Assembly (NCBI GenBank): GCA_009380075.1
Contig: WHSO01000001.1
Coordinates: forward strand, 108,266-172,265
Origin: Alphaproteobacteria bacterium
GTDB lineage: Bacteria > Pseudomonadota > Alphaproteobacteria > SMXQ01
DNA length: 64,000 nucleotides
Direction of reading: 5' to 3'
Program-made: the position numbers and the translations under genes
Notes under the pieces: generated by a model
What the model was told of the DNA's origin: nothing
Seen by the model: the letters and a program-made list of their open reading frames with translations, nothing else
The model's database searches: none
Shown: positions 1 to 64,000 of the stretch, in pieces
How positions within the stretch are numbered: the first letter of the stretch is position 1
How the letters are laid out: every line of letters starts with the position of its first letter

Positions 1-1043
1 GCGCAACTGCGCCACCGAAAGGGCCGGCGTATCGTCAATGAAGAAGGGCAGGTGGGCGAGCTCCTGGTTCGCCTCCACCACCCGCTGGAATTCCTCGTTG
101 CTGAGGTCGCCCTTGCGGATGCGGTCGGAACTGACCCCGGAGGCCTCGGCCAGGATACGCGTCGCGAGCTGTTCCGACGACATTTCCAGCGAGAAAAATC
201 CGACCACGGCGCCGTCGGCGACCTTCTTCTGGCCGTTCGCGTCGATATCGAAACGGCACATACGCGCCGCATTGTAGGCCATATTGGTGGCCAGTGCCGT
301 CTTTCCCATGGAAGGCCGGCCGGCCAGGATCACGAGATCGGAAGCCTGCAACCCGCCCAGCATCTTGTCGAGGTCGGCGAAACCCACACCCGTACCGGTC
401 AGGCGGCCCTCGCGCTTGTAGGCGGCTTCCGCCATCTCGATCGCGGCGACGAGGATATCGTTGAAGGATCGGAAGCCGCCCTCGTAATCGCCGGTTGTGG
501 CGAGGTCGAACAGATGCTGCTCCGTCACCTCGATCTGCTGGGTCGCCGACGTGTCGATACTGGGATTTTCAGCTTCCGCCCGCATGGTTTCGGCGAGTTC
601 GATGAGCTTGCGCCGGAGGTGGAGATCGAAAATCGTCCGTCCGTAATCGCCCGAGTTGACGATGGTGACCGCCGACGCGGCGACGCGGGCCAGGTACTTG
701 GCCCCGCCCACATCGGCGAGGGCGGCGTCGCCCTCGAACAGGTTCTTGAGGGTCACCGGGTTTGCGACCTGGTGCCGTTCAATCAGCTTGGCGCAGGCTT
801 CGAAGATGCGGCCGTTGACGGGATCGAAGAAATGCTCCGGCTGAAGGAACTCCGACACCCGCGAATAGGCATCGTTGTTGATCAGGATGGCGCCCAGAAG
901 CGCTTGTTCGGCCTCGAAATTGTGGGGCAGTTCCGCGATATGCGAGGACGGCGCCTCCACGCGCAGCGGCATGACCTTCGGTGTGATATGGGTATCCGAC
1001 ATCCGGTCAAACTCGCACCCGGACGCGCCCACCGCAAGCATGA
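1..1043 (-). CDS. dnaB: Replicative DNA helicase DnaB. This is the N-terminal ~347 aa; the C-terminus lies beyond the window start.
   Basis: Minus-strand translation gives MLAVGASG...PHNFEAEQALLGAILINNDAY at the N-terminus and a Walker A GRPSMGKTALATNMAYNAA further in. The ORF is not in the track because its stop is outside the window. The plus-strand ORF 52..1173 is its antisense shadow. Confidence 0.85.
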
Positions 1044-1107
1044 TTTCAACGGCCCGGCCACCCGTGAACAGAAATCTTTTCCCGCCCCTGTTAGAAGCGG
1101 GGAAACT

Positions 1108-2340
1108 TTATGCCGCGCTGTTCGAACGCGCTTCCGTGCTGCGTTCCCATTCGTAAATGTAATCGCGGCGTAGAGGCACCGCGTCCTGGCGCCGCGCCAT
1201 CTGCATCTGGAACACCATCTGCCCTTCGTTACGGAAGGAAAGCTCGGCGCCGGCGAGGTAAAACTCCCACATGCGGCAGAAGCGTTCGTCGTAGAGCGCT
1301 GCGACCTCACCCCGGTTGCCAGCGAAGCGCTCGCTCCAGGCACGCAGCGTTTCGGCGTAGTGGAGACGCAGGATCTCGATATCCGTCACGAACAGCCTGC
1401 TCCGCTCGACAACGGGCAACACCTCCGAAAGTGCGGGACAATAGCCGCCGGGGAAAATGTACTTGCGGATCCACGGATTGGTTGTGCCCGGCCCGTCGGA
1501 GCGGCCGATGGAATGAAGCAACGCGATGCCGTCATCGGCCAGGAGATCATGAATCTTCGCAAAGAAGTCCTTGAATTGCGGGACGCCGACATGTTCGAAC
1601 ATGCCGACCGAAACAATCCGGTCGAAGTTGCCGCCCTGGTTGCGATAGTCGCAGAGTTCGAAATTGACGCGGTCGGCGAGACCGGCCCGGCGGGCGCGCT
1701 CCCTTGCCACCTTAAGTTGCTCCTCCGACAAGGTGATGCCCGTCACGCGCGCACCCGTTTCGGCCGCGAGGTAGAGCCCCAGTCCTCCCCAGCCGCAGCC
1801 GATGTCGAGCACCCGGAGACCGGGCCGATTCATCAGGAGCTTGGCCGCGATGTGGCGCTTCTTGTCCTGCTGGGCCTCTTCCAGCGGCTGGCCCGGCTCG
1901 CGGAAATAGGCGCAGGAATACTGGCGGTCGGTGTCCAGAAAAAGGTCGTACAACTGCTCCGACAGGTCATAGTGATGAGCGACGTTCTTCTTGGACCTGC
2001 CGACCGGATTGAACTGCGCGAGCCACCGGAGCAGGATGAACAGGCGGTTGCTCGCCGCATAGGCCGGTATGTCAAGCAGGTGTTCGAGGTTGCGGGTGCA
2101 CACGTCGAGGAAGTCGTAAAGGGTGCCGTCCTCGATGGTGAGCGTGCCCTCCATGTAGGCTTCACCCACCGCCATGGTGGGGTTGACGACCAGGCGCCGG
2201 TGCAACACGGGATCGTGAAGGCGGATGGCGGCACGGGGACCGGGTACGCCGCTGTCGCATTCGTGCCGGCGACCGTGGGCGTCGATCACGGTCACCGCAC
2301 CCGAATGAAGGAAAGCCCTGAACAAACGCGCTAGCAACAT
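1108..2340 (-). CDS. cfa: Cyclopropane-fatty-acyl-phospholipid synthase, a SAM-dependent methyltransferase
   Basis: 410-aa ORF with the SAM-binding motif VLDIGCGWGGLGLY and overall CFA/mycolic-acid-synthase-family architecture (…YSCAYF…, …GMFEHVG…). Confidence 0.8.
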   Translation of the reverse strand: MLLARLFRAFLHSGAVTVIDAHGRRHECDSGVPGPRAAIRLHDPVLHRRLVVNPTMAVGEAYMEGTLTIEDGTLYDFLDVCTRNLEHLLDIPAYAASNRLFILLRWLAQFNPVGRSKKNVAHHYDLSEQLYDLFLDTDRQYSCAYFREPGQPLEEAQQDKKRHIAAKLLMNRPGLRVLDIGCGWGGLGLYLAAETGARVTGITLSEEQLKVARERARRAGLADRVNFELCDYRNQGGNFDRIVSVGMFEHVGVPQFKDFFAKIHDLLADDGIALLHSIGRSDGPGTTNPWIRKYIFPGGYCPALSEVLPVVERSRLFVTDIEILRLHYAETLRAWSERFAGNRGEVAALYDERFCRMWEFYLAGAELSFRNEGQMVFQMQMARRQDAVPLRRDYIYEWERSTEARSNSAA

Positions 2341-2393
2341 GGCAACCTCCCTCTAAGTCGCCCGGAACCGTGCGCCGGTCCGAAACTCCGATT

Positions 2394-2990
2394 CTATTCC
2401 GGTTCCGGCCGGTCCCCCGTCTCTTCCGTTTCCATCTCGGCGGCGGCTTCGGCGATTGCCGCTCGGGTTTCCGCGTCGGCGACGCGTTCCGCTTCACGGG
2501 ACTCGGTAATCAGTGACTTGCCCTGCGCCTGCAGCTCCGCTTCTTCCGGCGAGCGCGCGACATTGGCGGTGATCACCACGATCACCTCCGGGTGCAGGGC
2601 CACGCGCACGCGATGCATGCCGATGGACTTGATCGGATCGTTCAGGCGTACCTGGGAGCGGTCGACGGCGGTTCCCTTTTCGGCCAGCGCGTCGGCAATG
2701 TCCTTGGGGCGGACCGAGCCGTAAAGCTGGCCCGATTCGCTCGCCTGGCGGACGATGATGACGCTGACGCCATCGACATCCCTGGACAGGGTCTCCGCCA
2801 CGCCCCGCTTGGCCGCGTTGGCGGTTTCCAGTTCGATCCGCTTGGATTCGAAATAGTCGCGGTTTTCCTGAGTTGCGCGCAGCGCCTTTTTCTGCGGCAG
2901 GAGATAGTTGCGCGCGAATCCGGGCCTGACCTTGACTACGTCGCCCATATTTCCAAGATTCTCGATCCGCTCGAGGAGAATGAGGTCCAT
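2394..2990 (-). CDS. rplI: 50S ribosomal protein L9
   Basis: Begins MDLILLERIENLGNMGDVVKVRPGFARNYLLPQKKA, a typical L9 N-domain, and has an acidic C-terminal tail. The order rpsF-rpsR-membrane protein-rplI is conserved. Confidence 0.9.
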   Translation of the reverse strand: MDLILLERIENLGNMGDVVKVRPGFARNYLLPQKKALRATQENRDYFESKRIELETANAAKRGVAETLSRDVDGVSVIIVRQASESGQLYGSVRPKDIADALAEKGTAVDRSQVRLNDPIKSIGMHRVRVALHPEVIVVITANVARSPEEAELQAQGKSLITESREAERVADAETRAAIAEAAAEMETEETGDRPEPE

Positions 2991-3946
2991 TACTCGTTCC
3001 TTTCGTTACGCGAGCCCGGACCGGCAAACCTCTGCCGCAGCCCCGCCCAGTGTTCAACCATACCCAATCCGGCGACCACGATCAGGAGCCATCCGAACAA
3101 TAACAAAAGCAGGTACATGGCGATCAGGATCGCCAGCCTGCCGTTCCATCGACCCGAAATCGCATGTACCACCGCGAGTCCGGTCAGAAGGTACGGGACA
3201 CACAGGATCAGGGCGCCGTTTGTCGCCACGAACCCGAGCCATCCCGATCCTACCAGCGCCACTGCCGCCGCGGCAACTGCCACGGCCAGCAACCACGCCG
3301 GTGGTGCCACGGCAGCGAGGTCCGGGCTGGGCCGCAGGGAATGCCCGGTCCGGACCAGGAGCTTCTGCGCCAGGACCGCGTTGACCGCCATGATGATGAT
3401 CCACCACCCGACCACCAGCGACGGAATCACGCGCTTGAGGGTCGCCAAGACGCGCTCCGCCGCGGGATTGTCCTGGCCCGCTCCTGCCAGGGCTTGCCGG
3501 AAACCGTCGAGGAAGCTCGCGAGGCTCGCCTCCAGACCTTGCTCGCCCGAACCCAGCATCAATGCCAGCCCGACGAATGCGGCCGCCCCGTAGAGCGTGA
3601 GCCAGGCAAGCATGAGTCCCGGCGGATACCACTCCATTCCACCATCCGTCGTGGGGCGGTTGAGCAAGGCGAAACGGACCACACCGACGACAAGAACGGC
3701 ATCGGTAACGGCGTATAATCCTGCGCGGGGCCATCCTGCCGCAAATCCGACCGCGGTGGTGGCCGTGACGGCCGCGACCACCGCTGCCGTGAGGCCGAGG
3801 CCGAGGCCTACGGCAAACAGTGGTAACGGCGCGGCGAGGGCAAAGAACAGCGCACCAAGCAGGCTCCATTCGGTCGACAAATGGAGCACTGCGGACGATA
3901 GCCCGGCAGCAAGTGCGAATGGAACAAGCCTTGGCATGGCACGCAT
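2990..3946 (-). CDS. Polytopic inner-membrane protein of unknown function (DUF2232-like). The position between rpsR and rplI is conserved in Alphaproteobacteria.
   Basis: 318-aa ORF that is highly hydrophobic with multiple predicted TM helices. Its position within the rpsF-rpsR-rplI cluster is syntenic. The family assignment comes from context and memory, not a search. Confidence 0.55.
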   Translation of the reverse strand: MRAMPRLVPFALAAGLSSAVLHLSTEWSLLGALFFALAAPLPLFAVGLGLGLTAAVVAAVTATTAVGFAAGWPRAGLYAVTDAVLVVGVVRFALLNRPTTDGGMEWYPPGLMLAWLTLYGAAAFVGLALMLGSGEQGLEASLASFLDGFRQALAGAGQDNPAAERVLATLKRVIPSLVVGWWIIIMAVNAVLAQKLLVRTGHSLRPSPDLAAVAPPAWLLAVAVAAAAVALVGSGWLGFVATNGALILCVPYLLTGLAVVHAISGRWNGRLAILIAMYLLLLLFGWLLIVVAGLGMVEHWAGLRQRFAGPGSRNERNE

Positions 3947-3989
3947 CCCTGCTACCGGGTTTCAGCCGGCGGCTTTGGGGCAGGCCGAC

Positions 3990-4232
3990 TTACTGCATCA
4001 CGAAGGGAAGCAGCGCCAGGTGCCGGGCCCGCTTGATCGCCTGGGCCAGTTCCCGCTGCTTCTTGGTCGAAACGGCGGTGATACGGCTCGGCACGATCTT
4101 GCCGCGCTCCGAAATGAAGCGCTGAAGCAGGCGGATGTCCTTGTAATCGATCTTGGGCGCGTTCGCGGACGAGAACGGGCAGGTCTTGCGGCGCCGGAAA
4201 AAGGGACGGCGTGGTCCACCGGGGGCCATCAT
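3990..4232 (-). CDS. rpsR: 30S ribosomal protein S18
   Basis: 80 aa containing ...[51 protein letters not shown], the canonical S18 sequence. Confidence 0.92.
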
Positions 4233-4681
4233 CGGGCATCTCCTTCGCCGGTGCGTTCAGGCGGGCCGGCATCGCCACCGGCGAAGTCAGGGCGTGGACG
4301 GCGCGGGCGGTCGTCATCGCGGCGACCACCGCGGCCGCCGCCGCGCGGCGCCCGTTCTTCTCGGCTGCGCAGGATCGCGGATGGCCCGGCCTCGAGTTCG
4401 TCGACTTTCACCGTCAGGTACCGCAGCACGTCGTCATGGATGCGCATATTGCGTTCCAGCTCGGCGACCACGCCCGGGGGGGCATCGATATTGAGAAGGG
4501 TGTAATGGCCTTTCCGGTTCTTCTTGATCCGGTAGGTGAGGTTGCGAAGACCCCAGTATTCCTTCTTGGAGACCGTGCCGCCGTTACTGGCGACGATTTC
4601 GGCAAACGTGTCGGCCAGGGCTTCGGCCTGGGACGACGAGATATCCTGACGCGCGATAAACACGCTTTCGTAAAGCGGCAT
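4229..4681 (-). CDS. rpsF: 30S ribosomal protein S6
   Basis: An internal ATG at 4681 gives [22 protein letters not shown]... with an acidic/Arg-rich C-terminal tail. It overlaps rpsR by 4 nt. The upstream extension of the track ORF is probably spurious. Confidence 0.88.
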
Positions 4682-4943
4682 GACAACACTCCTTATGGCT
4701 GTTCCCGGCTCGGTGCCGCGACGGCGGGGGCCATCGGTCGGCGGTCCGACCCTAGCCGGCCCGGGGGGACCGGCAAGGAATGTCAAGGCGGCGCAATATA
4801 CACGAAAGCGTTCTATGCGCAAGCCGGGGGGCGGGAATTCAGACCTCCTTCCGGGTCGTTTCCCGCCCGCGTGAGCAACCCTTGAACCCGGGCCCGGGGG
4901 CCGTTATCACTCGTGGGCAACGGACAAAGGGGGGGACCGAGGC

Positions 4944-5879
4944 GTGAAGCAGGCATTCGTATTTCCCGGTCAGGGCTCCCAAGCGGTGGGCATGGGCAAA
5001 GCCCTGGCCGGGGCATTCCCTGCGGCCCGCGACGTCTTCGGCGAGGTCGACGAAGCGCTCAAGCAGAGCCTTGCGCGTCTGATGTTCGAGGGCCCCGAGG
5101 ACCAGCTCACCCTGACCGAGAATGCCCAACCCGCGCTGATGGCTGTCAGCATGGCGGTGATGCGCGTGCTTGCCGTTGACGGCCATTTCGACCTGGGGCA
5201 GTCCGCCGCCTTCGTTGCGGGGCACTCGCTCGGCGAATATTCGGCTCTGGCCGCGGCGGAAGCACTGTCCCTCGCTGACGTCGCGCGGTTGCTCAAGGTG
5301 CGCGGCAGCGCTATGCAGGAGGCGACCCCGGTTGGTATCGGTGCGATGGCGGCGATCCTGGCCCTCGATTTCGAGGCGGTTGCTTCGATCGCCGAGGAAG
5401 CGGCGGCAGGCGAAGTCTGCGCCGCTGCCAATGACAACGCCCCGGGTCAGGTCGTCGTTTCCGGCCACCGGGCGGCGGTAGAGCGGGCCATCGCACTTGC
5501 TGCTGAAAGGGGTGCGCGCCGCGCGGTGTTGCTGCAGGTATCCGCACCGTTTCACTGTATCCTGATGGAACCCGCAGCGAAACGCATGGCCGAGGCGCTC
5601 GCCGAAACCACGCTGCACGCGCCTGTGGTGCCGGTCGTATCGAACGTCAAGGCGGAAGCGGTCAGCGACCCCGCCGAGATCCGTGACCTGCTGGTGAAGC
5701 AGGTCACCGGTACCGTGCGCTGGCGCGAAAGCGTCCAATGGATGAAACGGCAGGGGGTCGAGCGCCTGGTCGAGGCGGGAGCGGGAAAAGTCCTCGCCGG
5801 ACTGGCAAAGCGCATCGACGGCGATCTCGCGGCCGTCTCCCTGAATACGCCGGCCGATATCGAAGCATTCCTCAAATAG
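4944..5879 (+). CDS. fabD: Malonyl-CoA:ACP transacylase
   Basis: Begins MKQAFVFPGQGSQAVGMGK and carries the active-site motif GHSLGEYSALAAA. It heads the fabD-fabG-acpP-fabF cluster. Confidence 0.92.
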   Translation: MKQAFVFPGQGSQAVGMGKALAGAFPAARDVFGEVDEALKQSLARLMFEGPEDQLTLTENAQPALMAVSMAVMRVLAVDGHFDLGQSAAFVAGHSLGEYSALAAAEALSLADVARLLKVRGSAMQEATPVGIGAMAAILALDFEAVASIAEEAAAGEVCAAANDNAPGQVVVSGHRAAVERAIALAAERGARRAVLLQVSAPFHCILMEPAAKRMAEALAETTLHAPVVPVVSNVKAEAVSDPAEIRDLLVKQVTGTVRWRESVQWMKRQGVERLVEAGAGKVLAGLAKRIDGDLAAVSLNTPADIEAFLK

Positions 5880-5923
5880 ACGTGTCATGCCAACACGCGC
5901 GCGGCGCGGAAAGGATATTCGAA

Positions 5924-6661
5924 ATGTTCGGGCTTGAAGGCAGGAAGGCACTGGTCACCGGTGCCAGTGGCGGCATCGGCGGTGCTGTCGCCCGTGCGCT
6001 GCATGCGGCGGGGGCCTCGGTCGTGCTCTCGGGGACGCGCAAGGCGGCGCTCGACGCGCTGGCGGCCGATCTGGGTGCGCGCGCCCACGTCGCCGTCGCC
6101 GATCTTTCCACGGGACAAGGGGTTGAGGCTCTGGTCAAGGAAGCCGAATCGGCGATGGGCGGTATCGACATCCTCGTCAACAATGCGGGACTGACGCGCG
6201 ACCAGCTTCTCCTCCGCATGAAGGATGAGGACTGGCAGCAGGTTCTCGACGTCAACCTTACGGCGGCATTTCGCCTCTCCCGTGGCGTTCTCCGCGGCAT
6301 GATGAGGGCGCGCTTTGGGCGCATCGTTTCCATCACGTCGGTGGTCGGGACCACCGGCAATCCCGGCCAGGCAAATTATGCGGCGTCGAAGGCGGGGCTC
6401 ACGGGCTTCACCAAGTCGCTGGCGATGGAGGTGGCAAGCCGCAATATCACCGTCAATTGCGTCGCGCCCGGGTTTGTCGTCACAGCGATGACGGACGCCC
6501 TCAGCGACGACCAGCGCAACAGGGCGATCGCTGCAATTCCGGTGGGGCGGTTTGGCGATCCCGCCGACGTCGCCGCCGCCGTGGTGTACCTGGCCAGTGA
6601 CGAGGCCGCCTATGTCACGGGCCAGACCCTGCACGTCAATGGCGGGATGGCGATGATCTAG
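5924..6661 (+). CDS. fabG: 3-oxoacyl-ACP reductase
   Basis: Internal start giving MFGLEGRKALVTGASGGIGGAVAR, followed by NNAG, the YAASKAG catalytic motif and a position typical of FabG. The track ORF is extended upstream through a GC-rich open frame. Confidence 0.9.
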   Translation: MFGLEGRKALVTGASGGIGGAVARALHAAGASVVLSGTRKAALDALAADLGARAHVAVADLSTGQGVEALVKEAESAMGGIDILVNNAGLTRDQLLLRMKDEDWQQVLDVNLTAAFRLSRGVLRGMMRARFGRIVSITSVVGTTGNPGQANYAASKAGLTGFTKSLAMEVASRNITVNCVAPGFVVTAMTDALSDDQRNRAIAAIPVGRFGDPADVAAAVVYLASDEAAYVTGQTLHVNGGMAMI

Positions 6662-6916
6662 GTCCGCGAATCGCGCGCGTGATCGACCGCGACCCCGTTG
6701 AAGTCATGGCGTTTTCCCGATTTCGTGGGGTGCTGGTCAAGCCTGTAAAATTATGTTACCAACGGGCACTTTCGCGCACGGACCGTGGGCGGAGGGCATG
6801 GAGTCGCGCGGCGCCGGATTGGCCCGTGAACCGCGAAAATAGTATGGGTTGGACAACGTATTTATTCTGGCCAACATTATCCCGTGTGGGATCCTTAAAC
6901 TAAGGAATGAGAAAAT

Positions 6917-7150
6917 ATGAGCGATGTTGCTGAACGCGTGACCAAGATCGTTGTCGAACATCTCGGTGTCGACGAGGGAAAGGTCACGGAGAACGCGAGC
7001 TTCATTGATGATCTTGGTGCCGACAGTCTCGATACGGTCGAACTCGTCATGGCCTTCGAGGAAGAGTTCGGCTGTGAGATTCCCGATGACGCTGCGGAAA
7101 AGATTCTGACCGTTAAGGATGCCATTGCCTACATCGAGGCGAACATCTGA
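6917..7150 (+). CDS. acpP: Acyl carrier protein
   Basis: 77 aa with the phosphopantetheine attachment motif [21 protein letters not shown]. It is preceded by a 255-bp AT-richer leader and promoter region. Confidence 0.95.
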
Positions 7151-7204
7151 TCCAACGGGTGTGCACAGCCACCCTCACTTTCCACGTTCACATCCAAAGC
7201 CGCC

Positions 7205-8467
7205 ATGAGACGCGTCGTCATCACAGGTCTCGGTCTTGTTACGCCGCTGGGTTGTGGGGTCGAACAGACGTGGTCACGACTGATCAGGGGCGATTCGGGG
7301 CTTGGCGCGATTCAGTCCTTCGACGTCACCGATTTGCCCTGCAAGGTTGCGGGGCAGGTACCGCGCGGCGATTCCGAGCAGGGCAGGTTCAATCCCGATG
7401 ATTGGGTCGATCCCAAGGAGCAGCGCAAGATGGATACCTTCATCGTCTTCGCGCTCGCCGCCGGTATCCAGGCGGTCCAGGATTCCGGATGGCAGCCCGA
7501 GGGCGAGGAGGACCGGCAGCGTACCGGCGTCATGATCGGCTCGGGTATCGGCGGCCTGCCCGCGATCGCGGAAGCGGCCGTCACGCTGCTCGAGCGCGGG
7601 GCTCGACGGATCAGTCCCTTCTTCATCCCGTCGGCGCTGATCAATCTCGCGTCGGGACATCTCTCCATCAAATACGGTTTCCGTGGCCCCAACCATTCTG
7701 TCGTCACCGCCTGCGCCACGGGGGCGCATGCCATCGGTGACGCCGCGCGGATCATCCAGTTCGAGGATGCGGAGGTGATGGTCGCCGGCGGCACGGAGGC
7801 CGCAGTATGCCGCCTTGGGCTGGCCGGATTCGCCGCGTCGCGGGCGCTTTCGACCGCCTTCAACGATACCCCCGCACGGGCGTCGCGGCCCTGGGACAGG
7901 GACCGCGACGGCTTCGTGATGGGTGAGGGCGCGGGCGTCGTCGTGCTGGAGGAGTATGAGCACGCGAAGAAACGCGGCGCTAAGATCTATGCGGAAGTCA
8001 AGGGCTACGGCATGTCGGGCGATGCCTACCATGTCACCGCTCCTTCGCCGAACGTCGATGGCGGATACCGGGCCATGTCGGCCGCGCTCAAGCGGGCCGC
8101 CCTCAACCTCGACGATATCGATTATATCAATGCCCACGGTACGTCGACGCCGCTTGGGGACGAAATCGAACTCGGCGCCGTGAAGCGCCTTTTCGGCGAT
8201 CATGCCTACAAGCTGTCCATGTCGTCGACCAAATCGGCGATCGGCCACCTATTGGGGGCAGCCGGCAGCGTCGAGGCGATTTTCTCGGTGCTGGCGTTGC
8301 GTGACGGCGTCGTTCCACCGACACTCAATCTCGAGAACCCTTCGGACGGCTGCGACATCGATCTGGTGCCGCTCACGGCGAAGTCGCGCCCGATAAAGAC
8401 CGTCCTGTCCAACTCGTTCGGATTTGGCGGCACCAATGCGTCGCTCGTCTTCACGGCGGTCAACTGA
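7205..8467 (+). CDS. fabF: 3-oxoacyl-ACP synthase II
   Basis: 420 aa beginning MRRVVITGLGLVTPLG, with the active-site Cys region VVTACATGAHAIG and the C-terminal GFGGTNASLVF motif. Confidence 0.92.
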   Translation: MRRVVITGLGLVTPLGCGVEQTWSRLIRGDSGLGAIQSFDVTDLPCKVAGQVPRGDSEQGRFNPDDWVDPKEQRKMDTFIVFALAAGIQAVQDSGWQPEGEEDRQRTGVMIGSGIGGLPAIAEAAVTLLERGARRISPFFIPSALINLASGHLSIKYGFRGPNHSVVTACATGAHAIGDAARIIQFEDAEVMVAGGTEAAVCRLGLAGFAASRALSTAFNDTPARASRPWDRDRDGFVMGEGAGVVVLEEYEHAKKRGAKIYAEVKGYGMSGDAYHVTAPSPNVDGGYRAMSAALKRAALNLDDIDYINAHGTSTPLGDEIELGAVKRLFGDHAYKLSMSSTKSAIGHLLGAAGSVEAIFSVLALRDGVVPPTLNLENPSDGCDIDLVPLTAKSRPIKTVLSNSFGFGGTNASLVFTAVN

Positions 8468-8473
8468 GGCATC

Positions 8474-9484
8474 ATGACGCCCGTCGTGCGCTGGCTTGCC
8501 CTTGGTGCGGGCGGCCTGGCGGTGGCGGCGGCGCTGGCTCTCGGCCTTCTGTTTTATGTGTTCGGCGCGCCCGGACCGTCGCCGGCACCGGCCTTGGTCG
8601 TCGTGCCGAAGGGCGCTGGCGTTTCCGCAATCGGGGACCTGATGGTCCGCCACGGGATCGTCCGCAGCACTCTGGTGTTCGGGGCCGGGGTCCGGATCAC
8701 GGGTAACGTCGGCGCGCTGCGGGCAGGGGAGTATCAGATTCCAGCCAGGTCCAGTGCGCGCGCGGTGATGGAGATCCTGCGCTCGGGCAAGACCTACGTG
8801 CGCCGGCTCACCACACCGGAAGGCACGACCACGGCTCAGGTGGTAAATCTCGTGACCGCCGCCTATGGCCTCGTCGGTGAGATCGGGACAACCCCCGCCG
8901 AAGGGGCCCTGCTGCCGAATACGTACCACTATTCCTGGGGTGACCGCCGGCGTGACATGATCGCCGGGATGGAACGCGTCATGACCGAGACCGTTGCCTC
9001 GTTATGGCGCGAACGTGCCGAGGGCCTGCCGATCCGGACACCGCGGGAAGCGGTGATCCTCGCCTCGATCGTCGAAAAGGAAACCGGCAAGCCTGAAGAG
9101 CGCGCGTTGATCGCCAGCGTGTTCTACAACCGCTTGCGTCTCGGCATGGCCTTGCAGTCCGACCCGACGGTCGCCTACGGCCGCGCCGTCGCGGCGGAAA
9201 ACCCTGAACGCGTGCTCGGGCGCCCGCTCACGCGCAAGGATCTGGAGACGCCGGATCCCTTCAATACCTATCTCAATCGCGGTCTGCCGCCGCAACCGAT
9301 CTGCAATCCGGGACGCGCTGCCTTGCTCGCGGTGCTGCATCCGGCGCCCACCGATGCTCTCTACTTCGTCGCCGACGGCAGCGGCGGCCACGTGTTCGCA
9401 AAGACCCTGGACGAGCACAACCGCAACGTCGTGCGCTGGCGGCTCCTGCGCGACGGCAGGCAACCGGCGCCAGCCGCGCCCTAG
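8474..9484 (+). CDS. mltG: Endolytic murein transglycosylase MltG (YceG family)
   Basis: N-terminal TM helix, a YceG-like domain (…LPIRTPREAVILASIVEKETG…) and its position immediately after fabF, as in many bacteria. Confidence 0.8.
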   Translation: MTPVVRWLALGAGGLAVAAALALGLLFYVFGAPGPSPAPALVVVPKGAGVSAIGDLMVRHGIVRSTLVFGAGVRITGNVGALRAGEYQIPARSSARAVMEILRSGKTYVRRLTTPEGTTTAQVVNLVTAAYGLVGEIGTTPAEGALLPNTYHYSWGDRRRDMIAGMERVMTETVASLWRERAEGLPIRTPREAVILASIVEKETGKPEERALIASVFYNRLRLGMALQSDPTVAYGRAVAAENPERVLGRPLTRKDLETPDPFNTYLNRGLPPQPICNPGRAALLAVLHPAPTDALYFVADGSGGHVFAKTLDEHNRNVVRWRLLRDGRQPAPAAP

Positions 9485-9501
9485 CTCGTCGTAGCGACAT
9501 C

Positions 9502-10326
9502 TCAGTGTTCCGCCGCGGGCTTTTCCGGCATGCGGGAGACCAGCGGATCGGTCCACCCGAGGGGCAGCGCATTCAACAGCCACGCCATCGCCCATAGCGG
9601 CCAAGGGAAGGCGATCCGCGCACGATCCCGTGCCAGCCCTTTCCGGATGACACGTGCTGCCCGGTCGACCGGCATCAGGAACGGCATCGGGTAGGGGTTC
9701 ACGTCGGTCATTGGGCTTTCGATGAAACCGGGACAGATGACGTTGACGCTAATCCCGTGCCGCGCGCACAGCCCGCGCAGCCCTTCGCCCAAAGAGCGTA
9801 CGCAGGCCTTACTCGCACCATAGGCGGGGGCGCCGGGGAGACCCCGAAAACCGGCGAGGGAACTCATGATCGCGATCTGGCCGCGCGGCCGGTCGCCGTC
9901 CCGCGGCCGTTTCTGCATTTCGCGGATGGCGGGAAAGACGGTGTTGACGACCCCGGAGACGTTGACCGCGAGGATGCGTTCGACCTGGTCCTGGGATTCG
10001 CTGGGAGGAACGGTGGTGTCGCCCGAATGGGTGCCACCGGTACCGCCCGAGATTCCGGCATTGGCGATGACCAGATCGACCGGCTCCGAAGCGAAGGTCT
10101 GCGCGATCCACTCGGCCATGGCATCGCGATCGGTCACGTCCTGGCAGCGGGTCTCGACGCGCGCGCCGGCTGCGCCGCACCGGGCCGCCACAGCATCGAG
10201 CCGCCGCCGATCCCGCCCGCCCAGCACGAGGTGCCGGCCGGGAGCGGCATAGAGCCGCGCCAGCGCCGCCCCGATACCGGACGACGCCCCGGTGATCAGG
10301 ATGCTTCGTGGATCGTCGAGAACCAT
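9502..10326 (-). CDS. Short-chain dehydrogenase/reductase (SDR) family oxidoreductase
   Basis: Internal start giving MVLDDPRSILITGASSGIGAALA. Has the NAGI motif and the catalytic YGASKA motif. Confidence 0.75.
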   Translation of the reverse strand: MVLDDPRSILITGASSGIGAALARLYAAPGRHLVLGGRDRRRLDAVAARCGAAGARVETRCQDVTDRDAMAEWIAQTFASEPVDLVIANAGISGGTGGTHSGDTTVPPSESQDQVERILAVNVSGVVNTVFPAIREMQKRPRDGDRPRGQIAIMSSLAGFRGLPGAPAYGASKACVRSLGEGLRGLCARHGISVNVICPGFIESPMTDVNPYPMPFLMPVDRAARVIRKGLARDRARIAFPWPLWAMAWLLNALPLGWTDPLVSRMPEKPAAEH

Positions 10327-10469
10327 GTGCGGCACGCTACCGTGCACCCGGGCCGATGGCCAGAACTCGGCGGACAGTGCGCCAACGCCCGCCTTGTTCC
10401 CTTTACCATCCACAGGATATAGTTGCCCCGCCAGTCTGGGCCACAATATCCAAGGCAGCGGGAGAGGCC

Positions 10470-11357
10470 GTGTCCATTGCCAGCATGACCGGGTTCGCGC
10501 GCGAGGAAGGGGAGTTCGACTCCTTCGCCTGGCGCTGGGAGGTCCGCAGCGTCAACAACCGCGGTCTCGATATCCGCGCCCGCATGCCGCAGGGCATGGA
10601 GTCCTTTGAAATTTCTGTCCGCGATCTCATCGCCAAGCGGTTCAAGCGCGGCAGTTTCAACGTCTCCCTCAATCTCACGCGGACCCCCGGGCTTTCGGGT
10701 TACCGCCTCAACGAGGCTCTGCTCGAACGGGTCCTTGCGCTGGCCGACGACATTCGCGCCCGCACGGGTGCCCCGCCACCGACGGCGGAAGGCCTCCTTC
10801 GCCTGCGCGGCGTGCTGGAGGCCGAGGAGGCCGACGACGGCGACGAGACGCGGGCCGCCCGCGAACAAGCCCTGACGGAAAGCCTGTCCCGGGCGCTTGT
10901 CCAGGTGGAAAAGGCGCGGGCGGAGGAAGGCGCCCGGCTTGAGGTGGTGCTGTGTGCGCTCGTGGACGAAATCGCGGCTCTTGCGGCACGGTCCCGCTGC
11001 CTGGCGGCGGCACAGCCCGACGCCATTCGCACCCGCATCGGCACCCAGCTTAAAGAGTTGGTAGCGGGGGGCACGCCGCTACCCGAGGAACGGCTGGCGC
11101 AGGAAATCGCGGTTATGGTGGGCAAAGCCGATGTGCGAGAGGAAATCGACCGGCTCGATGCCCATGTGGCGCAGGCGCGCGACCTGATCAGGGAGGGCGG
11201 CGCGGTCGGGCGCCGGCTCGACTTCCTTCTGCAGGAGTTCAATCGCGAGGCGAATACCTTGTGTTCCAAGTCGCAGGATCTTGAGCTCACCCGCACCGGG
11301 CTTGCACTCAAGGCGACGATCGAGCAGTTTCGCGAGCAGGTCCAGAACATCGAGTAG
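10470..11357 (+). CDS. yicC: YicC-family stress-induced protein
   Basis: A GTG start preceded by GGAGAGG gives VSIASMTGFAREEGEFDSFAWRWEVRSVNNRGLDIRARMP, the canonical YicC N-terminus. It is followed by gmk as in E. coli. Confidence 0.8.
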   Translation: MSIASMTGFAREEGEFDSFAWRWEVRSVNNRGLDIRARMPQGMESFEISVRDLIAKRFKRGSFNVSLNLTRTPGLSGYRLNEALLERVLALADDIRARTGAPPPTAEGLLRLRGVLEAEEADDGDETRAAREQALTESLSRALVQVEKARAEEGARLEVVLCALVDEIAALAARSRCLAAAQPDAIRTRIGTQLKELVAGGTPLPEERLAQEIAVMVGKADVREEIDRLDAHVAQARDLIREGGAVGRRLDFLLQEFNREANTLCSKSQDLELTRTGLALKATIEQFREQVQNIE

Positions 11358-11363
11358 ACCGCG

Positions 11364-12032
11364 ATGGCAAAAGTGCATGGTGACGACGTGATCGAGGGAC
11401 TGGGCGCCATTCGCCGGCGAGGCCTGATGCTGATCCTGTCTTCGCCATCGGGCGCCGGCAAGACCACCATTTCGCGCCTGCTTCTGGAGAAGGACGAAAA
11501 CCTGGAGATGTCCGTCTCCGCGACGACGCGGCAGAAGCGCCCCGGCGAGGTGGAAGGCGTCGACTACCACTTCGTCGATCCGACCACGTTCAACCTGAAG
11601 GTCAACCGCCGGGAATTCCTCGAATACGCGAAGGTTTTCGGCAATTACTATGGTACCCCGCGCGAGCCCGTCGAGGCGGCGCTGCAGGCGGGGCGGGATG
11701 TGCTGTTCGACATCGACTGGCAGGGAACGCAACAAGTCATTGAGAACGCCCGATCCGACGCCGTGACGGTCTTCATCCTGCCGCCGTCGACCAAGGAGCT
11801 GGAGCGCCGCCTCAATACCCGTGCCCAGGATCCCGCCGACGTGGTTGCGAACCGGATGGCCAAGGCGGCCGACGAGATGAGTCATTACACCGAATACGAC
11901 TACATCATTGTCAATCTCGATCTCGGGTGGAGCGTCGCGGAGGTCCAGGCCATCCTCGCCGCCGAACGACTCAAGCGCCAGCGACTGGTGGGTCTCGGTG
12001 ATTTCGTCAAGCGGTTGCGCGAGGGACAATAG
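11364..12032 (+). CDS. gmk: Guanylate kinase
   Basis: P-loop SSPSGAGKTT, then ...TTRQKRPGEVEGVDYHFV. Confidence 0.9.
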   Translation: MAKVHGDDVIEGLGAIRRRGLMLILSSPSGAGKTTISRLLLEKDENLEMSVSATTRQKRPGEVEGVDYHFVDPTTFNLKVNRREFLEYAKVFGNYYGTPREPVEAALQAGRDVLFDIDWQGTQQVIENARSDAVTVFILPPSTKELERRLNTRAQDPADVVANRMAKAADEMSHYTEYDYIIVNLDLGWSVAEVQAILAAERLKRQRLVGLGDFVKRLREGQ

Positions 12033-12035
12033 CAC

Positions 12036-12923
12036 CTAGCCGCGACGGCCCGCGCCGCAGATACGGGCGAGGGCGGCGAACTCCTCGACCGACAATTCCT
12101 CCGCCCGCGCCTCTCCGCGAATTCCGGCGTGTCGAAGGACGGTCTCGGCACCACCGCCGAACAACGGCTTCAGACTCGACCTCAGCATCTTGCGGCGCTG
12201 GCCGAAGGCGTTTCGCGTGACCGTTTCCATGTCCTCCCAGGCGGCATCCGCGCGCGGGTGGGCCAGCGGGACGAGCCGTATGACGGTTGAATCGACCTTT
12301 GGCGGCGGTGTAAAGGCGCGGGCGCCGATATCGAAGCAGGCGGTGGCTTCCGCTAGCCATTGGCACATCACCGACAGGCGCCCGTAGGCCTTGCTGCGTG
12401 GGCCGGCGACAAGACGTGCCCCAACCTCCTTCTGGAGCAGGACCACGATCCCGGCGTAGCGCTCGGGATCCGCGGCCACCTGGCGCAGCCACTTCAGGAT
12501 CAGGACGGTCCCGACGTTGTAGGGCAGGTTGGAGATGACGTAGAGGCCCACTCCCGGCGCCAGCGCGGATTCGTCCGCGATGCGCGCATCCTCCGCCACC
12601 AGCGTCAACCGCCCGCCCGCCGCGGCGACGAGCGGCGCCAGCACTTCGGCGCAGCGCATGTCCCTTTCGATCGCTACGATTCGCCCCGCTCCGGCGAGCA
12701 AAAGCGCGCGGGTCAATCCGCCAGGGCCGGGGCCGACCTCGATCACGGTCGCACCCTCGATGCGGCCTGCGGCACGGGCAATCCGCGCGGTCAGGTTGAG
12801 GTCGAGGAGGAAATGCTGCCCCAGCCCCTTGCGGGCGGCCAGTCCGTACGCGGCAATGACCTCGCGCAGCGGTGGCAGGGCGGCGACGGCTGCGGCGATG
12901 GAGGCCGAATCGCTAGGCGACAA
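12036..12923 (-). CDS. rsmA: 16S rRNA (adenine1518/1519-N6) dimethyltransferase
   Basis: KsgA motifs GQHFLLD, VIEVGPGPGGLTRAL and NLPYNVGT. It overlaps the pdxA stop region by 11 nt. Confidence 0.9.
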   Translation of the reverse strand: MSPSDSASIAAAVAALPPLREVIAAYGLAARKGLGQHFLLDLNLTARIARAAGRIEGATVIEVGPGPGGLTRALLLAGAGRIVAIERDMRCAEVLAPLVAAAGGRLTLVAEDARIADESALAPGVGLYVISNLPYNVGTVLILKWLRQVAADPERYAGIVVLLQKEVGARLVAGPRSKAYGRLSVMCQWLAEATACFDIGARAFTPPPKVDSTVIRLVPLAHPRADAAWEDMETVTRNAFGQRRKMLRSSLKPLFGGGAETVLRHAGIRGEARAEELSVEEFAALARICGAGRRG

Positions 12924-13929
12924 GGGTTTTGCGCGCGCGGTTGGCGGTTATCTCCCGCGCCAGGGACAGCGCGGCAACCAGGCTCGAGTGCCGGGCGATG
13001 CCCTTGCCGGCGATGTCGAGGGCGGTTCCGTGGTCGGGAGACGTGCGTACGATCGGAAGACCGAGTGTCACGTCCACGCCGTCATCGAAGTTCACTGTCT
13101 TGAGCGGGATGAGCGCCTGATCGTGATACATGCAGATGACGGCGTCATACGTCGTCCGGGCGCGGCGATGAAACAGGCTGTCGGCCGGCGCCGGGCCGAA
13201 CACGTCGATTCCGGCCTGCCGGAGGCGCGCCACCGCGGGCGCGATGATGCGCGCATCCTCCGTGCCCAGGATGCCGTCTTCGCCCGCGTGGGGATTGAGC
13301 GCGGCAACGGCGAGGCGCGGACGGGGAATCGCGAAATCATGAACGAGCGCACGGGCCGTGACTTCACCCGCAGCGATGATCCCGTCTTCGCTCAGGCAGG
13401 CAATCGCCTCTGCGAGCGGCAGATGAACGGTGACCGGCACGACCCTGAGCCCCGGACACGCCAGCATCATCACCGGATGTGCCGTGCCGGTCAGTTCGCC
13501 CAGGAACTCGGTATGGCCGGGGTAGGGAAAACCGGCGTCGGCAAGCACTTTCTTGTGGATGGGATTGGTGACCACGGCGGCAGCCTCGCCCTTGGCGACC
13601 AACGCCGCCGCCCGGCGAATGGAATTGATGACGGCAGGTGCATTCGCCGGGTCGGGTCGGCCCGGCGTCACCGGACGGGTCAGCGCCTCGTGCAGAACCG
13701 GCAGGCGGTCCCTGAAAACCTCCCGGGCCTCCGCCGGCCGTTCAATCCGGCGCAGTTGAATCCCGGTGCCCAGCGCCCGTGCCTCTCGGGCCAACTCATC
13801 AAAATCGGCAATGACAAAGAACGGATCGCTGCGGCGCTCAAGGGACCAGGCCTTGAGCGTGATTTCGCCGCCGATGCCGGAGGGCTCACCCATGGTTACG
13901 ACAACCGGCGGAATGTCCCTGGCCGTCAT
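12913..13929 (-). CDS. pdxA: 4-hydroxythreonine-4-phosphate dehydrogenase
   Basis: The internal-start product MTARDIPPVVVTMGEPSGIGGEI... matches the PdxA family along its full length. The position within surA-pdxA-rsmA is conserved. Confidence 0.85.
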   Translation of the reverse strand: MTARDIPPVVVTMGEPSGIGGEITLKAWSLERRSDPFFVIADFDELAREARALGTGIQLRRIERPAEAREVFRDRLPVLHEALTRPVTPGRPDPANAPAVINSIRRAAALVAKGEAAAVVTNPIHKKVLADAGFPYPGHTEFLGELTGTAHPVMMLACPGLRVVPVTVHLPLAEAIACLSEDGIIAAGEVTARALVHDFAIPRPRLAVAALNPHAGEDGILGTEDARIIAPAVARLRQAGIDVFGPAPADSLFHRRARTTYDAVICMYHDQALIPLKTVNFDDGVDVTLGLPIVRTSPDHGTALDIAGKGIARHSSLVAALSLAREITANRARKTLVA

Positions 13930-13957
13930 GGCGCGCGCCTTGTCGCACCGACCCGAT

Positions 13958-15283
13958 TCATGCGCGGATATCGAGAAACGCCGCCTCGCGCAGGTCACGC
14001 AGGTACCGCCGCGCGCGGATTTCCAGCCGTTGCAGCGTCAGCCGACGCTCGATCTCTTCACGGGTCGGAAGCTCGGCGTCGACCGGTGCCTTGCGATCGC
14101 AGACCATGAACAGCCGGACACTGTCGTTGGTGACAACGGGTGTCGAAGGGGCACCGACGTCGAGGGTGGCGACGACAGATCCCAGGTCTGAGGGAAGCTC
14201 CGACACCTTGAGTTGCCCGAGATCACCCGACATTCCGGCGCCAAGCTCCTTGCCGACGTCGGAGAATTCGGCGCAACCGCGCACCGAGGTGCGAATCGAT
14301 TCCGCCAGGCTCTTTTGCGATTCCACCGCCTGTGGCGACGCCCCCGGGGGCAGGGCGAGGAGGATCTGGCGCAAGGCGACCACGGTATCGCCGACATTAC
14401 GGGACGCCGGCTCGCGCCGGTCGCGCACGCCAAGAATGTAGTAGCCTGTACCGGTGCGGATCGGTTCCGATATCGCGCCCTTGGCCAGGGTTGCCAGTAC
14501 CTTGTCGAGCGCCGGTTCGAGCTCGCCGGCCACGATCCAGCCCAGATCACCTCCCCGTTCCGCCGATGCCGCGTGAGAAAACTGCCGTGCCATCTGCGGG
14601 AAATTCGCGCCCCCGCGCAACTCGTCGAAAATGCGGCGGATGTTCTGCTGCGCATTGGCTTCGTCGCGGGGCGAGTCGACAGCGATGAAAATCTCCGCCG
14701 CGAGGATGCGTGGCTTGTCCGCGTTGGCCTTGATGCGTTCCAAGGTCTTGGAAACCTCTTCCGAGGTCACGGTTATCGAGCGCATCAGGTTGCGTCGGAC
14801 CACGTTGCTCCAGGAGATCGAGGCTTCGATCTGCCGATACAAGGTGCGCTTGTCGATCCCGAGTTGCTTGAGGAACTCGTCCATACCGCCGCTGGGAATC
14901 TTGTTTTGCCGCTCGATCAGAGCGACGGCGGCGTCCATCTCTTTCTTGGTGGTGGTAATATTGAGCCGCTTGGCTTCCTGCAACTGCAGCGCCTCGTCGA
15001 CCAGTGAATCGATGATCCTGGGAGCGAGTTCGCGCCGGACATCGGGGGTGTCACGTAGTCCTGAGGTTCGAATGACGAGGTTAAGTCGCTGGTTCAAGTC
15101 GTAGGCGGAGATGGCTTCGTCGTTGACCACCGCCTTGATGCTGAGGGTCTGAGCGCTGGCGGGCGCTGTGGCGCCCATCAAGGCCGTGTGCAACGGGATG
15201 AGGCATAGAACCATGCCCCACGCGGCTAAACTCCCGCCGCGATAACGCCGCGTGGGTAACGGCCTTCGAGGTTCGCTACTCAT
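13958..15283 (-). CDS. surA: Periplasmic chaperone / peptidyl-prolyl isomerase SurA
   Basis: Signal peptide followed by a SurA N-domain and a parvulin-like PPIase domain. The start is ambiguous: an ATG at 15283 has an AAAAGG-like RBS, and alternative starts exist up to 15376. Confidence 0.8.
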   Translation of the reverse strand: MSSEPRRPLPTRRYRGGSLAAWGMVLCLIPLHTALMGATAPASAQTLSIKAVVNDEAISAYDLNQRLNLVIRTSGLRDTPDVRRELAPRIIDSLVDEALQLQEAKRLNITTTKKEMDAAVALIERQNKIPSGGMDEFLKQLGIDKRTLYRQIEASISWSNVVRRNLMRSITVTSEEVSKTLERIKANADKPRILAAEIFIAVDSPRDEANAQQNIRRIFDELRGGANFPQMARQFSHAASAERGGDLGWIVAGELEPALDKVLATLAKGAISEPIRTGTGYYILGVRDRREPASRNVGDTVVALRQILLALPPGASPQAVESQKSLAESIRTSVRGCAEFSDVGKELGAGMSGDLGQLKVSELPSDLGSVVATLDVGAPSTPVVTNDSVRLFMVCDRKAPVDAELPTREEIERRLTLQRLEIRARRYLRDLREAAFLDIRA

Positions 15284-15372
15284 TTCGCCTTTTCCGATCA
15301 CATGCTTCCCGGCACCCGGGGGGGGCAGTCTATCCCGATTGCCAGCAGGATACAGGGGGGCGGGGACCGGTT

Positions 15373-17625
15373 TCAACCGCCGCTGGCGATTTCTCCAAGA
15401 TGCTTGAATGTCAATATGAACATCAGGCTATCCGTGGGTTTGAGGTCTCTGTCGGAGGTGAAACTGCGCTGGCCCTGTATGCGAAAGATGAAGCATTCGT
15501 CCGTGTAGGTGACTCCGAGTCCTTCGCTGATCGTGCCGCCGTCGGGGGCCAGATCCTGGTGAATGTAGCCGCTGGCGCCCCAGTACTTCGTCAATTGGGC
15601 GCTGAAGGAGAGGATGAGTTCCTCCCGGTCGGCAAACTCGCTTGTCGTGCTGGTCTCGTCCAGGAACAGGTAGTTGACCCCGACCTTGAAGCGCGAGGGA
15701 CCGGCGCTGAGGGACAGCTGGTGGCGTCGTGCCGCTTCTTCTTCGGGATCGAAGCGCGTACGGTAGATGAGGTCGAGCCAGTCCCCCGGCGACAGGCGGA
15801 GCCGCCCGACGATATCGGACGTCTTGTCGCGCAGACCGCTCGATTCGGAAAACCCGGGCTCGGCGCGGAGACTGTGACTCTGGCCCGCGAAGGCTTCGAC
15901 GACGCCGCCATTGTTGCCGTAGTAACCCCAATTGAGTCCATAGATGAAGCGGGTGCCGCTTTCGAACCGGTCGACCCCGGTGAATCGGTTGGAGTCGAAC
16001 AGATTGGTGTCGTCAAACTCGACATCCAGGCTGTCTTCGTTCGGAATCTTGTCGGGATTGCCGCCGTTCGGCGCCACGACGACGGCGGCGACGGGTTCGA
16101 CCAACTGGGTGCCGTTGGCGTCTCCGCGGACGAACGGATACTGCCACTGCGCCATGAGCTGGGGCATGATGCGGCCGGCGAAACCGTTTTCCGTTACCCC
16201 CGGCGCCGTCTCTACGTCGTTGACCGAGTAGAGATCCGTCCGCAGCGAAGCGGAGAGGGTGTAGATCTCGCCGGTCGATGCTGTATAGGGCAGGTGCCAG
16301 CCACCGTTGAAGGCCAGACGCCGGCTGTCGGTGCCCTGGTCACGGGTAATGGCAAGAACGCTGGCGTCCGCCGTCAGGTAGGAGCCATTGGCGGCGGGGT
16401 CGGAGACGAAGTTGTATTCGGCGAAAGGGAGAACGAGTGGACTCGAACCGGGATCGTCCGTCTCACGCAGGCCCTGGAAGCTGTAGCCCGACAACTGGGC
16501 GTAGTTGCGACCCACGAATCCTTCCGTGTTGAACTTTGTCGTCAGCGTTTGGCGCTCCGGTTCGGGGAACTTGTAGCGCCGGAGATAGGTATCGTCGCTG
16601 GCATTCTGGATCTGAAAAGAGCTTCGCCAAACGGGGCTGTGGTGGACCGTCCCCTTGGCGAAGAGGTGTCCACGGAAATCGGTTCCGCCGACTGGGTTGC
16701 CCAGGGAATCCTCGCGCTCGGGCGTGGTACCGCTCACGTCCACCTCCACCTCCGCGTTGGTGAAGCGGCGGCGGTAGTTGGCGGCGAGAACGGAAGCCTT
16801 ATCCGTCATCAGGTGCGGCGTGATGGTTACGTCCTCGCTCGGCGATATCTCCCAGAAATAGGGTACTTTCAGGACGTAGCCGAAATCCGAATCACTGCCG
16901 TAGGATGGGGTTAGTATGCCCGAACGGCGTTTTACCGACGGATCGGGATGGGAAAGATACGGCGTGTAGAACACCGGAATGCCGTAAAAATCCATGTAGG
17001 CGTCCCTGTATTCGATCTCCTTGCGCTCGGAATCATGGGTGACCCGGACCGCGCGGACTTGCCACAGGGGCGCGCGCGTCGGGTCTTCCGTGCACAGGTC
17101 GCAGGGCGAGAAGACGGCCTTGTCCAGCGTCGTCACGACACCGCCCGTCCGCGTGCCGCGGACGGCGGCGAGGCGGCTGTCGTCCGCCAGGAGCATGCGA
17201 AAGCCTTCGGCGACGCCGTCCTTCATGGCGTTTGTGAACTCCGCGCGCTCGGAAAATTTCACTTCGCCCGTGGGTTCCAGCAGCACGACGTTTCCCACGG
17301 CGGTAACCTTGTCGTTCTTTTCGTCGTAGATGATGGTGTCGGCGCGCAACACAAGTTCGCCGTGGGCGATCTCGACATTGCCGCGGGCCGTGACGACGCC
17401 GGTGTTCCGGTCGTACGTGGCCTCATCGGCACGGAGCAGGACATACGATGCGTCCTTGCCGGTCTTGGTTGCGGGTGCGGATTTGGCAGGCGGTGCGGGT
17501 TGTGCGCCGGCAGGTACGGTGAGGATGACCGCAAGCGCCACCCCCACGGCCACGGTCGCGGTAACGGCGCGCCAAAGCTCCCCGATGGACGGAGTTCCCG
17601 TGCCGCCCCCTTTTCCCCCTTTCAT
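15373..17625 (-). CDS. lptD: LPS-assembly outer-membrane protein LptD (OstA/Imp)
   Basis: About 750 aa with a signal peptide (VAVGVALAVILTVPAGAQ), an OstA N-domain and a large beta-barrel. It sits directly upstream of surA, the E. coli-like lptD-surA-pdxA-ksgA order. Confidence 0.85.
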   Translation of the reverse strand: MKGGKGGGTGTPSIGELWRAVTATVAVGVALAVILTVPAGAQPAPPAKSAPATKTGKDASYVLLRADEATYDRNTGVVTARGNVEIAHGELVLRADTIIYDEKNDKVTAVGNVVLLEPTGEVKFSERAEFTNAMKDGVAEGFRMLLADDSRLAAVRGTRTGGVVTTLDKAVFSPCDLCTEDPTRAPLWQVRAVRVTHDSERKEIEYRDAYMDFYGIPVFYTPYLSHPDPSVKRRSGILTPSYGSDSDFGYVLKVPYFWEISPSEDVTITPHLMTDKASVLAANYRRRFTNAEVEVDVSGTTPEREDSLGNPVGGTDFRGHLFAKGTVHHSPVWRSSFQIQNASDDTYLRRYKFPEPERQTLTTKFNTEGFVGRNYAQLSGYSFQGLRETDDPGSSPLVLPFAEYNFVSDPAANGSYLTADASVLAITRDQGTDSRRLAFNGGWHLPYTASTGEIYTLSASLRTDLYSVNDVETAPGVTENGFAGRIMPQLMAQWQYPFVRGDANGTQLVEPVAAVVVAPNGGNPDKIPNEDSLDVEFDDTNLFDSNRFTGVDRFESGTRFIYGLNWGYYGNNGGVVEAFAGQSHSLRAEPGFSESSGLRDKTSDIVGRLRLSPGDWLDLIYRTRFDPEEEAARRHQLSLSAGPSRFKVGVNYLFLDETSTTSEFADREELILSFSAQLTKYWGASGYIHQDLAPDGGTISEGLGVTYTDECFIFRIQGQRSFTSDRDLKPTDSLMFILTFKHLGEIASGG

Positions 17626-17629
17626 GACC

Positions 17630-18736
17630 CTAGCCGTCCTCGATGTGCAGCAGGACGGAAGCACCGATCAGGGTTGTCACCACCGCGGGAGTAAGGGCGG
17701 CGAGGAGCGGCGGGATGGTGGACGAGAGCCCCATGGCGAAGACGACGTCGGAGAGGAAGAATACGAAGAAGCTGAATACCACGCCGCTGGTGATCAGGAG
17801 TGCCACGCCGCCGCGACGCGCCATGCGCAGGGAAAATGTCGCCGCAATGAGAACCATCGCCGCAAGCATCAACGGCATCGCGAGGAGAGAATACCAGTGC
17901 ACGCGGTGGCGTGTCGCGGCGAATCCCGCCTTGTCCAGCATTGCAATGAAACCAGGCAGGCGCCAGAACGAGAGGGTTTCCGGAGCGGAGAAGCTGTCCT
18001 GGATCTTGTTGGACGTCCAGTCGGTGGGCAGCGAATATTCCTCCTGTTCCCTCGACGGCACATTGGGCGCCGTCACTAGAACGTCGCGCAACCGCCACGC
18101 ACCGTTGTCGAGCCTTGCTTCCTCGGCATCGAGGCGCCGTACGAAGTGATTGTTCGTGTCGAACAGGAACACGGTCACACCGCGAAGAACCATGTCCTTG
18201 GACATCATGCGTTCCGCGTGAATGACAGACTGGCCACGGGGATCCGACTGGCGTAGCCAAAGGCCGCTTTCGGAAACTGCGAGAAGATCATCCTTACCCT
18301 TGAGCAACTTGCTTTCGAGCTGCTCATAGTGAAGCAGCAAAGTCGCGGTAAGGGGGTTGACCGCAACATTCAGGAATACGCCAAGCGCGAGCGCCGTGAC
18401 CACGGCCGGAAACAGGAACTGCCAGACGGACGTTCCCGAGGCACGCGCAACCACGAGCTCGCTCGTTCGGGTGAGTCGCCAAAACGTGGAGAGGCCACCG
18501 AACAGGATCGCGAACGGTACGATCTTTTCGATCATATGGGGCAATTTCAGGAGGGCCAACTGCAGTATAAGGTTGAACGTGATCTCCGGCCGGCCGGCGC
18601 CGCGACGAAGCAATTCGACGACATCGATGAGAAAGATGATTGCGGCCAGGGAGACGAGAATGAGCGAAAACCCCACGAGAAACCGTCGAGCGATATAAAG
18701 GGAAAGCGTTGGTGATAGTGCGGCGCGTTCCGCCAT
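17630..18736 (-). CDS. lptG: LPS export ABC permease LptG
   Basis: Internal ATG at 18736 giving MAERAALSPTLSLYIARRFLVGFSLILVSLAAIIFLIDVVE, a YjgP/YjgQ-family permease with a periplasmic domain. The longer track ORF reaching 19150 is an overlap artefact. Confidence 0.8.
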   Translation of the reverse strand: MAERAALSPTLSLYIARRFLVGFSLILVSLAAIIFLIDVVELLRRGAGRPEITFNLILQLALLKLPHMIEKIVPFAILFGGLSTFWRLTRTSELVVARASGTSVWQFLFPAVVTALALGVFLNVAVNPLTATLLLHYEQLESKLLKGKDDLLAVSESGLWLRQSDPRGQSVIHAERMMSKDMVLRGVTVFLFDTNNHFVRRLDAEEARLDNGAWRLRDVLVTAPNVPSREQEEYSLPTDWTSNKIQDSFSAPETLSFWRLPGFIAMLDKAGFAATRHRVHWYSLLAMPLMLAAMVLIAATFSLRMARRGGVALLITSGVVFSFFVFFLSDVVFAMGLSSTIPPLLAALTPAVVTTLIGASVLLHIEDG

Positions 18737-18744
18737 CGTCGCCC

Positions 18745-19911
18745 CTAGGCCCGTGCCGACGCTTCGAAGATCGCATGCGTCTGCCGTGGCTGCCGCATGA
18801 GCAGCCACAGGCATACGCCAATCACCGAAACAGGCAAGAGATACATCAGCGCCGCCAAGGCAGCGCTGATGCCGGCCAGGCTGTGCAGGGCGATGCTCAG
18901 CGACTGCACCAGGACCACGGCTGCGCAGGCACTTGCCACGCGTCGCATTTGCCCGCGGCGGTTGAATTCCCCGGTCAGCAGCGCCACGAGCGCAATGAGT
19001 ACGAAGGCGGGTGCCAGCAGGGGTGCGGACAGGCGCTGGTGTCCCTCGGCCAGAAGCTTGAGACGGAAGCGCTGGTTCGTCTGGGCATTGGGTCCGGTGG
19101 TCGAGGGGTGGAACAGTTCGTCGAGGAACCTTTCCCGTGGCTCGCGCCATCGCGGTCCGGTGCTGTCTTCCTTGGATTTCAGGTCGAGCGTGTAGCGGTC
19201 GAAATACAGGATCGAAAGATCCTTGCGGTCCTTCTTCACGAGCTGACGATTGCCGTTGGCCATTACCACGCGCGGCCCTTCGTCCGTCTGGACCAGGGCG
19301 CCGCGTTCCGCCAGCATCGTGACCGGTTCGCCGTTTTCGCGCCGGTCATGAATGAAAATGCCCAGCAGTTCGCCGTTGCTTGCGCGTTCGCGAATGTAGA
19401 CCGTGACGCCGTTGCCGATTTCGTTGAACGCACCTTCGCGCAGGAGGACCTGCGCGTAATTCGTGCGGACGGTGAACTGCAGGTCCTTGAAATGGCGGTA
19501 TGCGGTGGGCATGTAATAAAGATTGAGCGCGCAGCAGATCAGCATAACGATGCCCGAAAGCGTAAGTGCGGGGGCGGCAAGGCGCATCGGGCTCAATCCG
19601 GCGGCCCGCCAGATCACCATTTCGCTCTCCATCACCATGCGGTTGTACGCAAAGGCGACTGTTGCGAAGAGAACTATGGGCAGGAAAATCGAGGTGTACA
19701 TGGGCAGGACCAGCCCCGCCATTTCGAACAGGGTCGACATGGGGAGCCCCCGGTTGAGCACCAGGTCGACAAAGCGAAGGGACTGGGCCATCCAGACGAT
19801 GCCCGCGATTGCCAATACCGCGAACACCAGCGGCCACGCCTGTTGTCGCACCATGTAGCGAAAGGTCTGATCCATCGGCGCCATTATAGGCAAAGCCGCT
19901 TTTGCCGCCAT
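18745..19911 (-). CDS. lptF: LPS export ABC permease LptF
   Basis: 388-aa YjgP/YjgQ-family protein (…FRYMVRQQAWPLVFAVLAIAGIVWMAQS…) directly upstream of lptG. The start codon is uncertain within the first 13 codons. Confidence 0.8.
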   Translation of the reverse strand: MAAKAALPIMAPMDQTFRYMVRQQAWPLVFAVLAIAGIVWMAQSLRFVDLVLNRGLPMSTLFEMAGLVLPMYTSIFLPIVLFATVAFAYNRMVMESEMVIWRAAGLSPMRLAAPALTLSGIVMLICCALNLYYMPTAYRHFKDLQFTVRTNYAQVLLREGAFNEIGNGVTVYIRERASNGELLGIFIHDRRENGEPVTMLAERGALVQTDEGPRVVMANGNRQLVKKDRKDLSILYFDRYTLDLKSKEDSTGPRWREPRERFLDELFHPSTTGPNAQTNQRFRLKLLAEGHQRLSAPLLAPAFVLIALVALLTGEFNRRGQMRRVASACAAVVLVQSLSIALHSLAGISAALAALMYLLPVSVIGVCLWLLMRQPRQTHAIFEASARA

Positions 19912-20037
19912 CTTTATGGAGAATTCCCCGGTCGGGGTGTTGTTGGCGGCGGCGCGACGGCGCTAAACTCGTGGCGTCCGCCGGGAGCCCCTTCTGCCTG
20001 CGGGCGCGTCTGATATTCCTCTGCCAGGAGCCACCCG

Positions 20038-21570
20038 ATGAAGATTGTGTTTTCCGATGCCGCCCTCGCGAAGACCGGCGCCGTGGTTGTCCTCGCCGTG
20101 GAAGGTGCGGCCAAGTCCGACGCCGCGGTTGCCCGGTTGACCCCGGCGGGGGCGACGCTCGATAGCGAATGGGGTGGAGCCATTTCACGCGCCGTCGCCG
20201 CCGCCCGATTCAAGGGGGGTAAGGGTAAGGCTCTATCGGTATTCGCGCCCGTGGCGGGAGGTCCCCCGGTGGTGGTCGTGGCGGGCCTCGGCAAGGCCGA
20301 AAAGATCAACGTCCTCGCGGCCGAGGCGGCCGGCGGCGCGGCCTATGGGGAGCTCGCCCGGAGTGGCAATACGGCGGCTGCGCTGGCGGTGGAGCTGCCC
20401 AAAGGCGCACGCAAACTACGGCTGGCGGATTTCGCTGCCGCGGTCGCCTTCGGCGCGCGCCTCCGCAGTTATCGCTTCGACAAGTACCGCACCAAGGAAA
20501 AACCCGACGACAAGCCGCAGCTCGCGATCCTGACGCTTCACGTCAAGGGCGCGGCAGCGGCCCGGAGGGCCTACGCACCTTATGAAGCGGTCGGCGAGGG
20601 TGTCGTCCTGTCCCGCGACCTGGCGTCCGAGCCGGCCAACGTGATCTATCCGGAGTCGCTCGCCGGCGAGGCACAGAAGCTTGGCAAGCTTGGTGTCAAG
20701 GTCGAGGTTCTGGATGAAAAAAAGATGAAGCAACTCGGCTTCGGTGCTCTTCTCGGCGTTGCCCAGGGCAGTGCGCGTCCGCCACGTCTCGTTGTCATGC
20801 GCTGGTCGGGCGGGCCCAGGACCGGACCGAAGGCGCAGCCGATCGCCATTATTGGCAAGGGCGTGACCTTCGATTCCGGAGGCATCTCGATCAAGCCCTC
20901 AAAGGGCATGGAGGACATGAAATGGGACATGGGCGGCGCCGGGGTGGTCATCGGCCTGATGAAGGCGCTCGCGGGCCGAAGGGCACGGACCAACGTCGTC
21001 GGCGTCATCGGCTGCGTCGAGAACATGCCGTCGGGAACCGCGCAACGGCCGGGTGACATCGTCACGTCCTATTCCGGGCAAACCATCGAGGTCCTCAATA
21101 CCGATGCCGAAGGCCGCCTCGTTCTTGCCGACGCCCTGTGGTACTGCCAGGAGAAATTCAAGCCGCGCCTGATGATCGATCTCGCGACGCTGACCGGCGC
21201 CATCATTGTCGCCTTGGGGCACGTGCATGCAGGACTGTTTTCCAACAACAACCGCCTCGCCCGGCAACTGGAAGAGGCGGGGAAGGCGGTGGGCGAGCGT
21301 CTGTGGCGCCTGCCGCTGGACGAGGCGTACGACCGGGCGATGGATTCGAAGGTGGCTGACGTCCAGAACATTTCTTCCGGTGGCGGCGGCGGGTCGATCA
21401 CCGCGGCACAATTCCTCCAGCGTTTCGTCAATGATGTGACATGGGCGCATCTCGACATCGCCGGCGTCACGTGGTCGTCGAAGGATGAACCTACCGTGCC
21501 CCGCGGCGGCACTGGATTCGGTGTCCGCCTGCTGGATCGCCTGATCTCCAACCATTACGAAGGCAGGTAG
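20038..21570 (+). CDS. pepA: Leucyl (cytosol) aminopeptidase
   Basis: M17 peptidase motifs (…IGKGVTFDSGGISIKPS…, …NTDAEGRLVLADAL…). The gene is divergent from lptF. Confidence 0.92.
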   Translation: MKIVFSDAALAKTGAVVVLAVEGAAKSDAAVARLTPAGATLDSEWGGAISRAVAAARFKGGKGKALSVFAPVAGGPPVVVVAGLGKAEKINVLAAEAAGGAAYGELARSGNTAAALAVELPKGARKLRLADFAAAVAFGARLRSYRFDKYRTKEKPDDKPQLAILTLHVKGAAAARRAYAPYEAVGEGVVLSRDLASEPANVIYPESLAGEAQKLGKLGVKVEVLDEKKMKQLGFGALLGVAQGSARPPRLVVMRWSGGPRTGPKAQPIAIIGKGVTFDSGGISIKPSKGMEDMKWDMGGAGVVIGLMKALAGRRARTNVVGVIGCVENMPSGTAQRPGDIVTSYSGQTIEVLNTDAEGRLVLADALWYCQEKFKPRLMIDLATLTGAIIVALGHVHAGLFSNNNRLARQLEEAGKAVGERLWRLPLDEAYDRAMDSKVADVQNISSGGGGGSITAAQFLQRFVNDVTWAHLDIAGVTWSSKDEPTVPRGGTGFGVRLLDRLISNHYEGR

Positions 21571-21575
21571 GGGCC

Positions 21576-22028
21576 TTGGCCGAGGTTTCGTTCTACCATC
21601 TCGAGCGTTCCAGTCTGGAATCCGTGCTACCCAAGCTGCTGGAAAAGGTCCTGGCGGCAGGACTCAAGGCCGTGGTCAAGCTCGGTTCGGCCGAACGGGC
21701 GGAAGCGATCAACGGCTTGCTGTGGACCTACGAGCAAGGCGCGTTCCTGCCGCATGGTTCTGGCGTCGACGGCAATGGCCCGGAACAGCCGATCTGGCTT
21801 ACGGACGGGGACGACAACCCGGCCGGCGCGACCGTCCTCGTCCTTGCCGACGGGGCCGAATCTTCAGCGATCGCGGGATACGATCGCTGCCTCGAACTGT
21901 TCGACGGCCGCGACGAGACGGCCCTCGGCGCGACGCGGGCTCACTGGAAAACGTACAAGGAACAGGGATTTTCCCTGACCTACCTGCGCCAGACCCCGGC
22001 GGGCGGATGGGAGAAGCAGGATATCTGA
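21576..22028 (+). CDS. holC: DNA polymerase III chi subunit
   Basis: 150 aa beginning MAEVSFYHLERSSLESVLPKLLEK.... The pepA-holC adjacency matches the E. coli arrangement. Confidence 0.8.
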   Translation: MAEVSFYHLERSSLESVLPKLLEKVLAAGLKAVVKLGSAERAEAINGLLWTYEQGAFLPHGSGVDGNGPEQPIWLTDGDDNPAGATVLVLADGAESSAIAGYDRCLELFDGRDETALGATRAHWKTYKEQGFSLTYLRQTPAGGWEKQDI

Positions 22029-22104
22029 CCGGCCGCCGTCGCGCTCTTGCCCCGGCCCGCCGATCCGTCTATAAGGCCGCCGCAAACCCAAGGAGCGCAA
22101 CCCG

Positions 22105-22527
22105 ATGGCCATCGAACGGACCTTCTCCATCATCAAGCCCGACGCCACCCGCCGTAACTTCACGGGGGAGATCACCGCGCGGTTCGAAAAAGGCGGCTTG
22201 CGCATCGTCGCCCAAAAGCGCCTGTGGCTGACCCGTGGCCAGGCCGAGGCCTTCTACGCCGTTCACAAGGAGCGGCCGTTCTTTAACGATCTCTGCAATT
22301 TCATGATTTCGGGGCCGATCGTCGTCCAGGTCCTGGAAGGCGAGAACGCCATCGCCCGCAATCGGGAGATGATGGGCGCCACCAACCCGGCAAACGCGGC
22401 ACCGGGGACCATCCGCAAGGACTTCGCCGAATCGATCGAAGCCAATTCGGTGCACGGCTCCGACGGGCCCGAGACGGCGGCGCAGGAGATCGCGTTCTTC
22501 TTTTCGGGACTCGAAATCGTCGGTTAA
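22105..22527 (+). CDS. ndk: Nucleoside diphosphate kinase
   Basis: [17 protein letters not shown]... with the NSVHGSD active-site His region. Confidence 0.95.
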
Positions 22528-22535
22528 CCGGCGAT

Positions 22536-22563
22536 CCCCGGATCGAACGCGGGTTCGCCGGGG
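22536..22563. terminator. GC-rich nested stem-loop. Likely a bidirectional terminator between ndk (+) and the convergent small ORF (-).
   Basis: CCCCGG-at-CGAAC-gcgg-GTTCG-c-CCGGGG. An outer 6-bp stem encloses an inner 5-bp stem, starting 8 nt after the ndk stop. Confidence 0.5.
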
Positions 22564-22593
22564 TTGCGGGGTCCTGTGCAGGCGTGTTTGGTC

Positions 22594-22716
22594 CTAGACC
22601 AGGAACAATCGCATCAGGAGCAGGACCACGGCGATGCCCGCGGCGCTATAGAAGATGAGCCGCGTGAAATTCTTCCACGTTTCCTCGTGGGATTTCAGAT
22701 CGTGCGTATCGGCCAT
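22594..22716 (-). CDS. 40-aa small membrane protein resembling bacterial aa3-type cytochrome c oxidase subunit IV (COX4_pro_2-like). It is not in the supplied ORF track.
   Basis: Translation is MADTHDLKSHEETWKNFTRLIFYSAAGIAVVLLLMRLFLV. This has the H-x-x-T-[WY]-x-x-F pattern and a single C-terminal TM helix typical of the family. It lies 102 nt downstream of purN on the same strand. Confidence 0.45.
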   Translation of the reverse strand: MADTHDLKSHEETWKNFTRLIFYSAAGIAVVLLLMRLFLV

Positions 22717-22818
22717 CCGTCGTTCCTTCGTCTGCGGTGATCCTGTCGGTCTCGCCGGGTTGATATAATCGCCGTCGCGCCAAAAATAAAGTCTCTATCG
22801 CATGCGCCGCGGTCCCGC

Positions 22819-23459
22819 TCAGTCGCGGTCGTCGGGCGACAGCAGCGTCCGGCCCGGGTCGCCCGCCGCACCGCCTGCCCAGGGCGCGGCGATGTTCGCC
22901 CGGCCCTCGGCGACCAGGCGCAGCGCCAGCGGATAGATACGGTGTTCCACGGCCTGGATGCGCCGGGACAGTGCCGCGGTGTCGTCGCCGGGCAGCACCG
23001 GAACGGCGCCTTGCACGATGATCGGCCCGGCATCCATCTCGGGGACGACGAAGTGCACCGTCGCGCCGGAGATGCGGACGCCCGCGCGGATGGCCTGGCC
23101 CTGCGCGTCCAGTCCGCGAAAGGCGGGCAACAGCGACGGATGGATGTTGATCATCCGCCCGCGCCAACTTTCGACGAAATCCGTGGTCAGGATGCGCATG
23201 AACCCGGCCAGGCAGACGAGTTCGCAGCCGGCGTCCGTCAGCGCCTCGTGCAGTGCCGCGTCGAAATCGTCGCGGCTCGCGTAGTCCCTGTGGAGGATCA
23301 CGCGAATCGGGATTCCGGCCCGCCGCGCGCGCTCGAGGCCGAAGGCGTCCGCCACGTTGGCGATCACCAGGACGATCTCCGCCGGGTAGGCGGAATCGCG
23401 CGCGGCGTCCACCAATGCCTGCAGGTTCGTGCCCGAGCCCGAGATCAGGGCGGCGGTTT

Positions 23460-23472
<13 letters not shown>
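22819..23472 (-). CDS. purN: Phosphoribosylglycinamide formyltransferase
   Basis: [13 protein letters not shown]..., then ...LAGFMRIL... and [11 protein letters not shown]. It overlaps purM by 13 nt. Confidence 0.92.
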
Positions 23473-24515
<1,043 letters not shown>

Positions 24516-24625
24516 GCGCTTAATGGCTTCCTCCCCGCCTCATCCATGATAAATTGCGCCCCGCGAAGAAGGGACACGCCCGCGCTTGTGCGGCGGCCAA
24601 CATAATGTATCCGCGGCGGTTTGTA

Positions 24626-25900
24626 ATGACCCATTCGTGCCTCATAGCCGCGCAGCCGCGCGGCGACCGGCGGGCATCCGCCGCCGGCGCGGAACGCGCG
24701 CCGGACTCAAGGGAAGGCGGCTCCGCCGCCGCCGGCGTTCCGCGCCGTGCCCGGGACATTCTCGTCCTGCTGGCGGCCATTGCGCTTGCGGTCCTGCCGC
24801 CCGGGGCCGCGCGGGCATCCGATCCGGAGGTGTTTACGGTCCGCGGCGTGACCGTTGACGCGACCGCCGGTTCGGCCATCGAGGCGCGCGAACAGGCGCT
24901 GGCTGCGGGGCAGGCGGCGGCACTCGGCCGCCTGTTCACGCGCCTGACCCTTGCGTCGGATCGCCAGAAGCTCCCGGTCCTTGGCACCGACAGGATCAAC
25001 GATCTGGTCAAGGATTTCGAGGTCTCCGACGAAAAGACCTCGGCCGTTCGCTATCTCGCCTCCCTGACGGTGCGTTTCAAGCCCGACATCGTGCGCACCT
25101 TCCTGCGGGAACAAGGTACCGGATTCGCCGAAAGCCCGTCCAAGCCGCTCCTGGTCCTGCCGGTGATGGAGGTGGCGGGCGCGCTGGCCCTGTGGGACGA
25201 CCCCAATCCCTGGCGCGAGGCGTGGAACAGGCTGCCGCCATCCGACGGACTGGTCCCGCTGATGCGGCCGAAGGGCGACCTGCAGGATGTGGCGATCATC
25301 GGCGCCGAACAAGCCGTGCGCGGCGACGCCGGCCGTCTCGCCGCCATCGCCGGGCGCTATGGCGCGGCGGACGTGCTGGTGGCACGGGCCGGCATGCGCA
25401 GTCCGGAAGGCGCCATGATCCAAAGCGGCAGCGGCCCTTGGCTGCAGGTGACACTCAGCCGTATCGGCGTCGTTCCGCTGGAGCAGGCCCGTGTCGAGGC
25501 GTTCCATCCCGAAGCGGGGGAATCGATGGAAGCGCTGCTCGCGCGTGCCGCACAGGCCATAGCGGCCCAGGTCCAGGAGGAATGGATACGCAGCAACCGC
25601 CTTCGTTTCGATACCGGGGATGAGTTGAACGTCGATGTGCGCCTGACGTCCCTTGCGCAATGGCTCGAGATTAAGGCGAAGCTTGAAACCGTGCCGTTCA
25701 TCCGTCAGACCAACCTGACCTTCCTCTCCCGCAAGGGCGCGCGCATACGGGTCAATTTCATTGGTGACGAAGAGCAGCTTCGCCTTGCCCTGATCCAGAA
25801 CGACCTGGTGCTGGAACGCTCGGCCACATCGCTGGTGCTGCGTCTCCGTACTTCGTCTACCGACGGCGACAATGACACGACAAAGACAAATGTGCCGTGA
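24626..25900 (+). CDS. DUF2066-family secreted protein
   Basis: Signal peptide ILVLLAAIALAVLPPGAARA. The sequence and its position in the purM / DUF2066 / CDP-alcohol phosphatidyltransferase / AI-2E / hdaA cluster are conserved in Alphaproteobacteria. The start is uncertain; the ORF is open from 24554. Confidence 0.6.
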   Translation: MTHSCLIAAQPRGDRRASAAGAERAPDSREGGSAAAGVPRRARDILVLLAAIALAVLPPGAARASDPEVFTVRGVTVDATAGSAIEAREQALAAGQAAALGRLFTRLTLASDRQKLPVLGTDRINDLVKDFEVSDEKTSAVRYLASLTVRFKPDIVRTFLREQGTGFAESPSKPLLVLPVMEVAGALALWDDPNPWREAWNRLPPSDGLVPLMRPKGDLQDVAIIGAEQAVRGDAGRLAAIAGRYGAADVLVARAGMRSPEGAMIQSGSGPWLQVTLSRIGVVPLEQARVEAFHPEAGESMEALLARAAQAIAAQVQEEWIRSNRLRFDTGDELNVDVRLTSLAQWLEIKAKLETVPFIRQTNLTFLSRKGARIRVNFIGDEEQLRLALIQNDLVLERSATSLVLRLRTSSTDGDNDTTKTNVP

Positions 25901-26442
25901 ACATCCCCAATTTCATTAGTCTGGCGCGCCTGTTCTCGGTGCCCGTCCTGGTCTGGGCCGTTTCCGACGGCCGCATGATGCTGGCGTTCTGGCTGTTCGT
26001 CGCGGCCGGCATTTCGGACGCGGTTGACGGTTTCATCGCCAAGCGCTTCAATTTCACCACGAAGCTCGGCAGTTTTCTGGACCCGCTCGCGGACAAGGCG
26101 CTCCTGGTCAGCATTTACATCGTATTGGGGATCGAGAACCACCTGCCGACGTGGCTCGTGATCCTGGTCGTATGGCGCGACCTGCTGATCGTCGGCGGCG
26201 CCATGCTCTATCATACCCTGACACAGAGGCTGACCATGGAACCGCTGCTGGTCAGCAAGGTCAATACCGTGGCGCAGATCGTCCTCGCCGCCTACGTGCT
26301 GGCGACGCGGGCGCTCGGCGTCGCCGACATCTGGGTCTACAAGGCGTTGATCGGCGTCGTCGCCCTGACCACGGTGTTGTCGGGGGCAAGCTATGTCGTA
26401 GGCTGGATCCGGAAAGCAGGATCTATGGAGAAACCGCGATGA
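25897..26442 (+). CDS. CDP-alcohol phosphatidyltransferase family protein (PgsA-like)
   Basis: GTG start overlapping the upstream stop (GTGA). The CDP-OH phosphatidyltransferase motif DAVDGFIAKRFNFTTKLGSFLDPLADK and multiple TM helices are present. Confidence 0.8.
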   Translation: MNIPNFISLARLFSVPVLVWAVSDGRMMLAFWLFVAAGISDAVDGFIAKRFNFTTKLGSFLDPLADKALLVSIYIVLGIENHLPTWLVILVVWRDLLIVGGAMLYHTLTQRLTMEPLLVSKVNTVAQIVLAAYVLATRALGVADIWVYKALIGVVALTTVLSGASYVVGWIRKAGSMEKPR

Positions 26443-27509
26443 CGGCGACCCGGCAGCTCGTGTTCTGGGGCATCGGCATCGTCCTTCTGGGGCTGGCGCT
26501 CCAAGTTCTGTCGCCCATCCTGCTGCCTTTCGTGGTGGGCGTGGCGGTCGCGTATTTCCTTGATCCCGCGGTGTTGTGGCTGGGCCGCCGCAAGGTCAAC
26601 CGGACGCTCGCCACCGTTCTTATCCTGACCCTGTTCTTCGGCGCCATCATCGTGGCCCTGGCGTTTATCGCGCCCCTGGTGCAATCGCAGGTCGTCGGCT
26701 TCATCAAGCAGGCGCCGGAATTATTCAGGGCGCTCCAGGACCGGGCGCTCCGCCTGCTGGCGCGCGCCTCTCAGGAGTTGTCGCCCGAGAACGTTGAACA
26801 GCTCAAGGCGGCCGCGGGCGGGCTTGCGGGCAACGCCCTCAAGTTCGCGGGTGAGATCGCGACCAGGCTCTGGGCGGGTGGGCTCGCCTTCCTCAACCTG
26901 TTGTCGCTGGTGTTCATTTCTCCGGTGGTTGCCTTCTACGTGTTGCGCGACTGGGACCGGATCGTCGCCAGGGTCGACAATTGGCTGCCGCGCGAACATG
27001 CGTCGACGATTCGCCGGCTGGTCGCCGAAGCGGACGCGATGATCGCCGGCTACGTGCGCGGGATTTCGACGGTCTGCATCGTCCTTGCCATATTCTACGG
27101 CGTGGCGCTGACCCTGATCGGCCTAGACTTCGGCTTGGTCATCGGGCTCATGTCGGGTCTCATTTCCTTCATTCCTTTTGTCGGTGCCGCCGTCGGTTTT
27201 GTCGTGGGCGTCGGCGTTGCCGTCGTCCAGTTCGGAGAGGTGATGCCGGTGGCAATCACGGCCGCGGTATTCGTGGCGGGGCAGGTGCTGGAGGGCAACG
27301 TCCTCACCCCAAAACTTGTGGGTGATCGCATTCAGCTACACCCCGTCTGGGTGATCTTCGCCCTGTTGGCCGGCGGTCTCCTGTTTGGATTTGTCGGTGT
27401 GCTGCTGGCGGTGCCGGTGGCGGCGGTCGTCGGCGTGCTGGCGCGGTTCTTTATCGGCGAATACCTGAAAAGCCGGATCTACCGCGGCGGCGACGGACCC
27501 GGAGCGTGA
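26439..27509 (+). CDS. AI-2E family transporter (PerM/UPF0118)
   Basis: ATG overlapping the upstream stop (ATGA). Product MTATRQLVFWGIGIVLLGLALQVLSPILLPFVVGVAVAYFLDP... is a polytopic AI-2E-type permease. The 5' extension of the track ORF from 26151 is spurious. Confidence 0.8.
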   Translation: MTATRQLVFWGIGIVLLGLALQVLSPILLPFVVGVAVAYFLDPAVLWLGRRKVNRTLATVLILTLFFGAIIVALAFIAPLVQSQVVGFIKQAPELFRALQDRALRLLARASQELSPENVEQLKAAAGGLAGNALKFAGEIATRLWAGGLAFLNLLSLVFISPVVAFYVLRDWDRIVARVDNWLPREHASTIRRLVAEADAMIAGYVRGISTVCIVLAIFYGVALTLIGLDFGLVIGLMSGLISFIPFVGAAVGFVVGVGVAVVQFGEVMPVAITAAVFVAGQVLEGNVLTPKLVGDRIQLHPVWVIFALLAGGLLFGFVGVLLAVPVAAVVGVLARFFIGEYLKSRIYRGGDGPGA

Positions 27510-27514
27510 CCGTC

Positions 27515-28201
27515 ATGGCGCGCACGAGCCAATTTGCGCTGCCATTCGATCACAGGCCGAGCCTGAGCGGAGCCGATTTCCTGGTCAGTCCCTGCAACAG
27601 CGGTGCCGTGGCGTGGATCGACCGCTGGCCGGACTGGCCGGGTCCCGTTCTGGCATTTGCGGGGCCCCAGGCATCCGGCAAGACGCACCTGGCGTCCGTG
27701 TTCGCCGCCCGCACCGGAGCCGCAGTGGTGGCTGCCGGGAATCTCGAGGCTGCACGGCCGGCGGAGCTCGCGTCGTCGGCGTCGCCCCTGATCATCGATG
27801 ACGCCCAGAATCTGGCCGGTAACGCCGCCGGCGAACGGGCCTTGTTTCACCTGATCAATTACCTCGCCGGACAGAAGGGCCGCCTGCTTCTCTGTGGGGT
27901 CGCGCCGCCGGCGCGCTGGAAAGTGAATCTGCCGGACCTTGCGTCGCGCCTGAATGCGCTGCCGGTCGCCGAAATCGGCCCTCCCGACGATGAACTGATG
28001 GCGGCGCTCGTGGTCAAGCTGTTCGCCGATCGCCAGCTTCAGGTCGGGACCGACGTGGTGTCGTTCATGGTGACCCGCATGGAACGCAGCTTCACGGCCG
28101 CGCGTGCCCTTGTTGCCGCGGTCGATGCCCGGGCACTCGAATCACGGCGCGCCGTCACCGTGCCGCTCGTGCGTGAGGTGATGCAGGGGTTTCAGGACTG
28201 A
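27515..28201 (+). CDS. hdaA: DnaA-related regulatory inactivator HdaA
   Basis: MARTSQFALPFDHRPSLSGADFLVSPCN...PVLAFAGPQASGKTHLASVF is a Hda/DnaA-like AAA+ fragment with an N-terminal QLALPF-type clamp-binding-like motif. Confidence 0.8.
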   Translation: MARTSQFALPFDHRPSLSGADFLVSPCNSGAVAWIDRWPDWPGPVLAFAGPQASGKTHLASVFAARTGAAVVAAGNLEAARPAELASSASPLIIDDAQNLAGNAAGERALFHLINYLAGQKGRLLLCGVAPPARWKVNLPDLASRLNALPVAEIGPPDDELMAALVVKLFADRQLQVGTDVVSFMVTRMERSFTAARALVAAVDARALESRRAVTVPLVREVMQGFQD

Positions 28202-28731
28202 TGAAGGTCGCGGGCAAGAATCACGGTCTCGAGATTCGCGGTGCGCGGGCCGATATCGGCCCAGTCGTTGGCCGCACAATGGAACACGGCGAGTGCACAG
28301 GTCGGAAATCCCCCGGTCAGGCGGGCCGCGGCGGTGCTTTCCTCGCCGGCGGAGAGGGCACAGGCCAGTTCATGCAGGCCTGGATTATGGCCGATGATCA
28401 GGACCGAAGGGAGGTCGTCGTCGAGCGCCGCAAGGCAATCGAGGATCCGGGCCGGGGGTGCAAGGTAGAGCGTGGGTTCGACGCATTCCTCGACCGTGCC
28501 GCCGCCCGCTTCGGCAAGCCCGCGGGAGAAATGCTCGAAGGTCAACCGCGTGCGGCGGGCCGAGGATACGAGGGCACGGGCCGGAACCCAACCGCGCCGG
28601 GCGAATTCGGCGCCCACGGCGACGGCGTCCCGTTTGCCGCGGTGTGTCAGCGCCCTGTCATGATCGGTGCCGCCCTCGGGCGTCGAACTGGATTTCCCAT
28701 GGCGCAAAATATATAACACTTTCATGCCCAT
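28192..28731 (-). CDS. sixA: Phosphohistidine phosphatase SixA (histidine phosphatase superfamily)
   Basis: MGMKVLYILRHGKS… carries the RHG catalytic motif, plus ...HRGKRDA... and ...IIGHNPGLHELA. It is the C-terminal frame of an artificial 951-aa track ORF that is otherwise antisense to ppk. Confidence 0.8.
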   Translation of the reverse strand: MGMKVLYILRHGKSSSTPEGGTDHDRALTHRGKRDAVAVGAEFARRGWVPARALVSSARRTRLTFEHFSRGLAEAGGGTVEECVEPTLYLAPPARILDCLAALDDDLPSVLIIGHNPGLHELACALSAGEESTAAARLTGGFPTCALAVFHCAANDWADIGPRTANLETVILARDLHQS

Positions 28732-28812
28732 AGGGTTCGCTTCGCCCGAGTCCGCCGCCTGTAACCGGAGTGTAGGCATTCTTGGACCGAAATGTGAACT
28801 CCGGGAGACCCA

Positions 28813-30990
28813 TTGATGGACCAGATTTCGAAAGAACCGACCGACGACGCCAGACCCGAAGCGATCGCTGGAATTACGCCGGGTTCCCCGCACCGTTTCC
28901 TGAACCGGGAGCTGTCCTGGCTTGCCTTCAACCAGCGCGTTGTCGAGGAGGCGATGAACGAAGCGCACCCCTTGCTCGAGCGGGTGCGCTTCCTCTCCAT
29001 TTCCGCCTCCAACCACAACGAGTTTTACATGGTTCGCGTGGCCGGACTGGTGGCGCTCCTCAAGGCGGGGTACGCCGCCGTGTCCGACGACGGGATGACG
29101 GTTCAGGAACAGCTCGACGCGATCAGCCGGCATTCGGCGGTCCTGATCGAGCAGCAGCAGGAATGCTGGCGCCTGCTTCGGGGAGCTCTCGCGGAAAAGG
29201 GCCTCGTCGTCGTCCGGCGCGACGACATTACGGACGCGGAGAAGGTCTGGCTCGAACGCTGCTTCATGGAACAGTTGTTCCCGGTCATCACGCCGATCGC
29301 CATCGATCCGACCCATCCGTTCCCCTTCGTACCGAACCTTGGCGTCTGCATGGTGTTTCATCTCCGTCATCCGACCAGCGGGGAAATGCGCGCCCTGGTA
29401 CCGCTGCCGGGTCAGGTGGCGCGTTTCATCCGCCTGCCGGGAGCCGAGGCCCGTTTCATCACCCTGGAAAACCTCATAAGTCTCAACATGTCCATTTTGT
29501 TCCCCGGCTTTGAAGTTCTCGCCCAGGGGCTGTTCCGTGTCATCCGCGACACCGAAGTCGAAATCGAGGACGAGGCGGAAGACCTCATCCGCGTCATTTC
29601 TTCGGCGCTGGAGCGGCGCCGCCGCGGCTCCGCCATACGATTGACGTTCTCCAGCCGGATGCAGCGCGAGCTGCGTGACTTCGTCGTCCGCGAACTCAGG
29701 GTCGCGGGTTCCGACGTCTTTGACGTCGATGGCTTTCTCGGCCTGTCCGATATCAAGGAAATCATCGTCGACACCCGCCCCGACCTCCTGTTCCCGCCGT
29801 TCACCCCGCGCTTTCCCGAACGCATGGAATCGTTCGGCGGGGACGCGTTCGCCGCGATTCGCGGAAAGGACATCATCATTCATCACCCCTACGAGAGCTT
29901 TGACGTCGTGGTGCGTTTCCTGCGCCAGGCGGCACGGGACCCGTCGGTCGTCTCGATCAAGCAGACGCTGTACCGCACCAGCAAGGACAGCCCCGTCGTC
30001 AAGGCCCTGATCGAGGCGGCGGAGGCCGGTAAGTCGGTGACGGCGATGGTCGAGCTCAAGGCCCGTTTCGACGAGGAAGCCAATATCCGCTGGTCGCGCG
30101 ACCTCGAGAGCGCCGGTGCCCAGGTCGTGTTCGGCTTCGTCAATATGAAGACGCACGCCAAGGTTTCCCTGGTGACGCGGCGCGAAGGCGCCGGCCTGCG
30201 CAGCTACGTCCATTTCGGAACCGGGAACTACCATCCCGTGACGGCGCGCATCTACACCGACCTGTCGCTGTTCACGGCCGATCCGGCGCTGTGCCGCGAT
30301 GCGGCGCGCCTGTTCAACCTGATGACCGGTTACGCCCGGCCGATGACGTTCGAGAAAATCGCAGCATCGCCCCTGAATATGCGCGAAACGCTGATCGGAC
30401 TCATTGAGGACGAGATCGCCCATGTCCGTGCCGGTCGGCCCGCGGCCATCTGGGCCAAGATGAACCAGATCGTCGATCCCGATATCATCGACGCCCTGTA
30501 CAAGGCGTCGAACGCGGGGGTCCAGATCGACATGGTGGTCCGGGGCATCTGTTGTCTGCGTCCGGGGGTGGAGGGGCTGTCGGAAAATATCCGCGTTCGC
30601 TCCATCGTCGGTCGCTTCCTGGAACATTCCCGCATCGCGTGCTTCGGTGCGGGCCACGGCCTGCCGTCGGAAAAGGCGAAAGTCTTTATCTCTTCGGCCG
30701 ACTGGATGCCGCGCAACCTCAACTGGAGGATCGAAGCGCTTGTCCCGATCGAAAATCCCACCGTTCACGCCCAGGTTATGGAGCAGGTCATGGGTGTCAG
30801 CCTGCGCGACAACATGCAGTCCTGGCTGGCGCAACCCGACGGCAGCTACCGCCGGATTCATCCGCAGTCGGGAGAAGAACCCTTGAGCGCGCACGAGTAC
30901 TTCATGACACATCCGTCGCTGTCCGGGCGTACCACGCGAGGAGACAAGGCGGCCGGTGGTATCCTCAACCGATTCATCTTCAAAGGCTGA
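28813..30990 (+). CDS. ppk: Polyphosphate kinase 1
   Basis: 725 aa with the PPK1 N-domain (…[20 protein letters not shown]…) and PLD-like C-domains. It is followed by ppx. Confidence 0.92.
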
Positions 30991-30995
30991 CCGGA

Positions 30996-32501
30996 GTGGC
31001 AAGGCCCGAACGTATCCCATCCGCCACATCTCGCGGCCTTGCTCCACTGATCGCCGTCATCGACATCGGATCCAATTCGGTTCGCATGGTGGTCTACACC
31101 GGCGCCGGGCGCATTTCCGCGCCGGTCTATAACGAACGGACTCTCTGTGGTCTTGGACGGGTCATGGGGTCGACGGGCCGGCTCGACCCCGACGCGGTCT
31201 CGACGGCACTGTCCCATCTCGGGCGCTTCGTGACGCTCATGGGTGCCATGGATGTCAGCCGGGTCGAGGCTTTTGCGACGGAAGCGGTACGTGCCGCGTC
31301 CGACGGCGCGGACTTCGTGGCCGAAGCCGAAAAGATCCTGGGGACGACGATCAGCATCCTCGACGGCGCGACCGAGGCCGAAACCTCGGCCTTCGGCGTC
31401 GTATCGGGTATCCCCGATGCCAGTGGCATTATGGGAGATCTTGGTGGCGGAAGCCTGGAGATCGTGGCGCTCAACGCAGGCAAGCCGGGTGATCGGGCGA
31501 CCCTGCCCATCGGCGCGTTGCGCCTCAGCGAGGCGGTGGGTGCTGTCACCGTCAAGGCGGGCGGCATCGTCGATAAGGCCCTGGCGGGCGTGAGCTGGCT
31601 CGGCGCGGCGAAGGGCAAGGCATTCTACCCGGTGGGCGGGGCCTGGCGCGCGTTCGCGACGGTCCACATGGCGCAGGAGAACTATCCCCTCCACGTCATC
31701 CACCAGTACACCCTCGGCCGCTCCGACGCGTTGGCCCTGCTTCGGCTGATCTCGCGGCTCAGTCCGAGCTCCCTCACCAAGATACGCCATGTGCCGAAGG
31801 CACGGCTCAGGACCCTTCCCCTCGCCGCGGTGGTGATGGAGCGGCTGCTCATCGCCGCACAGCCGAAGGAGGTCGTCTTTTCCGCCTTCGGGCTGCGCGA
31901 AGGATGGCTCTATCGGCGCCTGCCCGAAGCGGAACGTGCCAAGGACCCGCTGATCTTCGCCGCCGAGGAGATCGCCGCGCGCGAATCGCGTTTCGCCATG
32001 CCGGGCGACCAGCTCGATGACTGGTTGTCCGCCGTATTCCAGGACGAAACGCCGCGCCTCCGCCGCCTTCGCCGCGTGGCCGTGCTGCTCAGCGACATCG
32101 CCTGGCGCGACCATCCCGACTACCGGGCGAGGGACAGCTTTTCCCGCGTCCTGCACCTTTCGCTCACGGGAATCGATCACCGTGAACGGATTCTCCTGGC
32201 CTACATGGTCAGTTCCAGCTACGGCGGCGGGCGCACGGGGCCCGTCCGCAGTCTCGTCCTGCCGTTGGTCGATGCCGACGATGTCGACCACGCCATCACC
32301 GTCGGCCGCGCGATCCGTTTTGCCCGCACGCTGTCGGCGGGCACGATCGACGTCCTGCGCACGACACGGCTCGAGCTCGGCAAGTCGCAACTGACCCTGC
32401 ACGTGCCCAAGGGCATGGGATATCTGCTCAGCGAGGAGATTTCGCGACGCTTCGAGGTGCTGGCGCGGCGTCTGAAGCGAAAACCCCAGATCAAGGACTA
32501 G
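30996..32501 (+). CDS. ppx: Exopolyphosphatase (Ppx/GppA family)
   Basis: A GTG start 5 nt after the ppk stop gives VARPERIPSATSRGLAPLIAVIDIGSNSVRMVVY… and the actin-like ATPase fold motif DLGGGSLE. The track ORF from 30552 is a read-through of the ppk 3' region. Confidence 0.85.
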   Translation: MARPERIPSATSRGLAPLIAVIDIGSNSVRMVVYTGAGRISAPVYNERTLCGLGRVMGSTGRLDPDAVSTALSHLGRFVTLMGAMDVSRVEAFATEAVRAASDGADFVAEAEKILGTTISILDGATEAETSAFGVVSGIPDASGIMGDLGGGSLEIVALNAGKPGDRATLPIGALRLSEAVGAVTVKAGGIVDKALAGVSWLGAAKGKAFYPVGGAWRAFATVHMAQENYPLHVIHQYTLGRSDALALLRLISRLSPSSLTKIRHVPKARLRTLPLAAVVMERLLIAAQPKEVVFSAFGLREGWLYRRLPEAERAKDPLIFAAEEIAARESRFAMPGDQLDDWLSAVFQDETPRLRRLRRVAVLLSDIAWRDHPDYRARDSFSRVLHLSLTGIDHRERILLAYMVSSSYGGGRTGPVRSLVLPLVDADDVDHAITVGRAIRFARTLSAGTIDVLRTTRLELGKSQLTLHVPKGMGYLLSEEISRRFEVLARRLKRKPQIKD

Positions 32502-33699
32502 CCGCGGTCTCGCGCGATTCGCCTTGGGCCTCGGCCGGTGCCGGAGCGCCATCCAGCCGGAGCAACGTAATCGCGTGCCCGTTTGCGGCGAGGGCCAGCT
32601 TGCCGTGCTTGAGACGCAAGGCGTCCTCGCCGAACAGTTCACGGCGCCAGCCGTGCAGGGCCGGCACGTCGGCTTTGTCGTCGGCGGCGATCATCTCGAG
32701 GTCAGCCCCGCTGGCGACCAGTTTCTGGGCGACATCTTCCTTGTCACAGACCATCTTGAGCAGGAGCCTCAGCATGTCCACGAGAGGCCCCATGCCGCGC
32801 GGCAACTCCTCGCGCTGGGCCATGACGGGGCGGTCTTTTTCCGGGAGTGCACAGGCGCGGTTGACGGCGTCGATCACGTCGCGGGCGACCTGCTGCGGCA
32901 GGCCCGACCGGCCGACCGACCGGGTGCGGGCCAGTTCCGCTTCGTTGCGCGGCGTCCGGGCCGCAATGTCGAGCAGCATGTCGTCGCGCATGACCCGTGA
33001 ACGCGGCACGTCGCGTTCCTGCGCCGTGCGCTCGCGCCAGGCCGCGAGTTCCTTCAGGATGGCAAGGAACAGCGGCTTGCCGCCGCGCAGCTTGATGCGC
33101 TTCCATGCGTCCTCGGGCTCGACCACGTAGGTGCCGGGCGTGGTCATGGTCCGGATTTCTTCCTCGAGCCAGGGTGCGCGCCCCGTCTGTTCCAGGCGCC
33201 TCGCCAGCTTTTCGTACGCGACGCGCAGGTGCGTGACATCCGACAAAGCGTACTGCACCTGTTTGTCAGAAAGCGGCCGATGCGACCAGTCGGTGAAGCG
33301 CATGGATTTGTCGATGCGCGCCTTGGCAAGCTTGCTCACCAGCGTCTCGTAGCCGACGGATTCACCGAAACCGCACACCATGGCCGCGATCTGGGTGTCG
33401 AAAACCGGTTGCGGGATCCTGCCTGTCATGTGATGGAAAATCTCGATATCCTGGCGGGCGGCATGGAACACCTTGAGGGCGGGACTGTCGTTCAGAAAAT
33501 CGAACAGTGGCTGAAGATCGAGCCCGTCGGCGAGCGCGTCCACCACGGCGGCGTCCTGCGGACCGGCGAGCTGGACCAGGCACAATTTCGGCCAATAGGT
33601 GCGCTCGCGCATGAACTCGGTATCGATGGTGACGAAATCGGCACCGGCGAGGGAGGCGCAGAAACCGGCGAGGGAATCGGTATCGGTGATCAGAATCAT
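32491..33699 (-). CDS. rnd: Ribonuclease D
   Basis: MILITDTDSLAGFC...FVTIDTEFMRERTYWPKLCLVQLA is a DEDDy 3'-5' exonuclease domain, followed by an HRDC domain. Confidence 0.88.
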   Translation of the reverse strand: MILITDTDSLAGFCASLAGADFVTIDTEFMRERTYWPKLCLVQLAGPQDAAVVDALADGLDLQPLFDFLNDSPALKVFHAARQDIEIFHHMTGRIPQPVFDTQIAAMVCGFGESVGYETLVSKLAKARIDKSMRFTDWSHRPLSDKQVQYALSDVTHLRVAYEKLARRLEQTGRAPWLEEEIRTMTTPGTYVVEPEDAWKRIKLRGGKPLFLAILKELAAWRERTAQERDVPRSRVMRDDMLLDIAARTPRNEAELARTRSVGRSGLPQQVARDVIDAVNRACALPEKDRPVMAQREELPRGMGPLVDMLRLLLKMVCDKEDVAQKLVASGADLEMIAADDKADVPALHGWRRELFGEDALRLKHGKLALAANGHAITLLRLDGAPAPAEAQGESRETAASP

Positions 33700-33887
33700 G
33701 GCCGAAGCTATACACGAAACCGGCAGGGCGACGAAGAGAAAGCAGGCGGGCCGGGGCAGCGCGGTGGACCGGGACCGCGGCGGAAAGGGCCCCTCGGCCT
33801 TGACAAGCGGGGCCCAGCCGTGGCTTTTCCCTTGGCGCGGCCCTTGGCGTAAAGCGCATCCCCACCCGGAACCAGTCAGAGAGCCAG

Positions 33888-35696
33888 ATGCATCCCTACC
33901 GTACGCACACCTGCGGCGAGCTCCGCCCGGAACACATCGGTCAGACCGTCCGCCTCGCCGGGTGGGTCCATCGCAAGCGCGACCACGGCAGCCTGCTGTT
34001 TGCCGACCTGCGAGACCATTTCGGCCTGACGCAACTGGTGGTGGATAATTCGTCCCCCGTTTTCAAGGGGCTGGACGACGTGCGGCTGGAATACGTCGTC
34101 ACCGTCACCGGCCGTGTGGTGGCGCGCAGCGAGGACACGGTGAACCCCAGGCTGCCGACCGGGCACGTCGAGGTGGTCGTGGAGGGAATCGACGTCCTGT
34201 CGGCCGCCGATCCACTGCCGCTCCAGGTCAATTCCGACACCGACTACGGCGAGGAAACGCGGCTGCGCTACCGCTTCCTCGATCTCCGGCGCGAGAAGAT
34301 GCAGCGCAATATGGCGCTGCGCTCGGAAGTGATCGCCTCGATCCGGCGGCGGATGACCGCGGCGGGCTTCCGCGAATTCCAGACGCCGATCCTGACCGCG
34401 TCCTCGCCCGAGGGCGCGCGCGACTACCTCGTGCCGTCGCGCACGCATCCCGGGCATTTCTACGCGCTGCCCCAGGCGCCCCAGCAGTTCAAGCAACTCC
34501 TGATGATCGCGGGCTTCGACCGCTACTTCCAGATCGCGCCCTGTTTCCGCGACGAGGACGCCCGCGCCGACCGCTCGCCGGGGGAGTTCTACCAGCTCGA
34601 CGTCGAGATGTCGTTCTGCACCCAGGACGACGTGTTTGCGACGCTGGAGCCGGTCCTCGCGGGGGTATTCGAGGAATTCGGCGGCGGCCGGACGGTGACC
34701 AAGCCGCCGTTCCCGCGCATCGGCTACGAGGACGCGCTCCTCAGATACGGCTCCGACAAGCCCGATCTTCGCAACCCGATCATCATCTCCGATGCGTCCG
34801 AGGTGTTCCGCGGTTCGGATTTTTCCCTGTTCGCCAGGCTTCTGGACAAGGGCGCGGTGGTGCGCGCCATACCCGCGCCGGGCGCCGCGGCCCAGCCGCG
34901 CAGCTTCTTCGACAAGCTCAACGATTGGGCCCGCAGCGACATGGGCGCGGGGGGGCTGGGCTACGTCGTCTTCGACGGCGGTGAGGCGAAGGGCCCCATC
35001 GCGCGGCACCTAACGCCCGAGCGGCTCCAGCTCCTGCGCGACGGCGCCGGCGTCGGGGACGGCGATGCGGTGTTCTTCGCCGCCGGCGCCCCGGCCCAGG
35101 CGGCGGCCCTGGCCGGGGCGGCGCGCACCCGGCTGGGACAGGAGCTCGGCCTGATCGACGAACGTCGCTTCGCGTTCTGCTGGGTCGTCGATTTCCCGAT
35201 GTTCGAGCGGGACCCCGACACCGGCAAGATCGGCTTCAGCCACAACCCGTTTTCCATGCCCCAGGGGGGACTGGAAGCGCTTCTCACCAGTGACCCGCTC
35301 GAGATCAAGGCGTGGCAATACGACATCGTCTGCAACGGCGTCGAGCTGTCGTCGGGCGCGATCCGGAACCACAAGCCCGAGATCATGGAGAAGGCGTTCG
35401 AGATCGCGGGCTATTCGAAGGACGACCTCGAAACGCGCTTCGGCGGCATGTTGGCGGCACTGCGCTTCGGGGCTCCGCCCCACGGCGGTTCCGCGCCGGG
35501 CATCGACCGCATCGTCATGCTGCTCGCCGATGAGCCCAACATTCGCGAAGTCATCCTGTTCCCGATGAACCAGGCCGCCCAGGACCTGATGATGGGCGCC
35601 CCCGCCACCGTCGATCCGGCGCGCCTGCGCGAGCTGCATCTGCGTCTCGCGCTTCCACCGGCCAAAACGAAGTCCGGCAGTGACGACGCGGCGTAA
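33888..35696 (+). CDS. aspS: Aspartate--tRNA ligase
   Basis: [43 protein letters not shown]... and class II aaRS motifs (...FREFQTP..., ...[13 protein letters not shown]...). Confidence 0.95.
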
Positions 35697-35883
35697 AATA
35701 CCGCATTAAATTTTTCTTCACCTTGCACGACTGAAATGCGGATCAAGTTCTTTTGCGCCGATTTCTTTGACGCGCGGTTTCTGTTTTAAACTTTAACAGA
35801 TTTCAACTCGATAATCCTTGCCGCGTCCGGGTTCTGCTGCCCAGTATCCGCCTGTCAACGCGACATGCGGTACGGAGGCCCCA

Positions 35884-36492
35884 ATGCAGCGACACTGGTT
35901 CAGCGTTCTGGTCTGCGCATCGGTCGCGGGTGGGGCGACGGGTTGCGCGCCGATCCTGCCCCCCGCCATAATGATTGCGAGCCAGGCAATCGACGGGATC
36001 AGCTATCTCACCACCGGCAAGAGCGGTACCGACCACATTCTGTCGGCGGCGCTGGAGGAAGACTGTGCGATCCATCGCGTGGTCACGGGTGGTGCCGTGT
36101 GCCAGGTGGAGGCCACGGGGGACGTCGCGGCCGCCAGCCTGCCCGGAGATCCGGCCCCGGCTTTGGGAGACGAGGCCGAAGGCGACGCGACCGATGACGG
36201 CGCCGGTTTCGCCGAAGAGTTCGCCGAAGAGCCGGAGGCGGGGATGGCGACGGCGGCGGACGATTCATCCACCGCGCCGCGCCCGGTCGGAGACAGTATC
36301 CTGCCCGACGCGCCGGCGCCCACAATCGACGAGGCCGGGGACGAAAATCTGGCCCGGGTGCCCGTCCCGAGCCCGGACGGGCCGGCCGCCGACGACGCAG
36401 GGGTCCCGTCCGCCGCGCCCGGCAACCGCCCCGCCGATGACGAATCGGCGGGCGTATTTGCATCCCCGCCGGCGGTCCGTTCCACCGCGTAG
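35884..36492 (+). CDS. Putative lipoprotein with a long acidic, Pro/Ala/Asp-rich disordered C-terminal region
   Basis: MQRHWFSVLVCASVAGGATGC… is a signal peptide with a lipobox-like A-T-G-C. About 120 C-terminal residues are low-complexity (D/E/A/P-rich). Confidence 0.5.
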   Translation: MQRHWFSVLVCASVAGGATGCAPILPPAIMIASQAIDGISYLTTGKSGTDHILSAALEEDCAIHRVVTGGAVCQVEATGDVAAASLPGDPAPALGDEAEGDATDDGAGFAEEFAEEPEAGMATAADDSSTAPRPVGDSILPDAPAPTIDEAGDENLARVPVPSPDGPAADDAGVPSAAPGNRPADDESAGVFASPPAVRSTA

Positions 36493-36813
36493 GACGTCCT
36501 TCCGACGGCAGCTTTACCCGTTGCTCCGTTCCTCGCCGTGCCGGTCGCCGGCCGTGGCCGGTCCGGGACGGAACAATTCCAGCCGCATTTCACCCGTTTC
36601 AATAAGGAATCGCCCCGCTGGCGGTGCCGTTCCGGCGCCCCGGCGGTGCGATGAGCGTGCGTTTCACGTGTGTTTGAGGGGCGTTCCTTGCGTCTTCCAG
36701 GCGTCTTCCAGGCCGTCCGGAGCGGCGGTCGCGGCGTCATTTGCCCCCGAGGTTGGCTAGTTCGGGTCGGCAAACGGTGCCATAATGCGCCCGTTCACGC
36801 GCATCGGGCAGGA

Positions 36814-37662
36814 ATGGAGGACGTGTTGCGGTATCTGGCGATGATCGGAATGTCCATCGGCGCGGCCATGCTCGTGGCCGGCGCGACGCAGGAAGCGGCG
36901 GGGCAGGCGCGGGTGGCGTCCGTCGATACCGTCGATATCGTGCCCCATCGCGCGGTCTATGTCATCGAGCTCGGGCGCACCCGCCAGGGCGGCAACGTGA
37001 CGGGCGCGCGCGGCGCGCTGGTCATGGAATGGGAGAAGTCGTGCAGCGGCTGGACGGTGAAGCAGCAGCTCAGGCTCGACCTCACCGACAACGACGGCAA
37101 CACGGTCGAGACCGAATCCAATTTCTCCAGCTTCGAGTCCGGCGACGGCCTCCAGTACCGTTTCACGACACGGAACACGCGGGGCGGGCAGGTGACGGAA
37201 GACCTCCAGGGCAGCGCCCGGCTGGCCGCCCCGGGCGGCGCCGGCACGGCGGATTTCAGCCAGCCCAAGGGCACCCGCTTCGACCTGCCGAAGGGCACCC
37301 TGTTCCCGACCAGGCACATGGCGGAGCTGATCGCCGCCGCGCGGCGTGGCGAACGGGTGGTCTACCGGACGGTGTTCGACGGCGCCAGCCTCGACGGCCC
37401 GCTCGCGGTCAACGCCGTCGTCGGCAAGCCCCTGCTCAAGGCCACCGGCACCTGGGCCAAGGAGCCGCTGACCAACCGGCCGTCCTGGCCGATGCGGATG
37501 GCGTTCTTCCCGCTCAAGGAATCGAAGGCGGAGCCGGACTACGAACTGGGCATGCGGGTCTTCGACAACGCGGTGGGTGACGAGTACGAGCTCGACTACG
37601 GCTCGTTCACGGTTCGCGCCACGATCGAGCGGATCGAGGCGATCGCACGGCCCAAGTGCTAG
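36814..37662 (+). CDS. DUF1849-family periplasmic protein (EipB-like envelope integrity protein)
   Basis: Signal peptide MIGMSIGAAMLVAGA, then ...IVPHRAVYVIELGR..., a motif I recall as conserved at the start of DUF1849 proteins. The start could be 36814 or 36844. Confidence 0.5.
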   Translation: MEDVLRYLAMIGMSIGAAMLVAGATQEAAGQARVASVDTVDIVPHRAVYVIELGRTRQGGNVTGARGALVMEWEKSCSGWTVKQQLRLDLTDNDGNTVETESNFSSFESGDGLQYRFTTRNTRGGQVTEDLQGSARLAAPGGAGTADFSQPKGTRFDLPKGTLFPTRHMAELIAAARRGERVVYRTVFDGASLDGPLAVNAVVGKPLLKATGTWAKEPLTNRPSWPMRMAFFPLKESKAEPDYELGMRVFDNAVGDEYELDYGSFTVRATIERIEAIARPKC

Positions 37663-37854
37663 GGCCGCCCGACGGCCCGTCCCGTCCAAGGCATTGTCGC
37701 GACTGGCCAAATTTCGTTGGAGGGCCGCCGCGGCCGATGCAATCCTAACGAATTATTAATCATTTACGTCCAAGAATGCGCCGAAGGACCGGGCGGTCGG
37801 GAAACGGCATGGCCAGAGCGGTTACCTTCGAACCAAGCGAGGTACAGACGGGCT

Positions 37855-38220
37855 ATGTCGCAAAAAATACTCATCGTCGAAGACAATGAGCTCAATATGA
37901 AGCTCTTCCATGATCTTCTCGAGGCCCATGGCTACACCACCATCCAGACCCGCAACGGCATGGAAGCGGTCGGGCTCGCACGCACCCATCGGCCCGACCT
38001 GATCCTTCTCGACATCCAGCTGCCGGAAATCTCGGGTCTTGAGGTCACGCGCCAACTCAAGCAGGATGACGAATTGAAGGACATTCCCGTCGTCGCCGTC
38101 ACCGCCTTTGCGATGAAGGGGGACGAGGAGAAGATTCGCGAAGGCGGCTGCCAGGCCTATATCGCCAAGCCGATCTCGGTGTCGACGTTCATGGAAACCA
38201 TCCAGACGGTCCTGAAGTAG
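37855..38220 (+). CDS. divK: Single-domain cell-cycle response regulator DivK
   Basis: [109 protein letters not shown]. It is near-collinear with Caulobacter DivK and sits immediately upstream of pleD. Confidence 0.88.
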
Positions 38221-38224
38221 CGTC

Positions 38225-39631
38225 ATGACAGCCCGCGTCCTCGTGGTCGACGACATGCCGGCCAACGTCAAGGTCCTTGAGGCCAAGCTGACAGCCGACT
38301 ACTTCACGGTCGTCACCGCCATGAACGGCGCGGACGCGCTGAAGCTGGCCGTGACCGAATCCCCCGATATCATCCTGCTCGACGTCATGATGCCCGGAAT
38401 GGACGGGTTCGAGGTCTGCCGGCGCCTCAAGACCAGTGCGGACACCGCCCATATTCCCGTCGTCATGGTCACCGCCCTGTCGGACATGTCGGATCGCGTG
38501 ACCGGTCTCGAGGCCGGCGCCGACGATTTCCTCACCAAGCCCGTCAACGACATCACCCTGTTCGCCCGCATCCGTTCGCTGGCGCGCATGAAGCGCGCCA
38601 TGGACGAATGGCGCATGCGCGAGGAGACCTGCGACCGCTTCGGCGTCATGTCGGCCGTCGGCGGCCCCGAGGACGAGGATGCTTCCGGCGCGGCCATCCT
38701 GATCGTCGAACCGGACGAGTATTCCGGCAAGCGCCTGAGCGCCGCCCTGGAGGCCATGAGCCACACGACATCCTGCGTCGAAAACATGGAACAGGCGTTC
38801 GAGACGGTGCGCGAAAAGCCGTTCGATCTCGTCATTTCCAGCCTCTATCTCAGCGACGGCGACGGCCTGCGGCTGACGTCGCAGCTCCGCGCCCGCGAAA
38901 ACACCAAGATCCTTCCGGTGTTGCTGGTGATCGAGCCGGAGGAGATCGGCGGTCTGGCCAAGGGGTTCGACCTCGGCGTCAACGACTACCTCGTGCGCCC
39001 GGTGGACGCCAACGAGCTCAAGGCCCGCACCCGCACGCAACTGCGCCAGAAGCGGTATCGTGAGCGCCTCCAGGACAATTACAAGCGTAGCCTGTCCATG
39101 GCCCTGACCGACGACCTGACCGGCCTTCACAACTACCGCTACCTGTCGGCGCATATCCAGACCGCGTTGCAGAACGCGAAGGAAATTCACAAGCCGATGA
39201 GCATCCTCATGCTCGACCTCGATTTCTTCAAGGCGGTGAACGATACCCACGGCCATGCGGTCGGCGACAACGTGCTCAAGGAGCTGGCGCGGCGCATGAA
39301 CCGCAACCTGCGCGAATTCGACATGCCGGCCCGCGTCGGCGGCGAGGAGTTCGTGGTCATCATGCCGGACTGCGAGCCCGAGATCGCGGTCCGCGTCGCC
39401 GAACGCCTGCGCCACGTCATCGCCGACGAACCGTTCGATGTCGGCGCCGCTGCCGGCCCGCTCAAGATCACCGCGTCGATCGGCATCGCCTGGCCGGAAA
39501 GCGACGCCGTTACCGCGAAGGCCCTGATGGAGGCGGCGGACAAGGCGATCTATGCGGCCAAGGGCAACGGGCGCAATCAGGTGGTGACCCAGGCGGGCAT
39601 AAAGAAAACGCGGCAGATGAGCCTCGGCTGA
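38225..39631 (+). CDS. pleD: Response-regulator diguanylate cyclase PleD (REC-REC-GGDEF)
   Basis: Two receiver domains followed by a GGDEF domain with the active site RVGGEEF and an upstream RxxD-type I-site context. The canonical divK-pleD operon. Confidence 0.88.
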   Translation: MTARVLVVDDMPANVKVLEAKLTADYFTVVTAMNGADALKLAVTESPDIILLDVMMPGMDGFEVCRRLKTSADTAHIPVVMVTALSDMSDRVTGLEAGADDFLTKPVNDITLFARIRSLARMKRAMDEWRMREETCDRFGVMSAVGGPEDEDASGAAILIVEPDEYSGKRLSAALEAMSHTTSCVENMEQAFETVREKPFDLVISSLYLSDGDGLRLTSQLRARENTKILPVLLVIEPEEIGGLAKGFDLGVNDYLVRPVDANELKARTRTQLRQKRYRERLQDNYKRSLSMALTDDLTGLHNYRYLSAHIQTALQNAKEIHKPMSILMLDLDFFKAVNDTHGHAVGDNVLKELARRMNRNLREFDMPARVGGEEFVVIMPDCEPEIAVRVAERLRHVIADEPFDVGAAAGPLKITASIGIAWPESDAVTAKALMEAADKAIYAAKGNGRNQVVTQAGIKKTRQMSLG

Positions 39632-39661
39632 CGCTCGACCCCCGGTATCGCGACAGCAAAA

Positions 39662-39679
39662 AGCCGGCGCAAGCCGGCT
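39662..39679. terminator. Bidirectional rho-independent terminator between convergent pleD and rpmG
   Basis: AAAAAGCCGGC-gcaa-GCCGGCTTTTGTG, a 7-bp GC stem with a tetraloop, an A-tract upstream and a T-tract downstream. Confidence 0.75.
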
Positions 39680-39707
39680 TTTGTGTATCGGGACGGGCGG
39701 CGGCGCA

Positions 39708-39875
39708 CTACTTGATCTTGGCTTCCTTGAAGATCGTGTGCTTGCGCGCGACCGGGTCGTACTTCCGCACTTCCATCTTTTCGGTCTTGGTGCGCGGGTT
39801 CTTCCTGGCCACGTAGAAATAGCCCGTCCCTTCCGAGGATTCGAGCTTGATGACGATGGTGTTCTGCTTGGCCAT
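39708..39875 (-). CDS. rpmG: 50S ribosomal protein L33
   Basis: Internal ATG giving [55 protein letters not shown] (55 aa). Confidence 0.9.
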
Positions 39876-40064
39876 GATCCGATCCCGGCTGCGGCGATGG
39901 GAAAGCCGGGAAGATAGCCATCCCGGCCCCGATGTCAAGCCGTTCCGCCTGGGGTCATACCCCGGTTTGAATTCAGGCCATGTATGGGTGGAAAGTCGTC
40001 GTTCGCCGCGGCGGCCGAACGACGCAGGCGCGCCATCAACGGACCTTGCCCCTCGGGGAAAGCG

Positions 40065-41003
40065 TTAGAGCTGGCGCACCTCTCCTGGAATGCCAAGGGG
40101 GCATTCCAGCGCTGCGCGGTCCCAGCCACCGGCCTCGGCTGCGGCGGAATAAGTCGTCGACAGGAAGTCGAGCAGCAAGGCGTCGGGCTCCGCGGCAGCA
40201 CGGACCGTGTCGTAAGGCAGGATGAACTCACCCAGCGTCATGTCGAAGCGGGCACCCGGCGTCACCGCGCGGTCGCGGAAGTCCGGCGGTTGGGGATAGG
40301 CGTAGGAGTAGAAGGCCGCCTGCGGGAAGGCATCATTTCCGGGCCAGAACCCGGCGCTGCTCACCTCGTGCGAATAGGCTTCGCGCGTGACCGCGTCGGG
40401 CAGCCCGGGCACGCCGCCCGGATGGAGCGGGGCCACCCGGCCGGAGAAACGGGTCACGGCAAGGTCGAAGCTGCCCCAGAAGAAGTGGACGGGGCTGGCC
40501 TTGCCCATGAAACCGCTGCGGAAGAGCTTGAAGATGCGATCGACCTGGACGAGCGCGCGCCAAAAGCGATGGGCCGCCGCAGCATCGTAGGCAGCGTGGG
40601 TGCGGTCCCGCGAAAAGGGGATCGGGTTGGCTACCTCGTTCGGCATCTCGTGGATGGCCACCGCGATGCCGATGCCGTTCAAGAGATCGATGACCCGAAG
40701 GTGGAAGTCGGCAACCGTCTGCGGCTCGAGCGGAAGCGTCCGTTCCTCGCCCCGGCTCGTATGAGCAACTAGGCGATGGCTCACGAAGTCGAACTCGATT
40801 TCAAGGATTTCGCTGCCGATCGGGATCGGTGACGTGCCAAGCCCGCGTGCGCTGACGTATAGCGGCACCTGCCATCCGTGATTGAGCCAAGGCGTCAGGG
40901 CCAGCCGGACCTTGCCGACGATCTGGGTCCAGAGCTGCAAGGTCGCAGCGGTCTCGCGCCAGGCAGGATAGGGCAGGTCGGGCCACAGGGCAGTGTCGTC
41001 CAT
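40065..41003 (-). CDS. DUF5996-family protein (conserved hypothetical, about 310 aa)
   Basis: Internal ATG at 41003 giving MDDTALWPDLPYPAWRETAATLQLWTQIVGKVRLALTPWLNHGWQVPLYV…, recalled as characteristic of DUF5996. The plus-strand ORF 39984..40772 is its shadow. Confidence 0.5.
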   Translation of the reverse strand: MDDTALWPDLPYPAWRETAATLQLWTQIVGKVRLALTPWLNHGWQVPLYVSARGLGTSPIPIGSEILEIEFDFVSHRLVAHTSRGEERTLPLEPQTVADFHLRVIDLLNGIGIAVAIHEMPNEVANPIPFSRDRTHAAYDAAAAHRFWRALVQVDRIFKLFRSGFMGKASPVHFFWGSFDLAVTRFSGRVAPLHPGGVPGLPDAVTREAYSHEVSSAGFWPGNDAFPQAAFYSYAYPQPPDFRDRAVTPGARFDMTLGEFILPYDTVRAAAEPDALLLDFLSTTYSAAAEAGGWDRAALECPLGIPGEVRQL

Positions 41004-41041
41004 GGAGCTCCTCCTGTCGAAGGCTGACGGGCCCCTGCGGC

Positions 41042-42625
41042 CTACCGGGCGGCCGTCCCGGGCCCCGGGGAACTGGCCACGGAAGGGACCGACGCGCCCA
41101 CGGCGCGCGCATAGAGGCCCTTGTTGGCCATGACCACGGCGGCGATGGCGATGTCCTGGTCCGGCTTTTCGGCGACGCCCGGGCAGCGCGCGCGCATGGC
41201 GCGTGCGCTCTTCGCGTCGTAGCCCGAATGGGTCCGCCACGCGGTCAGCACGATGGCGCCGCGTAGCGCCTGCGCGTCGAGCGTTTCCCCCTTGCCTTCG
41301 GACAGGCGGCTGGTGCAGAAGTTGGGCATGACGCCGAGGTTTTCGAGCGCGTAGCCGGACGGCGCATGGAACCGCGACCAGGTCAGGATCAGTTCCCCGT
41401 CGTTAGGCAGGCGGGTGATGTTCTGGACCGTTCCCTTGCCGTAGGAATTCGATCCGACCACCACCGCGCGCCCCTGGTCCTGGAGCGCAGCGGCGACGAT
41501 TTCCGCCGCCGAAGCCGACTGCCCGTTGATCAGGACCACCAGCGGCAGGCCGTTGGCGAGGTCGCGGCCGCCGGCGTTGAACATCTGGAAACTGTCGGGG
41601 TGCCGCCCGCGGGTGGATACGATGCGCCCGCGGCCGAGAAAACTGTCGGCGACCGCCACGGCCTGGTCCAGCAGGCCGCCGGGGTTGCCGCGCATGTCGA
41701 GGATGATGCCGGTGATGCCGGGCATCTTCGGCGTGTTGATCTCGCCCAGCACGCGGTTGAGGTTGCGCGCCGTGCGCTGGTTGAATCCGGTCAGGCTGAT
41801 GACGGCAAGCGGGCCTTCCCGCTTGACGTGTACCGTCTGGGAAACGATGAGCGCGCGGCGCAGGGTTATCCTGACGGGCTCGGGGTGGCCCTTGCGCGAC
41901 ACCAGAAGCACCGCCTCGCTGCCGACGTCGCCGCGCAGGCGCCAGATGACGGCGTTGCGATCGAGACCCTCGAGGGGAACGCCGTCAACTTGCCTAAGAA
42001 CGTCACCTGCCTCGATCCGGTTCCGTTCCGCCGGCGTGTCGGGCAGGACGCTGATGACCTGGGGCAGGCCGTGTTCGAAATTGAGGCGGACGCCGATGCC
42101 TCCGAATCCCTCGCGCCGGGCGCGGTAATCCCGCGCCGAGCGCACCCCGGCATAGCGGGAGTGGCGATCGAGCTTCGACAGGGCGCGGTTGAGCACCGCC
42201 TTGTACAGATCCTCCGGGCTTGCCGTACGCAATGCGGCGGACCGTTCCCGACCCGCGTCGATGGCCTGGCTGGTCAGGCGGGCCCATCCCGTGAAGTCGT
42301 CGTTCGCCGGGGGCGGCAGACGGGCCAGCGCCGTGCCGCCGTGGGTGACCAGCACGGCACCGTCGTTCATCGCGGCGTGGAAGTCCGCGTCCAGCTCGGC
42401 GAGGCCGCCCATGCCCGCGACGACGAAGCTGGATGGTTCCAGCGGCTCGATATATTTGTTGACGACGTTTTCGTAAGCCCTGGCGAAAATGCGGCTCGCG
42501 GTATCGGTCTCGTAACCGACGTTCGAGGCCGGACCGCCCGTCGCGCACGCGGCCCCGATCAGCGCGACGGCAACCGCGGCCCGTCGGATGTTCCGTAGGA
42601 TCCGGTCTCCGTACCGCGTGGTCAT
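41042..42625 (-). CDS. ctpA: S41-family carboxy-terminal processing peptidase
   Basis: PDZ domain (…GIGVRLNFEHGLPQVISVLPDTPAERNRIEAGDVL…) and the S41 catalytic region …GQSASAAEIVAAALQDQGRAVVVGSNSYGKGTVQ…. The start is at the internal ATG MTTRYG. Confidence 0.85.
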   Translation of the reverse strand: MTTRYGDRILRNIRRAAVAVALIGAACATGGPASNVGYETDTASRIFARAYENVVNKYIEPLEPSSFVVAGMGGLAELDADFHAAMNDGAVLVTHGGTALARLPPPANDDFTGWARLTSQAIDAGRERSAALRTASPEDLYKAVLNRALSKLDRHSRYAGVRSARDYRARREGFGGIGVRLNFEHGLPQVISVLPDTPAERNRIEAGDVLRQVDGVPLEGLDRNAVIWRLRGDVGSEAVLLVSRKGHPEPVRITLRRALIVSQTVHVKREGPLAVISLTGFNQRTARNLNRVLGEINTPKMPGITGIILDMRGNPGGLLDQAVAVADSFLGRGRIVSTRGRHPDSFQMFNAGGRDLANGLPLVVLINGQSASAAEIVAAALQDQGRAVVVGSNSYGKGTVQNITRLPNDGELILTWSRFHAPSGYALENLGVMPNFCTSRLSEGKGETLDAQALRGAIVLTAWRTHSGYDAKSARAMRARCPGVAEKPDQDIAIAAVVMANKGLYARAVGASVPSVASSPGPGTAAR

Positions 42626-42626
42626 G

Positions 42627-43013
42627 TCAATCGTTCCGGCGCACGCCGAGCGCCCATTGCAGGCCGACCAGCGCACCTTTGACCCGCGGCAGTATGGCGA
42701 GCGACAGCGCGAGGGTCAGCGGCATCCACAGTGCCATGTGAACCCAGTCGGCGGGCGAATAAAGCTGTTCGGTCACCAGCATCAGCGGAACCACGATATG
42801 GCCCACGATCAGGATGGTGAAATACATGGGCGCGTCATCCGCGCGGTGCGGCTCGAGCGCCGTCGCACAGGTCCCGCACGACGGCCCGAGCCGTGCGTAG
42901 CCCGTGAACATGCGGCCCTTGCCGCACGCCGGGCAGGCGCCGCGCAAACCGCGCAGCAGCGACGGCAGCCACGGGGCGGGGCGGGGGGTATCCGTTGCAG
43001 GATCGAACGACAT
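42627..43013 (-). CDS. DUF983-family membrane protein (zinc-ribbon plus 2 TM)
   Basis: MSFDPATDTPRPAPWLPSLLRGLRGACPACGKGRMFTGYARLGPSCGTCA… has a CxxC...CxxC motif followed by two hydrophobic helices. Confidence 0.6.
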   Translation of the reverse strand: MSFDPATDTPRPAPWLPSLLRGLRGACPACGKGRMFTGYARLGPSCGTCATALEPHRADDAPMYFTILIVGHIVVPLMLVTEQLYSPADWVHMALWMPLTLALSLAILPRVKGALVGLQWALGVRRND

Positions 43014-43244
43014 GTGAACTCTCAATCGCGATAGCCCAACGCCTAGAGCACTTTTCCCGCGGGCTGAATCACTTTTCGGGCTCGTCATCGCCCTCCCCCG
43101 ATCACGTCGGGGGATCTCCGGGCGATCCAGCAAGTGGATGCCCCGCCTGCGCGGGGCATGACGTTTCAACGTTACGGCAACATATCCCAACATCGACCAT
43201 CGGCGGTGCATTTTAAAGAAATCTCTACCATAAAAACGGCGATT

Positions 43245-45506
43245 TCAGTGCTTCCGGCGGCGTTTACCATGCTGTCCCGCACGGGCGGCCGGTTGCCGCC
43301 GGGACCGGCCACGATCCGCCCGTCCGTTGCCCTGTGCCGGGCGGGCGAGCGGCCAGTGGCGGGTGATCGCCAGGACCAGGCCGCCGGTCAGCGGGGTGGC
43401 CTCGCGGATGTCGACCTCGACCTCGTCGCCCAGCGAAAACGTGCGGCCCGAGACCTGGCCCTCGATGCAGTGGCGGCGCTCGTCATGGCGGAACCGCTCG
43501 TCGCCGAGCAGACCCATGGGCACCAGACCGTCGGCGCCGAGGCCCTTGAGGCGCACGAACAGGCCGAAGCGCGTCACCCCGGTGATGCGTCCCTTCATGC
43601 GCGTGCCCGTGCGCTCGGACAGGTAAAGTGCCATGTAACGATCCACCGCCTCGCGTTCCGCGGCCTGCGCCTTGCGTTCGGTGGTGGAGATATGCAGGCC
43701 GACCTCGTCGTAATCGACATCCGCGTCGCGTCCCATGCCGCCCGGGCCGAGCTGCCAGGCGGCGATCAGCGCGCGATGCACCATCAGGTCGGCGTAGCGC
43801 CGGATGGGCGAGGTAAAGTGCGCATAGCGCCTGAGCGCGAGACCGAAATGGCCAAAGTTTCGCGGGCCGTAGGCGGCCTGGGACTGCGCCCGCAGGATGG
43901 CCTCGTGAATTACGTCGGTCGAGGGGCCTGCGGACGCCCGTGACAGGATATCGGCGAACTGCCCGGCGCGGGTCACCTGGCCGCGCGGCAGGGACAGGCC
44001 GAAGGTATCGAGGAAGTCCCGCAGGGCTTCGAGCTTGGCGGCGTCCGGCGGCGGATGCACGCGGTACATGCAGGGCGCGCGTTTGGCTTCCAGCGCCTCG
44101 GCCGCGGCGACGTTGGCGGCGATCATGAATTCTTCGATCAGCCGGTGCGAGTCGAGCCGCGTGCGCAGGCCGATGTCGGTGACCTTGCCGTTGTCGATCG
44201 TCACCTTGTATTCGGGCAGCTCGAGCTCCAGCGTGCCGCGCCGCCGTCGCGCCTTCTCAAGGCAGGCGAAGGCCGCATACAGGTTTTCGACCGCCGCCGG
44301 CGCCAGTCCGTCGGGCAGGGCATCGGTATCGCCGTCGCGGGCGCGCTGGACGCGGCGGTACGTAAGGCGCGCGGAGGAGCGCATCAGCGCGCGCGAGAAA
44401 CGATGGTCGAGGATATTGCCGTCGGCGTCGATCCGCATATGACACGCGAGGACCGCGCGGTCTTCGTGCGGGCGCAGCGAACACAGGCCGTTGGACAGCG
44501 CCTCCGGCAGCATCGGGACGACACGGTCGGGCAGGTAGACGGAATTGCCGCGCCGTTCCGCCGCGCGGTCGAGCGCGCTGCCCGGACGGACGTACCAGGC
44601 GACATCGGCGATGGCGACGATGATGCGGTGGCCGCCGGCGGTGCCCGGCGCGTCGTCGGGTTCGGCAAACACGGCGTCGTCGAAGTCCCGCGCGTCTTCG
44701 TCGTCGATGGTCACCAGCGCGACCTCGCGCAGATCCTCGCGGCCCTCGAGGGTCGGCGGACGGGCGCCGGCCGCTTCGTCCAGGGCCGCCGGCGGAAAGG
44801 CGATGGGAACGTCGTTGGAATGGAGCGCGATCAGGCCGATGGCGCCGGGGCTGTCGAGCTTGCCGACACGCTCGATCACCTCGACCATGCGCAGGCTGCC
44901 GGAGCGTTGGGGCAGCACCCGGGCGCGCACCAGGTCGCCCGGTTCGGCGCCCCTGTCGTGGCGCGCTTCGACGCCGTAGTCGTATTTCGCGCGCCGGTCG
45001 GTGGGCCGGATGCGCCCGCGGCCGCCTTCGCGCTCGAAGACGCCGATGATCTCCACCGGCGCGGTGCCGAGGCGGCGCATCACGGTCGCGTCGTATCCGC
45101 CATCCGCATCGGGGGTGATCCGCGCGAGGATGCGTTCGCCGGTGGCGAGTGCGTGCGGCTGGCCGCGCAGCGGCGCGACGTAGATGACGGGCGCCGGCTT
45201 GTCCGCGGGCCAGTGGACCGGCCGCGCAAGAAGCTCGCCGTCGGAGTCGGGGCCGGTCACCTCCAGCACGCCGACCTTGGGCAGGCTTTCGTCGGAGAAA
45301 TACTTTCGCCGTCCGCCGTCGGCGATCAACCCCTCCGCCGCGGCGTCGCGCAGCGTGGCCCGCAGCGCGCTGCGGTCCTTGCCCTTGACGTTGAAGTGGC
45401 GCGCGAGGTCGGAAACCGTGACCCGTTCCGTGCGGCTGCGGATATAGGCAAGGATATCGTCGCGGGTCGGGGTCCCCGGGGGGCTGGCGGCGGACTTCCG
45501 GGCCAA
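43245..45506 (-). CDS. rnr: Ribonuclease R
   Basis: 753 aa with an RNB catalytic domain (…VYLPDRVVPMLPEALSNGLCSL…), a C-terminal S1 domain and a basic tail. It lies downstream of topA with a 10-nt gap. Confidence 0.9.
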   Translation of the reverse strand: MARKSAASPPGTPTRDDILAYIRSRTERVTVSDLARHFNVKGKDRSALRATLRDAAAEGLIADGGRRKYFSDESLPKVGVLEVTGPDSDGELLARPVHWPADKPAPVIYVAPLRGQPHALATGERILARITPDADGGYDATVMRRLGTAPVEIIGVFEREGGRGRIRPTDRRAKYDYGVEARHDRGAEPGDLVRARVLPQRSGSLRMVEVIERVGKLDSPGAIGLIALHSNDVPIAFPPAALDEAAGARPPTLEGREDLREVALVTIDDEDARDFDDAVFAEPDDAPGTAGGHRIIVAIADVAWYVRPGSALDRAAERRGNSVYLPDRVVPMLPEALSNGLCSLRPHEDRAVLACHMRIDADGNILDHRFSRALMRSSARLTYRRVQRARDGDTDALPDGLAPAAVENLYAAFACLEKARRRRGTLELELPEYKVTIDNGKVTDIGLRTRLDSHRLIEEFMIAANVAAAEALEAKRAPCMYRVHPPPDAAKLEALRDFLDTFGLSLPRGQVTRAGQFADILSRASAGPSTDVIHEAILRAQSQAAYGPRNFGHFGLALRRYAHFTSPIRRYADLMVHRALIAAWQLGPGGMGRDADVDYDEVGLHISTTERKAQAAEREAVDRYMALYLSERTGTRMKGRITGVTRFGLFVRLKGLGADGLVPMGLLGDERFRHDERRHCIEGQVSGRTFSLGDEVEVDIREATPLTGGLVLAITRHWPLARPAQGNGRADRGRSRRQPAARAGQHGKRRRKH

Positions 45507-45516
45507 GGGTAAGGCC

Positions 45517-48186
45517 TCAGGCGTCCGACGCGGCGTCGGCGGGTTCGGTCTTGCGGTCGGCGGCCTTGCGGCCGGTCGTTTTCTTCGCCGCGCCCTTCTT
45601 CTTCGATTTCCTGGCGGCGGGAGCCTTCTTCGGGGCGGGGGTCTCGCCGCCGTTCGCCGCGCGGGCCGCGATCAGCGCGACCGCATCGTCGAGGGAAATC
45701 GCGTCGGCATCCCGGTCGCGGGGCACGGTGGCATTGACGCGGCCATGCTTGACGTAGGGTCCGTAGCGTCCCGAATGAAGCGTGACCGGCTTGCCGTCGT
45801 CGGGATGCTTGCCGATCTCCTTGCCGGCGGAGCGGCCGGGTCCCCGCGCCTTGGCGTTGGCGAGGAGATCCACGGCACGGTTGAGGCCGACGGTAAGGAC
45901 GTTTTCATCGGCGGGAATGGACGCGTATTTCTTGTCGTGCTCGACATAGGGGCCAAACCGGCCGATGCCGGCGGAGATGGGGTTGCCGGTGTCGGGATGC
46001 TTGCCGACCTCGCGCGGCAGCGCGAGCAGCCCGCAGGCCACGTCGAGCGTCACGTCGGTCGGCGACACGTCCTTCGGCAGCGAGACGCGCTTGGGCTTTT
46101 CCTGCTTGGGCGCTGCCTCGCCGAGCTGGATATAGGGGCCATAGGGACCCTTGCGCACGGTCACGGGCAGGCCGCTCGCCGGATCGGTGCCGAGTTCGAT
46201 GGGGCCGAGCGCGAGCGCCGTTTCGGCCGCGTCATCGTCGCCCGCGACCGCGAGCTTCTTGGTGAACCGGCATTCGGGATAGTTGGAGCAGCCGACGAAG
46301 GCGCCGAACTTGCCGAGCTTGAGGCCGAGCCGCCCGGTACCGCAGCCGGGACACCGGCGCGGGTCCGAGCTGTCGGCGCTGGGCGGGAAGAAATGCGGGC
46401 CCAGATCCTCGTCCAGCGCGTCGATCACGTTGGTGATGGTCAGTTCCTTGGTTTCCTCCACCGCTTTGGCGAAGTCGCGCCAGAAATCGACGAGGAGCTT
46501 CTTCCACTGGGCGCGGCCCATGGCAATGTCGTCGAGCAGGTTCTCGAGCTCGGCCGTGAACTCGTATTCGACGTAGTGCCGGAAATAGTTGGCGAGGAAC
46601 GCCGTGACCACCCGGCCGCGGTCCTCGGGAACGAAGCGCTTGCTGTCGAGCCGGACGTAATCGCGCTCCTGCAGGACCGAGAGGATCGAGGCATAGGTCG
46701 AGGGACGGCCGATGCCGAGCTCCTCCAGCTTCTTGACCAGGGACGCTTCGGTGTAGCGCGGCGGCGGCTGCGTGAAATGCTGTTCCGGCGTTACCGGGCC
46801 GAGGTCGAGACGGTCCCCCTCCTTGACCGGGGGAAGCGCGCGGCCTTCGTCGTCGCCGTCGGGGCCGGCGTCGTCGCGCCCTTCCTGGTAGAGCTTGAAG
46901 AAGCCGGGAAAGGCGATGACCGAACCGGTGGCGCGAAGCTGGGTGCCGGTGCCGTCGGCGACGTCGACGCCGACCTGGTCAAGACGCGCGCTGGCCATCT
47001 GGCTCGCGATGGCGCGCTTCCAGATCAGCTCGTAGAGGCGGAACTGCTCGTCCTCCAGGTGGCGCCGGATGTCGTCGGGCCGGCGCCGCATGTCGGTGGG
47101 GCGGACCGCCTCGTGCGCCTCCTGGGCGTTGCGGGCGGAGGAGCGGTAGCGGTGGGGCTGCGCCGGCAGGTAACTGGCGCCGAAGTCCGATTCGATCAGG
47201 CTGCGGGCGGCACCGACCGCTTCGTTGGCGAGGTTGACCGAATCGGTCCGCATGTAGGTGATCAGCCCGACCGTGTCGCCGCCGATGTCGACGCCTTCGT
47301 AAAGGCGCTGCGCCACCTGCATGGTGCGCCGGGCGGAGAAGCCGAGCTTGCGCGAGGCCTCCTGCTGCAGGGTCGAGGTAATGAAGGGCGGCGGCGGGTT
47401 GCGGCGGGTTTCCTTGCGCTCGACTGTGGCGACGGAAAAGCGGCCGCGGCCGGCTTCGATGGCGGATGCCGCCTGCCGGGCGGCGGTCTCGTCGGCGAGA
47501 TCGTATTTGCCGAGCTTCCGGTCCGGGAGGTGGGTGAGATGGGCGGTGAAGCCGGCGCCCGCGGTGTCGCCCGTGGCGGCCGTCGTGAAGGCCGCATCCA
47601 CGGTCCAGTATTCGCGCGGCCGGAAGACCTCGATCTCGGATTCGCGTTCGCAGATCAGGCGGAGCGCCACCGACTGCACCCGGCCCGCCGAACGCGCGCC
47701 CGGCAGCTTGCGCCACAGCACCGGCGACAGGGTAAAGCCGACGAGGTAGTCGAGCGCGCGCCGCGCCAGATAGGCCTCCACCAGCGGCTGGTCGATATCC
47801 CGGGGATGGGCGATGGCGTCGAGCACGGCCGACTTGGTGATCTCGTTGAAGACGACCCGCTTGACCTTGACGCCCTTGAGGGCGCCCCGGGCGCGCAGCA
47901 CCTCCAGCACGTGCCAGGAGATGGCCTCGCCCTCACGGTCGGGGTCGGTCGCCAGCACCAGGGTATCGGCGCCCTTGAGCGCCTGGGCGATGGCGTCCAG
48001 CCGGGCGCCGGCCTTGGGCTGGAGTGCCCAGCTCATGGCGAAATCCTCATCCGGACGCACCGAGCCGTCCTTGGCGGGCAGGTCCCGGACATGGCCATAG
48101 GAGGCCAGAACCTTGAAGTCCGACCCAAGGTAACGGTTGATGGTCTTGGCTTTGGCCGGAGATTCGACGACGACGACGTTCATCAT
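45517..48186 (-). CDS. topA: DNA topoisomerase I
   Basis: MMNVVVVESPAKAKTINRYLG is the TOPRIM start. There are multiple C-terminal zinc-ribbon repeats (CPGCG…, CSNYPECRF) and a Lys-rich tail. The plus-strand ORF 45745..48198 is its shadow. Confidence 0.95.
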   Translation of the reverse strand: MMNVVVVESPAKAKTINRYLGSDFKVLASYGHVRDLPAKDGSVRPDEDFAMSWALQPKAGARLDAIAQALKGADTLVLATDPDREGEAISWHVLEVLRARGALKGVKVKRVVFNEITKSAVLDAIAHPRDIDQPLVEAYLARRALDYLVGFTLSPVLWRKLPGARSAGRVQSVALRLICERESEIEVFRPREYWTVDAAFTTAATGDTAGAGFTAHLTHLPDRKLGKYDLADETAARQAASAIEAGRGRFSVATVERKETRRNPPPPFITSTLQQEASRKLGFSARRTMQVAQRLYEGVDIGGDTVGLITYMRTDSVNLANEAVGAARSLIESDFGASYLPAQPHRYRSSARNAQEAHEAVRPTDMRRRPDDIRRHLEDEQFRLYELIWKRAIASQMASARLDQVGVDVADGTGTQLRATGSVIAFPGFFKLYQEGRDDAGPDGDDEGRALPPVKEGDRLDLGPVTPEQHFTQPPPRYTEASLVKKLEELGIGRPSTYASILSVLQERDYVRLDSKRFVPEDRGRVVTAFLANYFRHYVEYEFTAELENLLDDIAMGRAQWKKLLVDFWRDFAKAVEETKELTITNVIDALDEDLGPHFFPPSADSSDPRRCPGCGTGRLGLKLGKFGAFVGCSNYPECRFTKKLAVAGDDDAAETALALGPIELGTDPASGLPVTVRKGPYGPYIQLGEAAPKQEKPKRVSLPKDVSPTDVTLDVACGLLALPREVGKHPDTGNPISAGIGRFGPYVEHDKKYASIPADENVLTVGLNRAVDLLANAKARGPGRSAGKEIGKHPDDGKPVTLHSGRYGPYVKHGRVNATVPRDRDADAISLDDAVALIAARAANGGETPAPKKAPAARKSKKKGAAKKTTGRKAADRKTEPADAASDA

Positions 48187-48316
48187 CCACTCTACTGATT
48201 ACCATCCGAAGGGCGGCGGGCACCCAGGAACGGCGCGGGAAAGGCCCTGTAAATAGGCCTTCCTATGCGTAAATTAAAGGTTACCGCCGGGCCACAGGGG
48301 CCGTTAGATGGGGGAT

Positions 48317-49447
48317 TCACTCTTGGAAAGCAAGGGAAACTTGCCCTCCCGGGTGGCGCTGGAGCCGCCCGGCCAGCTCCAGCTCGAGCAGGACGAGGGC
48401 GATCTCACGGGCGGCTAAGCCGCTCTGGCGCACGATTTCGTCGATGCCGGCCGGTGCGGTGCCGAGCAGGTTTGAAATAATCTTGCGTACATGATCGGGT
48501 GCCTCGACCGGTTCCGCGAACCCGGCGGCGGACGGGGTCGGTCCCGCCTCTTCCGGCCGGGCGGCCGGGCGCGCCATGAGCCCGCCCAGGGCCTCGATCA
48601 CGTCGTCGGCGCCCTGGACCAGGGTGGCACCGTCGCGGATCAGGCCGTTGGTGCCGCGCGCCCGGGGATCGAGCGGGCTGCCCGGCACCGCCAGCACCTC
48701 GCGTCCCTGTTCGCCGGCGAGCCGCGCGGTGATCAGCGAGCCCGAGCGCAACGTCGCCTCGACCACCACCACCGCCTGCGCCAGGCCGGAAACGATGCGG
48801 TTGCGGTGGGGGAAGTGGCGGGCCGTGGGTTGCTGGCCCCAGGGCATTTCCGACAACACCGTGCCCGTGGCGGCGATGTCGCGGTAGAGCCGCTCGTTGT
48901 CGCGCGGGTAGACGACGTCGACGCCGCCGGCCATGACGGCGATGGTCCCGGTTGCCAGGGCGCCGCGATGGGCGGCGGCGTCGAGGCCGCGGGCGAGGCC
49001 GGAGGCGACGACGAACCCGGCCCGGCCGAGGTCGCGCGCCATCGCCTCGGCGAAACGGACGCCGTTGGCGGAGGCATTGCGGGCACCGACAATGGCGATG
49101 GTCCCGCGCGCCAGGAGTTCAGGCCGGCCGAGAACCGACAGGACCGCCGGGGCGTCGGGCAGGGCGGCCAGAGGCGCCGGATAGTCCGCCTCGCCGAGGA
49201 CGACGAGACGCCCGCCGGCGCGGGCCAGCGTGTCCACCTCCCGTTCGGCGGCGGTGCGCGGACAGACGCGGATGCCGCGGCGCAGGCCACCGAGGCGGGC
49301 GAGATCGGGCAAGGCATCGAGGGCGCTGCCGGCCGAGCCGAAGCGCGCGAGAAGCTGGCGGAAGGAGACCGGGCCGACGTGTTCCGATCGGATCAGGCGC
49401 AGCCGGTCGAGCCGTTCCGCATCGGTGATCGGATGTGCCTCGGCCAT
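48317..49447 (-). CDS. dprA: DNA-processing protein DprA (Smf)
   Basis: Rossmann-like DprA core (…TIAIVGARNASANGVRFAEAMARDLGRAGFVVASGLARGLDAAAHRGAL…) with a C-terminal winged-helix region. The start is at ATG 49447 (MAEAHPITDAER…). Confidence 0.85.
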   Translation of the reverse strand: MAEAHPITDAERLDRLRLIRSEHVGPVSFRQLLARFGSAGSALDALPDLARLGGLRRGIRVCPRTAAEREVDTLARAGGRLVVLGEADYPAPLAALPDAPAVLSVLGRPELLARGTIAIVGARNASANGVRFAEAMARDLGRAGFVVASGLARGLDAAAHRGALATGTIAVMAGGVDVVYPRDNERLYRDIAATGTVLSEMPWGQQPTARHFPHRNRIVSGLAQAVVVVEATLRSGSLITARLAGEQGREVLAVPGSPLDPRARGTNGLIRDGATLVQGADDVIEALGGLMARPAARPEEAGPTPSAAGFAEPVEAPDHVRKIISNLLGTAPAGIDEIVRQSGLAAREIALVLLELELAGRLQRHPGGQVSLAFQE

Positions 49448-49539
49448 GGCCGCAGCCTGCGGCAGCGTGCCCGCCCCGCATATATCCCCTTTACCTATGT
49501 AGCCTGACATGCCATATTAAGTCCATAGGAGGGCTGGAT

Positions 49540-50412
49540 ATGGCCAAGGCGATGACGATTTCTCAATTCTTTCAACGGTTTCCAGACGACGATGCGTGTC
49601 TTGATCACCTGATGAACGTCCGCTATGGCATGGAGGGCGATTGCCCCAAGTGCGGCAAGCACACGAACTGGTCCCGTATCCGCAAGGAGCCTGCCTACCA
49701 GTGCCAGTGGTGCGGCCATCATATTCATCCGATGGCCGGGACCCCCTTCCAGAACACCCGTACGCCGCTCCAGAAGTGGTTCTATGCCATGTTCATGTTC
49801 ACCACGACCCGGAACGGCGTGGCAGCCAAGGAATTGCAGAGGCAGCTTGGAGTGACCTACAAGTGCGCTTGGAGGATGGGCCACGAAATCCGCAAGTATC
49901 TCGCCTACGTTGACGGGGATGCCCCCTTGGGCGGTTCCGGGATCGTGGAAGCGGACAAGGCGTGGATCGGCGGCGTGGCCCCCAAGGAACGGCCCTACGA
50001 AAACAAGTCCATCGTCCTCGGCATGGTCGAACGTGGCGGCGAAGTGATTACCCGGATCGTCAATTCCCGCGCGATGGAAGTCGTCGTTCCCCACGTCCTC
50101 GAAAACGTCAAACCCGGCACCCGCGTCTATACCGATGAGTCCACCACGTTCATGCGCTTGAACGAGGAAGGCTACCGGCACGACTTCATTACCCATGCCG
50201 CCAAGGAATACGTTCGCGGTCCCGTTCATACCAACACCATCGAAGGCTTCTGGGCTGCCCTGAAACGCGGCATCAACGGGACGCACGTATGGGTTTCCAA
50301 GCAGCACCTGGACAAGTATCTCGGTGAGTTTGAATTCCGGTTCAATCTTCGGAAGTCCCCTCACTTGATGTTTGATCTTTTGCTGGCGGCTTTCCCGAGG
50401 CCATCCCGGTAA
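49540..50412 (+). CDS. IS1595-family transposase (N-terminal zinc finger plus DDE domain)
   Basis: RBS AGGAGGG 7 nt upstream of the ATG. Product begins MAKAMTISQFFQRFPDDDACLDHLMNVRYGMEGDCPKCGKHTNWSRIRKEPAYQCQWCGHH… and contains WKRAIN-type DDE core regions (…YTDESTTF…, …HTNTIEGFWAALKRGINGTH…). Confidence 0.85.
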   Translation: MAKAMTISQFFQRFPDDDACLDHLMNVRYGMEGDCPKCGKHTNWSRIRKEPAYQCQWCGHHIHPMAGTPFQNTRTPLQKWFYAMFMFTTTRNGVAAKELQRQLGVTYKCAWRMGHEIRKYLAYVDGDAPLGGSGIVEADKAWIGGVAPKERPYENKSIVLGMVERGGEVITRIVNSRAMEVVVPHVLENVKPGTRVYTDESTTFMRLNEEGYRHDFITHAAKEYVRGPVHTNTIEGFWAALKRGINGTHVWVSKQHLDKYLGEFEFRFNLRKSPHLMFDLLLAAFPRPSR

Positions 50413-50536
50413 GCAGTTTGTCGAAGCGGCGCGTTTCGGTTTTCGCCGGATGCTCCTTCGCAAACTCTTTCAGCTTCCCGAGCTTGCGGGCTTCTTCAAG
50501 GGAGAGGTATTTACCTTGCGCCATTTTGTGACTCAC
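50342..50536 (-). CDS. Hypothetical 64-aa passenger protein. Its 3' 71 nt are antisense to the transposase 3' end.
   Basis: MSHKMAQGKYLSLEEARKLGKLKEFAKEHPAKTETRRFDKLL… is a helical-looking N-terminal part and a low-complexity C-terminus. Its start overlaps the stop of the upstream 197-aa gene by 26 nt on the same strand. Only the first ~40 codons lie outside the transposase. Confidence 0.35.
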   Translation of the reverse strand: MSHKMAQGKYLSLEEARKLGKLKEFAKEHPAKTETRRFDKLLTGMASGKPPAKDQTSSEGTSED

Positions 50537-51104
50537 TCTTTTCCCAAATCTTTTCGTAGGAATTCCAAAGTTCAGAAAACGCTTCGGGGTGTCTGCTTCT
50601 AGAAATCCTTATAGATGGACGCCGATCTCTACGAGAAAACGGCATTGCTATTTCCAGATGTGCGAACGCGTTTTTCCCAGATGGGTCTGCAATCCACCAT
50701 GAATAGCCAATGAATTCACTGTACCATTTGACTTGAATGCCTTTCTCAATCGCCATTTGTGTCACTTCCCGTATTTGGTCACGGATTGACATGCCGTCCG
50801 GGAGCGAACTTTCAAAACATTTCAAAGATGCACTATCGGGATTCGGCAGTATCAGACGTTTTATTTTTTCAAGCTGTTCTCCGGATTGGAATTGTTTACG
50901 CCCTGCAACCCAAAAAACATGCGCTTCCGTAACTCGCCGCAATTCATCCGTGAGCGGGCGTATGCGATCAAGGCCGTGCCTATCTGGATAAAACTCAACT
51001 CCCGTAATACCTCGCCGCAGGGCCATCAGCAGCCACCATAGCCATCGGAACGGTAGCCACTCGAATATCGTCCGCCAGAATGCCTCGCCTTTTTCGCCCG
51101 ACAT
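50511..51104 (-). CDS. Hypothetical 197-aa membrane-anchored passenger protein of unknown function
   Basis: ATG at 51104 preceded by GGGGGAAAGAG. One N-terminal TM helix (WRTIFEWLPFRWLWWLLMAL), then a soluble domain of about 160 aa (…FYPDRHGLDRIRPLTDELRRVTEAHVFWVAGRK… and …GIQVKWYSEFIGYSWWIADPSGKNAFAHLEIAMPF…). I recognise no family for it. GC is about 48%, against about 66% for the genome. Confidence 0.55.
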   Translation of the reverse strand: MSGEKGEAFWRTIFEWLPFRWLWWLLMALRRGITGVEFYPDRHGLDRIRPLTDELRRVTEAHVFWVAGRKQFQSGEQLEKIKRLILPNPDSASLKCFESSLPDGMSIRDQIREVTQMAIEKGIQVKWYSEFIGYSWWIADPSGKNAFAHLEIAMPFSRRDRRPSIRISRSRHPEAFSELWNSYEKIWEKSESQNGAR

Positions 51105-51237
51105 GACTCTTTCCCCCACGCGCCCCATGCGCTACGGGCTAGATACCACCATCGGGGGCCTTTGTACATAGCCCAAGGGGATATATGCGGCCCGCCCTGT
51201 CAAGAACGAAAAGTGAACAGATGGGGCAGACGCGCCC

Positions 51238-51849
51238 TCAACCCTTGCGGCGGCCGATCCGGAGCTCGGTCCCCTGCCACAGGCGCACGATATTGGCGTT
51301 GTGGCGGACGATCACCAGAAGAGCCAGGGCCGCGGCGACCATCGACAGGAACGGGCCGGAGAACATCCAGGCGAGGGCGGGCAGGGAGGCCATGCTCACC
51401 AGGGCGGCGAGGGAGGAATAGCGCGACAGCGCCGCCACCGCGGCCCAGACCAGGAGCGCGACCACCGCTGCCGGCCAGCAGGCGGCGATCATCACGCCGT
51501 AGGTGGTGGCGACGCCCTTGCCGCCCCTGAAGCCGAGCCAGACCGGGAAGACGTGGCCGAGCACCGCGCCGGCCCCGGCGGCCAGCGCGGCGACGTCGCC
51601 GAAGCGGGCGGCGAGGAGCACCGCTGCCACGCCCTTGGCCGCGTCGAGCAGCAGCGTCGCCGCGGCGATGCCCTTGCGCCCGGTGCGCAGCACGTTGGTG
51701 GCGCCGATGTTGCCCGAGCCCACGTCGCGGATGTCGCCGAGCCCGGCGGCGCGGGTCAGCAGCAGCCCGAACGGAATCGACCCCAGGAGGTAGCCGCCGA
51801 GGAGAGCCGCGAGGACCGGTCCCAAGGCGCCTGCGCCGTCGCCGCCCAT
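51238..51849 (-). CDS. plsY: Glycerol-3-phosphate acyltransferase PlsY
   Basis: …LLGSIPFGLLLTR…GSGNIGATNVLRTGRK… and a polytopic PlsY fold. Confidence 0.9.
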   Translation of the reverse strand: MGGDGAGALGPVLAALLGGYLLGSIPFGLLLTRAAGLGDIRDVGSGNIGATNVLRTGRKGIAAATLLLDAAKGVAAVLLAARFGDVAALAAGAGAVLGHVFPVWLGFRGGKGVATTYGVMIAACWPAAVVALLVWAAVAALSRYSSLAALVSMASLPALAWMFSGPFLSMVAAALALLVIVRHNANIVRLWQGTELRIGRRKG

Positions 51850-51850
51850 G

Positions 51851-53146
51851 TCACGCCTCTCCCGCGAACACGGTGCGCCCGCCGAAGACGGTGCGTACGC
51901 AGCGGCCCTGCACCGGCCGGCCGTCGAACAGGGTGTTCTTCGACTTCGACAGGAGGTCGCCCTCGCGGATCTTCCACGGGCGGTCGGGATCGATCAGCAC
52001 CAGGTCGGCCCGCGCCCCCACCGTGAGGCGCCCGGCGTCGAGCCCGAGCAACGCCGCCGGCGCCGCGGTGACCTTGCCGATCGCGTCGATCAGGGTCAGG
52101 ACCCGGTTGTGATAGAGCTCGAGCACCAGCGGCAGCAGGGTCTCCAGCCCGGTGGCGCCGGGAATGGCCTGGGCGAAGGGCAGGCGCTTGGAATCGGGAT
52201 CCTGGGGGATGTGATCCGACGCGATCAGGTCGATGGTGCCGTCGCGCAGCCCCTCGGCCACCGCCTTGCGGTCGTCCTCGGAGCGCAGCGGCGGCGACAG
52301 CTTGGCGAAGGTGCGGTAGCTGCCGATCTCGGCCTCGTTCAGGCCGAAGTAGTGGGGCGCGGTGTCGCAGGTGATCGCAAGCCCGCGCGCCCTGGCCTGG
52401 CGGATGGCGTCGACGCCGGCGGCGGTCGAGACATGGGCGGCGTGGTAGCGCCCGCCGGTCAGCCGGACGAGATGCAGGTCGCGCTCGATCATCATCACCT
52501 CGGCGCAGGCGGGGACGCCCTGCAGGCCGAGCCGGGTGGCGATCTCGCCCTCGTTCATCTGGCCGCCGCGGGCCAGCGACGGCTCCTCCGGATGCTGGAT
52601 GATGAGCGCGTCGAAGGCGGTGGCGTAGGACAGCGCGCGGCGCATCAGCACCGCGTCGCCGACGGCGTGGACGCCGTCGGTGAAGGCGACGGCGCCGGCC
52701 TCCCGCAGGAGGCCGATCTCGGTCAGGCGTTCGCCTCTGGCGCCGACCGTCAGCGCGCCGTAGGGATGCACGTTGACGAGCCCGGTTTCCTCGCCGCGCG
52801 TGATCATGAACTCGATCAGCGACACGTCGTCGATGACCGGGTTGGTGTTGGGCAGGGTGACCATGGTGGTGACGCCGCCGGTGACCGCGGCGGCGGCGGC
52901 GCTGGCCACCGATTCCTTGTAGGTCTCGCCGGGCTCGTGCACCAGCACGCGGGCATCCACCAGCCCGGGGGCCAGCACCATCGCGCCGCAGTCGACCGTC
53001 TCGATCCCGTCGGGCACGCCGTCGGCGAACAGGCGCGCGCCGAGGTCCGCTATCCGCCCGTCGGCGACCAGCAGCGCGCCCGTTTCGTCGCGCCCGCCCG
53101 CCGGGTCGATCAGCCGAGCGTTGACGTAGGCCGTGCGCGCGCTCAC
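51851..53146 (-). CDS. pyrC: Dihydroorotase-like protein. Probably the non-catalytic PyrC' subunit that partners with PyrB.
   Basis: Amidohydrolase fold collinear with class I DHOases. The metal-binding D-x-H-x-H region reads [13 protein letters not shown] (both His replaced). The later D-H-A-P-H region reads [11 protein letters not shown] start overlaps the pyrB stop (GTGA). Confidence 0.7.
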
Positions 53147-54114
53147 GAGCGGTTCCTCGCGTCGGCGCTGGGCAGGTTGGCGGTCACCGCCTCCAGGCAG
53201 GCCATGCGCACGGCGACCCCCATCTCCACCTGTTCGGTGATGAGCGAGCGCTCGACGTCGTCGGCGACGGCGGTGTCGATCTCGACGCCGCGGTTGATCG
53301 GCCCCGGATGCATGATCAGCGCGTCGGGCTTGGCGTTGGCGAGCTTGTCGTAGTCGAGGCCGTAGAAATGAAAGTTCTCCCTGAGCGAGGGCACGTAGGT
53401 GCCTTGCATGCGCTCGAGCTGCAGGCGCAGCATCATCACGATGTCGCAGTCCCGGAGGCCCTCGCGCATGTCGTGGAAGACCTCGACCCCCATGCGCGCG
53501 ATGGCGCGCGGGACCACGGTCGGCGGGCCCACCACGCGCACCCGCGCCCCCATGGCGGTGAGCAGATGGATGTTGGAGCGCGCGACGCGCGAATGGGCCA
53601 CGTCGCCGCAGATGGCGACGATCAGGCCGCCGATGCGCCCCTTGCGCCGGCGGATGGTGAGCGCGTCGAGCAGCGCCTGGGTCGGGTGCTCGTGGCTGCC
53701 GTCACCACCGTTGATGACCGCGCAGGTGACCTTCTGCGACAGGAGCTCGACCGCGCCGGAATGGGGGTGGCGCACGATGAGGACGTCGGGGTGCATGGCG
53801 TTGAGCGTCAGCGCCGTGTCGATCAGGGACTCGCCCTTCTGGATCGAGCTGGTCGCCACCGACATGTTGATGACGTCGCCGCCGAGCCGCTTGCCGGCCA
53901 GCTCGAACGACGTGCGCGTGCGGGTCGAATCCTCGAAGAACAGGTTCATCACCGTCCGCCCGCGCAGGAGGTCGGCGCGCTTCCGGGGGCCGCGCGACAG
54001 CGCGACGAAGCCGTCGGCGCGGTCGAGGAGATAGGCGATCTCGTCCGGCGTGAGGCCGTCGATGCCGAGGATGTGGCGGTGGCGAAAGCGGGTGGGATCG
54101 GCGTCCTGGGGCAT
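53143..54114 (-). CDS. pyrB: Aspartate carbamoyltransferase catalytic subunit
   Basis: [33 protein letters not shown]… with the STRTR carbamoyl-phosphate motif. About 323 aa from ATG 54114. The frame stays open for a further 93 codons upstream to 54393 (see findings). Confidence 0.85.
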
Positions 54115-54511
54115 CGGCAGCGGACTATATGTGGCGGGCGCCGGAGAGGACAGTCCCTTGCCGTCGTCCGCGCCGGACATATGGAAGAAATCGTCGGGCG
54201 TCAGCGTGATGCCGCGCCGCGCCGCCGCCGCGATGAGCGCGCGGTGATGCCGGGTGGGGATGCGGCCGTCGCTTCCGCCCCTGGCGCGCGGGTAGGTCCA
54301 GCGGTGGACGTTGGAGACGTGAATTCCCACCATCTCGGCCACCGCGTCGGGGCCGCCGCACTTTTCGATGACATGGGCCGCAGGGTCGAGCATGGGGCGA
54401 GGGTGGCAAAGCGGGGGAGCAACTTCAAGCCCTATTTTGCGATAAACGCAAAATTATATATTTATAATATAATACATGCACTTAATGGCAACGCGCTGGA
54501 AGCGCCGGCGG

Positions 54512-54952
54512 CTAATCCAGGGCCCGCAGGTCTGCCCGCGTCCGGTCGGCATCGCCGAGCAGGGCCTCGCAAGCGGCCTGGGTGCGTTCCCACAGCGGCA
54601 GGGCGCGCGCCAGAAGCGAACGCCCCGTCGCGGTGAGCGCCAGGCGGCGGACGCGCTTGTCGTCCCGGTCCGGGCGGATGACGACGAGCCGCCGCCGTTC
54701 CAGCGGCTTAAGGCTCGCGGTGAGCGTCGTGCGGTCCATCGCCAGTACCGCTGCAACGTCACCAACCCGCGGAGGTTCGGGCCGGTTGAGAGCCATCAGC
54801 AAGGAGAATTGCCCGCTGGTGATACCCAGCGGCCGGAACGCTTCGTCGAACCGGCGTGCCAGTGCGCGCGCCGCGCGCTGCGCATGCAGGCACAGGCAGC
54901 GATCATGGACCCTCAGGGTTTCCGAATGCGGAATCGATTCGCGGGTTGACAT
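54512..54952 (-). CDS. MarR-family transcriptional regulator
   Basis: …RFDEAFRPLGITSGQFSLLMAL…GDVAAVLAMDRTTLTASLKPLERRRLVVIRPDRDDKRVRRLALTATG… has a typical MarR winged-helix layout. Confidence 0.85.
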   Translation of the reverse strand: MSTRESIPHSETLRVHDRCLCLHAQRAARALARRFDEAFRPLGITSGQFSLLMALNRPEPPRVGDVAAVLAMDRTTLTASLKPLERRRLVVIRPDRDDKRVRRLALTATGRSLLARALPLWERTQAACEALLGDADRTRADLRALD

Positions 54953-54964
54953 GTACCAATTATG

Positions 54965-54990
54965 TTGATATCAACTTATTTGTCAATCAA
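54965..54990. promoter_or_regulatory. Candidate MarR operator region in the marR divergent promoter
   Basis: A perfect 10-bp palindrome TTGATATCAA (54965-54974) is followed by the related TTGTCAATCAA (54980-54990). Both lie within 40 bp of the marR start codon. Confidence 0.45.
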
Positions 54991-55022
54991 ACAATTCGGG
55001 CTACCCCAAGAGGGAGACTGCG

Positions 55023-55172
55023 ATACAGTTCCTGGCGTTCTACAGACCCGCAGAAATCTCCGACGCCCCGCCAAGTCCGGAACACATGGATCAGATGAAC
55101 CGTCTCATCGAGGCCATGCTGCAGATGAAGAAGCTCGACATTGCGACGCTGAAGCAGGCTGCCGAGGGATAG
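55023..55172 (+). pseudogene. Decayed YCII/DGPF-like gene with start-codon mutation and premature stop
   Basis: A strong SD AAGAGGGAGA is followed by ATA-CAG-TTC-CTG-GCG-TTC-TAC (I/M-Q-F-L-A-F-Y). ATA stands where ATG is expected. The frame continues ...RPAEISDAPPSPEHMDQMNRLIEAMLQMKKLDIATLKQAAEG and stops after about 50 codons, whereas YCII proteins are about 95 aa. Confidence 0.35.
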
Positions 55173-55226
55173 GCCGGACCCGGCATCGCACCACACGATC
55201 TCGACCCGACACGCAAGGAGATTCCC

Positions 55227-55958
55227 GTGCTTGACCAGATCGGAACGATCGTACTGATGACGGCGATCATCGTTAACTTCGGTGCGGTTGCCGTGGCGAT
55301 GGGCGGTTCGCTGGTGTGGCGGATCTCCTTCCTGATGATCGCCGGCCTGTGGACCGGCTTTGCGGTCGTGCTGGCGGCGGGTGGCGCACTACTCGGAAAT
55401 ACCGGCCTCGTCGGACCAGTGCCGCCGATCGGCGTCGTCGTTCTTACGCCTCTCGTCGCGGTGGCGGTGGCACTGGTGCTCTCGCCGGCCTTGCGCCGGA
55501 TGTTGCTGGCGCTGCCGACCGATCTGCTGATCGGACTCAATACGATCCGGATCATCGGTGTGTTTTTCCTGCTGCTCGTGGCACAGGGTCGTCTGGGCGG
55601 GCCGTTTCCCCAGTCCGCCGGTTGGGGCGACATCGCCACGGGTGTGGCGGCGCCATTGGTCGTACTGCTCCTTATAATACGGGCGCACAGGGGAGCCCCC
55701 GTCATTGCACGGGTCTGGAACGGGTTCGGTGCCCTCGATCTCGTCGCGGCCGTGGCGCTCGGCGCGATGTCGGCGGACGGCGCCCCCCTCCAGGTTTTCC
55801 ACACCGGGATCGCCGGGCCGCTACCCGTGCAGAGCCTGCCGTGGTCGCTGATCCCGACAGTGCTGGTGCCCTTCTGGCTAGTCCTCCACGGAATCATCCA
55901 TGTGCAACTGAGGCGCGGCACGACGTCCTTTCCCCGCTTGCACCTCGCGGGCGCATAA
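55227..55958 (+). CDS. Polytopic membrane protein of unknown function
   Basis: GTG start with AAGGAG 7 nt upstream. 243 aa, with six or more hydrophobic segments (MLDQIGTIVLMTAIIVNFGAVAVAMGGSLVWRISFLMIAGLWTGFAVVLAAGG…). Confidence 0.6.
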   Translation: MLDQIGTIVLMTAIIVNFGAVAVAMGGSLVWRISFLMIAGLWTGFAVVLAAGGALLGNTGLVGPVPPIGVVVLTPLVAVAVALVLSPALRRMLLALPTDLLIGLNTIRIIGVFFLLLVAQGRLGGPFPQSAGWGDIATGVAAPLVVLLLIIRAHRGAPVIARVWNGFGALDLVAAVALGAMSADGAPLQVFHTGIAGPLPVQSLPWSLIPTVLVPFWLVLHGIIHVQLRRGTTSFPRLHLAGA

Positions 55959-55969
55959 ACATAAAAAAG

Positions 55970-55993
55970 GGGCCGGTCCCGAAGGACCGGCCC
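55970..55993 (+). terminator. Intrinsic terminator hairpin after the membrane-protein gene
   Basis: GGGCCGGTCC-CGAA-GGACCGGCCC is a perfect 10-bp GC stem with a tetraloop. It starts 11 nt after the stop and is followed by AGGTTT. Confidence 0.7.
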
Positions 55994-56269
55994 AGGTTTA
56001 ACGCTCCTGACCGGGCGCTAGTTCATCACGGCCTGCGTGGCCGCGGGCGTGGATGCATACTGTCCCCTGATCACGACGACAGGGGCCCCTCGATGCCGAA
56101 GTCGTCATCGATCATGACGACGGGGTCCGCCGCCGCGCTCCACCATCCGCGATTCTGGCGAAGGTCATCGCATTGCAGTGTGACAGGAGGCCGCAACGAT
56201 TCGGGACAGATGGATGACAGATGGGGGAAGCCGGTGCTGGCCCGGTCGCGCCGCTCTCGGTCTTTTGTT

Positions 56270-56303
56270 GATATACAGTCAGATGAAGAAATTTCTGTAT
56301 ATC
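56270..56303. promoter_or_regulatory. Perfect 9-bp inverted repeat with a 16-nt spacer in the leader of the PilZ-methyltransferase gene
   Basis: GATATACAG-tcagatgaagaaattt-CTGTATATC lies in an AT-rich segment about 250 bp upstream of the 56552 start. Confidence 0.5.
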
Positions 56304-56551
56304 ATTAAAATAACATGATTTTTGGCTTCAACCATGGGTCGGTATGATCGTCCACAGTGACCTCTCGGCGCGCATACCCGTACTGCGTTTTTTCCAACTG
56401 CAAAAGCGGCGCCCTATTGGGTATTCTGAATATCGTTACAACAATTCCCGGCACAAAATTTGGCGTGGTGCATAAAGACCTTGGAATTTGACCCATTTAA
56501 TGCCTACGGTTAACAAAAGGTTAGCGTCACAAGTTTAGAGAGAACCTGACC

Positions 56552-58012
56552 ATGAAGACTTACGAGGACTTAACCGGCGCCGCCGGTCGCAAGGTTTTTT
56601 ATCGTGCGGAACGGTTTGCTGCGGCGGACCTGTTTCGCCGTCGGCCCCCGGCGGCGATCATCGACGGCGTTCACTACGAGCTGGAAAACCTCAGCATGAC
56701 GGGACTGGCTGCCCGCGCGCCGGCCGGGGAGGCGTGGCGCGGCGACGTTGGCTCCGACGTATCCGTCTGGCTTCAGCAGGGTAACGCCCCGCTGTTCGAG
56801 GGCGCGGGAAACGTCCGGCGCGTCGAACCCGCCGGCCGTCATTCGCGCATTGCGCTCAGCTTCAAGGGCGCGCCGTTATCGATTCCCGATCTCGTCTCCC
56901 GCCACAACGAGAATCAGTTGCTGGTTCAGCTCAACGGGGGACTTGGTCATTTGCGCGGCGAGGTACCGCCGGAATACCGGCGTCACTGCGCCGACGTGTT
57001 GCATCTCCTGCGCGGCTATCGTTCCGCGCTGAAGGATGTCGACAGCACCGCGGCGTCGAACGGAAGCCTGCCCGACACCGACCGCGTTGCCACGCTTTAC
57101 AGGATGGCCGAGGAACGCATGCTTCCCGAGTGGCGGCAGCTCTGGCATGAAGGGAACGCCCTTGTCCGTCCGTTGATGAGCGATGCGGCGCGGCTGATCC
57201 CGGTCAAGCAGTTCACCGAGAGCGTGCTGACGCCGGAGTTCATGGCGGGGGCAATCTGGAATCGCAGCTACCGCAAGCCGCTCGGCTATCCCGGCGACTA
57301 CGCCATGATGAATTACGTCTACGAATGGCAGCCCGTCGGCGATACGATCTACGAGCGGCTCATGCACCGTATCGGCCTTGACGTCGCGGAATGCATCGCG
57401 ACCCGGATGGTCATGGTGCAGGAGGCCATCGCCGAAACCGTCGCCACCCGGGCCGAAGGGGACACCGCGCGGGTCCTGAGCCTCGGCTGCGGACCGGCCC
57501 AGGAGGTCGCCAATTTCCTGCGCGCCCCCGCCCTGACGGCGCCGGTGGCCTTTACGCTCGTGGACCAGGACTGCCATGCGCTCGGTCACGCCTATGAGCG
57601 GGTCTACCGCGAGGTCGTGCGCCACAACAACCGCTCGACCGTCGAGTGTCTCCAGGCGTCGTTCGCGCAGCTCATGCGGGCGTCGGCGCTTTTCGCCGCC
57701 CTGCCGCCCCAGGATCTCATATACAGCGTCGGGCTTCTCGACTACCTGTCCATGCGGCGGGTACAGGAGCTCGTCCGCGCGCTGTTCGAAAAGGTGGCCC
57801 CCGGTGGGCAGCTCATCATCGGCAACATGGCCGACGTGGCCGGCGGCAACCAGTGGCCGATGGAATTCATCTGCGACTGGACGTTGCACTACCGCAGCGA
57901 GGCGGAGATGCACGACATGGCGGCGCTGGTTTCCGGGGCGACGATGACGCTGCGTCCCGATCCGACCGGAAGGGTTTACCTGCTGTATATCACCAAGCCC
58001 GGCGCGGCCTGA
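56552..58012 (+). CDS. Two-domain protein: N-terminal PilZ-like domain fused to a C-terminal class I SAM-dependent methyltransferase
   Basis: N-terminal residues 25-100 carry FRRRPP, then ...NLSMTG... and ...GNVRRVEPAGRHSRIALSF. These resemble the PilZ RxxxR / (D/N)xSxxG / G-x-V-R motifs. The C-terminal part carries methyltransferase motif I ARVLSLGCGPAQEV, post-I TLVDQD, motif II DLIYSVGLLDYLS and motif III VAPGGQLIIGN. Confidence 0.6.
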   Translation: MKTYEDLTGAAGRKVFYRAERFAAADLFRRRPPAAIIDGVHYELENLSMTGLAARAPAGEAWRGDVGSDVSVWLQQGNAPLFEGAGNVRRVEPAGRHSRIALSFKGAPLSIPDLVSRHNENQLLVQLNGGLGHLRGEVPPEYRRHCADVLHLLRGYRSALKDVDSTAASNGSLPDTDRVATLYRMAEERMLPEWRQLWHEGNALVRPLMSDAARLIPVKQFTESVLTPEFMAGAIWNRSYRKPLGYPGDYAMMNYVYEWQPVGDTIYERLMHRIGLDVAECIATRMVMVQEAIAETVATRAEGDTARVLSLGCGPAQEVANFLRAPALTAPVAFTLVDQDCHALGHAYERVYREVVRHNNRSTVECLQASFAQLMRASALFAALPPQDLIYSVGLLDYLSMRRVQELVRALFEKVAPGGQLIIGNMADVAGGNQWPMEFICDWTLHYRSEAEMHDMAALVSGATMTLRPDPTGRVYLLYITKPGAA

Positions 58013-58019
58013 CCCGGTC

Positions 58020-59501
58020 TCAGCCCGCCTCGGACAGCAGGGGCCACTGCTTCTGCTCCGCCTCCCAGCGCAGTACGCGCTCGGGCGGGAAGTGGATCGT
58101 CGCCGTCGTTCCCGAGCCGAGGCGGCTCTCGATCTGCAGGGTGCCGCTGTGCAGCTCGATGATCTTCTTGACCAGCGGAAGTCCCAGTCCCAGCCCCTCG
58201 TGAGAGCGGACGTGGGAGCTCTCCACCTGACCGAAGGGCTCGAGGACCTTGGGGATGTCGTCCTCGGCGATGCCGATGCCGGTGTCGCGAACGCTCACGG
58301 CGCAGCCGCCGTCGTCCTCGCAGGTGACCGAGACCGATACCTCACCGCCGCCGGGCGTGAACTTGATGGCGTTGTTGACCAGGTTGATGAGCGCCTGCTT
58401 CACGAGCCGTTCGTCCGCCCGCAGCAGTGCCCATGACGATACCTGCGTGGACAGCCTGACACCGCCCTCGGTGGCCCGGCTCTGCAGCATGCGCATGCAA
58501 CTGCCCACAGCCGCGCGCAGGTGCACTTCCTCTTCGATGACGTCGAGCTTGTTGGCCTCGGCCTTCGACAGGTCGAGGATATCGCTGATGACCTCGAGCA
58601 AGTGCTTGCCGGAGGAATGGATATCCTCCGCGTAGGACTTGTAGCGCGCGGATCCGATGGGTCCGAACATTTCCATCTTGAGGAATTCCGAGAAACCGAT
58701 GATGGCGTTCAGCGGCGTGCGCAGCTCGTGGCTGACGACGGCGAGGAACTCGCTCTTGGCGTGGCTGGCCGCCTGGGCCTCCCGGAGCAGATATTCCGAG
58801 CGCTCCTTCTCCTCGGTCAGGAGCTGCGTGTAGACGTAGGCACGCCGGATGTAAAGCTCCTGGATATAGGTGGCGAAGATACCGACCGCGCTGGCCATGA
58901 ACAGGAAGAAATTGTTGCTCAGCAGCGTCGACGGGGGAATCGGATTGATGTAGATGGCGACGATCTGGTAGGCGGCCACGGACGTGACGGAGACCGCCAC
59001 CGAATTCTTGAACTTGAGGCGGACGAGGGTCGAGCCGTAGATCACCACCATGATCAGGCCCGCGTAATAGAACACGTTGGCCGGCCAGGTGGTGATTGCC
59101 GTCATGACCACGATGCCGAGCCCGGCAAACAGCATCGACAGGGAGAGCAGGGCCTGCGCGACGTTGCCGAAGTTCTTGTAAAACGAGATCGCGATGACGG
59201 TCAGCATGAAGGGGCAGACGATCCCGAGCCGGATGCTCAGGACTTCGGCCAACTGGTCGCCGATCATGTGATAGTCGAGGAAACCGAAGCCCGCGTAGAG
59301 CACAGAGGCGAAGAACAGCGACAGGCGAATCAGCGGCAGCGACTTCGTCAGGTTGTCGGCGACGAATGCGTGCTCGACTTCGCGGTCCGCGAAGTCGAGC
59401 GTCAGGACCTTCAACCTGTATTTTGCCGGCGGGTTCTCCCGTCGACCGAATTGTCCCAACAGGGCTCTGGATAATGCGGTTCGCAAATTCGTCTCGGGCA
59501 A
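58020..59501 (-). CDS. Membrane-bound sensor histidine kinase (orphan, no adjacent response regulator)
   Basis: N-terminal polytopic domain of about 6 TM helices, then HisKA ([22 protein letters not shown]) and HATPase_c (…[17 protein letters not shown]…DTGIGI…[18 protein letters not shown]…). The gene is convergent with the 56552 gene. Confidence 0.85.
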
Positions 59502-59652
59502 TCGCGGTTAATGGTCCGTTGCACGGCGCCACAATCTACCCGGCAAAGTATTATGGATTTATTAAGAAATAGGCCTGTACAAATTAACCATGATTCAGCT
59601 ATGAGGCTGGCGCGTGGGCGTTTCCGTTGGTTTGGGCTGGGGGAGTCCTGTG

Positions 59653-61005
59653 ATGTCACGTCTGTCTTTTCGTAAAATTTTCGGATTTCTCATGGTTAAT
59701 TTTACCCTCGCGGCGGCGACGGTTCCGGCGATGGGGGCGGGGTATGGACTGCGGGAAAGTGCGAGCGCGACCGCCTTCGGCAGCGCCAATGCCGGCGGAA
59801 CCGCGAGCGCTGACGACATCAGCTACATGTTCTTCAATCCGGCGGGACTGACTCGGCAATCGGGCAGCCAGTTTCTGGTCGGCGGCCAGGCGATATTTCC
59901 CGAGCTTACCTTCGAGGGCGGCAGCGCCAGCACGGTCCTGACGACCCCCATCACGGGAACGCCCCATGACGACGACGCGGGCGTGAACGCCGTGGCGCCA
60001 TCGCTCTACGGGATGTGGTCGCTGGACGACCGCACCCGCCTCGGCCTCGGCGTGACGGTTCCCTGGGGGCTTGAGACCGACCATCCGGAAGGCTGGATCG
60101 GGCGTTATCACGCGCTGAATTCGAAGCTGGTCAGTGTCAACTTCAATCCGGCGGTTGCCCGCCGCTACGGCAACCTGTCCATAGGCGGCGGTGTCCAGGT
60201 CCAGTACACCACGGTTAACCTGTCCAATGCGGCCGATTTCGGCACCGTCGGAAGCGTTCTCGGGGTCGGCGGTTCGGTCCCCGGAGCCCAGGACGGCAAG
60301 GCCGAGTTCGACGGTTCCGATGTGGGCTTCGGCTTCAACCTCGGGGTTCTCTACGAATTCAGCAAGCAGACGCGCGTGGGGCTTGCCTACCGTTCGATGA
60401 TCTCTCACGACCTCGACGGAGACACTATCTTCACGCTCGATTCCGCCGGCATCGGGGCGGCGCTTGTGGCGGGCACCGGGGCTTTCGTCAACACGGGGTC
60501 CCACGCCAAGCTGTCGACGCCGGAGACCCTGTCGGTCGGCGTCCATCATGACGTCAACGATCGCTGGTCGGTTATGGCGGACGTGGTCTGGACGGCTTGG
60601 TCGCGGCTCCAGAATTTCCGCATCACCTTCGACAACGCGGCGCAGACCGACGATGTCACCACGGCCGAATGGGACGACACTTTCTTCTTTGCCTTGGGGA
60701 CCGCCTATAAGGCCAACCCGGCTTGGACGTTCCGGGGCGGCGTTGCCTTCGACCAGTCGCCGGTGCCCGACAGCACGCGCAACCCGCGCATCCCGGATGA
60801 GGACCGTACCTGGTTCTCCGTCGGAGCGAGCTATCACGGCTTCAAGGGCGTGCGCGTCGATGCAGCCTACACGCACTTTTTCATCGACGATTCGGAAATC
60901 AACCTGACCACGGCGATTCCCGGCAATACCTTCCGCGGGAACCTGAACGGCGACTTTGCGCTGACGTCGGATCTGTTCTCGATCCAGGCGGTCGTCAACT
61001 TCTGA
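59653..61005 (+). CDS. FadL/OmpP1/TodX-family outer-membrane hydrophobic-compound transporter
   Basis: Signal peptide MSRLSFRKIFGFLMVNFTLAAATVPAMGAG, then GYGLRESASATAFGSANAGGTA…DISYMFFNPAGL… (FadL N-terminal hatch motifs), a long beta-barrel, and a C-terminal aromatic residue (…QAVVNF). Confidence 0.8.
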   Translation: MSRLSFRKIFGFLMVNFTLAAATVPAMGAGYGLRESASATAFGSANAGGTASADDISYMFFNPAGLTRQSGSQFLVGGQAIFPELTFEGGSASTVLTTPITGTPHDDDAGVNAVAPSLYGMWSLDDRTRLGLGVTVPWGLETDHPEGWIGRYHALNSKLVSVNFNPAVARRYGNLSIGGGVQVQYTTVNLSNAADFGTVGSVLGVGGSVPGAQDGKAEFDGSDVGFGFNLGVLYEFSKQTRVGLAYRSMISHDLDGDTIFTLDSAGIGAALVAGTGAFVNTGSHAKLSTPETLSVGVHHDVNDRWSVMADVVWTAWSRLQNFRITFDNAAQTDDVTTAEWDDTFFFALGTAYKANPAWTFRGGVAFDQSPVPDSTRNPRIPDEDRTWFSVGASYHGFKGVRVDAAYTHFFIDDSEINLTTAIPGNTFRGNLNGDFALTSDLFSIQAVVNF

Positions 61006-61023
61006 CATAAATCTGACGTGGAG

Positions 61024-61049
61024 CGGCGGCGCGGGTTTTCGCGCCGCCG
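61024..61049. terminator. Bidirectional terminator hairpin between convergent FadL-family gene and ruvX
   Basis: CGGCGGCGC-gggttttc-GCGCCGCCG is a 9-bp GC stem. It lies 18 nt after the OMP stop and 2 nt from the ruvX stop. Confidence 0.55.
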
Positions 61050-61050
61050 T

Positions 61051-61530
61051 TTACGTTCCTGGTGTCGGCCCGCTGGCGATCCGGTCGAGGCAGCCTTGCA
61101 GGATGATCGCGGCGGCGACCTTGTCGATGACCTGGCCGCGCTTCCGGCGGCTCATGCCGCCCTCGATCAGCAGGGTTTCGGCGGCGAAACTGGACAGGCG
61201 CTCGTCCCAGAAACAGAGCGGCAGGTCGATGGCCTTGCCGAGGTCGGCGGCGAACTGGCGTGTGGCCTGGCAGCGCGGTCCTTCACCGCCGTCCATGTTG
61301 AGCGGCAGGCCGAGGACGAAGCCGCCGACCCCTTCCTTGGCGACGATGGCCTTGATCCGCTCGAAGTCCGCTTTCAGCTTGGTGCGCTTCACCGTCTCGT
61401 AGGGGGTGGCGATCTGCCTGCCGACATCCGACAGCGCCAGGCCGATGGTCCGGGTGCCGAGATCGAGGCCGAGGAGGCGGAGGCCGGGAGCGATGCCGTC
61501 GAGGAGGTCTGCAGGCTTGCGGATGGTCAT
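61051..61530 (-). CDS. ruvX: Putative pre-16S rRNA nuclease / Holliday-junction resolvase-like YqgF
   Basis: …LLGLDLGTRTIGLALSD…GFVLGLPLNMDGGEGP…DERLSS… is an RNase H-like YqgF fold. Confidence 0.88.
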   Translation of the reverse strand: MTIRKPADLLDGIAPGLRLLGLDLGTRTIGLALSDVGRQIATPYETVKRTKLKADFERIKAIVAKEGVGGFVLGLPLNMDGGEGPRCQATRQFAADLGKAIDLPLCFWDERLSSFAAETLLIEGGMSRRKRGQVIDKVAAAIILQGCLDRIASGPTPGT

Positions 61531-61609
61531 GACGGGTGTTAAAAGGCCTCGAAGCTATTGATTTCCGGGGATTTTGTCAGTCCCCCCTGTTCCGGGAACA
61601 CTAAACCAG

Positions 61610-61897
61610 ATGTCGCTCGATAAAGCCACCGTTGCCCGGATCGCGCGCCTTGCCCGGATCAAGGTGCCGGAGGCCGAGCTCGACGGCCTCGCCCGTGAGC
61701 TCGACAAGATCATCGGCTGGGTCGGCGAGCTCGACGCCGTCGATACAAGCGACGTACCGCCGATGTCCCAGGCGGCGGACCTCAAGCTGCGCTGGCGCGA
61801 CGACACGGTGACCGACGGCGGGGTCCGGGACAAGGTTCTGGCCAACGCGCCGGACGCCCGCAACGGCTATTTTGCCGTGCCCAAGGTCGTGGAATGA
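61610..61897 (+). CDS. gatC: Asp/Glu-tRNA amidotransferase subunit C
   Basis: [52 protein letters not shown]…. It overlaps gatA by 4 nt. Confidence 0.88.
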
Positions 61898-63375
61898 CGG
61901 CGGACCGGTCCCTGACGGCGCTCACCATCGCCGAGGCCCGCGACGGGCTGAAGGCGCGCCGGTTTTCCGCCCTCGAACTGGCCGAGGCGCATATCGCGCG
62001 CATGGAAGAGTCCCGCGCGCTTAACGCCTTCATCACGGAAACTCCCGACGCCGCCCGCAAGGCCGCCGCCGAATCCGACCGGCGCCTCGCTGCCGGCGAG
62101 GGGAGGCCGCTGGAGGGGGTTCCGCTCGGCATCAAGGACCTGTTCTGCACCGAAGGCACCATGACCACGGCCGCGTCGAAGATCCTCGACGGCTTCGTGC
62201 CGCCCTATGAATCGACGGTCACGCGCAATCTCTGGAACGCCGGCGCGGTGATGCTGGGCAAGACCAACCTCGACGAGTTCGCCATGGGGTCGAGCAACAC
62301 CACCAGCCGTTTCGGCCCGGTGGAAAACCCGTGGCGGCGCAAGGGCGACAACCGGCCGCTGGTACCGGGGGGGTCGAGCGGCGGTTCGGCCGCGGCGGTG
62401 GCTGCCGGACTGTGCCCGGGGGCGACGGCGACCGATACCGGCGGTTCGATCCGCCAGCCCGCCGCCTTCTGCGGCGTCGTCGGCCTGAAGCCGACCTACG
62501 GGCGCTGCTCGCGCCGGGGCATCGTCGCGTTTGCCTCGTCCCTCGATCAGGCCGGGCCGATCGCGCGCACCGTGCGCGACGCCGCTATCCTGCTGACCTC
62601 CATGTCCGGGTTCGATGCCGGGGATTCGACCTCGGTGGACCGCTCGGTGCCCGATTTCGAGGCGGCCTGCGCCCGGCCGGTGAAGGGGCTTCGGGTCGGC
62701 ATCCCGCGGGAATACCGGATCGACGGCATGAACCCGCGGATCGATGCCCTGTGGCGCGACGGCGTCGCCCGGCTGCGCGACGCGGGCATGGAGCCGGTGG
62801 ACATTTCGCTGCCGCACACCAGATATGCCTTGCCGGTCTATTACGTGCTGGCGCCGGCCGAGGCGTCGTCCAACCTCGCGCGCTACGACGGCGTGCGCTA
62901 CGGCTTCCGGGCCGAGGGCGCCGACCTGCGCGACATGTACGAGGAAACCCGCGGCCAGGGCTTCGGCGCCGAAGTGCGCCGTCGCGTGTTGATCGGCACC
63001 TACGTGCTGTCGGCGGGATATTACGATGCCTACTACCTCAAGGCGCAGAAGGTGCGGACCCTGATCGCCCGCGATTTCGAAGAAGCCTTCAAGGCGGTCG
63101 ACGTGATCCTGACGCCGACCACGCCAGGGGCCGCCTTTGCCATCGGCGAAAAGCAGGACGACCCGATCAGCATGTATTTGAACGACGTGTTCACGGTGCC
63201 GGCGTCCCTGGCCGGCCTGCCGGGCATTTCGGTGCCGGCGGGCCTCGACAGCGACGGGTTGCCGCTTGGCCTCCAGTTGATCGGCCGCAGTTTTGACGAG
63301 GAAACGGTACTGGCGGTCGCCCGGGCGCTCGAGGATCGCGCCGCCTTCTCCCTGACGACTTTGGGGACGGCGTAA
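61894..63375 (+). CDS. gatA: Asp/Glu-tRNA amidotransferase subunit A
   Basis: Amidase signature (…[15 protein letters not shown]…) across 493 aa. Confidence 0.95.
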
Positions 63376-64000
63376 TGGCCACGATCCAGGGCGCGACCGG
63401 CGAATGGGAAATGGTCATCGGCATGGAGGTCCATGCCCAGGTGTCCTCGAACGCCAAGCTGTTCTCCGGGGCGGCGACCGCCTTCGGCGCCGAACCCAAT
63501 TCCCAGGTGTCGCTCGTCGATGCCGCGATGCCCGGCATGCTGCCGGTCATCAACGGATTCTGTGTCGAACAGGCGGTACGCACGGGCCTCGGCCTGAAGG
63601 CCGAGATCAACCTGCGCTCTGTCTTCGACCGCAAGAATTATTTCTATCCGGACCTGCCCCAGGGCTACCAGATTTCCCAGTTCACCCGGCCCGTCGTCGG
63701 CAAGGGCGAAGTGATCGTGGAGGTGGATGGCGAGGAACGGCGCATCGGCATCACGCGTCTCCATCTCGAACAGGACGCCGGCAAGTCGATCCACGACATG
63801 GACCCGGGGCTGACCTACGTGGACCTGAACCGGTCGGGCGTCGCCCTGATGGAAATCGTCTCCGAGCCCGACATCCGTTCGCCGGAGGAGGCGGGGGCCT
63901 ACCTCACCAAGCTGCGCGCCATCCTGCGCTACCTCGGCACCTGTGACGGCAACATGGAGGAGGGCTCCCTGCGGGCCGACGTGAATGTGTCCGTCCGTCG
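63376..64000 (+). CDS. gatB: Asp/Glu-tRNA amidotransferase subunit B. This is the N-terminal 208 aa; the 3' end lies beyond the window.
   Basis: [32 protein letters not shown]…[15 protein letters not shown]…. The start overlaps the gatA stop (TAATG). It is not in the track because no stop falls within the window. Confidence 0.9.

What the first reader, a model, noticed from the sequence alone, without database searches (positions are those of the whole stretch)
49476..51190. Cargo-carrying IS1595-family element inserted between plsY and dprA
Two 26-bp segments are inverted copies of one another, CCGCATATATCCCCTT-nnn-CTATGTA, at 49476-49501 and 51165-51190 (23 of 26 identical). They bracket exactly the region where GC drops from about 66% to about 50%. 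A 6-bp direct repeat CCCGCC flanks them. Inside are an IS1595-type zinc-finger/DDE transposase and about 750 bp of extra DNA with two ORFs on the opposite strand. plsY, dprA, topA and rnr are otherwise contiguous core genes, so this looks like a recent insertion, 28 bp upstream of the dprA start codon. The element is a transposon-like unit moving passenger genes, not a minimal IS. Inserting into the dprA promoter region could also affect dprA expression.
Basis: seen in the sequence. Interest (0 to 1): 0.8.

Follow-up and report, generated by a model that had tools for sequence, protein, structure and literature searches.

The report
Cargo-carrying insertion sequence homing to SOS boxes
This is a real, recently inserted 1.7-kb IS1595-family mobile element carrying extra genes, and comparison with about 60 relatives shows that this kind of element lands at a fixed distance from binding sites of the DNA-damage repressor LexA, a targeting habit I could not find described.

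Summary
A 1,713-bp element (49477-51189) has 25-nt terminal inverted repeats and an intact IS1595-type zinc-ribbon/DDE transposase. It also carries two opposite-strand ORFs and lies between plsY and dprA.

Corrections:
- The duplication is the family-typical 8 bp (GCCCGCCC), not 6 bp.
- The small ORF is a conserved accessory gene of this IS clade. Only the 205-aa ORF is variable cargo.

A relative with 99% identical DprA has the empty site, so the insertion is recent.

The insertion is also targeted. The duplicated 8 bp starts 6 nt after GTTCACTTTTCGTTC, a perfect alphaproteobacterial LexA box (GTTC-N7-GTTC). Two other genomes carry related elements at the same nucleotide, with different duplications and, in one, the opposite orientation.

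Among 86 unique ends of this clade, 28 have an exact box ending 13-16 nt away (20 at 14). None of 101 control sites does. The boxes belong to recA, lexA, uvrA and dprA; recN and splB-like sites are hit on the box's other side.

How the box is read, directly or through bound LexA, is unresolved. The element is a new member of a known kind; the SOS-box homing appears undescribed.

The parts
49469..49476 (.). Left copy of the 8-bp target-site duplication, GCCCGCCC
   Evidence: Read. Identical to 51190-51197. The empty sites in L195 and L196 carry a single 8-mer at this position.
49477..51189 (+). Complete IS1595-family transporter IS, 1,713 bp, with termini CGCATATAT...ATATATGCG
   Evidence: Removing it with one duplication copy restores a spacer the same length as in L196. 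GC is 0.42-0.64 inside against 0.69-0.79 in the flanks.
49477..49501 (+). IRL, the terminal inverted repeat on the transposase side (CGCATATATCCCCTTTACCTATGTA)
   Evidence: I1. The core CGCATATATCCCCTT is shared by all relatives collected.
49540..50412 (+). Transposase, 290 aa: N-terminal zinc ribbon plus a DDE domain of the IS1595/ISXO2 type. AGGAGGG lies about 8 nt upstream of the ATG.
   Evidence: NCBIfam NF033547 at 177 bits. Pfam PF12760 and PF12762. Full length relative to homologues that are 82-93% identical.
50342..50524 (-). ORF B, 60 aa (MAQGKYLSLEEARKLGKLKEFAKEH...), the conserved small accessory protein of this IS clade. It is convergent with the transposase gene and overlaps its 3' end by about 70 nt.
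   Evidence: Found in 15 of 24 complete relatives in the same position and orientation. In the 11 best-conserved codons there are 332 synonymous and 106 non-synonymous codon-pair differences. A single-sequence AF2 model shows three short helices and a disordered tail, pLDDT 72. No Pfam, NCBIfam, PADLOC, PHROG or PDB match.
50511..51128 (-). ORF A, 205 aa (197 aa as annotated by NCBI, from MSGEKGE). This is the variable cargo gene: a hydrophobic N-terminus followed by an uncharacterised domain of about 160 aa.
   Evidence: Only 3 word-sharing homologues among 5.8e9 proteins. A profile search finds 650 representatives of the domain. None of 10 relatives has a credible Pfam match to that domain. 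The AF2 model is poor, pLDDT 56. Foldseek gives only weak PLD-like or TrmB-C matches, none at E<=1e-3.
51165..51189 (-). IRR, the terminal inverted repeat on the cargo side (read inward: CGCATATATCCCCTTGGGCTATGTA)
   Evidence: I1. 22 of 25 positions match IRL.
51190..51197 (.). Right copy of the 8-bp target-site duplication, GCCCGCCC
51198..51203 (-). TTGACA hexamer (-35-like) on the dprA strand, next to the duplication. It is now 1.7 kb from dprA.
   Evidence: Read. Conserved in the empty sites L195 and L196 and in the occupied sites L004 and L008. Its promoter function is inferred, not tested; the consensus scan found no full sigma-70 promoter.
51204..51218 (-). GTTCACTTTTCGTTC, a perfect match to the alphaproteobacterial LexA-box consensus GTTC-N7-GTTC. 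It ends 14 nt from the IS end and is the inferred targeting landmark.
   Evidence: The motif definition comes from PMC4951493. The same box lies at the same distance in L004 and L008 and in the empty sites. Clade-wide enrichment is shown.
48317..49447 (-). dprA (376 aa), whose start codon lies 29 nt from the IS end
   Evidence: Pfam DprA_N, DNA_processg_A and DprA_WH.
51238..51849 (-). plsY (203 aa), the upstream neighbour
   Evidence: Pfam G3P_acyltransf.

Best explanation
The element is an intact, recently transposed IS1595-family 'transporter IS'. It consists of IRL, the transposase gene, a conserved small accessory gene (ORF B) on the opposite strand, one slot for variable cargo (here ORF A, an orphan protein with a hydrophobic N-terminus), and IRR. 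It moves by DDE transposition with staggered cuts 8 bp apart.

Its clade does not insert at random. The duplicated 8 bp normally starts 6 nt after the 3' end of a GTTC-N7-GTTC direct repeat, the LexA operator of Alphaproteobacteria. The centre of the target therefore lies about one helical turn beyond the second half-site. Either end of the IS can face the box.

The window copy is one such event. It landed at the LexA box in front of dprA and separated the box and the adjacent TTGACA from the gene.

Shown: the element's anatomy, the 8-bp duplication, the empty site, independent hits at the same nucleotide, and the box association with its geometry.

Inferred: these boxes bind LexA in these uncultured hosts, and the way the box is read. 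I lean slightly towards docking on the LexA-operator complex (about 45%) over direct reading by the transposase (about 40%). My reasons are that the 290-aa transposase has no spare domain and that the IS ends bear no resemblance to the box.

Also inferred: the benefit to the IS is a conserved, multi-copy, mostly harmless intergenic landing site, possibly coupled to SOS transcription.

The confidence given applies to the shown part, meaning the element's identity plus box-directed insertion. It does not apply to the choice between the two ways of reading the box.
For: Anatomy.

Recent insertion: L195 and L194 (DprA 99% identical) and L196 (89%) have empty spacers of exactly the predicted length.

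Independent hits at the same nucleotide of the plsY-dprA spacer:
- window: duplication GGGCGGGC on the dprA strand, IRR facing the box.
- L008: TGCGCACCC, different cargo.
- L004: GGGTCGCG, opposite orientation. Its duplication includes the first 4 nt of a second, unrelated IS, so it inserted after that IS had arrived.

Clade-wide association:
- 24 complete elements were recovered, and 23 have perfect 8-bp duplications.
- 28 of 86 unique ends have an exact box ending 13-16 nt away (20 at 14, 7 at 15, 1 at 16). None of 101 control sites does. About 0.02 would be expected from the box density in the same loci.
- Only the two GTTC blocks are conserved in the flanks.
- Orientation is 15 IRR to 10 IRL facing the box.

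The boxes belong to SOS genes. recA lies about 150 nt away in 14 cases. lexA is the neighbour in at least 5, uvrA in 1 and dprA in 3. recN and a PA0069/splB-like radical-SAM gene are hit on the other side of the box. The motif and the LexA control of splB are from PMC4951493.

Tandem pile-ups of IS copies, separated only by the newest 8-bp duplication, occur at one box in L055 and in L157/L172, and also in L004.
Against: - No experiment shows LexA binding at these boxes or transposition of this element.
- Elements were sampled by an exact 15-nt end motif under capped scans. Some recA-upstream or lexA-upstream insertions may be orthologous rather than independent.
- Of 24 complete elements, 11 have an exact box. 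Another 5 have a one-mismatch box at the same distance, and 2 sit on the opposite side. Four have no box at the expected distance (L139, L143, L166, and L022 with a box at 22 nt), and two have only IS ends on both sides (L065, L190). Specificity is therefore strong but not absolute.
- Two more distant plasmid relatives (45-50% transposase identity, different termini) show no box.
- Transposase divergence between the three plsY-dprA copies (93% and 82%) parallels host divergence (PlsY 96% and 87%). That pattern alone would fit vertical descent.
Confidence: 0.85

Rival explanations
1. A single ancient insertion in the plsY-dprA spacer was inherited vertically by the window, L004 and L008 lineages. 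No targeting is involved.
For: Transposase identity (93% and 82%) tracks host PlsY and DprA identity (96%; 87% and 83%). All three copies are at the same position.
Against: - The three duplications differ from one another, yet each matches its own partner perfectly.
- L004 is inverted, and its duplication contains 4 nt of another IS that is absent elsewhere.
- The cargo differs completely between the copies.
- A relative with 99% identical DprA has an empty site.
- The same geometry recurs at recA, lexA and uvrA in unrelated genomes.
Confidence: 0.03
2. Insertion is essentially random. Copies next to SOS boxes are simply the ones that survive, because those intergenic sites are harmless.
For: IS copies seen in genomes are always filtered by selection. 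Upstream of the recA and lexA operators is plausibly neutral.
Against: - Selection cannot produce single-nucleotide precision (14 nt in 20 of 28 cases) relative to a 15-bp motif across five or more gene contexts and both IS orientations.
- In the dprA and uvrA cases the element lies between the operator and the gene, which is not an obviously neutral place.
Confidence: 0.03
3. This is a sub-hypothesis within box-directed insertion. The box is read directly by the element's own proteins, either the transposase zinc-ribbon/HTH region or ORF B, without any host factor.
For: Most bacterial target-specific transposons use their own DNA-binding protein. The targeted boxes are almost all exact consensus. 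ORF B is a conserved small helical protein of unknown role.
Against: - The IS ends (ATATCCCCTT) share nothing with GTTC, so one small DNA-binding region would need two specificities.
- L033, L108 and L183 lack ORF B yet sit at boxes.
- Occasional insertions occur on the other side of the box at nearly the same spacing (L056, L162).

None of these points is decisive.
Confidence: 0.4
4. The element is a dead relic that happens to lie here, and the extra DNA is unrelated junk rather than cargo.
For: The exact transposase sequence is not on record as a called gene. ORF A has no known family.
Against: - The transposase is full length with complete domain coverage.
- The duplication is perfect and the empty site is seen in a near-identical relative.
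- ORF B is under purifying selection.
- ORF A has 66%- and 37%-identical full-length homologues and a 650-member domain family.
Confidence: 0.05

Closest known systems
IS1595-family 'transporter IS' (tIS), meaning IS1595 members with passenger genes, from Siguier, Gagnevin and Chandler 2009. I saw that paper only as cited in PMC3129680; the ISfinder subgroup names are from my memory.
   Same: Single zinc-ribbon/DDE transposase, short terminal inverted repeats, an 8-bp duplication, and extra non-transposition genes inside the repeats. Total length is 1.7-2.8 kb, against about 1 kb for a minimal member.
   Different: I found no description of target specificity for the family. This clade has a conserved antisense accessory ORF and a single hypervariable cargo slot filled mostly with orphan proteins that have hydrophobic N-termini. 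The ISfinder subgroup could not be assigned with the tools available.
Tn7 with TnsD and attTn7 (my own knowledge)
   Same: Insertion at a fixed distance from a conserved chromosomal sequence, into a 'safe' intergenic position present in nearly every host genome.
   Different: Tn7 uses a dedicated element-encoded target selector and a heteromeric transposase, and has one site per genome. Here there is a one-protein transposase and a motif present at many sites per genome (the SOS regulon).
Repeat-targeting insertion sequences: IS1397/ISKpn1 in REP/BIME palindromes and the IS1111-attC group in integron attC sites (my own knowledge)
   Same: An IS that recognises a short, dispersed, functional DNA motif rather than a unique site.
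   Different: Those belong to other IS families and other chemistries, and they insert inside the motif. This one inserts beside a transcription-factor operator and leaves it intact.
Ty3 and Ty1 retrotransposons, which integrate at fixed distances from Pol III promoters by docking on bound transcription factors (my own knowledge)
   Same: If LexA mediates targeting, the logic is the same: a DNA-bound host regulator serves as a landmark, with nucleotide-precise spacing.
   Different: Those are eukaryotic retroelements. LexA involvement here is an inference.

Membership tests
IS1595 family (insertion sequences) | Transposase with an N-terminal zinc ribbon and an ISXO2/IS1595-type DDE domain, encoded as one ORF | tested here: met
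   NF033547 at 177 bits against a cut-off of 75. PF12760 at 34 bits and PF12762 at 125 bits. One uninterrupted 290-aa ORF.
IS1595 family (insertion sequences) | Short terminal inverted repeats bounding the element | tested here: met
   25-nt arms with 22 matches. The 15-nt core is conserved in all relatives.
IS1595 family (insertion sequences) | 8-bp target-site duplication | tested here: met
   GCCCGCCC on both sides. 23 of 24 complete elements of the clade, this one included, have perfect 8-bp duplications.
IS1595 family (insertion sequences) | Assignment to an ISfinder subgroup (ISPna2, ISNwi1, ISSod11 and so on) by end sequence and transposase clade | not testable with these tools
   ISfinder is not available. 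PGAP names on plasmid relatives say only 'IS1595 family transposase'.
Transporter IS (tIS) | Genes unrelated to transposition lie inside the inverted repeats and move with the element | tested here: met
   ORF A lies inside the repeats and inside the duplication. The same slot holds unrelated ORFs in 23 other elements. Eighteen of 20 of these have no Pfam family.
Alphaproteobacterial LexA operator (SOS box) | The sequence GTTC-N7-GTTC as a direct repeat | tested here: met
   GTTCACTTTTCGTTC at 51204-51218 on the minus strand. The motif is as given in PMC4951493.
Alphaproteobacterial LexA operator (SOS box) | Location in promoter regions of SOS genes | tested here: met
   Targeted boxes in related loci lie upstream of recA, lexA, uvrA, recN and a splB-like radical-SAM gene. 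For dprA itself, membership of the SOS regulon is not documented to my knowledge. The box is conserved in relatives with 83-99% identical DprA and absent at 75%.
Alphaproteobacterial LexA operator (SOS box) | LexA binding and de-repression on DNA damage | not testable with these tools
   This needs EMSA or ChIP, and expression data from the host.
PLD-like / TrmB C-terminal fold (for the cargo ORF A) | Confident structural match, and an HxK(x)4D motif if the protein is catalytic | tested here: not met
   Model pLDDT is 56. The best Foldseek E-value is 6.6e-3 with TM 0.3. There is no HKD motif in the alignment. This is a lead only.

The most novel reading that the evidence does not exclude
This IS1595 clade uses operator-bound LexA, the master SOS repressor, as a protein landmark. 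The transpososome docks one helical turn beside the LexA dimer and integrates there. That would be a bacterial counterpart of Ty3/TFIIIB targeting. It gives the element a conserved multi-copy safe haven, and it places a hypervariable slot of orphan, mostly membrane-anchored cargo proteins beside, and sometimes downstream of, DNA-damage-inducible promoters.
Probability: 0.35. Interest if true: 0.9.

Novelty: new variant of a known kind. Interest (0 to 1): 0.72.

Why it matters
IS1595 elements are usually treated as unselective. A simple one-protein IS that integrates at a nucleotide-precise distance from a transcription-factor operator would add a new mode of target choice for bacterial DDE transposons.

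It is directly testable, for example by Tn-seq with and without lexA, or by swapping boxes. It also suggests a compact natural scaffold for operator-directed integration.

It matters for SOS biology too. Promoters of recA, lexA, uvrA and dprA in uncultured Alphaproteobacteria are recurrent landing pads, so regulon reconstructions and promoter alignments there will be disturbed by these elements.

The variable cargo slot delivers orphan genes to sites next to damage-inducible promoters.

For this window specifically, dprA has been cut off from its upstream box and -35-like hexamer by 1.7 kb of foreign DNA.

Tried and rejected
- Pfam, NCBIfam, PADLOC and PHROGs on ORF A and ORF B gave nothing usable.
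- Rfam over 49000-51600 gave no match.
- The consensus promoter/terminator scan of 49300-51400 found no sigma-70 promoter, and the two terminator-like hits are at chance level.
- Exact look-up of the transposase found it not on record.
- Exact look-up of ORF A returned only the same locus from another assembly (L001).
- PDB sequence searches for ORF A and ORF B gave only noise.
- The AF2 model of ORF A from a 3-sequence alignment was poor (pLDDT 56), and the Foldseek hits were weak. I do not assign a PLD-like fold.
- I looked for LexA boxes inside the elements, which could indicate SOS control of the transposase. There is none in 23 of 24.
- I tested whether ORF B is needed in cis for box targeting. 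It is not, because three box-associated elements lack it.
- I checked two distant plasmid relatives for the box and found none, so the trait may be confined to the clade with CGCATATATCCCCTT ends.
- I considered that the box might be part of the element. I rejected this because it is present in empty sites and next to host SOS genes.
- Seven literature searches found no report of LexA-box-directed insertion. The library lacks most subscription journals, including the 2009 IS1595 paper itself.
Full report
**1. The observation**

The region was read directly. Its 16-nt core occurs exactly twice in the 64-kb window, on opposite strands. Up to 3 mismatches gave 3 matches, against 0.29 expected.

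GC is 0.69-0.79 in the flanking genes. It is 0.54-0.64 over the transposase gene and 0.42-0.57 over the remaining 0.75 kb.

The ORFs are as stated.
- A 290-aa protein (49540-50412, +) scores 177 bits on NCBIfam 'IS1595 family transposase' (cut-off 75). It also matches Pfam Zn_ribbon_IS1595 and DDE_Tnp_IS1595.
- The neighbours are dprA (48317-49447, -) and plsY (51238-51849, -).

**2. Boundaries and duplication**

Related copies (see section 5) all begin CGCATATAT and end ATATATGCG. With those termini the element is 49477-51189 (1,713 bp). It is flanked by a perfect 8-bp direct repeat, GCCCGCCC, at 49469-49476 and 51190-51197.

Of 24 complete elements of this clade recovered from public data, 23 have perfect 8-bp duplications and one (L008) has 9 bp. 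The family-typical duplication length is therefore met.

**3. Empty site and age**

DprA homologues were collected and their contigs fetched.
- Two metagenomic contigs whose DprA is 99% identical to the window's (L194, L195) have plsY and dprA separated by a short spacer. So does one at 89% (L196).
- That spacer contains GTTCACTTTTCGTTCTTGACA, then one 8-mer, then the same sequence that precedes dprA in the window.
- Removing the element and one duplication copy from the window gives a spacer of exactly the length seen in L196.

This is the classical empty-site proof, and it shows the insertion is recent. Relatives at 75% DprA identity keep the gene order but lack the GTTC repeat.

**4. The same nucleotide was hit independently in other genomes**

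The closest transposase homologues were traced to their contigs.
- In L008 (an NCBI MAG; transposase 82% identical) a related element lies between dprA and plsY in the same orientation. It carries different cargo.
- In L004 (a JGI metagenome; 93% identical) a related element lies there in the opposite orientation. Beside it is a second, unrelated IS1595-family IS whose transposase is 34% identical.

On the dprA strand, all three insertions duplicate the bases that follow GTTCACTTTTCGTTCTTGACA. The duplications are GGGCGGGC in the window, GGGTGCGC(A) in L008 and GGGTCGCG in L004. They differ between genomes but match within each genome.

In L004 the last four duplicated bases, CGCG, are the first four bases of the neighbouring IS. 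That copy therefore arrived after the neighbour and still landed immediately after TTGACA. These are separate events, not one inherited insertion.

**5. The clade as a whole**

I scanned genome contigs for the 15-nt end CGCATATATCCCCTT. I scanned metagenome contigs for the slightly extended end. Chance 15-mer hits in unrelated genomes served as controls.
- Of 86 unique genuine ends, 28 have an exact GTTC-N7-GTTC ending 13-16 nt outside the IS end: 20 at 14 nt, 7 at 15 and 1 at 16. Thirty-three have the box when one mismatch is allowed.
- Of 101 control sites, none has it.
- Box density in the same loci is 6.2e-5 per nt, so about 0.02 such ends were expected.

Each insertion has two ends and only one can face a box, so the per-insertion fraction is higher. 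Among the 24 complete elements:
- 11 have an exact box at 14-15 nt;
- 5 have a one-mismatch box at the same distance;
- 2 have the box on the other side, at 13 nt;
- 2 (L065, L190) have only other IS ends on both sides;
- 4 have no box at the expected distance (L139, L143, L166, and L022 with a box at 22 nt).

In the aligned flanks only the two GTTC blocks are conserved, with a weak T/C-G preference before each. The 6-nt spacer and the duplicated 8 bp are not conserved. The IS end facing the box is IRR in 15 cases and IRL in 10, so there is no orientation preference.

Geometrically, the half-site centres are 11 bp apart, and the centre of the duplicated 8 bp lies about 11 bp beyond the second one. 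The target is on the same face of the helix, where a third half-site would be. This last point is my inference from the coordinates.

**6. What the boxes are**

GTTC-N7-GTTC is the reported LexA-binding motif of Alphaproteobacteria (PMC4951493). The genes beside the targeted boxes are SOS genes.
- recA starts about 150 nt from the IS in 14 unique cases.
- lexA is the neighbour in at least 5.
- uvrA is the neighbour in 1.
- The plsY-dprA spacer accounts for 3.
- The two opposite-side cases are next to recN and a PA0069-family radical-SAM gene.

NCBIfam confirmed RecA, UvrA, RecN and rSAM_PA0069. LexA was identified by eye from its sequence. The splB-type radical-SAM group is reported as LexA-regulated, including in Alphaproteobacteria.

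For recA and lexA the element lies upstream of the operator, away from the gene. For dprA and uvrA it lies between the operator and the gene. The side is therefore set by the polarity of the box, not by the gene.

Repeated insertion at one box produces tandem stacks of IS copies separated only by the newest 8-bp duplication. This is seen in L055, in L157/L172 and in L004. It shows again that the determinant lies on the box side.

**7. Inside the element**

ORF B (50342-50524, -, 60 aa) has recognisable homologues in 15 of 24 complete elements. They always lie just 3' of the transposase gene on the other strand, and usually overlap its end. In its 11 best-conserved codons there are 332 synonymous and 106 non-synonymous codon-pair differences, including TCN/AGY serine switches. 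It is therefore a real protein.

A single-sequence model gives three short helices and a disordered tail. No family or solved structure matches. ORF B is thus a core accessory gene, not cargo. Three box-associated elements lack it (L033, L108, L183), so it is not required in cis for targeting.

Between ORF B and IRR every element carries something different: ORFs of 146-464 aa, most with hydrophobic N-termini as judged by eye. Eighteen of 20 have no Pfam family. The exceptions are an IrrE/ImmA-type peptidase (L065) and a weak, sub-threshold WYL match (L142; 19.6 bits against a cut-off of 21.8).

The window's cargo is ORF A (205 aa).
- It has only two non-self word-sharing homologues among 5.8e9 proteins.
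- A profile search finds 650 representatives of its roughly 160-aa domain. None has a credible Pfam match to that domain.
- The structure model is poor, and its weak similarity to PLD-like or TrmB-C folds is only a lead.
- One homologue (66% identical) sits in a different cassette bounded by 52-nt inverted repeats (L002). This fits a gene that travels on mobile DNA.

**8. Mechanism**

Shown:
- The element is an intact IS1595 transporter IS with an 8-bp duplication.
- It is a recent insertion.
- Its clade selects targets at a nucleotide-precise distance from the alphaproteobacterial LexA-box motif, in either orientation, at several SOS promoters.

Not shown: how the box is recognised.
- The transposase is small. 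Its zinc ribbon, helix-turn-helix region and DDE domain fill the 290 aa.
- The IS ends it must bind (ATATCCCCTT) have nothing in common with GTTC.
- A few insertions occur at nearly the same spacing on the other side of the box.

These points make docking on the LexA-operator complex slightly more attractive to me (about 45%) than direct reading by the transposase or ORF B (about 40%). Neither is tested.

The likely benefit to the element is a conserved landing site that is present many times in every host genome and is mostly intergenic. Read-through from damage-inducible promoters into the element is possible in some orientations. In the window, ORF A and ORF B are in the sense direction from the box side, but this was not tested.

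**9. Consequence for dprA**

The spacer reads box, TTGACA, 17 nt, CAGGCT, 6 nt, ATG. That layout would fit a weak, possibly leaderless promoter overlapped by the operator. This is inference; the consensus scan found no full promoter.

The insertion falls right after TTGACA, so any such promoter is split. dprA would then depend on read-through across 1.7 kb or on a new start. The same site is occupied in two other lineages, so the disruption is tolerated.

**10. Comparison with what is known, and novelty**

IS1595 members with passenger genes ('transporter IS') are a described category, in Siguier et al. 2009 as cited in PMC3129680. In that respect this is a new member of a known kind.

Seven full-text searches found nothing on insertion sequences directed to LexA boxes. 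The searchable library omits most subscription journals. The nearest analogies are Tn7 at attTn7, REP- and attC-targeting IS, and Ty3 at Pol III promoters.

I rate it a new variant of a known kind.

**Limits**
- Everything is computational.
- Sampling relied on an exact end motif and capped scans.
- Some insertions may share ancestry.
- The hosts are uncultured.
- Two more distant plasmid relatives show no box, so the trait may be confined to this clade.

Noticed in passing
L004:4884-6091 (JGI 3300037722): A second, unrelated IS1595-family IS lies in the same plsY-dprA spacer. Its transposase is 279 aa and 34% identical to the window's. Its ends are CGCGATTGTATACTT... and its duplication is GACAGGGT. 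It sits only 4 nt closer to the LexA box than the main element. Two different IS1595 lineages have therefore hit the same 12 bp.
   Followed up: partly
window 51186-51203 compared with L195:1130-1290, L196:2050-2230, L008 and L004: The roughly 12 nt after TTGACA (the duplication position plus 4 nt) are far more variable between close relatives than the rest of the spacer. There are 6 differences in 12 nt between the window and a relative with 99% identical DprA. These may be footprints of repeated insertion and loss.
   Followed up: no
L055:1-2648; L157:11940-12000 and L172 (same contig, MRWG01000290.1); L065:1900-4100: IS copies of this clade are stacked end to end, separated only by an 8-bp duplication. 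The copy nearest the box is the newest. This implies repeated homing to one box.
   Followed up: partly
L002:7-790 (ENA ERZ23498363): A 66%-identical homologue of the cargo ORF A lies in a 784-bp cassette bounded by 52-nt inverted repeats of a different sequence, with no transposase. It resembles a mobile insertion cassette. A degenerate remnant resembling this clade's IRR (CCCCTTGATGTACGG) lies just inside it.
   Followed up: partly
window 43005-43019 (- strand): The only other exact GTTC-N7-GTTC in the window, GTTCACATGTCGTTC, overlaps a possible ATG start of a minus-strand ORF. It is unoccupied. The number of boxes in the window (2) is what chance predicts (2.3).
   Followed up: no
window 49448-49510 (- strand): The mechanical dprA ORF extends 21 codons upstream to an ATG at 49510, inside IRL. 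The insertion has therefore created an in-frame N-terminal extension that an automatic annotator could call.
   Followed up: no
L065:1970-4037 and L142:6678-9494: Two cargo slots hold proteins with DNA-damage or phage-regulation associations. One is an IrrE/ImmA-type Peptidase_M78 (E 7e-21). The other is a small protein with a weak WYL match (E 1e-3, below Pfam's cut-off).
   Followed up: no
L005:3001-3873 and flanks (JGI 3300037760): The 89%-identical transposase copy lies at a GTTC-N7-GTTC box (15 nt) that is not next to any SOS gene I could recognise; thiC is nearby. Either the box is an unannotated operator or the motif alone is enough for targeting.
   Followed up: no
window 39542-39557 (- strand): A 2-mismatch match to the IR core (CCGCATAGATCGCCTT). 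It has no partner and no transposase nearby, and is probably chance.
   Followed up: no

Follow-up and report, generated by a model that had tools for sequence, protein, structure and literature searches.

A probable IS1595-family transporter insertion sequence with a conserved small gene and a replaceable cargo slot

Of the mobile units with genes besides that of a transposase, transporter insertion sequences are the smallest. Those of the IS1595 family were reportedly described by Siguier, Gagnevin and Chandler in 2009, and ISfinder is said to hold a group of the type 'ISNwi1 with passenger genes'. Outside antibiotic resistance, the function of their cargo and its exchange are largely unexplored. 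A transporter IS (tIS) is defined by passenger genes that are unrelated to transposition and lie inside the terminal inverted repeats (IRs) (10.1101/2021.05.26.445724).

The window analysed here, a 64,000-nucleotide stretch of alphaproteobacterial DNA, contains an element of 1713 bp with three genes, encoding a transposase, a small protein of 60 aa and a cargo protein of 197 aa (Table 1). It shares with other IS1595-family tIS a transposase with a zinc ribbon and a DDE domain, short IRs, an 8-bp target site duplication (TSD) and extra genes inside the IRs, and it belongs to this known kind of element. Relatives are found mostly in Alphaproteobacteria, and also in Gammaproteobacteria, Nitrospirales, Opitutales and others; Sulfitobacter sp. 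W027 is one cultured carrier of the small gene. The clade joins three features: an overlooked conserved small gene, a never-empty slot with a turnover much above that of the backbone, and a strong bias towards membrane-anchored proteins.

Boundaries, composition and movement of the element

That positions 49477–51189 have the anatomy of one complete IS1595-family tIS is very likely, and we regard the structural core of this reading, in which the element is probably mobile, as likely. The transposase matches the Pfam models DDE_Tnp_IS1595 (PF12762, 2.7e-36) and Zn_ribbon_IS1595 (PF12760, 2.5e-08), as well as the NCBIfam model transpos_IS1595 (NF033547, 4.1e-52, 177 bits with a cutoff of 75). 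The IR pattern has two matches within the window, where none is expected by chance, and the left IR agrees with the clade consensus cGCGATTATCCCCTTGACGTATGTA. The IR end of the clade, GGCGATTAT..., presumably corresponds to the similar ISNwi1-group consensus 'ggnnatTAT' in ISfinder. A TSD of 8 bp is typical for IS1595-family elements. The unit combines the zinc ribbon and the IS1595-type DDE domain of the family with terminal IRs and an 8-bp TSD around it, and between the small gene and the IR it carries a passenger gene that is not a transposition gene, that of the 197-aa protein with its phospholipase D (PLD)-type fold.

An initial annotation of this DNA had placed both small ORFs in DNA of foreign GC content on an IS. 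This is borne out, as the GC content is 0.46–0.54 over positions 50200–51199 compared to about 0.70–0.76 in the flanks, and the IRs and TSD bracket the transposase and both ORFs. A promoter and terminator scan found no sigma-70-like promoter in the element, and terminator-like sites occurred in it at the chance rate only.

Table 1. Features of the element, in window coordinates
Feature	Position	Strand	Remarks
Left TSD copy	49469..49476		8 bp, GCCCGCCC; identical to 51190-51197
Left terminal IR, transposase end	49477..49501	+	25 nt, CGCATATATCCCCTTTACCTATGTA
IS1595-family transposase gene	49540..50412	+	290 aa; N-terminal zinc ribbon and DDE domain
Backbone small gene	50342..50524	-	60 aa from the probable ATG at 50524; conserved core residues 1-41
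Cargo gene	50511..51104	-	197 aa; weak anchor ~9-29, predicted HKD-less PLD-fold domain ~33-190
Right terminal IR, cargo end	51165..51189	-	25 nt, minus-strand CGCATATATCCCCTTGGGCTATGTA
Right TSD copy	51190..51197		8 bp, GCCCGCCC; read from sequence

Judged on its relatives, the three-gene unit moves as a whole. Perfect 8-bp TSDs surround it in about 20 of 39 relatives. Furthermore, one MAG holds four copies (L076 and L078–L080) with identical positions of the small-ORF and transposase matches and terminal repeats spanning 1600–1606 bp, and the TSDs of L076 and L079 differ.

The small gene of the IS backbone

A mechanical ORF list gives the small gene as 50342..50536 on the minus strand, with a GTG start and 64 aa. 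All homologues start with MA(R/Q)GKYLSLEEA, so that the true start is probably the ATG at 50524 rather than the GTG at 50536. The overlap of 26 nt with the stop of the 197-aa gene, as initially annotated, is correct for the GTG start and shrinks to 14 nt with the ATG. At its other end the ORF overlaps the transposase gene in antisense by 71 nt, from the transposase stop at 50410–50412 to the ORF end at 50342, as had been noted. The suspicion raised against the last ~23 codons also proved well placed. Conservation is confined to residues 1–41, almost wholly outside the transposase overlap, and the recurring ...TSED ending arises from a conserved motif of the transposase, NLRK(S/R)P, read in antisense.

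The small protein has 181 homologue clusters, compared to 7 for the cargo protein. The homologues are about 45–87% identical to the protein of the window and share an invariant core, LSLEEA..F..H. Of 80 loci, nearly all have a convergent transposase gene of the IS1595 family that overlaps the 3' end of the small gene, mostly at a near-constant offset, and on its other side the small gene adjoins at least 49 unrelated upstream gene clusters. The survey was seeded on the small gene, and its counts cover only those elements of the clade that carry it. The small gene is part of the IS backbone, since it travels with the transposase beside many unrelated upstream genes; it is neither cargo nor a specific partner of the 197-aa gene.

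This bears on the initial annotation, in which the two ORFs formed a coupled toxin/antitoxin-like or small defence module. Both are real conserved genes, and relatives of the pair are indeed co-located elsewhere (L001/L002, L038, L064, L089 and L096). The constant companion of the small gene is, however, the transposase and not the 197-aa gene, and with dozens of unrelated genes upstream of it the module reading falls. A self-contained toxin/antitoxin-like or defence pair riding on the IS, with a membrane or HEPN-like toxin and a small antitoxin or regulator, is in our judgement quite improbable. It would account for the shared strand, the overlap with stop/start coupling and the co-located relatives, a small protein that is basic and helical might bind DNA as antitoxins do, and toxin/antitoxin pairs are reported as integral parts of some transposons, namely of the Tn3 family (PMC7157771). 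A protein antitoxin is nevertheless expected to co-vary with its toxin, whereas this gene keeps about 45–87% identity beside all those unrelated neighbours. Its linkage is to the transposase, and a near-isogenic relative (L006) has swapped the cargo and kept the small gene. Moreover, the Rx4H motif of the 197-aa protein is unconserved, its modelled fold is not that of HEPN, and matches to Pfam, toxin/antitoxin families and PADLOC are absent. A classic type II pair was rejected, as the partners do not co-vary and neither protein is in a toxin/antitoxin family.

The codon-position entropies of the small gene are 0.57, 0.45 and 1.34 for positions 1, 2 and 3. The far higher variation at the third position indicates selection at the protein level. 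Invariant Ser and Leu residues are encoded from non-adjacent codon families, and at all loci surveyed the reading frame is uninterrupted and begins with ATG or GTG. These observations, together with the location of the conserved part outside the transposase overlap, leave very little credence for an untranslated ORF that is incidental to a conserved feature of the DNA or RNA, for instance an antisense RNA or a site bound by the transposase. Such a feature would fit with the overlap with the transposase 3' end and with a gene that apparently was not called in the source assembly, that has no 100% identical protein among the homologue-search matches, and that has a distant homologue left without annotation on a RefSeq plasmid.

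A tblastn search with the consensus small protein gave no matches in plasmids, and no PDB sequence was significantly similar to a profile of the family. Three short helices are seen in the AF2 model (pLDDT 72). A ribbon-helix-helix fold was considered solely on account of an extended N-terminus followed by helices; no support for it was found, and it is no more than speculation.

The cargo slot and the 197-aa protein

The stretch between the cargo-end IR and the small gene is a replaceable slot, the cargo of which is exchanged between elements. It is never empty in the 54 IR-bounded elements seeded on the small gene, and 52 of them have a same-strand ORF ending −34 to +33 nt from the small-gene ATG. 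One gene, rarely two, makes up the content. BLAST groups the 70 slot ORFs into 49 clusters, and pairs of elements with backbones 80–90% identical at the nucleotide level have no detectable cargo DNA in common. L006 exemplifies this. Its flanks are 95.6–96.1% identical to the window and its IS lies at the same dprA-plsY site as the window copy, but inverted and with unrelated cargo. The transposase and small gene of the two are 90% identical at the nucleotide level over window positions 49477–50526, and the homology ends about 2 nt upstream of the small-gene ATG. In-place inversion of one ancestral insertion was rejected as an origin of this pair: the TSDs differ, and the IS backbones are 90% identical compared to 96% for the host flanks.

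The slot encodes a TM-predicted protein in 49 of the 54 elements, as counted with a simple hydropathy window and no matched control set. An N-terminal TM module is common to proteins with different C-terminal domains (L002 and L064 versus L052_u0). The variable domains include coiled coils and beta-rich domains, and the positive residues that come after the helices suggest that these domains are cytoplasmic. Among 60 slot proteins there is one PADLOC match, the cargo of L082, which matches the candidate family PDC-S42 over its full length (E 1.7e-57); this family is unvalidated.

One reading of these data, which we consider unlikely, is that the slot proteins are fast-evolving factors directed at the element itself, namely sensors or regulators tethered to the membrane, which would act with the small protein to tune transposition or to localise it. 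The never-empty slot, the fixed gene order and small-gene junction, and the shared architecture of an N-terminal TM segment and a variable domain despite sequence diversity would all be consistent with this, as would the top structural match of the window cargo domain, the ligand-binding regulator domain of TrmB. Yet BLAST shows no relationship among the variable domains, PDC-S42, coiled coils and beta-rich domains are hard to square with one mechanistic role, and the PLD-like family of the window cargo also occurs away from IS1595 elements (L094 and L095).

The cargo gene of the window is listed mechanically as 50511..51128 on the minus strand (205 aa). Translation from an internal ATG at 51104 yields 197 aa, and the good Shine-Dalgarno sequence in front of this ATG, GGGGGAAAGAGTC, is in agreement with the ribosome binding site initially annotated. 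The 197-aa protein, like the small protein, gave nothing usable in Pfam, NCBIfam, PADLOC or PHROGs, and it is as unassignable to a described family as it had first appeared. Neither a tblastn search of plasmid and phage collections nor a scan of viral contigs matched it, and a profile search with the cargo family against PDB sequences gave nothing significant. A single N-terminal TM helix had been proposed. A hydrophobic, W-rich stretch is present, and homologues have one or two clear TM helices there. In the window protein itself, the stretch contains an internal Arg, stays below the Kyte-Doolittle threshold and is modelled at a pLDDT of about 50; its membrane anchor is marginal.

Model-based comparison gives the domain the alpha/beta fold of the PLD/Nuc type. 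The stretch RVTEAH (R57–H62), once pointed to as resembling a HEPN motif, is present, but relatives have K or S in place of R57 and Y, N or E in place of H62. Rx4H is unconserved in a 32-sequence domain alignment and the predicted fold is alpha/beta instead of all-alpha, and a HEPN ribonuclease was rejected on both counts.

The catalytic HxKx4D (HKD) motif of PLD enzymes is missing. The consensus of the family at the equivalent strand, GWx(H/Q)xExxLP, lacks the Lys, its His is variable, and no Pfam PLDc match to the protein was found at E≤1. Having lost HxK...D and retained (H/Q)xE, the domain, as modelled, most likely serves to bind a ligand or macromolecule and does not cleave phosphodiesters. 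We consider it very improbable that the protein is an active nuclease or phospholipase of the PLD family, like Nuc, NucT or Zucchini, that degrades nucleic acid or lipid, perhaps as an effector of exclusion or of a restriction-like process; an active PLD nuclease was rejected for lack of the HKD motif.

The family has a conserved signature of its own (FFPxR, LILPxP, RW, HxE and RPS), and with about 740 clusters and no model in Pfam this HKD-less PLD-fold domain can be defined as a new domain family. A narrower domain alignment retrieved relatives from 5 metagenome loci. In a PADLOC scan of 110 PLD-like relatives, 109 had no match and one matched, being fused to a TIR effector. Rare family members carry deaminase or nucleoside-deoxyribosyltransferase domains.

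Proposed working of the element and comparison with known systems

In the working that we propose, the transposase would move the whole unit. The cargo gene and the small gene, on the same strand and with stop/start overlap, are probably co-transcribed and translationally coupled. The small protein, basic and helical, may regulate the element or serve it as an accessory factor, and transcription of the cargo-small-gene operon could dampen transposase expression by convergent transcription. Across the clade the slot almost always holds a single gene, for a protein in which one or two membrane helices at the N-terminus are joined to a highly variable domain. The selective value of such cargo may lie in phage or mobile-element exclusion, or in a function of the abortive-infection type, that pays for carriage of the IS. 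This function of the cargo is our leading guess; it is weakly supported, and we rate it as possible rather than probable. The PDC-S42 match of the L082 cargo, the TIR fusion, and the deaminase or nucleoside-deoxyribosyltransferase domains of rare family members are hints of defence, whereas the near absence of PADLOC matches and the lack of matches in the phage and plasmid collections and the viral contigs speak against it.

Taken to its full extent, the proposal is that this widespread IS1595 clade is a miniature cassette carrier. A backbone of the transposase and a previously unannotated protein of 50–77 aa would hold an obligatory, fast-exchanged slot for membrane-tethered proteins whose cytoplasmic domains are hypervariable and which would be single-gene effectors of phage or mobile-element exclusion, similar to abortive infection. 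The HKD-less PLD domain of the window would be one new sensor family, and through the small protein the expression of the cargo would be tied to repression of the transposase. As a whole this is tentative and somewhat doubtful. If the cargo does serve defence or exclusion, elements of 1.6–3 kb would offer new single-gene systems in compact form and a simple model of how an IS pays for its carriage.

The PLD/Nuc superfamily also includes non-catalytic members, such as the C-terminal sugar-binding domain of TrmB and the DUF1669 of FAM83. The domain of the 197-aa protein differs from this superfamily in having its own signature and no HKD motif, and it is without sequence-level relationship to the Pfam models of PLD or TrmB or to any PDB chain. 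Furthermore, it follows an N-terminal membrane anchor, whereas TrmB and FAM83 have a DNA-binding or kinase-docking context in this place. The small two-gene arrangement beside transposition genes, inside a transposable element, is like that reported for the type II toxin/antitoxin genes of Tn3-family transposons (PMC7157771). Unlike those, the small protein of the window does not co-vary with its upstream partner, and neither protein matches a toxin/antitoxin family.

Variable slots are also known from integron cassettes and from the defence hotspots of P2/P4-like prophages and satellites. The slot of this clade differs from them in that it holds one gene, rarely two, and no integrase or attC-like sites were found. 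The clade shares with them a conserved backbone with a fixed site for the exchange of unrelated genes, which is much faster than the divergence of the backbone. Among tIS, a conserved convergent 60-aa backbone gene next to an always-filled slot, mostly for TM proteins, may be an arrangement not described before.

The inserted element and its surroundings

The gene order in this region is topA, dprA, an IS1595 transposase, two ORFs, plsY, pyrC and pyrB according to the ORF list, and the GC content is 46–54% compared with about 70–76% in the genome. Both reading frames are real, as judged by the ORF list and the sequence, and the proposal in the initial annotation that they ride on an IS is confirmed. 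A pair of terminal inverted repeats (IRs) and an 8-bp direct repeat, the target-site duplication (TSD), enclose the transposase together with both ORFs, showing that the three genes form one inserted element of 1713 bp. A scan of the window found a single copy. The end of its IR resembles the consensus of the ISNwi1 group, to which the element may belong. The 197-aa protein has an exact match recorded as hypothetical protein GEU76_00755 from an Alphaproteobacteria MAG.

Features of the inserted element (window coordinates)
Feature	Position	Strand	Basis or remark
197-aa ORF	50511-51104	minus	ORF list and sequence; GGGGGAAAGAGTC upstream of ATG
64-aa ORF (mechanical call)	50342-50536	minus	GTG start; ORF list and sequence
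IS1595 transposase	49540-50412	plus	IS1595 zinc ribbon and DDE domain
25-nt inverted repeat pair	49477-49501 and 51165-51189		Chance expectation: none
8-bp direct repeat GCCCGCCC (TSD)	49469-76 and 51190-97		Sequence

The mechanically called dprA ORF (48317-49510, minus strand) has its ATG within the left end of the IS. Comparison with L006, the corresponding locus of a near-isogenic relative, and sequence conservation suggest that the true start is MAEAH... around 49447, which would place the IS ~30 nt upstream of dprA, parting dprA-topA from plsY. The IS may alter the expression of these genes, or provide an outward promoter. A second patch of low GC (0.48, compared with about 0.65–0.70 nearby) was observed at 56200-56600, flanked by one ORF that ends near 56308 and another that starts at 56552; its sole ORF encodes 63 aa (56305-56496, minus strand).

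In L006 the flanking dprA and plsY are 95.6% and 96.1% identical to those of the window, and an IS of the same type is found at the identical intergenic position in the opposite orientation. Its TSD, CGCGACCC, spans the end of an adjoining second IS1595 element of another kind, apparently with ACCCTGTC as its own TSD. These two window-type insertions have unlike TSDs, and identity is lower between their IS backbones than between the host flanks; the insertions in the window and L006 are therefore, on the sequences compared (window 49450-49476 and 51190-51215; L006 2860-2900, 4090-4110 and 6040-6060), independent events within about 12 bp. Two near-isogenic genomes contain three independent IS1595-family insertions within about 12 bp at the plsY-dprA intergenic point. 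Independent insertions this close together may reflect a local hotspot, or targeting of IS ends. A hairpin with a 7-bp stem, GCCGCAGCCTGCGGC, is located right beside the insertion site (49450-49464).

The second element of L006 (2956-4100) has a transposase of 279 aa, with just 34% identity to that of the window, and after it a co-directional 93-aa ORF, whereas the window-type layout is convergent. Its IRs (CGCGATTATATACTTGACAC...) resemble those of L002-type elements.

The small gene and the IS backbone

A homologue search among 5.8 billion proteins recovered 181 clusters for the small protein and only 7 for the 197-aa protein. All homologues of the small protein have the N-terminus MA(R/Q)GKYLSLEEARK, and the gene therefore probably starts here at ATG 50524, encoding 60 aa and overlapping the upstream stop by 14 nt. 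Residues 1–41 are conserved, with LSLEEA, F21 and H25 invariant. The tail varies in length, giving homologues of about 50 to 77 aa (with one outlier of 99 aa), and is the portion that overlaps the transposase; its recurrent end ...TSED corresponds to the conserved transposase motif NLRK(S/R)P read in antisense.

Among 74 distinct loci, selected by a back-translated GKYLSLEEA pattern, the entropies at the three codon positions of codons 1–17 are 0.57, 0.45 and 1.34. Furthermore, the Ser and Leu codons alternate between codon families. Together these patterns show that selection acts on the small protein itself.

One genome per GTDB species was scanned, yielding 80 small-gene loci. Nearly all loci with enough sequence have a convergent IS1595 transposase overlapping the 3' end of the small ORF and 49–66% identical to that of the window, and in most of them the transposase ends about 115–170 nt past the start of the small ORF. 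Judged by this context, the small ORF is part of the IS backbone.

The AF2 model of the small protein (pLDDT 72) has an extended N-terminus, helices at residues 9–15, 18–24 and 31–43, and a disordered tail. No PDB match was found by fold or profile. The conserved part is basic, and a role as a DNA-binding or transposase-binding regulator is plausible. The location of the small gene directly behind the cargo gene and antisense into the transposase gene suggests that transcription of the cargo operon would interfere with transposase expression. A promoter scan detected no sigma-70-like promoter in the element.

A variable slot between the IR and the small gene

Pairing of IRs (consensus cGCGATTATCCCCTTGACGTATGTA) succeeded for 54 elements, whose sizes are about 1.6–3.2 kb. 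Of the 39 elements examined for TSDs, about 20 have perfect 8-bp ones, mostly AT-rich, around the entire unit of three genes, and one MAG holds four like copies of 1600–1606 bp (L076, L078-L080), with different TSDs at L076 and L079. By these sequence signatures the three-gene unit transposes as a whole.

The slot, here holding the 197-aa gene, was never empty: at least 553 nt separate the cargo-end IR from the small gene, and all but two of the 54 elements have a same-strand slot ORF ending -34 to +33 nt from the small-gene ATG. Lengths of the deepest slot ORF range over 93–427 aa, with a median of 221 aa. The commonest single arrangement is the 14-nt overlap (window 50511-50524), which explains why many slot proteins, that of the window included, end in G(A/T)R, unrelated ones among them (L009, L013, L018, L023, L030, L049 and others). 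Reading the conserved small-gene start (ATGGCNCGNGGNAAATA) in the +1 frame gives the last four codons of these proteins, so that the junction between cargo and backbone is nucleotide-exact in about a sixth of the elements.

The cargo itself is diverse, with 70 slot ORFs falling into 49 BLAST clusters and essentially no Pfam annotation among them. A slot protein with predicted TM helices is present in 49 of 54 elements, nearly always with 1–2 helices near the N-terminus; basic residues after the helices suggest that the variable domain is cytoplasmic, topology being read from a simple hydropathy scan and the sequences. Backbone pairs 80–90% identical over about 1050 nt have no detectable cargo DNA similarity, and one N-terminal TM module is common to proteins with unlike C-terminal domains (L002/L064 compared with L052_u0), which argues from sequence that turnover of the slot, by exchange and in part by shuffling, far outpaces divergence of the backbone. 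The slot also gathers nested insertions. L006 gives the decisive comparison: it has the same transposase and small gene, at 90% DNA identity (window 49477-50526, L006 6048-4999), and in its slot two ORFs unrelated to the cargo of the window, one of 100 aa and one of 155 aa with two TM helices; homology to the window breaks about 2 nt upstream of the small-gene ATG and restarts only in the 26–29-nt IR.

The same layout is found on plasmid NZ_CP083567.1 of the cultured Sulfitobacter sp. W027 (L098), where the slot encodes a 196-aa TM/coiled-coil hypothetical protein. The small ORF (3153-3323, minus strand), which lacks RefSeq annotation, encodes a distant homologue (MTNLKKARKGKIEEFIKEHEADPDGDLDKLDALIKRP...) and overlaps the 3' end of the annotated IS1595 transposase. 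In a MAG with five related copies, an extra transposase-like ORF of about 320 aa is located in or beside the slot gene (L024, about 1940-2926; L025, about 2153-3172), its protein matching the transposase of the window at only 23–24% identity, and a comparably weak match lies nearby in a third copy (L021).

The 197-aa cargo protein and comparison with known systems

Relatives with 30–36% identity to the 197-aa protein are encoded in the same order of slot gene, small gene and convergent IS1595 transposase (L001/L002, L038, L064, L096), and one short contig carries cargo and small gene (L089). Co-location of the pair elsewhere, without which the initial annotation would have had its module idea fail, is thus observed, but it follows from the shared IS backbone. 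Some other relatives (L091, L093 and the context of P0281) adjoin IS1595 transposases that are likewise convergent and more distantly related, and some family members are found outside IS1595 elements in mobile contexts, where the neighbouring gene encodes an IS4/IS66 transposase or a resolvase.

When 1.84 billion cluster representatives were searched with a profile, 741 proteins matched at E≤1e-3, 481 of them at E≤1e-10. There is no Pfam model for the domain, nor did the profile search find a relative among PDB sequences; by its sequence matches, this is a sizeable, uncharacterised domain family. Among the best 150 of the 741 proteins, about half have 1–2 N-terminal TM helices and about a quarter have C-terminal extensions.

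When the AF2 model (pLDDT 74, pTM 0.70; N-terminal 30 residues poorly modelled) was compared with viral models using Foldseek, PLD-like and NucT-like proteins ranked first. The PLD catalytic motif HKD is absent from the family in the alignment of relatives, which has the signature FFPxR ... G ... LILPxP ... RW ... GWx(H/Q)xExxLP ... RPS, in which E151 hardly varies and the His does. We conclude that the domain has a non-canonical PLD fold that is probably non-hydrolytic and would be comparable to the TrmB domain, which binds ligands, or to that of the pseudo-enzyme FAM83. The HEPN-like stretch RVTEAH (R57-H62) noted earlier is unconserved in relatives and the fold is alpha/beta, ruling out HEPN.

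In L082, the gene at 3042-3992, immediately ahead of the small ORF, matches the PADLOC phage-defence candidate PDC-S42 over its full length (E 1.7e-57), the only such match among 60 slot proteins; no experimental validation of PDC-S42 was found in the literature. The same slot also holds a second gene, encoding a TM-anchored protein of 188 aa. A TIR effector domain is present in one of 110 PLD-like relatives, and deaminase or deoxyribosyltransferase domains in a few. PADLOC gave no defence-model match for either window protein. Rapid turnover, a membrane anchor with a variable cytoplasmic domain and carriage by a selfish element would fit, without proving, a role of the cargo in exclusion or abortive infection.

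Instead of the two-gene toxin/antitoxin or defence module originally proposed, the element is a three-gene transporter IS (tIS) in which the transposase is accompanied by a conserved small gene of the backbone and by an exchangeable cargo gene, here encoding an HKD-less PLD-fold protein. By definition (10.1101/2021.05.26.445724), a tIS is an IS with passenger genes, and such elements are reported from two families, IS1595 and IS66 (also Siguier 2009, as cited in later literature). The element of the window agrees with a tIS in every structural feature tested, and it shows two regularities that are possibly undescribed, a small gene that belongs to the core and an obligatory slot biased towards TM proteins.

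Follow-up and report, generated by a model that had tools for sequence, protein, structure and literature searches.

CtrA sites of Caulobacter crescentus and other Alphaproteobacteria follow the consensus TTAA-N7-TTAA(C) and are usually present as one site at −35 (PMC11264516). The locus described here carries a box upstream of a PilZ-domain methyltransferase gene that shares with them the two TTAA-type half-sites, the 7-bp spacer (11-bp phasing) and the trailing C. It is likewise promoter-proximal, belongs to a signaling gene and is conserved upstream of orthologs across several alphaproteobacterial orders (PMC11264516). A second element of the same intergenic spacer resembles the PHO box of E. 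coli, the PhoB site, whose unit is built of 7-bp direct repeats (CTGTCAT) separated by 4 bp (PMC4415409).

The window analyzed is a stretch of 64,000 nucleotides from an alphaproteobacterial contig. Within it, the spacer measures 593 bp from the stop codon of the upstream gene to the ATG of the methyltransferase gene, and is bordered by the following genes:

55227–55958, plus strand: upstream membrane-protein gene, 243 aa, whose stop codon forms the left edge of the spacer
56552–58012, plus strand: PilZ-domain/class I SAM-dependent methyltransferase gene, 486 aa, assigned by Pfam, whose ATG forms the right edge of the spacer

A previous reading of the DNA, made from the sequence only, had described this spacer as unusually long, with a GC-rich 5′ part and an AT-rich 3′ part. 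Both descriptions hold. Just 3 of 52 gaps are longer, in a ranking that rests on a crude gene map of the window (median gap about 45 nt), and the GC content drops near 56250, from 62–67% at 55960–56250 to 37–51% at 56250–56550. The upstream spacers of the orthologs are likewise long, at 275–455 nt. The methyltransferase gene product gave Pfam matches to PilZ, Methyltransf_12 and Methyltransf_23, all slightly under the curated cutoffs. A homolog search returned 652 homologs, and a search for an exact copy found none on record. The PilZ-methyltransferase family is widespread and uncharacterized, and is always paired with a convergent DivJ/PdhS-like histidine kinase.

Relatives of the locus were gathered by homolog searches and contig look-ups. 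They comprise conspecific contigs (L011–L013; membrane protein 99% identical in amino acids), a sister lineage (L006/L014; methyltransferase 92%, membrane protein 88%), an outgroup that shares the gene order of the window (L015; membrane protein 80%), a lineage whose upstream gene differs from that of the window (L007/L008; methyltransferase 80%) and more distant orthologs (L001, L002, L003, L004/L018, L021 from Oceanibacterium and L022–L025 from Parvibaculum). Gene content near the locus is fluid, L006 having two additional genes between the gene of a MarR-family repressor and the membrane-protein gene. Identity at fourfold-degenerate sites served as the neutral yardstick (0.72–0.85 for L006, 0.69 for L015 and 0.53 for L007). 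By this measure, most of the spacer is near neutral identity with L006 and L015, and discrete conserved islands stand out. In the spacers of the distant orthologs, nothing apart from the CtrA-type box can be aligned with the window.

The most conserved stretch of the spacer adjoins the start codon and contains the box:

56454–56551, plus strand: proposed proximal promoter of the PilZ-methyltransferase gene together with its short 5′ UTR, including TTGGAA at 56481–56486, recognized by conservation
56510–56525, plus strand: CtrA-type box TTAACAAAAGGTTAGC, TTAA-CAAAAGG-TTAGC, recognized by its consensus match and recurrence

These 98 bp show 83–96% identity with L006 and L015, and of the whole spacer, they alone match L007 strongly (E = 1e-13). 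The box matches the CtrA consensus with one deviation, its second half-site being TTAG, which also distinguishes it from the described sites. In the 64 kb, TTAA-N7-TTARC occurs nowhere else, with 0.05 occurrences expected. A TTAA-N7-TTA(A/G) motif is found within 150 nt upstream of the ortholog start codon in seven of eight alphaproteobacterial lineages, where the chance per lineage is 0.001–0.02 per 150-nt upstream region, and the seven motif-bearing lineages represent at least four independently alignable groups. The orthologs with the motif in their upstream regions are those of L007, L001, L004/L018, L002, Parvibaculum (L022/L024) and Oceanibacterium (L021); it was not found in the upstream region of L003. 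In the distant orthologs, it lies 30–150 nt before the start codon. The motif reads as follows:

Window: GGTTAACAAAAGGTTAGCG
L001: GGTTAATGAAAACTTAACG
L004/L018: GGTTAAAAATTGTTTAACG
L002: GGTTAAAAATTCCTTAACG
Parvibaculum: TTAATCAATTGTTAAAG
Oceanibacterium: TTAAGACTTTGTTAAC

Because the motif matches the CtrA consensus, recurs in this way and is single in the window, we infer that the PilZ-methyltransferase gene belongs to the CtrA regulon, with CtrA binding predicted at the box. We propose that phosphorylated CtrA binds the 11-bp-phased repeat TTAA-N7-TTAGC. If the box covers the −35 element, CtrA would activate the gene, and the leader would then be very short. If instead the box covers the −10 element or the start site, with TTGGAA or TTGAAT as the −35 element, CtrA would act as a repressor. 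Just 26 nt separate the box from the ATG, and since a −35 placement would put the start site almost on the ATG, CtrA may act either as activator or as repressor. This distance is a further difference from the described CtrA sites, as it fits −35 only if the mRNA is almost leaderless. A consensus scan gave no sigma-70-like promoter near the box. The arrangement G-TTAA-N7-TTAA-C is symmetric too, and another dimeric regulator could be the binder. Control by CtrA would couple expression of this c-di-GMP-binding methyltransferase to the program of cell cycle and motility in Alphaproteobacteria.

We consider the spacer as a whole to be, probably, a composite intergenic region of an ordinary kind, in which a terminator, a conserved non-coding block and a promoter region follow one another and a CtrA-controlled promoter, at which binding is predicted, is the core. 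It begins with an intrinsic terminator hairpin right after the upstream membrane-protein gene and continues with some 270 bp of GC-rich non-coding sequence whose conservation is confined to the genus and in which the species of the window gained a 42-nt insertion. An AT-rich region follows, with conserved islands that fit promoter and operator sites, and the 100 bp beside the start codon would form the core promoter of the PilZ-methyltransferase gene, with TTAA-N7-TTAGC as the key element. The functional core of the spacer is most likely this predicted CtrA-type operator.

Two of the more distant conserved elements may also be regulatory:

56283–56311, plus strand (or reverse, for a minus-strand unit): ATGAAG-N17-TAAAAT, candidate distal promoter, recognized by conservation
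56204–56220, minus strand: direct repeats CTGTCAT-CCAT-CTGTCC in 11-bp phase, candidate response-regulator site

The ATGAAG and TAAAAT blocks are invariant in three lineages, and the 17 nt between them vary in sequence with no indels. Invariant blocks around a variable spacer of fixed length are a promoter signature, and on this basis the pair is a candidate promoter; the consensus promoter scan did not flag it. Alignment with the relatives shows further conserved islands at 56371–56431 and at GTGACAGGAGG, followed by AACGATTC and then by the direct repeats at 56204–56220. The repeats are kept in all three lineages and are unique in the window. A third copy, CTGTCAC, lies at 56181–56187, and the conserved GAATCGTT adjoins them.

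On the minus strand, the repeats have the same unit sequence and 11-bp phasing as the PHO box (PMC4415409), a likeness to a pattern that was defined post hoc, after sight of the sequence. They differ from the PHO box in having GGCCTC instead of a −10-like hexamer at the usual 10-bp distance, in a spacer that is GC-rich rather than AT-rich, and in that the window has no phosphate-related gene nearby. On inspection, the GAATCGTT block and the proximal block were also rejected as sigma-54 or EcfG-type promoters, because the spacings are wrong.

The sequence-only reading had drawn attention to a different set of features, a cluster of palindromes and repeats, and had argued from their density to several regulator binding sites or a structured RNA. 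The elements concerned, and an insertion that overlaps them, are:

56101–56108 and 56114–56121: palindrome GTCGTCAT/ATGACGAC, both arms read in the sequence
56064–56069 and 56080–56085: hairpin CCCCTG/CAGGGG
56069 and 56110: direct repeats GATCAYGACGACRGGG, 41 nt apart
56269–56304, no strand assigned: perfect 10-bp inverted repeat TGATATACAG-N16-CTGTATATCA, arms at 56269–56278 and 56295–56304, lineage-specific
about 56081–56122, no strand assigned: species-specific 42-nt insertion, recognized by alignment with L006/L014, L011–L013 and L015

All the elements that had been listed are present, with coordinates exact or off by 1 nt, except that the inverted repeat, given as 9 bp, has arms of 10 bp. 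A further symmetric element, stronger and absent from that list, is a 10-bp GC-rich hairpin at 55970–55993. The enrichment is real. Counting arms of at least 8 bp and loops of 3–20 nt, the 593-bp spacer has three perfect inverted repeats, whereas 500 dinucleotide shuffles average 0.14 and never reach three, and as many were found in only 4 of 107 equal-sized tiles of the window. The idea that the spacer belongs to a repeat family was rejected, as a 16-mer and a 26-mer taken from it occur nowhere else in the window.

The origin of the cluster becomes apparent from the relatives. The 42-nt insertion is present in the window and in L011–L013 and missing in L006/L014 and in L015; its absence from this outgroup makes it an insertion in the lineage of the window. 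Because the ends of the insertion are repeated, the gap cannot be placed exactly. It holds one direct and one inverted copy of the adjoining 12-mer GATCAYGACGAC, and these copies give rise to the palindrome at 56101–56121, to the second direct repeat at 56110 and to the 3′ arm of the hairpin (56064–56085). We propose that the insertion arose by a template-switch type of replication error, in which case a single event would have yielded three of the four symmetric elements originally listed. The 10-bp inverted repeat has one mismatch in L011/L012. Its left arm cannot be aligned in L006 or L015 and its right arm sits in a partly conserved stretch, as if the left arm had been newly copied, in inverted form, from the right one.

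The palindrome, the hairpin, the second direct repeat and the 10-bp repeat are thus lineage-specific, which is one half of the outcome that the sequence-only reading had itself named as speaking against its proposal. The argument from density fails, since the elements are not conserved in L006/L014 or L015, and the conspicuous palindromes are, judging from these alignments, recent species-specific mutations. What survives of that proposal is its more general part: the spacer does contain conserved, probably regulatory sequence, but this is not the flagged palindromes.

MarR-family operators are short palindromes in the regulator's own promoter, and the neighboring MarR gene has a perfect palindrome, GTTGATATCAAC, overlapping its TTGACA-16-CATAAT promoter. 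The 10-bp inverted repeat of the spacer could in principle be a newly evolved operator for this repressor, linking it to the PilZ-methyltransferase gene or to a divergent unit in this species only, although we regard this as unlikely. The left arm has TTGTTGATAT in common with the palindrome of the MarR promoter, and TTTTGTTGATAT (56263–56274) matches 11 of 12 positions of TTATGTTGATAT in that promoter; a single match of this kind between two AT-rich spacers is, however, about what chance would give (an estimated 0.7 or so expected). A perfect 10-bp repeat is itself very unlikely by chance, and it flanks the conserved ATGAAG-N17-TAAAAT pair, but it is imperfect in the conspecific L011/L012, and its half-sites are about 30 bp apart, whereas those of the MarR operator are adjacent. 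The repeat is absent from L006 and L015, though MarR and its operator are conserved there; no operator-like palindrome co-conserved with MarR was found in the spacer. The connection to the adjacent MarR protein suggested earlier is therefore weak, the 11/12 resemblance being lost in L006, where MarR and its operator are kept.

It is very improbable that the PilZ-methyltransferase mRNA has the whole spacer as a structured plus-strand 5′ leader or a riboswitch-like element, with the palindromes as hairpins or operators, as the first reading had it. The length of the spacer, its enrichment in inverted repeats and the long upstream spacers of the orthologs would agree with such a leader, but the palindromes are lineage-specific, a terminator parts the spacer from the upstream gene, and the CtrA-type box is the sole feature in common with distant orthologs. 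One conserved island (island G) allows a three-helix hairpin to be drawn, with its pairing preserved through one-sided changes; on inspection of the alignment, this hairpin is kept only in part in L007. At the gathering score, Rfam 15 gave no family in the whole window, c-di-GMP-I/II riboswitches included, and at E values up to 10 over 55000–57500, the only matches within the spacer were to the terminator hairpin (sbrA, mmgR, SorY). The AT-rich half (56312–56565, plus strand) folds worse than its shuffles, with a z-score of +1.0, and the plus-strand z-scores of the GC-rich half are −0.7 to −2.3. With RNAalifold, compensatory pairs numbered 4 of 73 for the plus strand and 1 of 68 for the minus strand, in an alignment of just three lineages. 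A structured 5′ UTR is thus unsupported.

Nor does the spacer encode protein. The earlier judgment that the 72-aa ORF spanning the palindromes looks non-protein-like is borne out: its frame is lost in the relatives, and it lacks a codon-phase GC signal. The minus-strand ORFs of 41 and 36 aa, the 63-aa ORF at 56305–56496 and a long plus-strand ORF were rejected, their frames being broken by 1-nt indels or stops in L006 and L015. Amino-acid identity of the candidate ORFs among the window, L006 and L015 is at or below the level of random translation. Codon-phase GC in the GC-rich block is flat (0.63/0.71/0.62), against about 0.70/0.47/0.81 in the flanking genes, and a Pfam search of the spacer ORFs gave no match.

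The left-hand half of the spacer contains three further features:

55963–55993, minus strand: intrinsic terminator with stem GGGCCGGTCC/GGACCGGCCC at 55970–55993, 10 pairs, 9 of them GC
55998–56021, no strand assigned: invariant 24-nt block TTAACGCTCCTGACCGGGCGCTAG, adjoining the terminator
55994–56262, no strand assigned: non-coding block, about 65% GC and patchily conserved within the genus, which could be the body of a minus-strand small RNA

In minus-strand orientation, a UUCG loop closes the hairpin and T6 (55969–55963) comes after it, as is characteristic of intrinsic terminators; read on the plus strand, just UUU follows the stem. It starts 11 nt past the stop codon of the upstream plus-strand gene and may also end that membrane-protein gene. 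No terminator-like site in 60 kb is stronger, and such sites are no commoner in the window than in shuffles. The stem is kept in L006 and L015, the loop cUUCGg in the window and L015, and T6 or TTTCTT follows. The adjoining 24-nt block occurs once in the window and is identical in the window, L006/L014 and L015, compared with 69–85% identity at fourfold-degenerate sites.

A minus-strand terminator without equal in 60 kb, with an invariant block next to it, is what would be expected where a small RNA gene ends. Many Hfq-type small RNAs have conserved sequence immediately before the terminator, and the window has such a stretch too. The composite reading of the spacer leaves both the 24-nt block and the minus-strand orientation of the terminator unexplained. 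It is conceivable, and we offer it tentatively, that the GC-rich block (from about 55963 to 56180–56290) is a genus-specific minus-strand small RNA gene which points away from the PilZ-methyltransferase gene and stops at the terminator. This is compatible with a CtrA-controlled promoter in the right-hand half of the spacer. Such a small RNA, if one exists, would lie on the strand opposite to that implied by the first reading. The terminator is canonical on the minus strand only, and the z-scores of the block in the window, L006 and L015 are −2.1, −1.1 and −3.3 on the minus strand and −0.9, −0.7 and −2.3 on the plus strand, consistently lower on the former. The block is also non-coding yet has a GC content as high as that of genes, and at its upstream end stand conserved blocks a constant 17 nt apart.

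Other observations weigh against a small RNA. A search for a minus-strand −35/−10 pair gave none that was convincing, covariation is negligible (the single compensatory pair noted above), and the CCUCCU motif is mutated even in conspecific contigs. In the relatives, two variant pairs of the terminator stem form wobbles when read on the plus strand but are mismatched on the minus strand; over the helices considered, one-sided (wobble) changes favor the plus strand twice and the minus strand once, and so do not single out a folded strand. Much of the GC-rich block evolves near the neutral rate, and the hairpin could be the mere 3′ end of the upstream gene. Pairing of GGUCAGG in the small RNA with CCUGACC at the methyltransferase ribosome-binding site was rejected, as 7 nt are about what chance would give and the pairing is not kept in L007.

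Like Rho-independent terminators and terminator-bearing trans-acting small RNAs of Alphaproteobacteria, such as MmgR/alpha-r8 (RF00519), the hairpin combines a 10-bp GC-rich stem with a UUCG loop and a U-run. No Rfam match is above threshold, and those to sbrA, mmgR and SorY span the terminator alone. Against RF00519, the window scores 22.3 bits, below the gathering score of 41, with only the terminator aligned; the conserved CCUCCCUAG region of that family, a single-stranded motif, is missing in the window and aligned to a gap. Membership of MmgR/alpha-r8, for which at least 41 bits and coverage of the motif were looked for, is thus not indicated. An exact 20-mer scan of metagenome contigs for relatives of the GC-rich block gave two matches, both chance occurrences in high-GC coding DNA, and a plasmid BLAST gave no match. 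That the GC-rich half constitutes an undescribed, genus-restricted small RNA of about 220–330 nt on the minus strand, closed by the sole canonical terminator in 60 kb and divergent from a PilZ-methyltransferase gene under the control of the CtrA box, is in our estimation doubtful.

The gene-like GC content, the terminator at the minus-strand 3′ end, the near-neutral rate of much of the block and the fluid gene content around the locus in L006 and L007 would also suit a decayed gene remnant, a pseudogene that formerly ended at the minus-strand terminator. We consider this quite improbable, because invariant islands of 11–24 nt are unexpected under neutral decay and residual protein conservation is found in no frame. 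No intact counterpart was found 3′ of the homologous membrane-protein genes in L016 or L017, and the plasmid and metagenome searches brought up no source. Candidates for an ancestral gene were rejected in both lineages: in L016, the minus-strand call is spurious, the plus strand there being the start of a GTPase gene (MNLRNLAIIAHVDHGKT), and in L017, the gene neighboring the membrane-protein gene is unrelated.

As originally stated, the finding is mostly ordinary, and the locus carries a caution, namely that an eye-catching cluster of palindromes can stem from one recent insertion rather than from function. The CtrA-type box and the candidate small RNA locus, marked by the minus-strand terminator and the neighboring invariant block, are of modest value. 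If the small RNA is real, the locus would be a cell-cycle-linked, c-di-GMP-gated signaling module with its own riboregulator. For the PilZ-methyltransferase family, the conservation of a CtrA-type box across several alphaproteobacterial orders predicts membership in the CtrA regulon, which would provide a testable handle on its biology.

The MarR gene's own promoter region (54955-54990) is retained in L006, a member of the sister lineage, and it holds the following element:

54964-54975, perfect 12-bp palindrome GTTGATATCAAC

This palindrome overlaps the best sigma-70-like promoter match of the window (TTGACA-16-CATAAT, minus strand), an arrangement that resembles a typical MarR operator under autoregulation. 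The interval between MarR and the membrane-protein gene differs in gene content between the two lineages. The window's species has a 49-aa ORF alone there (54953-55226), whereas the sister lineage L006/L014 carries two additional genes (L006 2739-3717):

116-aa protein
163-aa protein with a 3-dmu-9_3-mt domain

This difference indicates a recent deletion or insertion. In L016, a Logan contig with a homologous membrane-protein gene, the minus-strand gene called at 1345-1500 is probably spurious; a translational-GTPase-like gene (MNLRNLAIIAHVDHGKT) begins there on the plus strand.

The conserved islands of the non-coding GC-rich block upstream of the PilZ-methyltransferase gene contain two GANTC sites, the target of the CcrM methylase of Alphaproteobacteria:

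56151-56155, GATTC
56198-56202, GATTC, common to the window, L006/L014 and the outgroup L015

These sites might be tied to cell-cycle control.

Canonical hairpin-plus-T-run terminators are not commoner in 60 kb of the window (4001-64000) than in shuffled sequence (44 observed, about 39 expected), which suggests that this organism makes little use of intrinsic termination. A crude ORF/GC3 gene map of the window shows other gaps at least as long as the studied spacer (55959-56551):

5951-7205
31618-32219
49510-51238

Genes with an unusual composition, or RNA genes, may lie in these gaps; Rfam gave no match at the gathering score anywhere in the window.

In every lineage examined (window 56552-59501; L006; L007/L008, which have a different upstream gene; and L018-L025, which include more distant orthologues), the gene next downstream of the PilZ-methyltransferase gene encodes a membrane sensor histidine kinase and lies in convergent orientation. 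The domain order of this kinase is MASE8-HisKA-HATPase, and the top scores for its core come from the models of the cell-cycle kinases DivJ and PdhS, both far under the cut-off. In the JGI annotation, several homologues of the methyltransferase take their name from the "3-hydroxypalmitic acid methyl ester biosynthesis protein" of PhcB type. Taken together, the constant kinase neighbor, the best-scoring kinase models and the PhcB-type names suggest that the PilZ-methyltransferase and the histidine kinase form a conserved signal-synthase/sensor pair.
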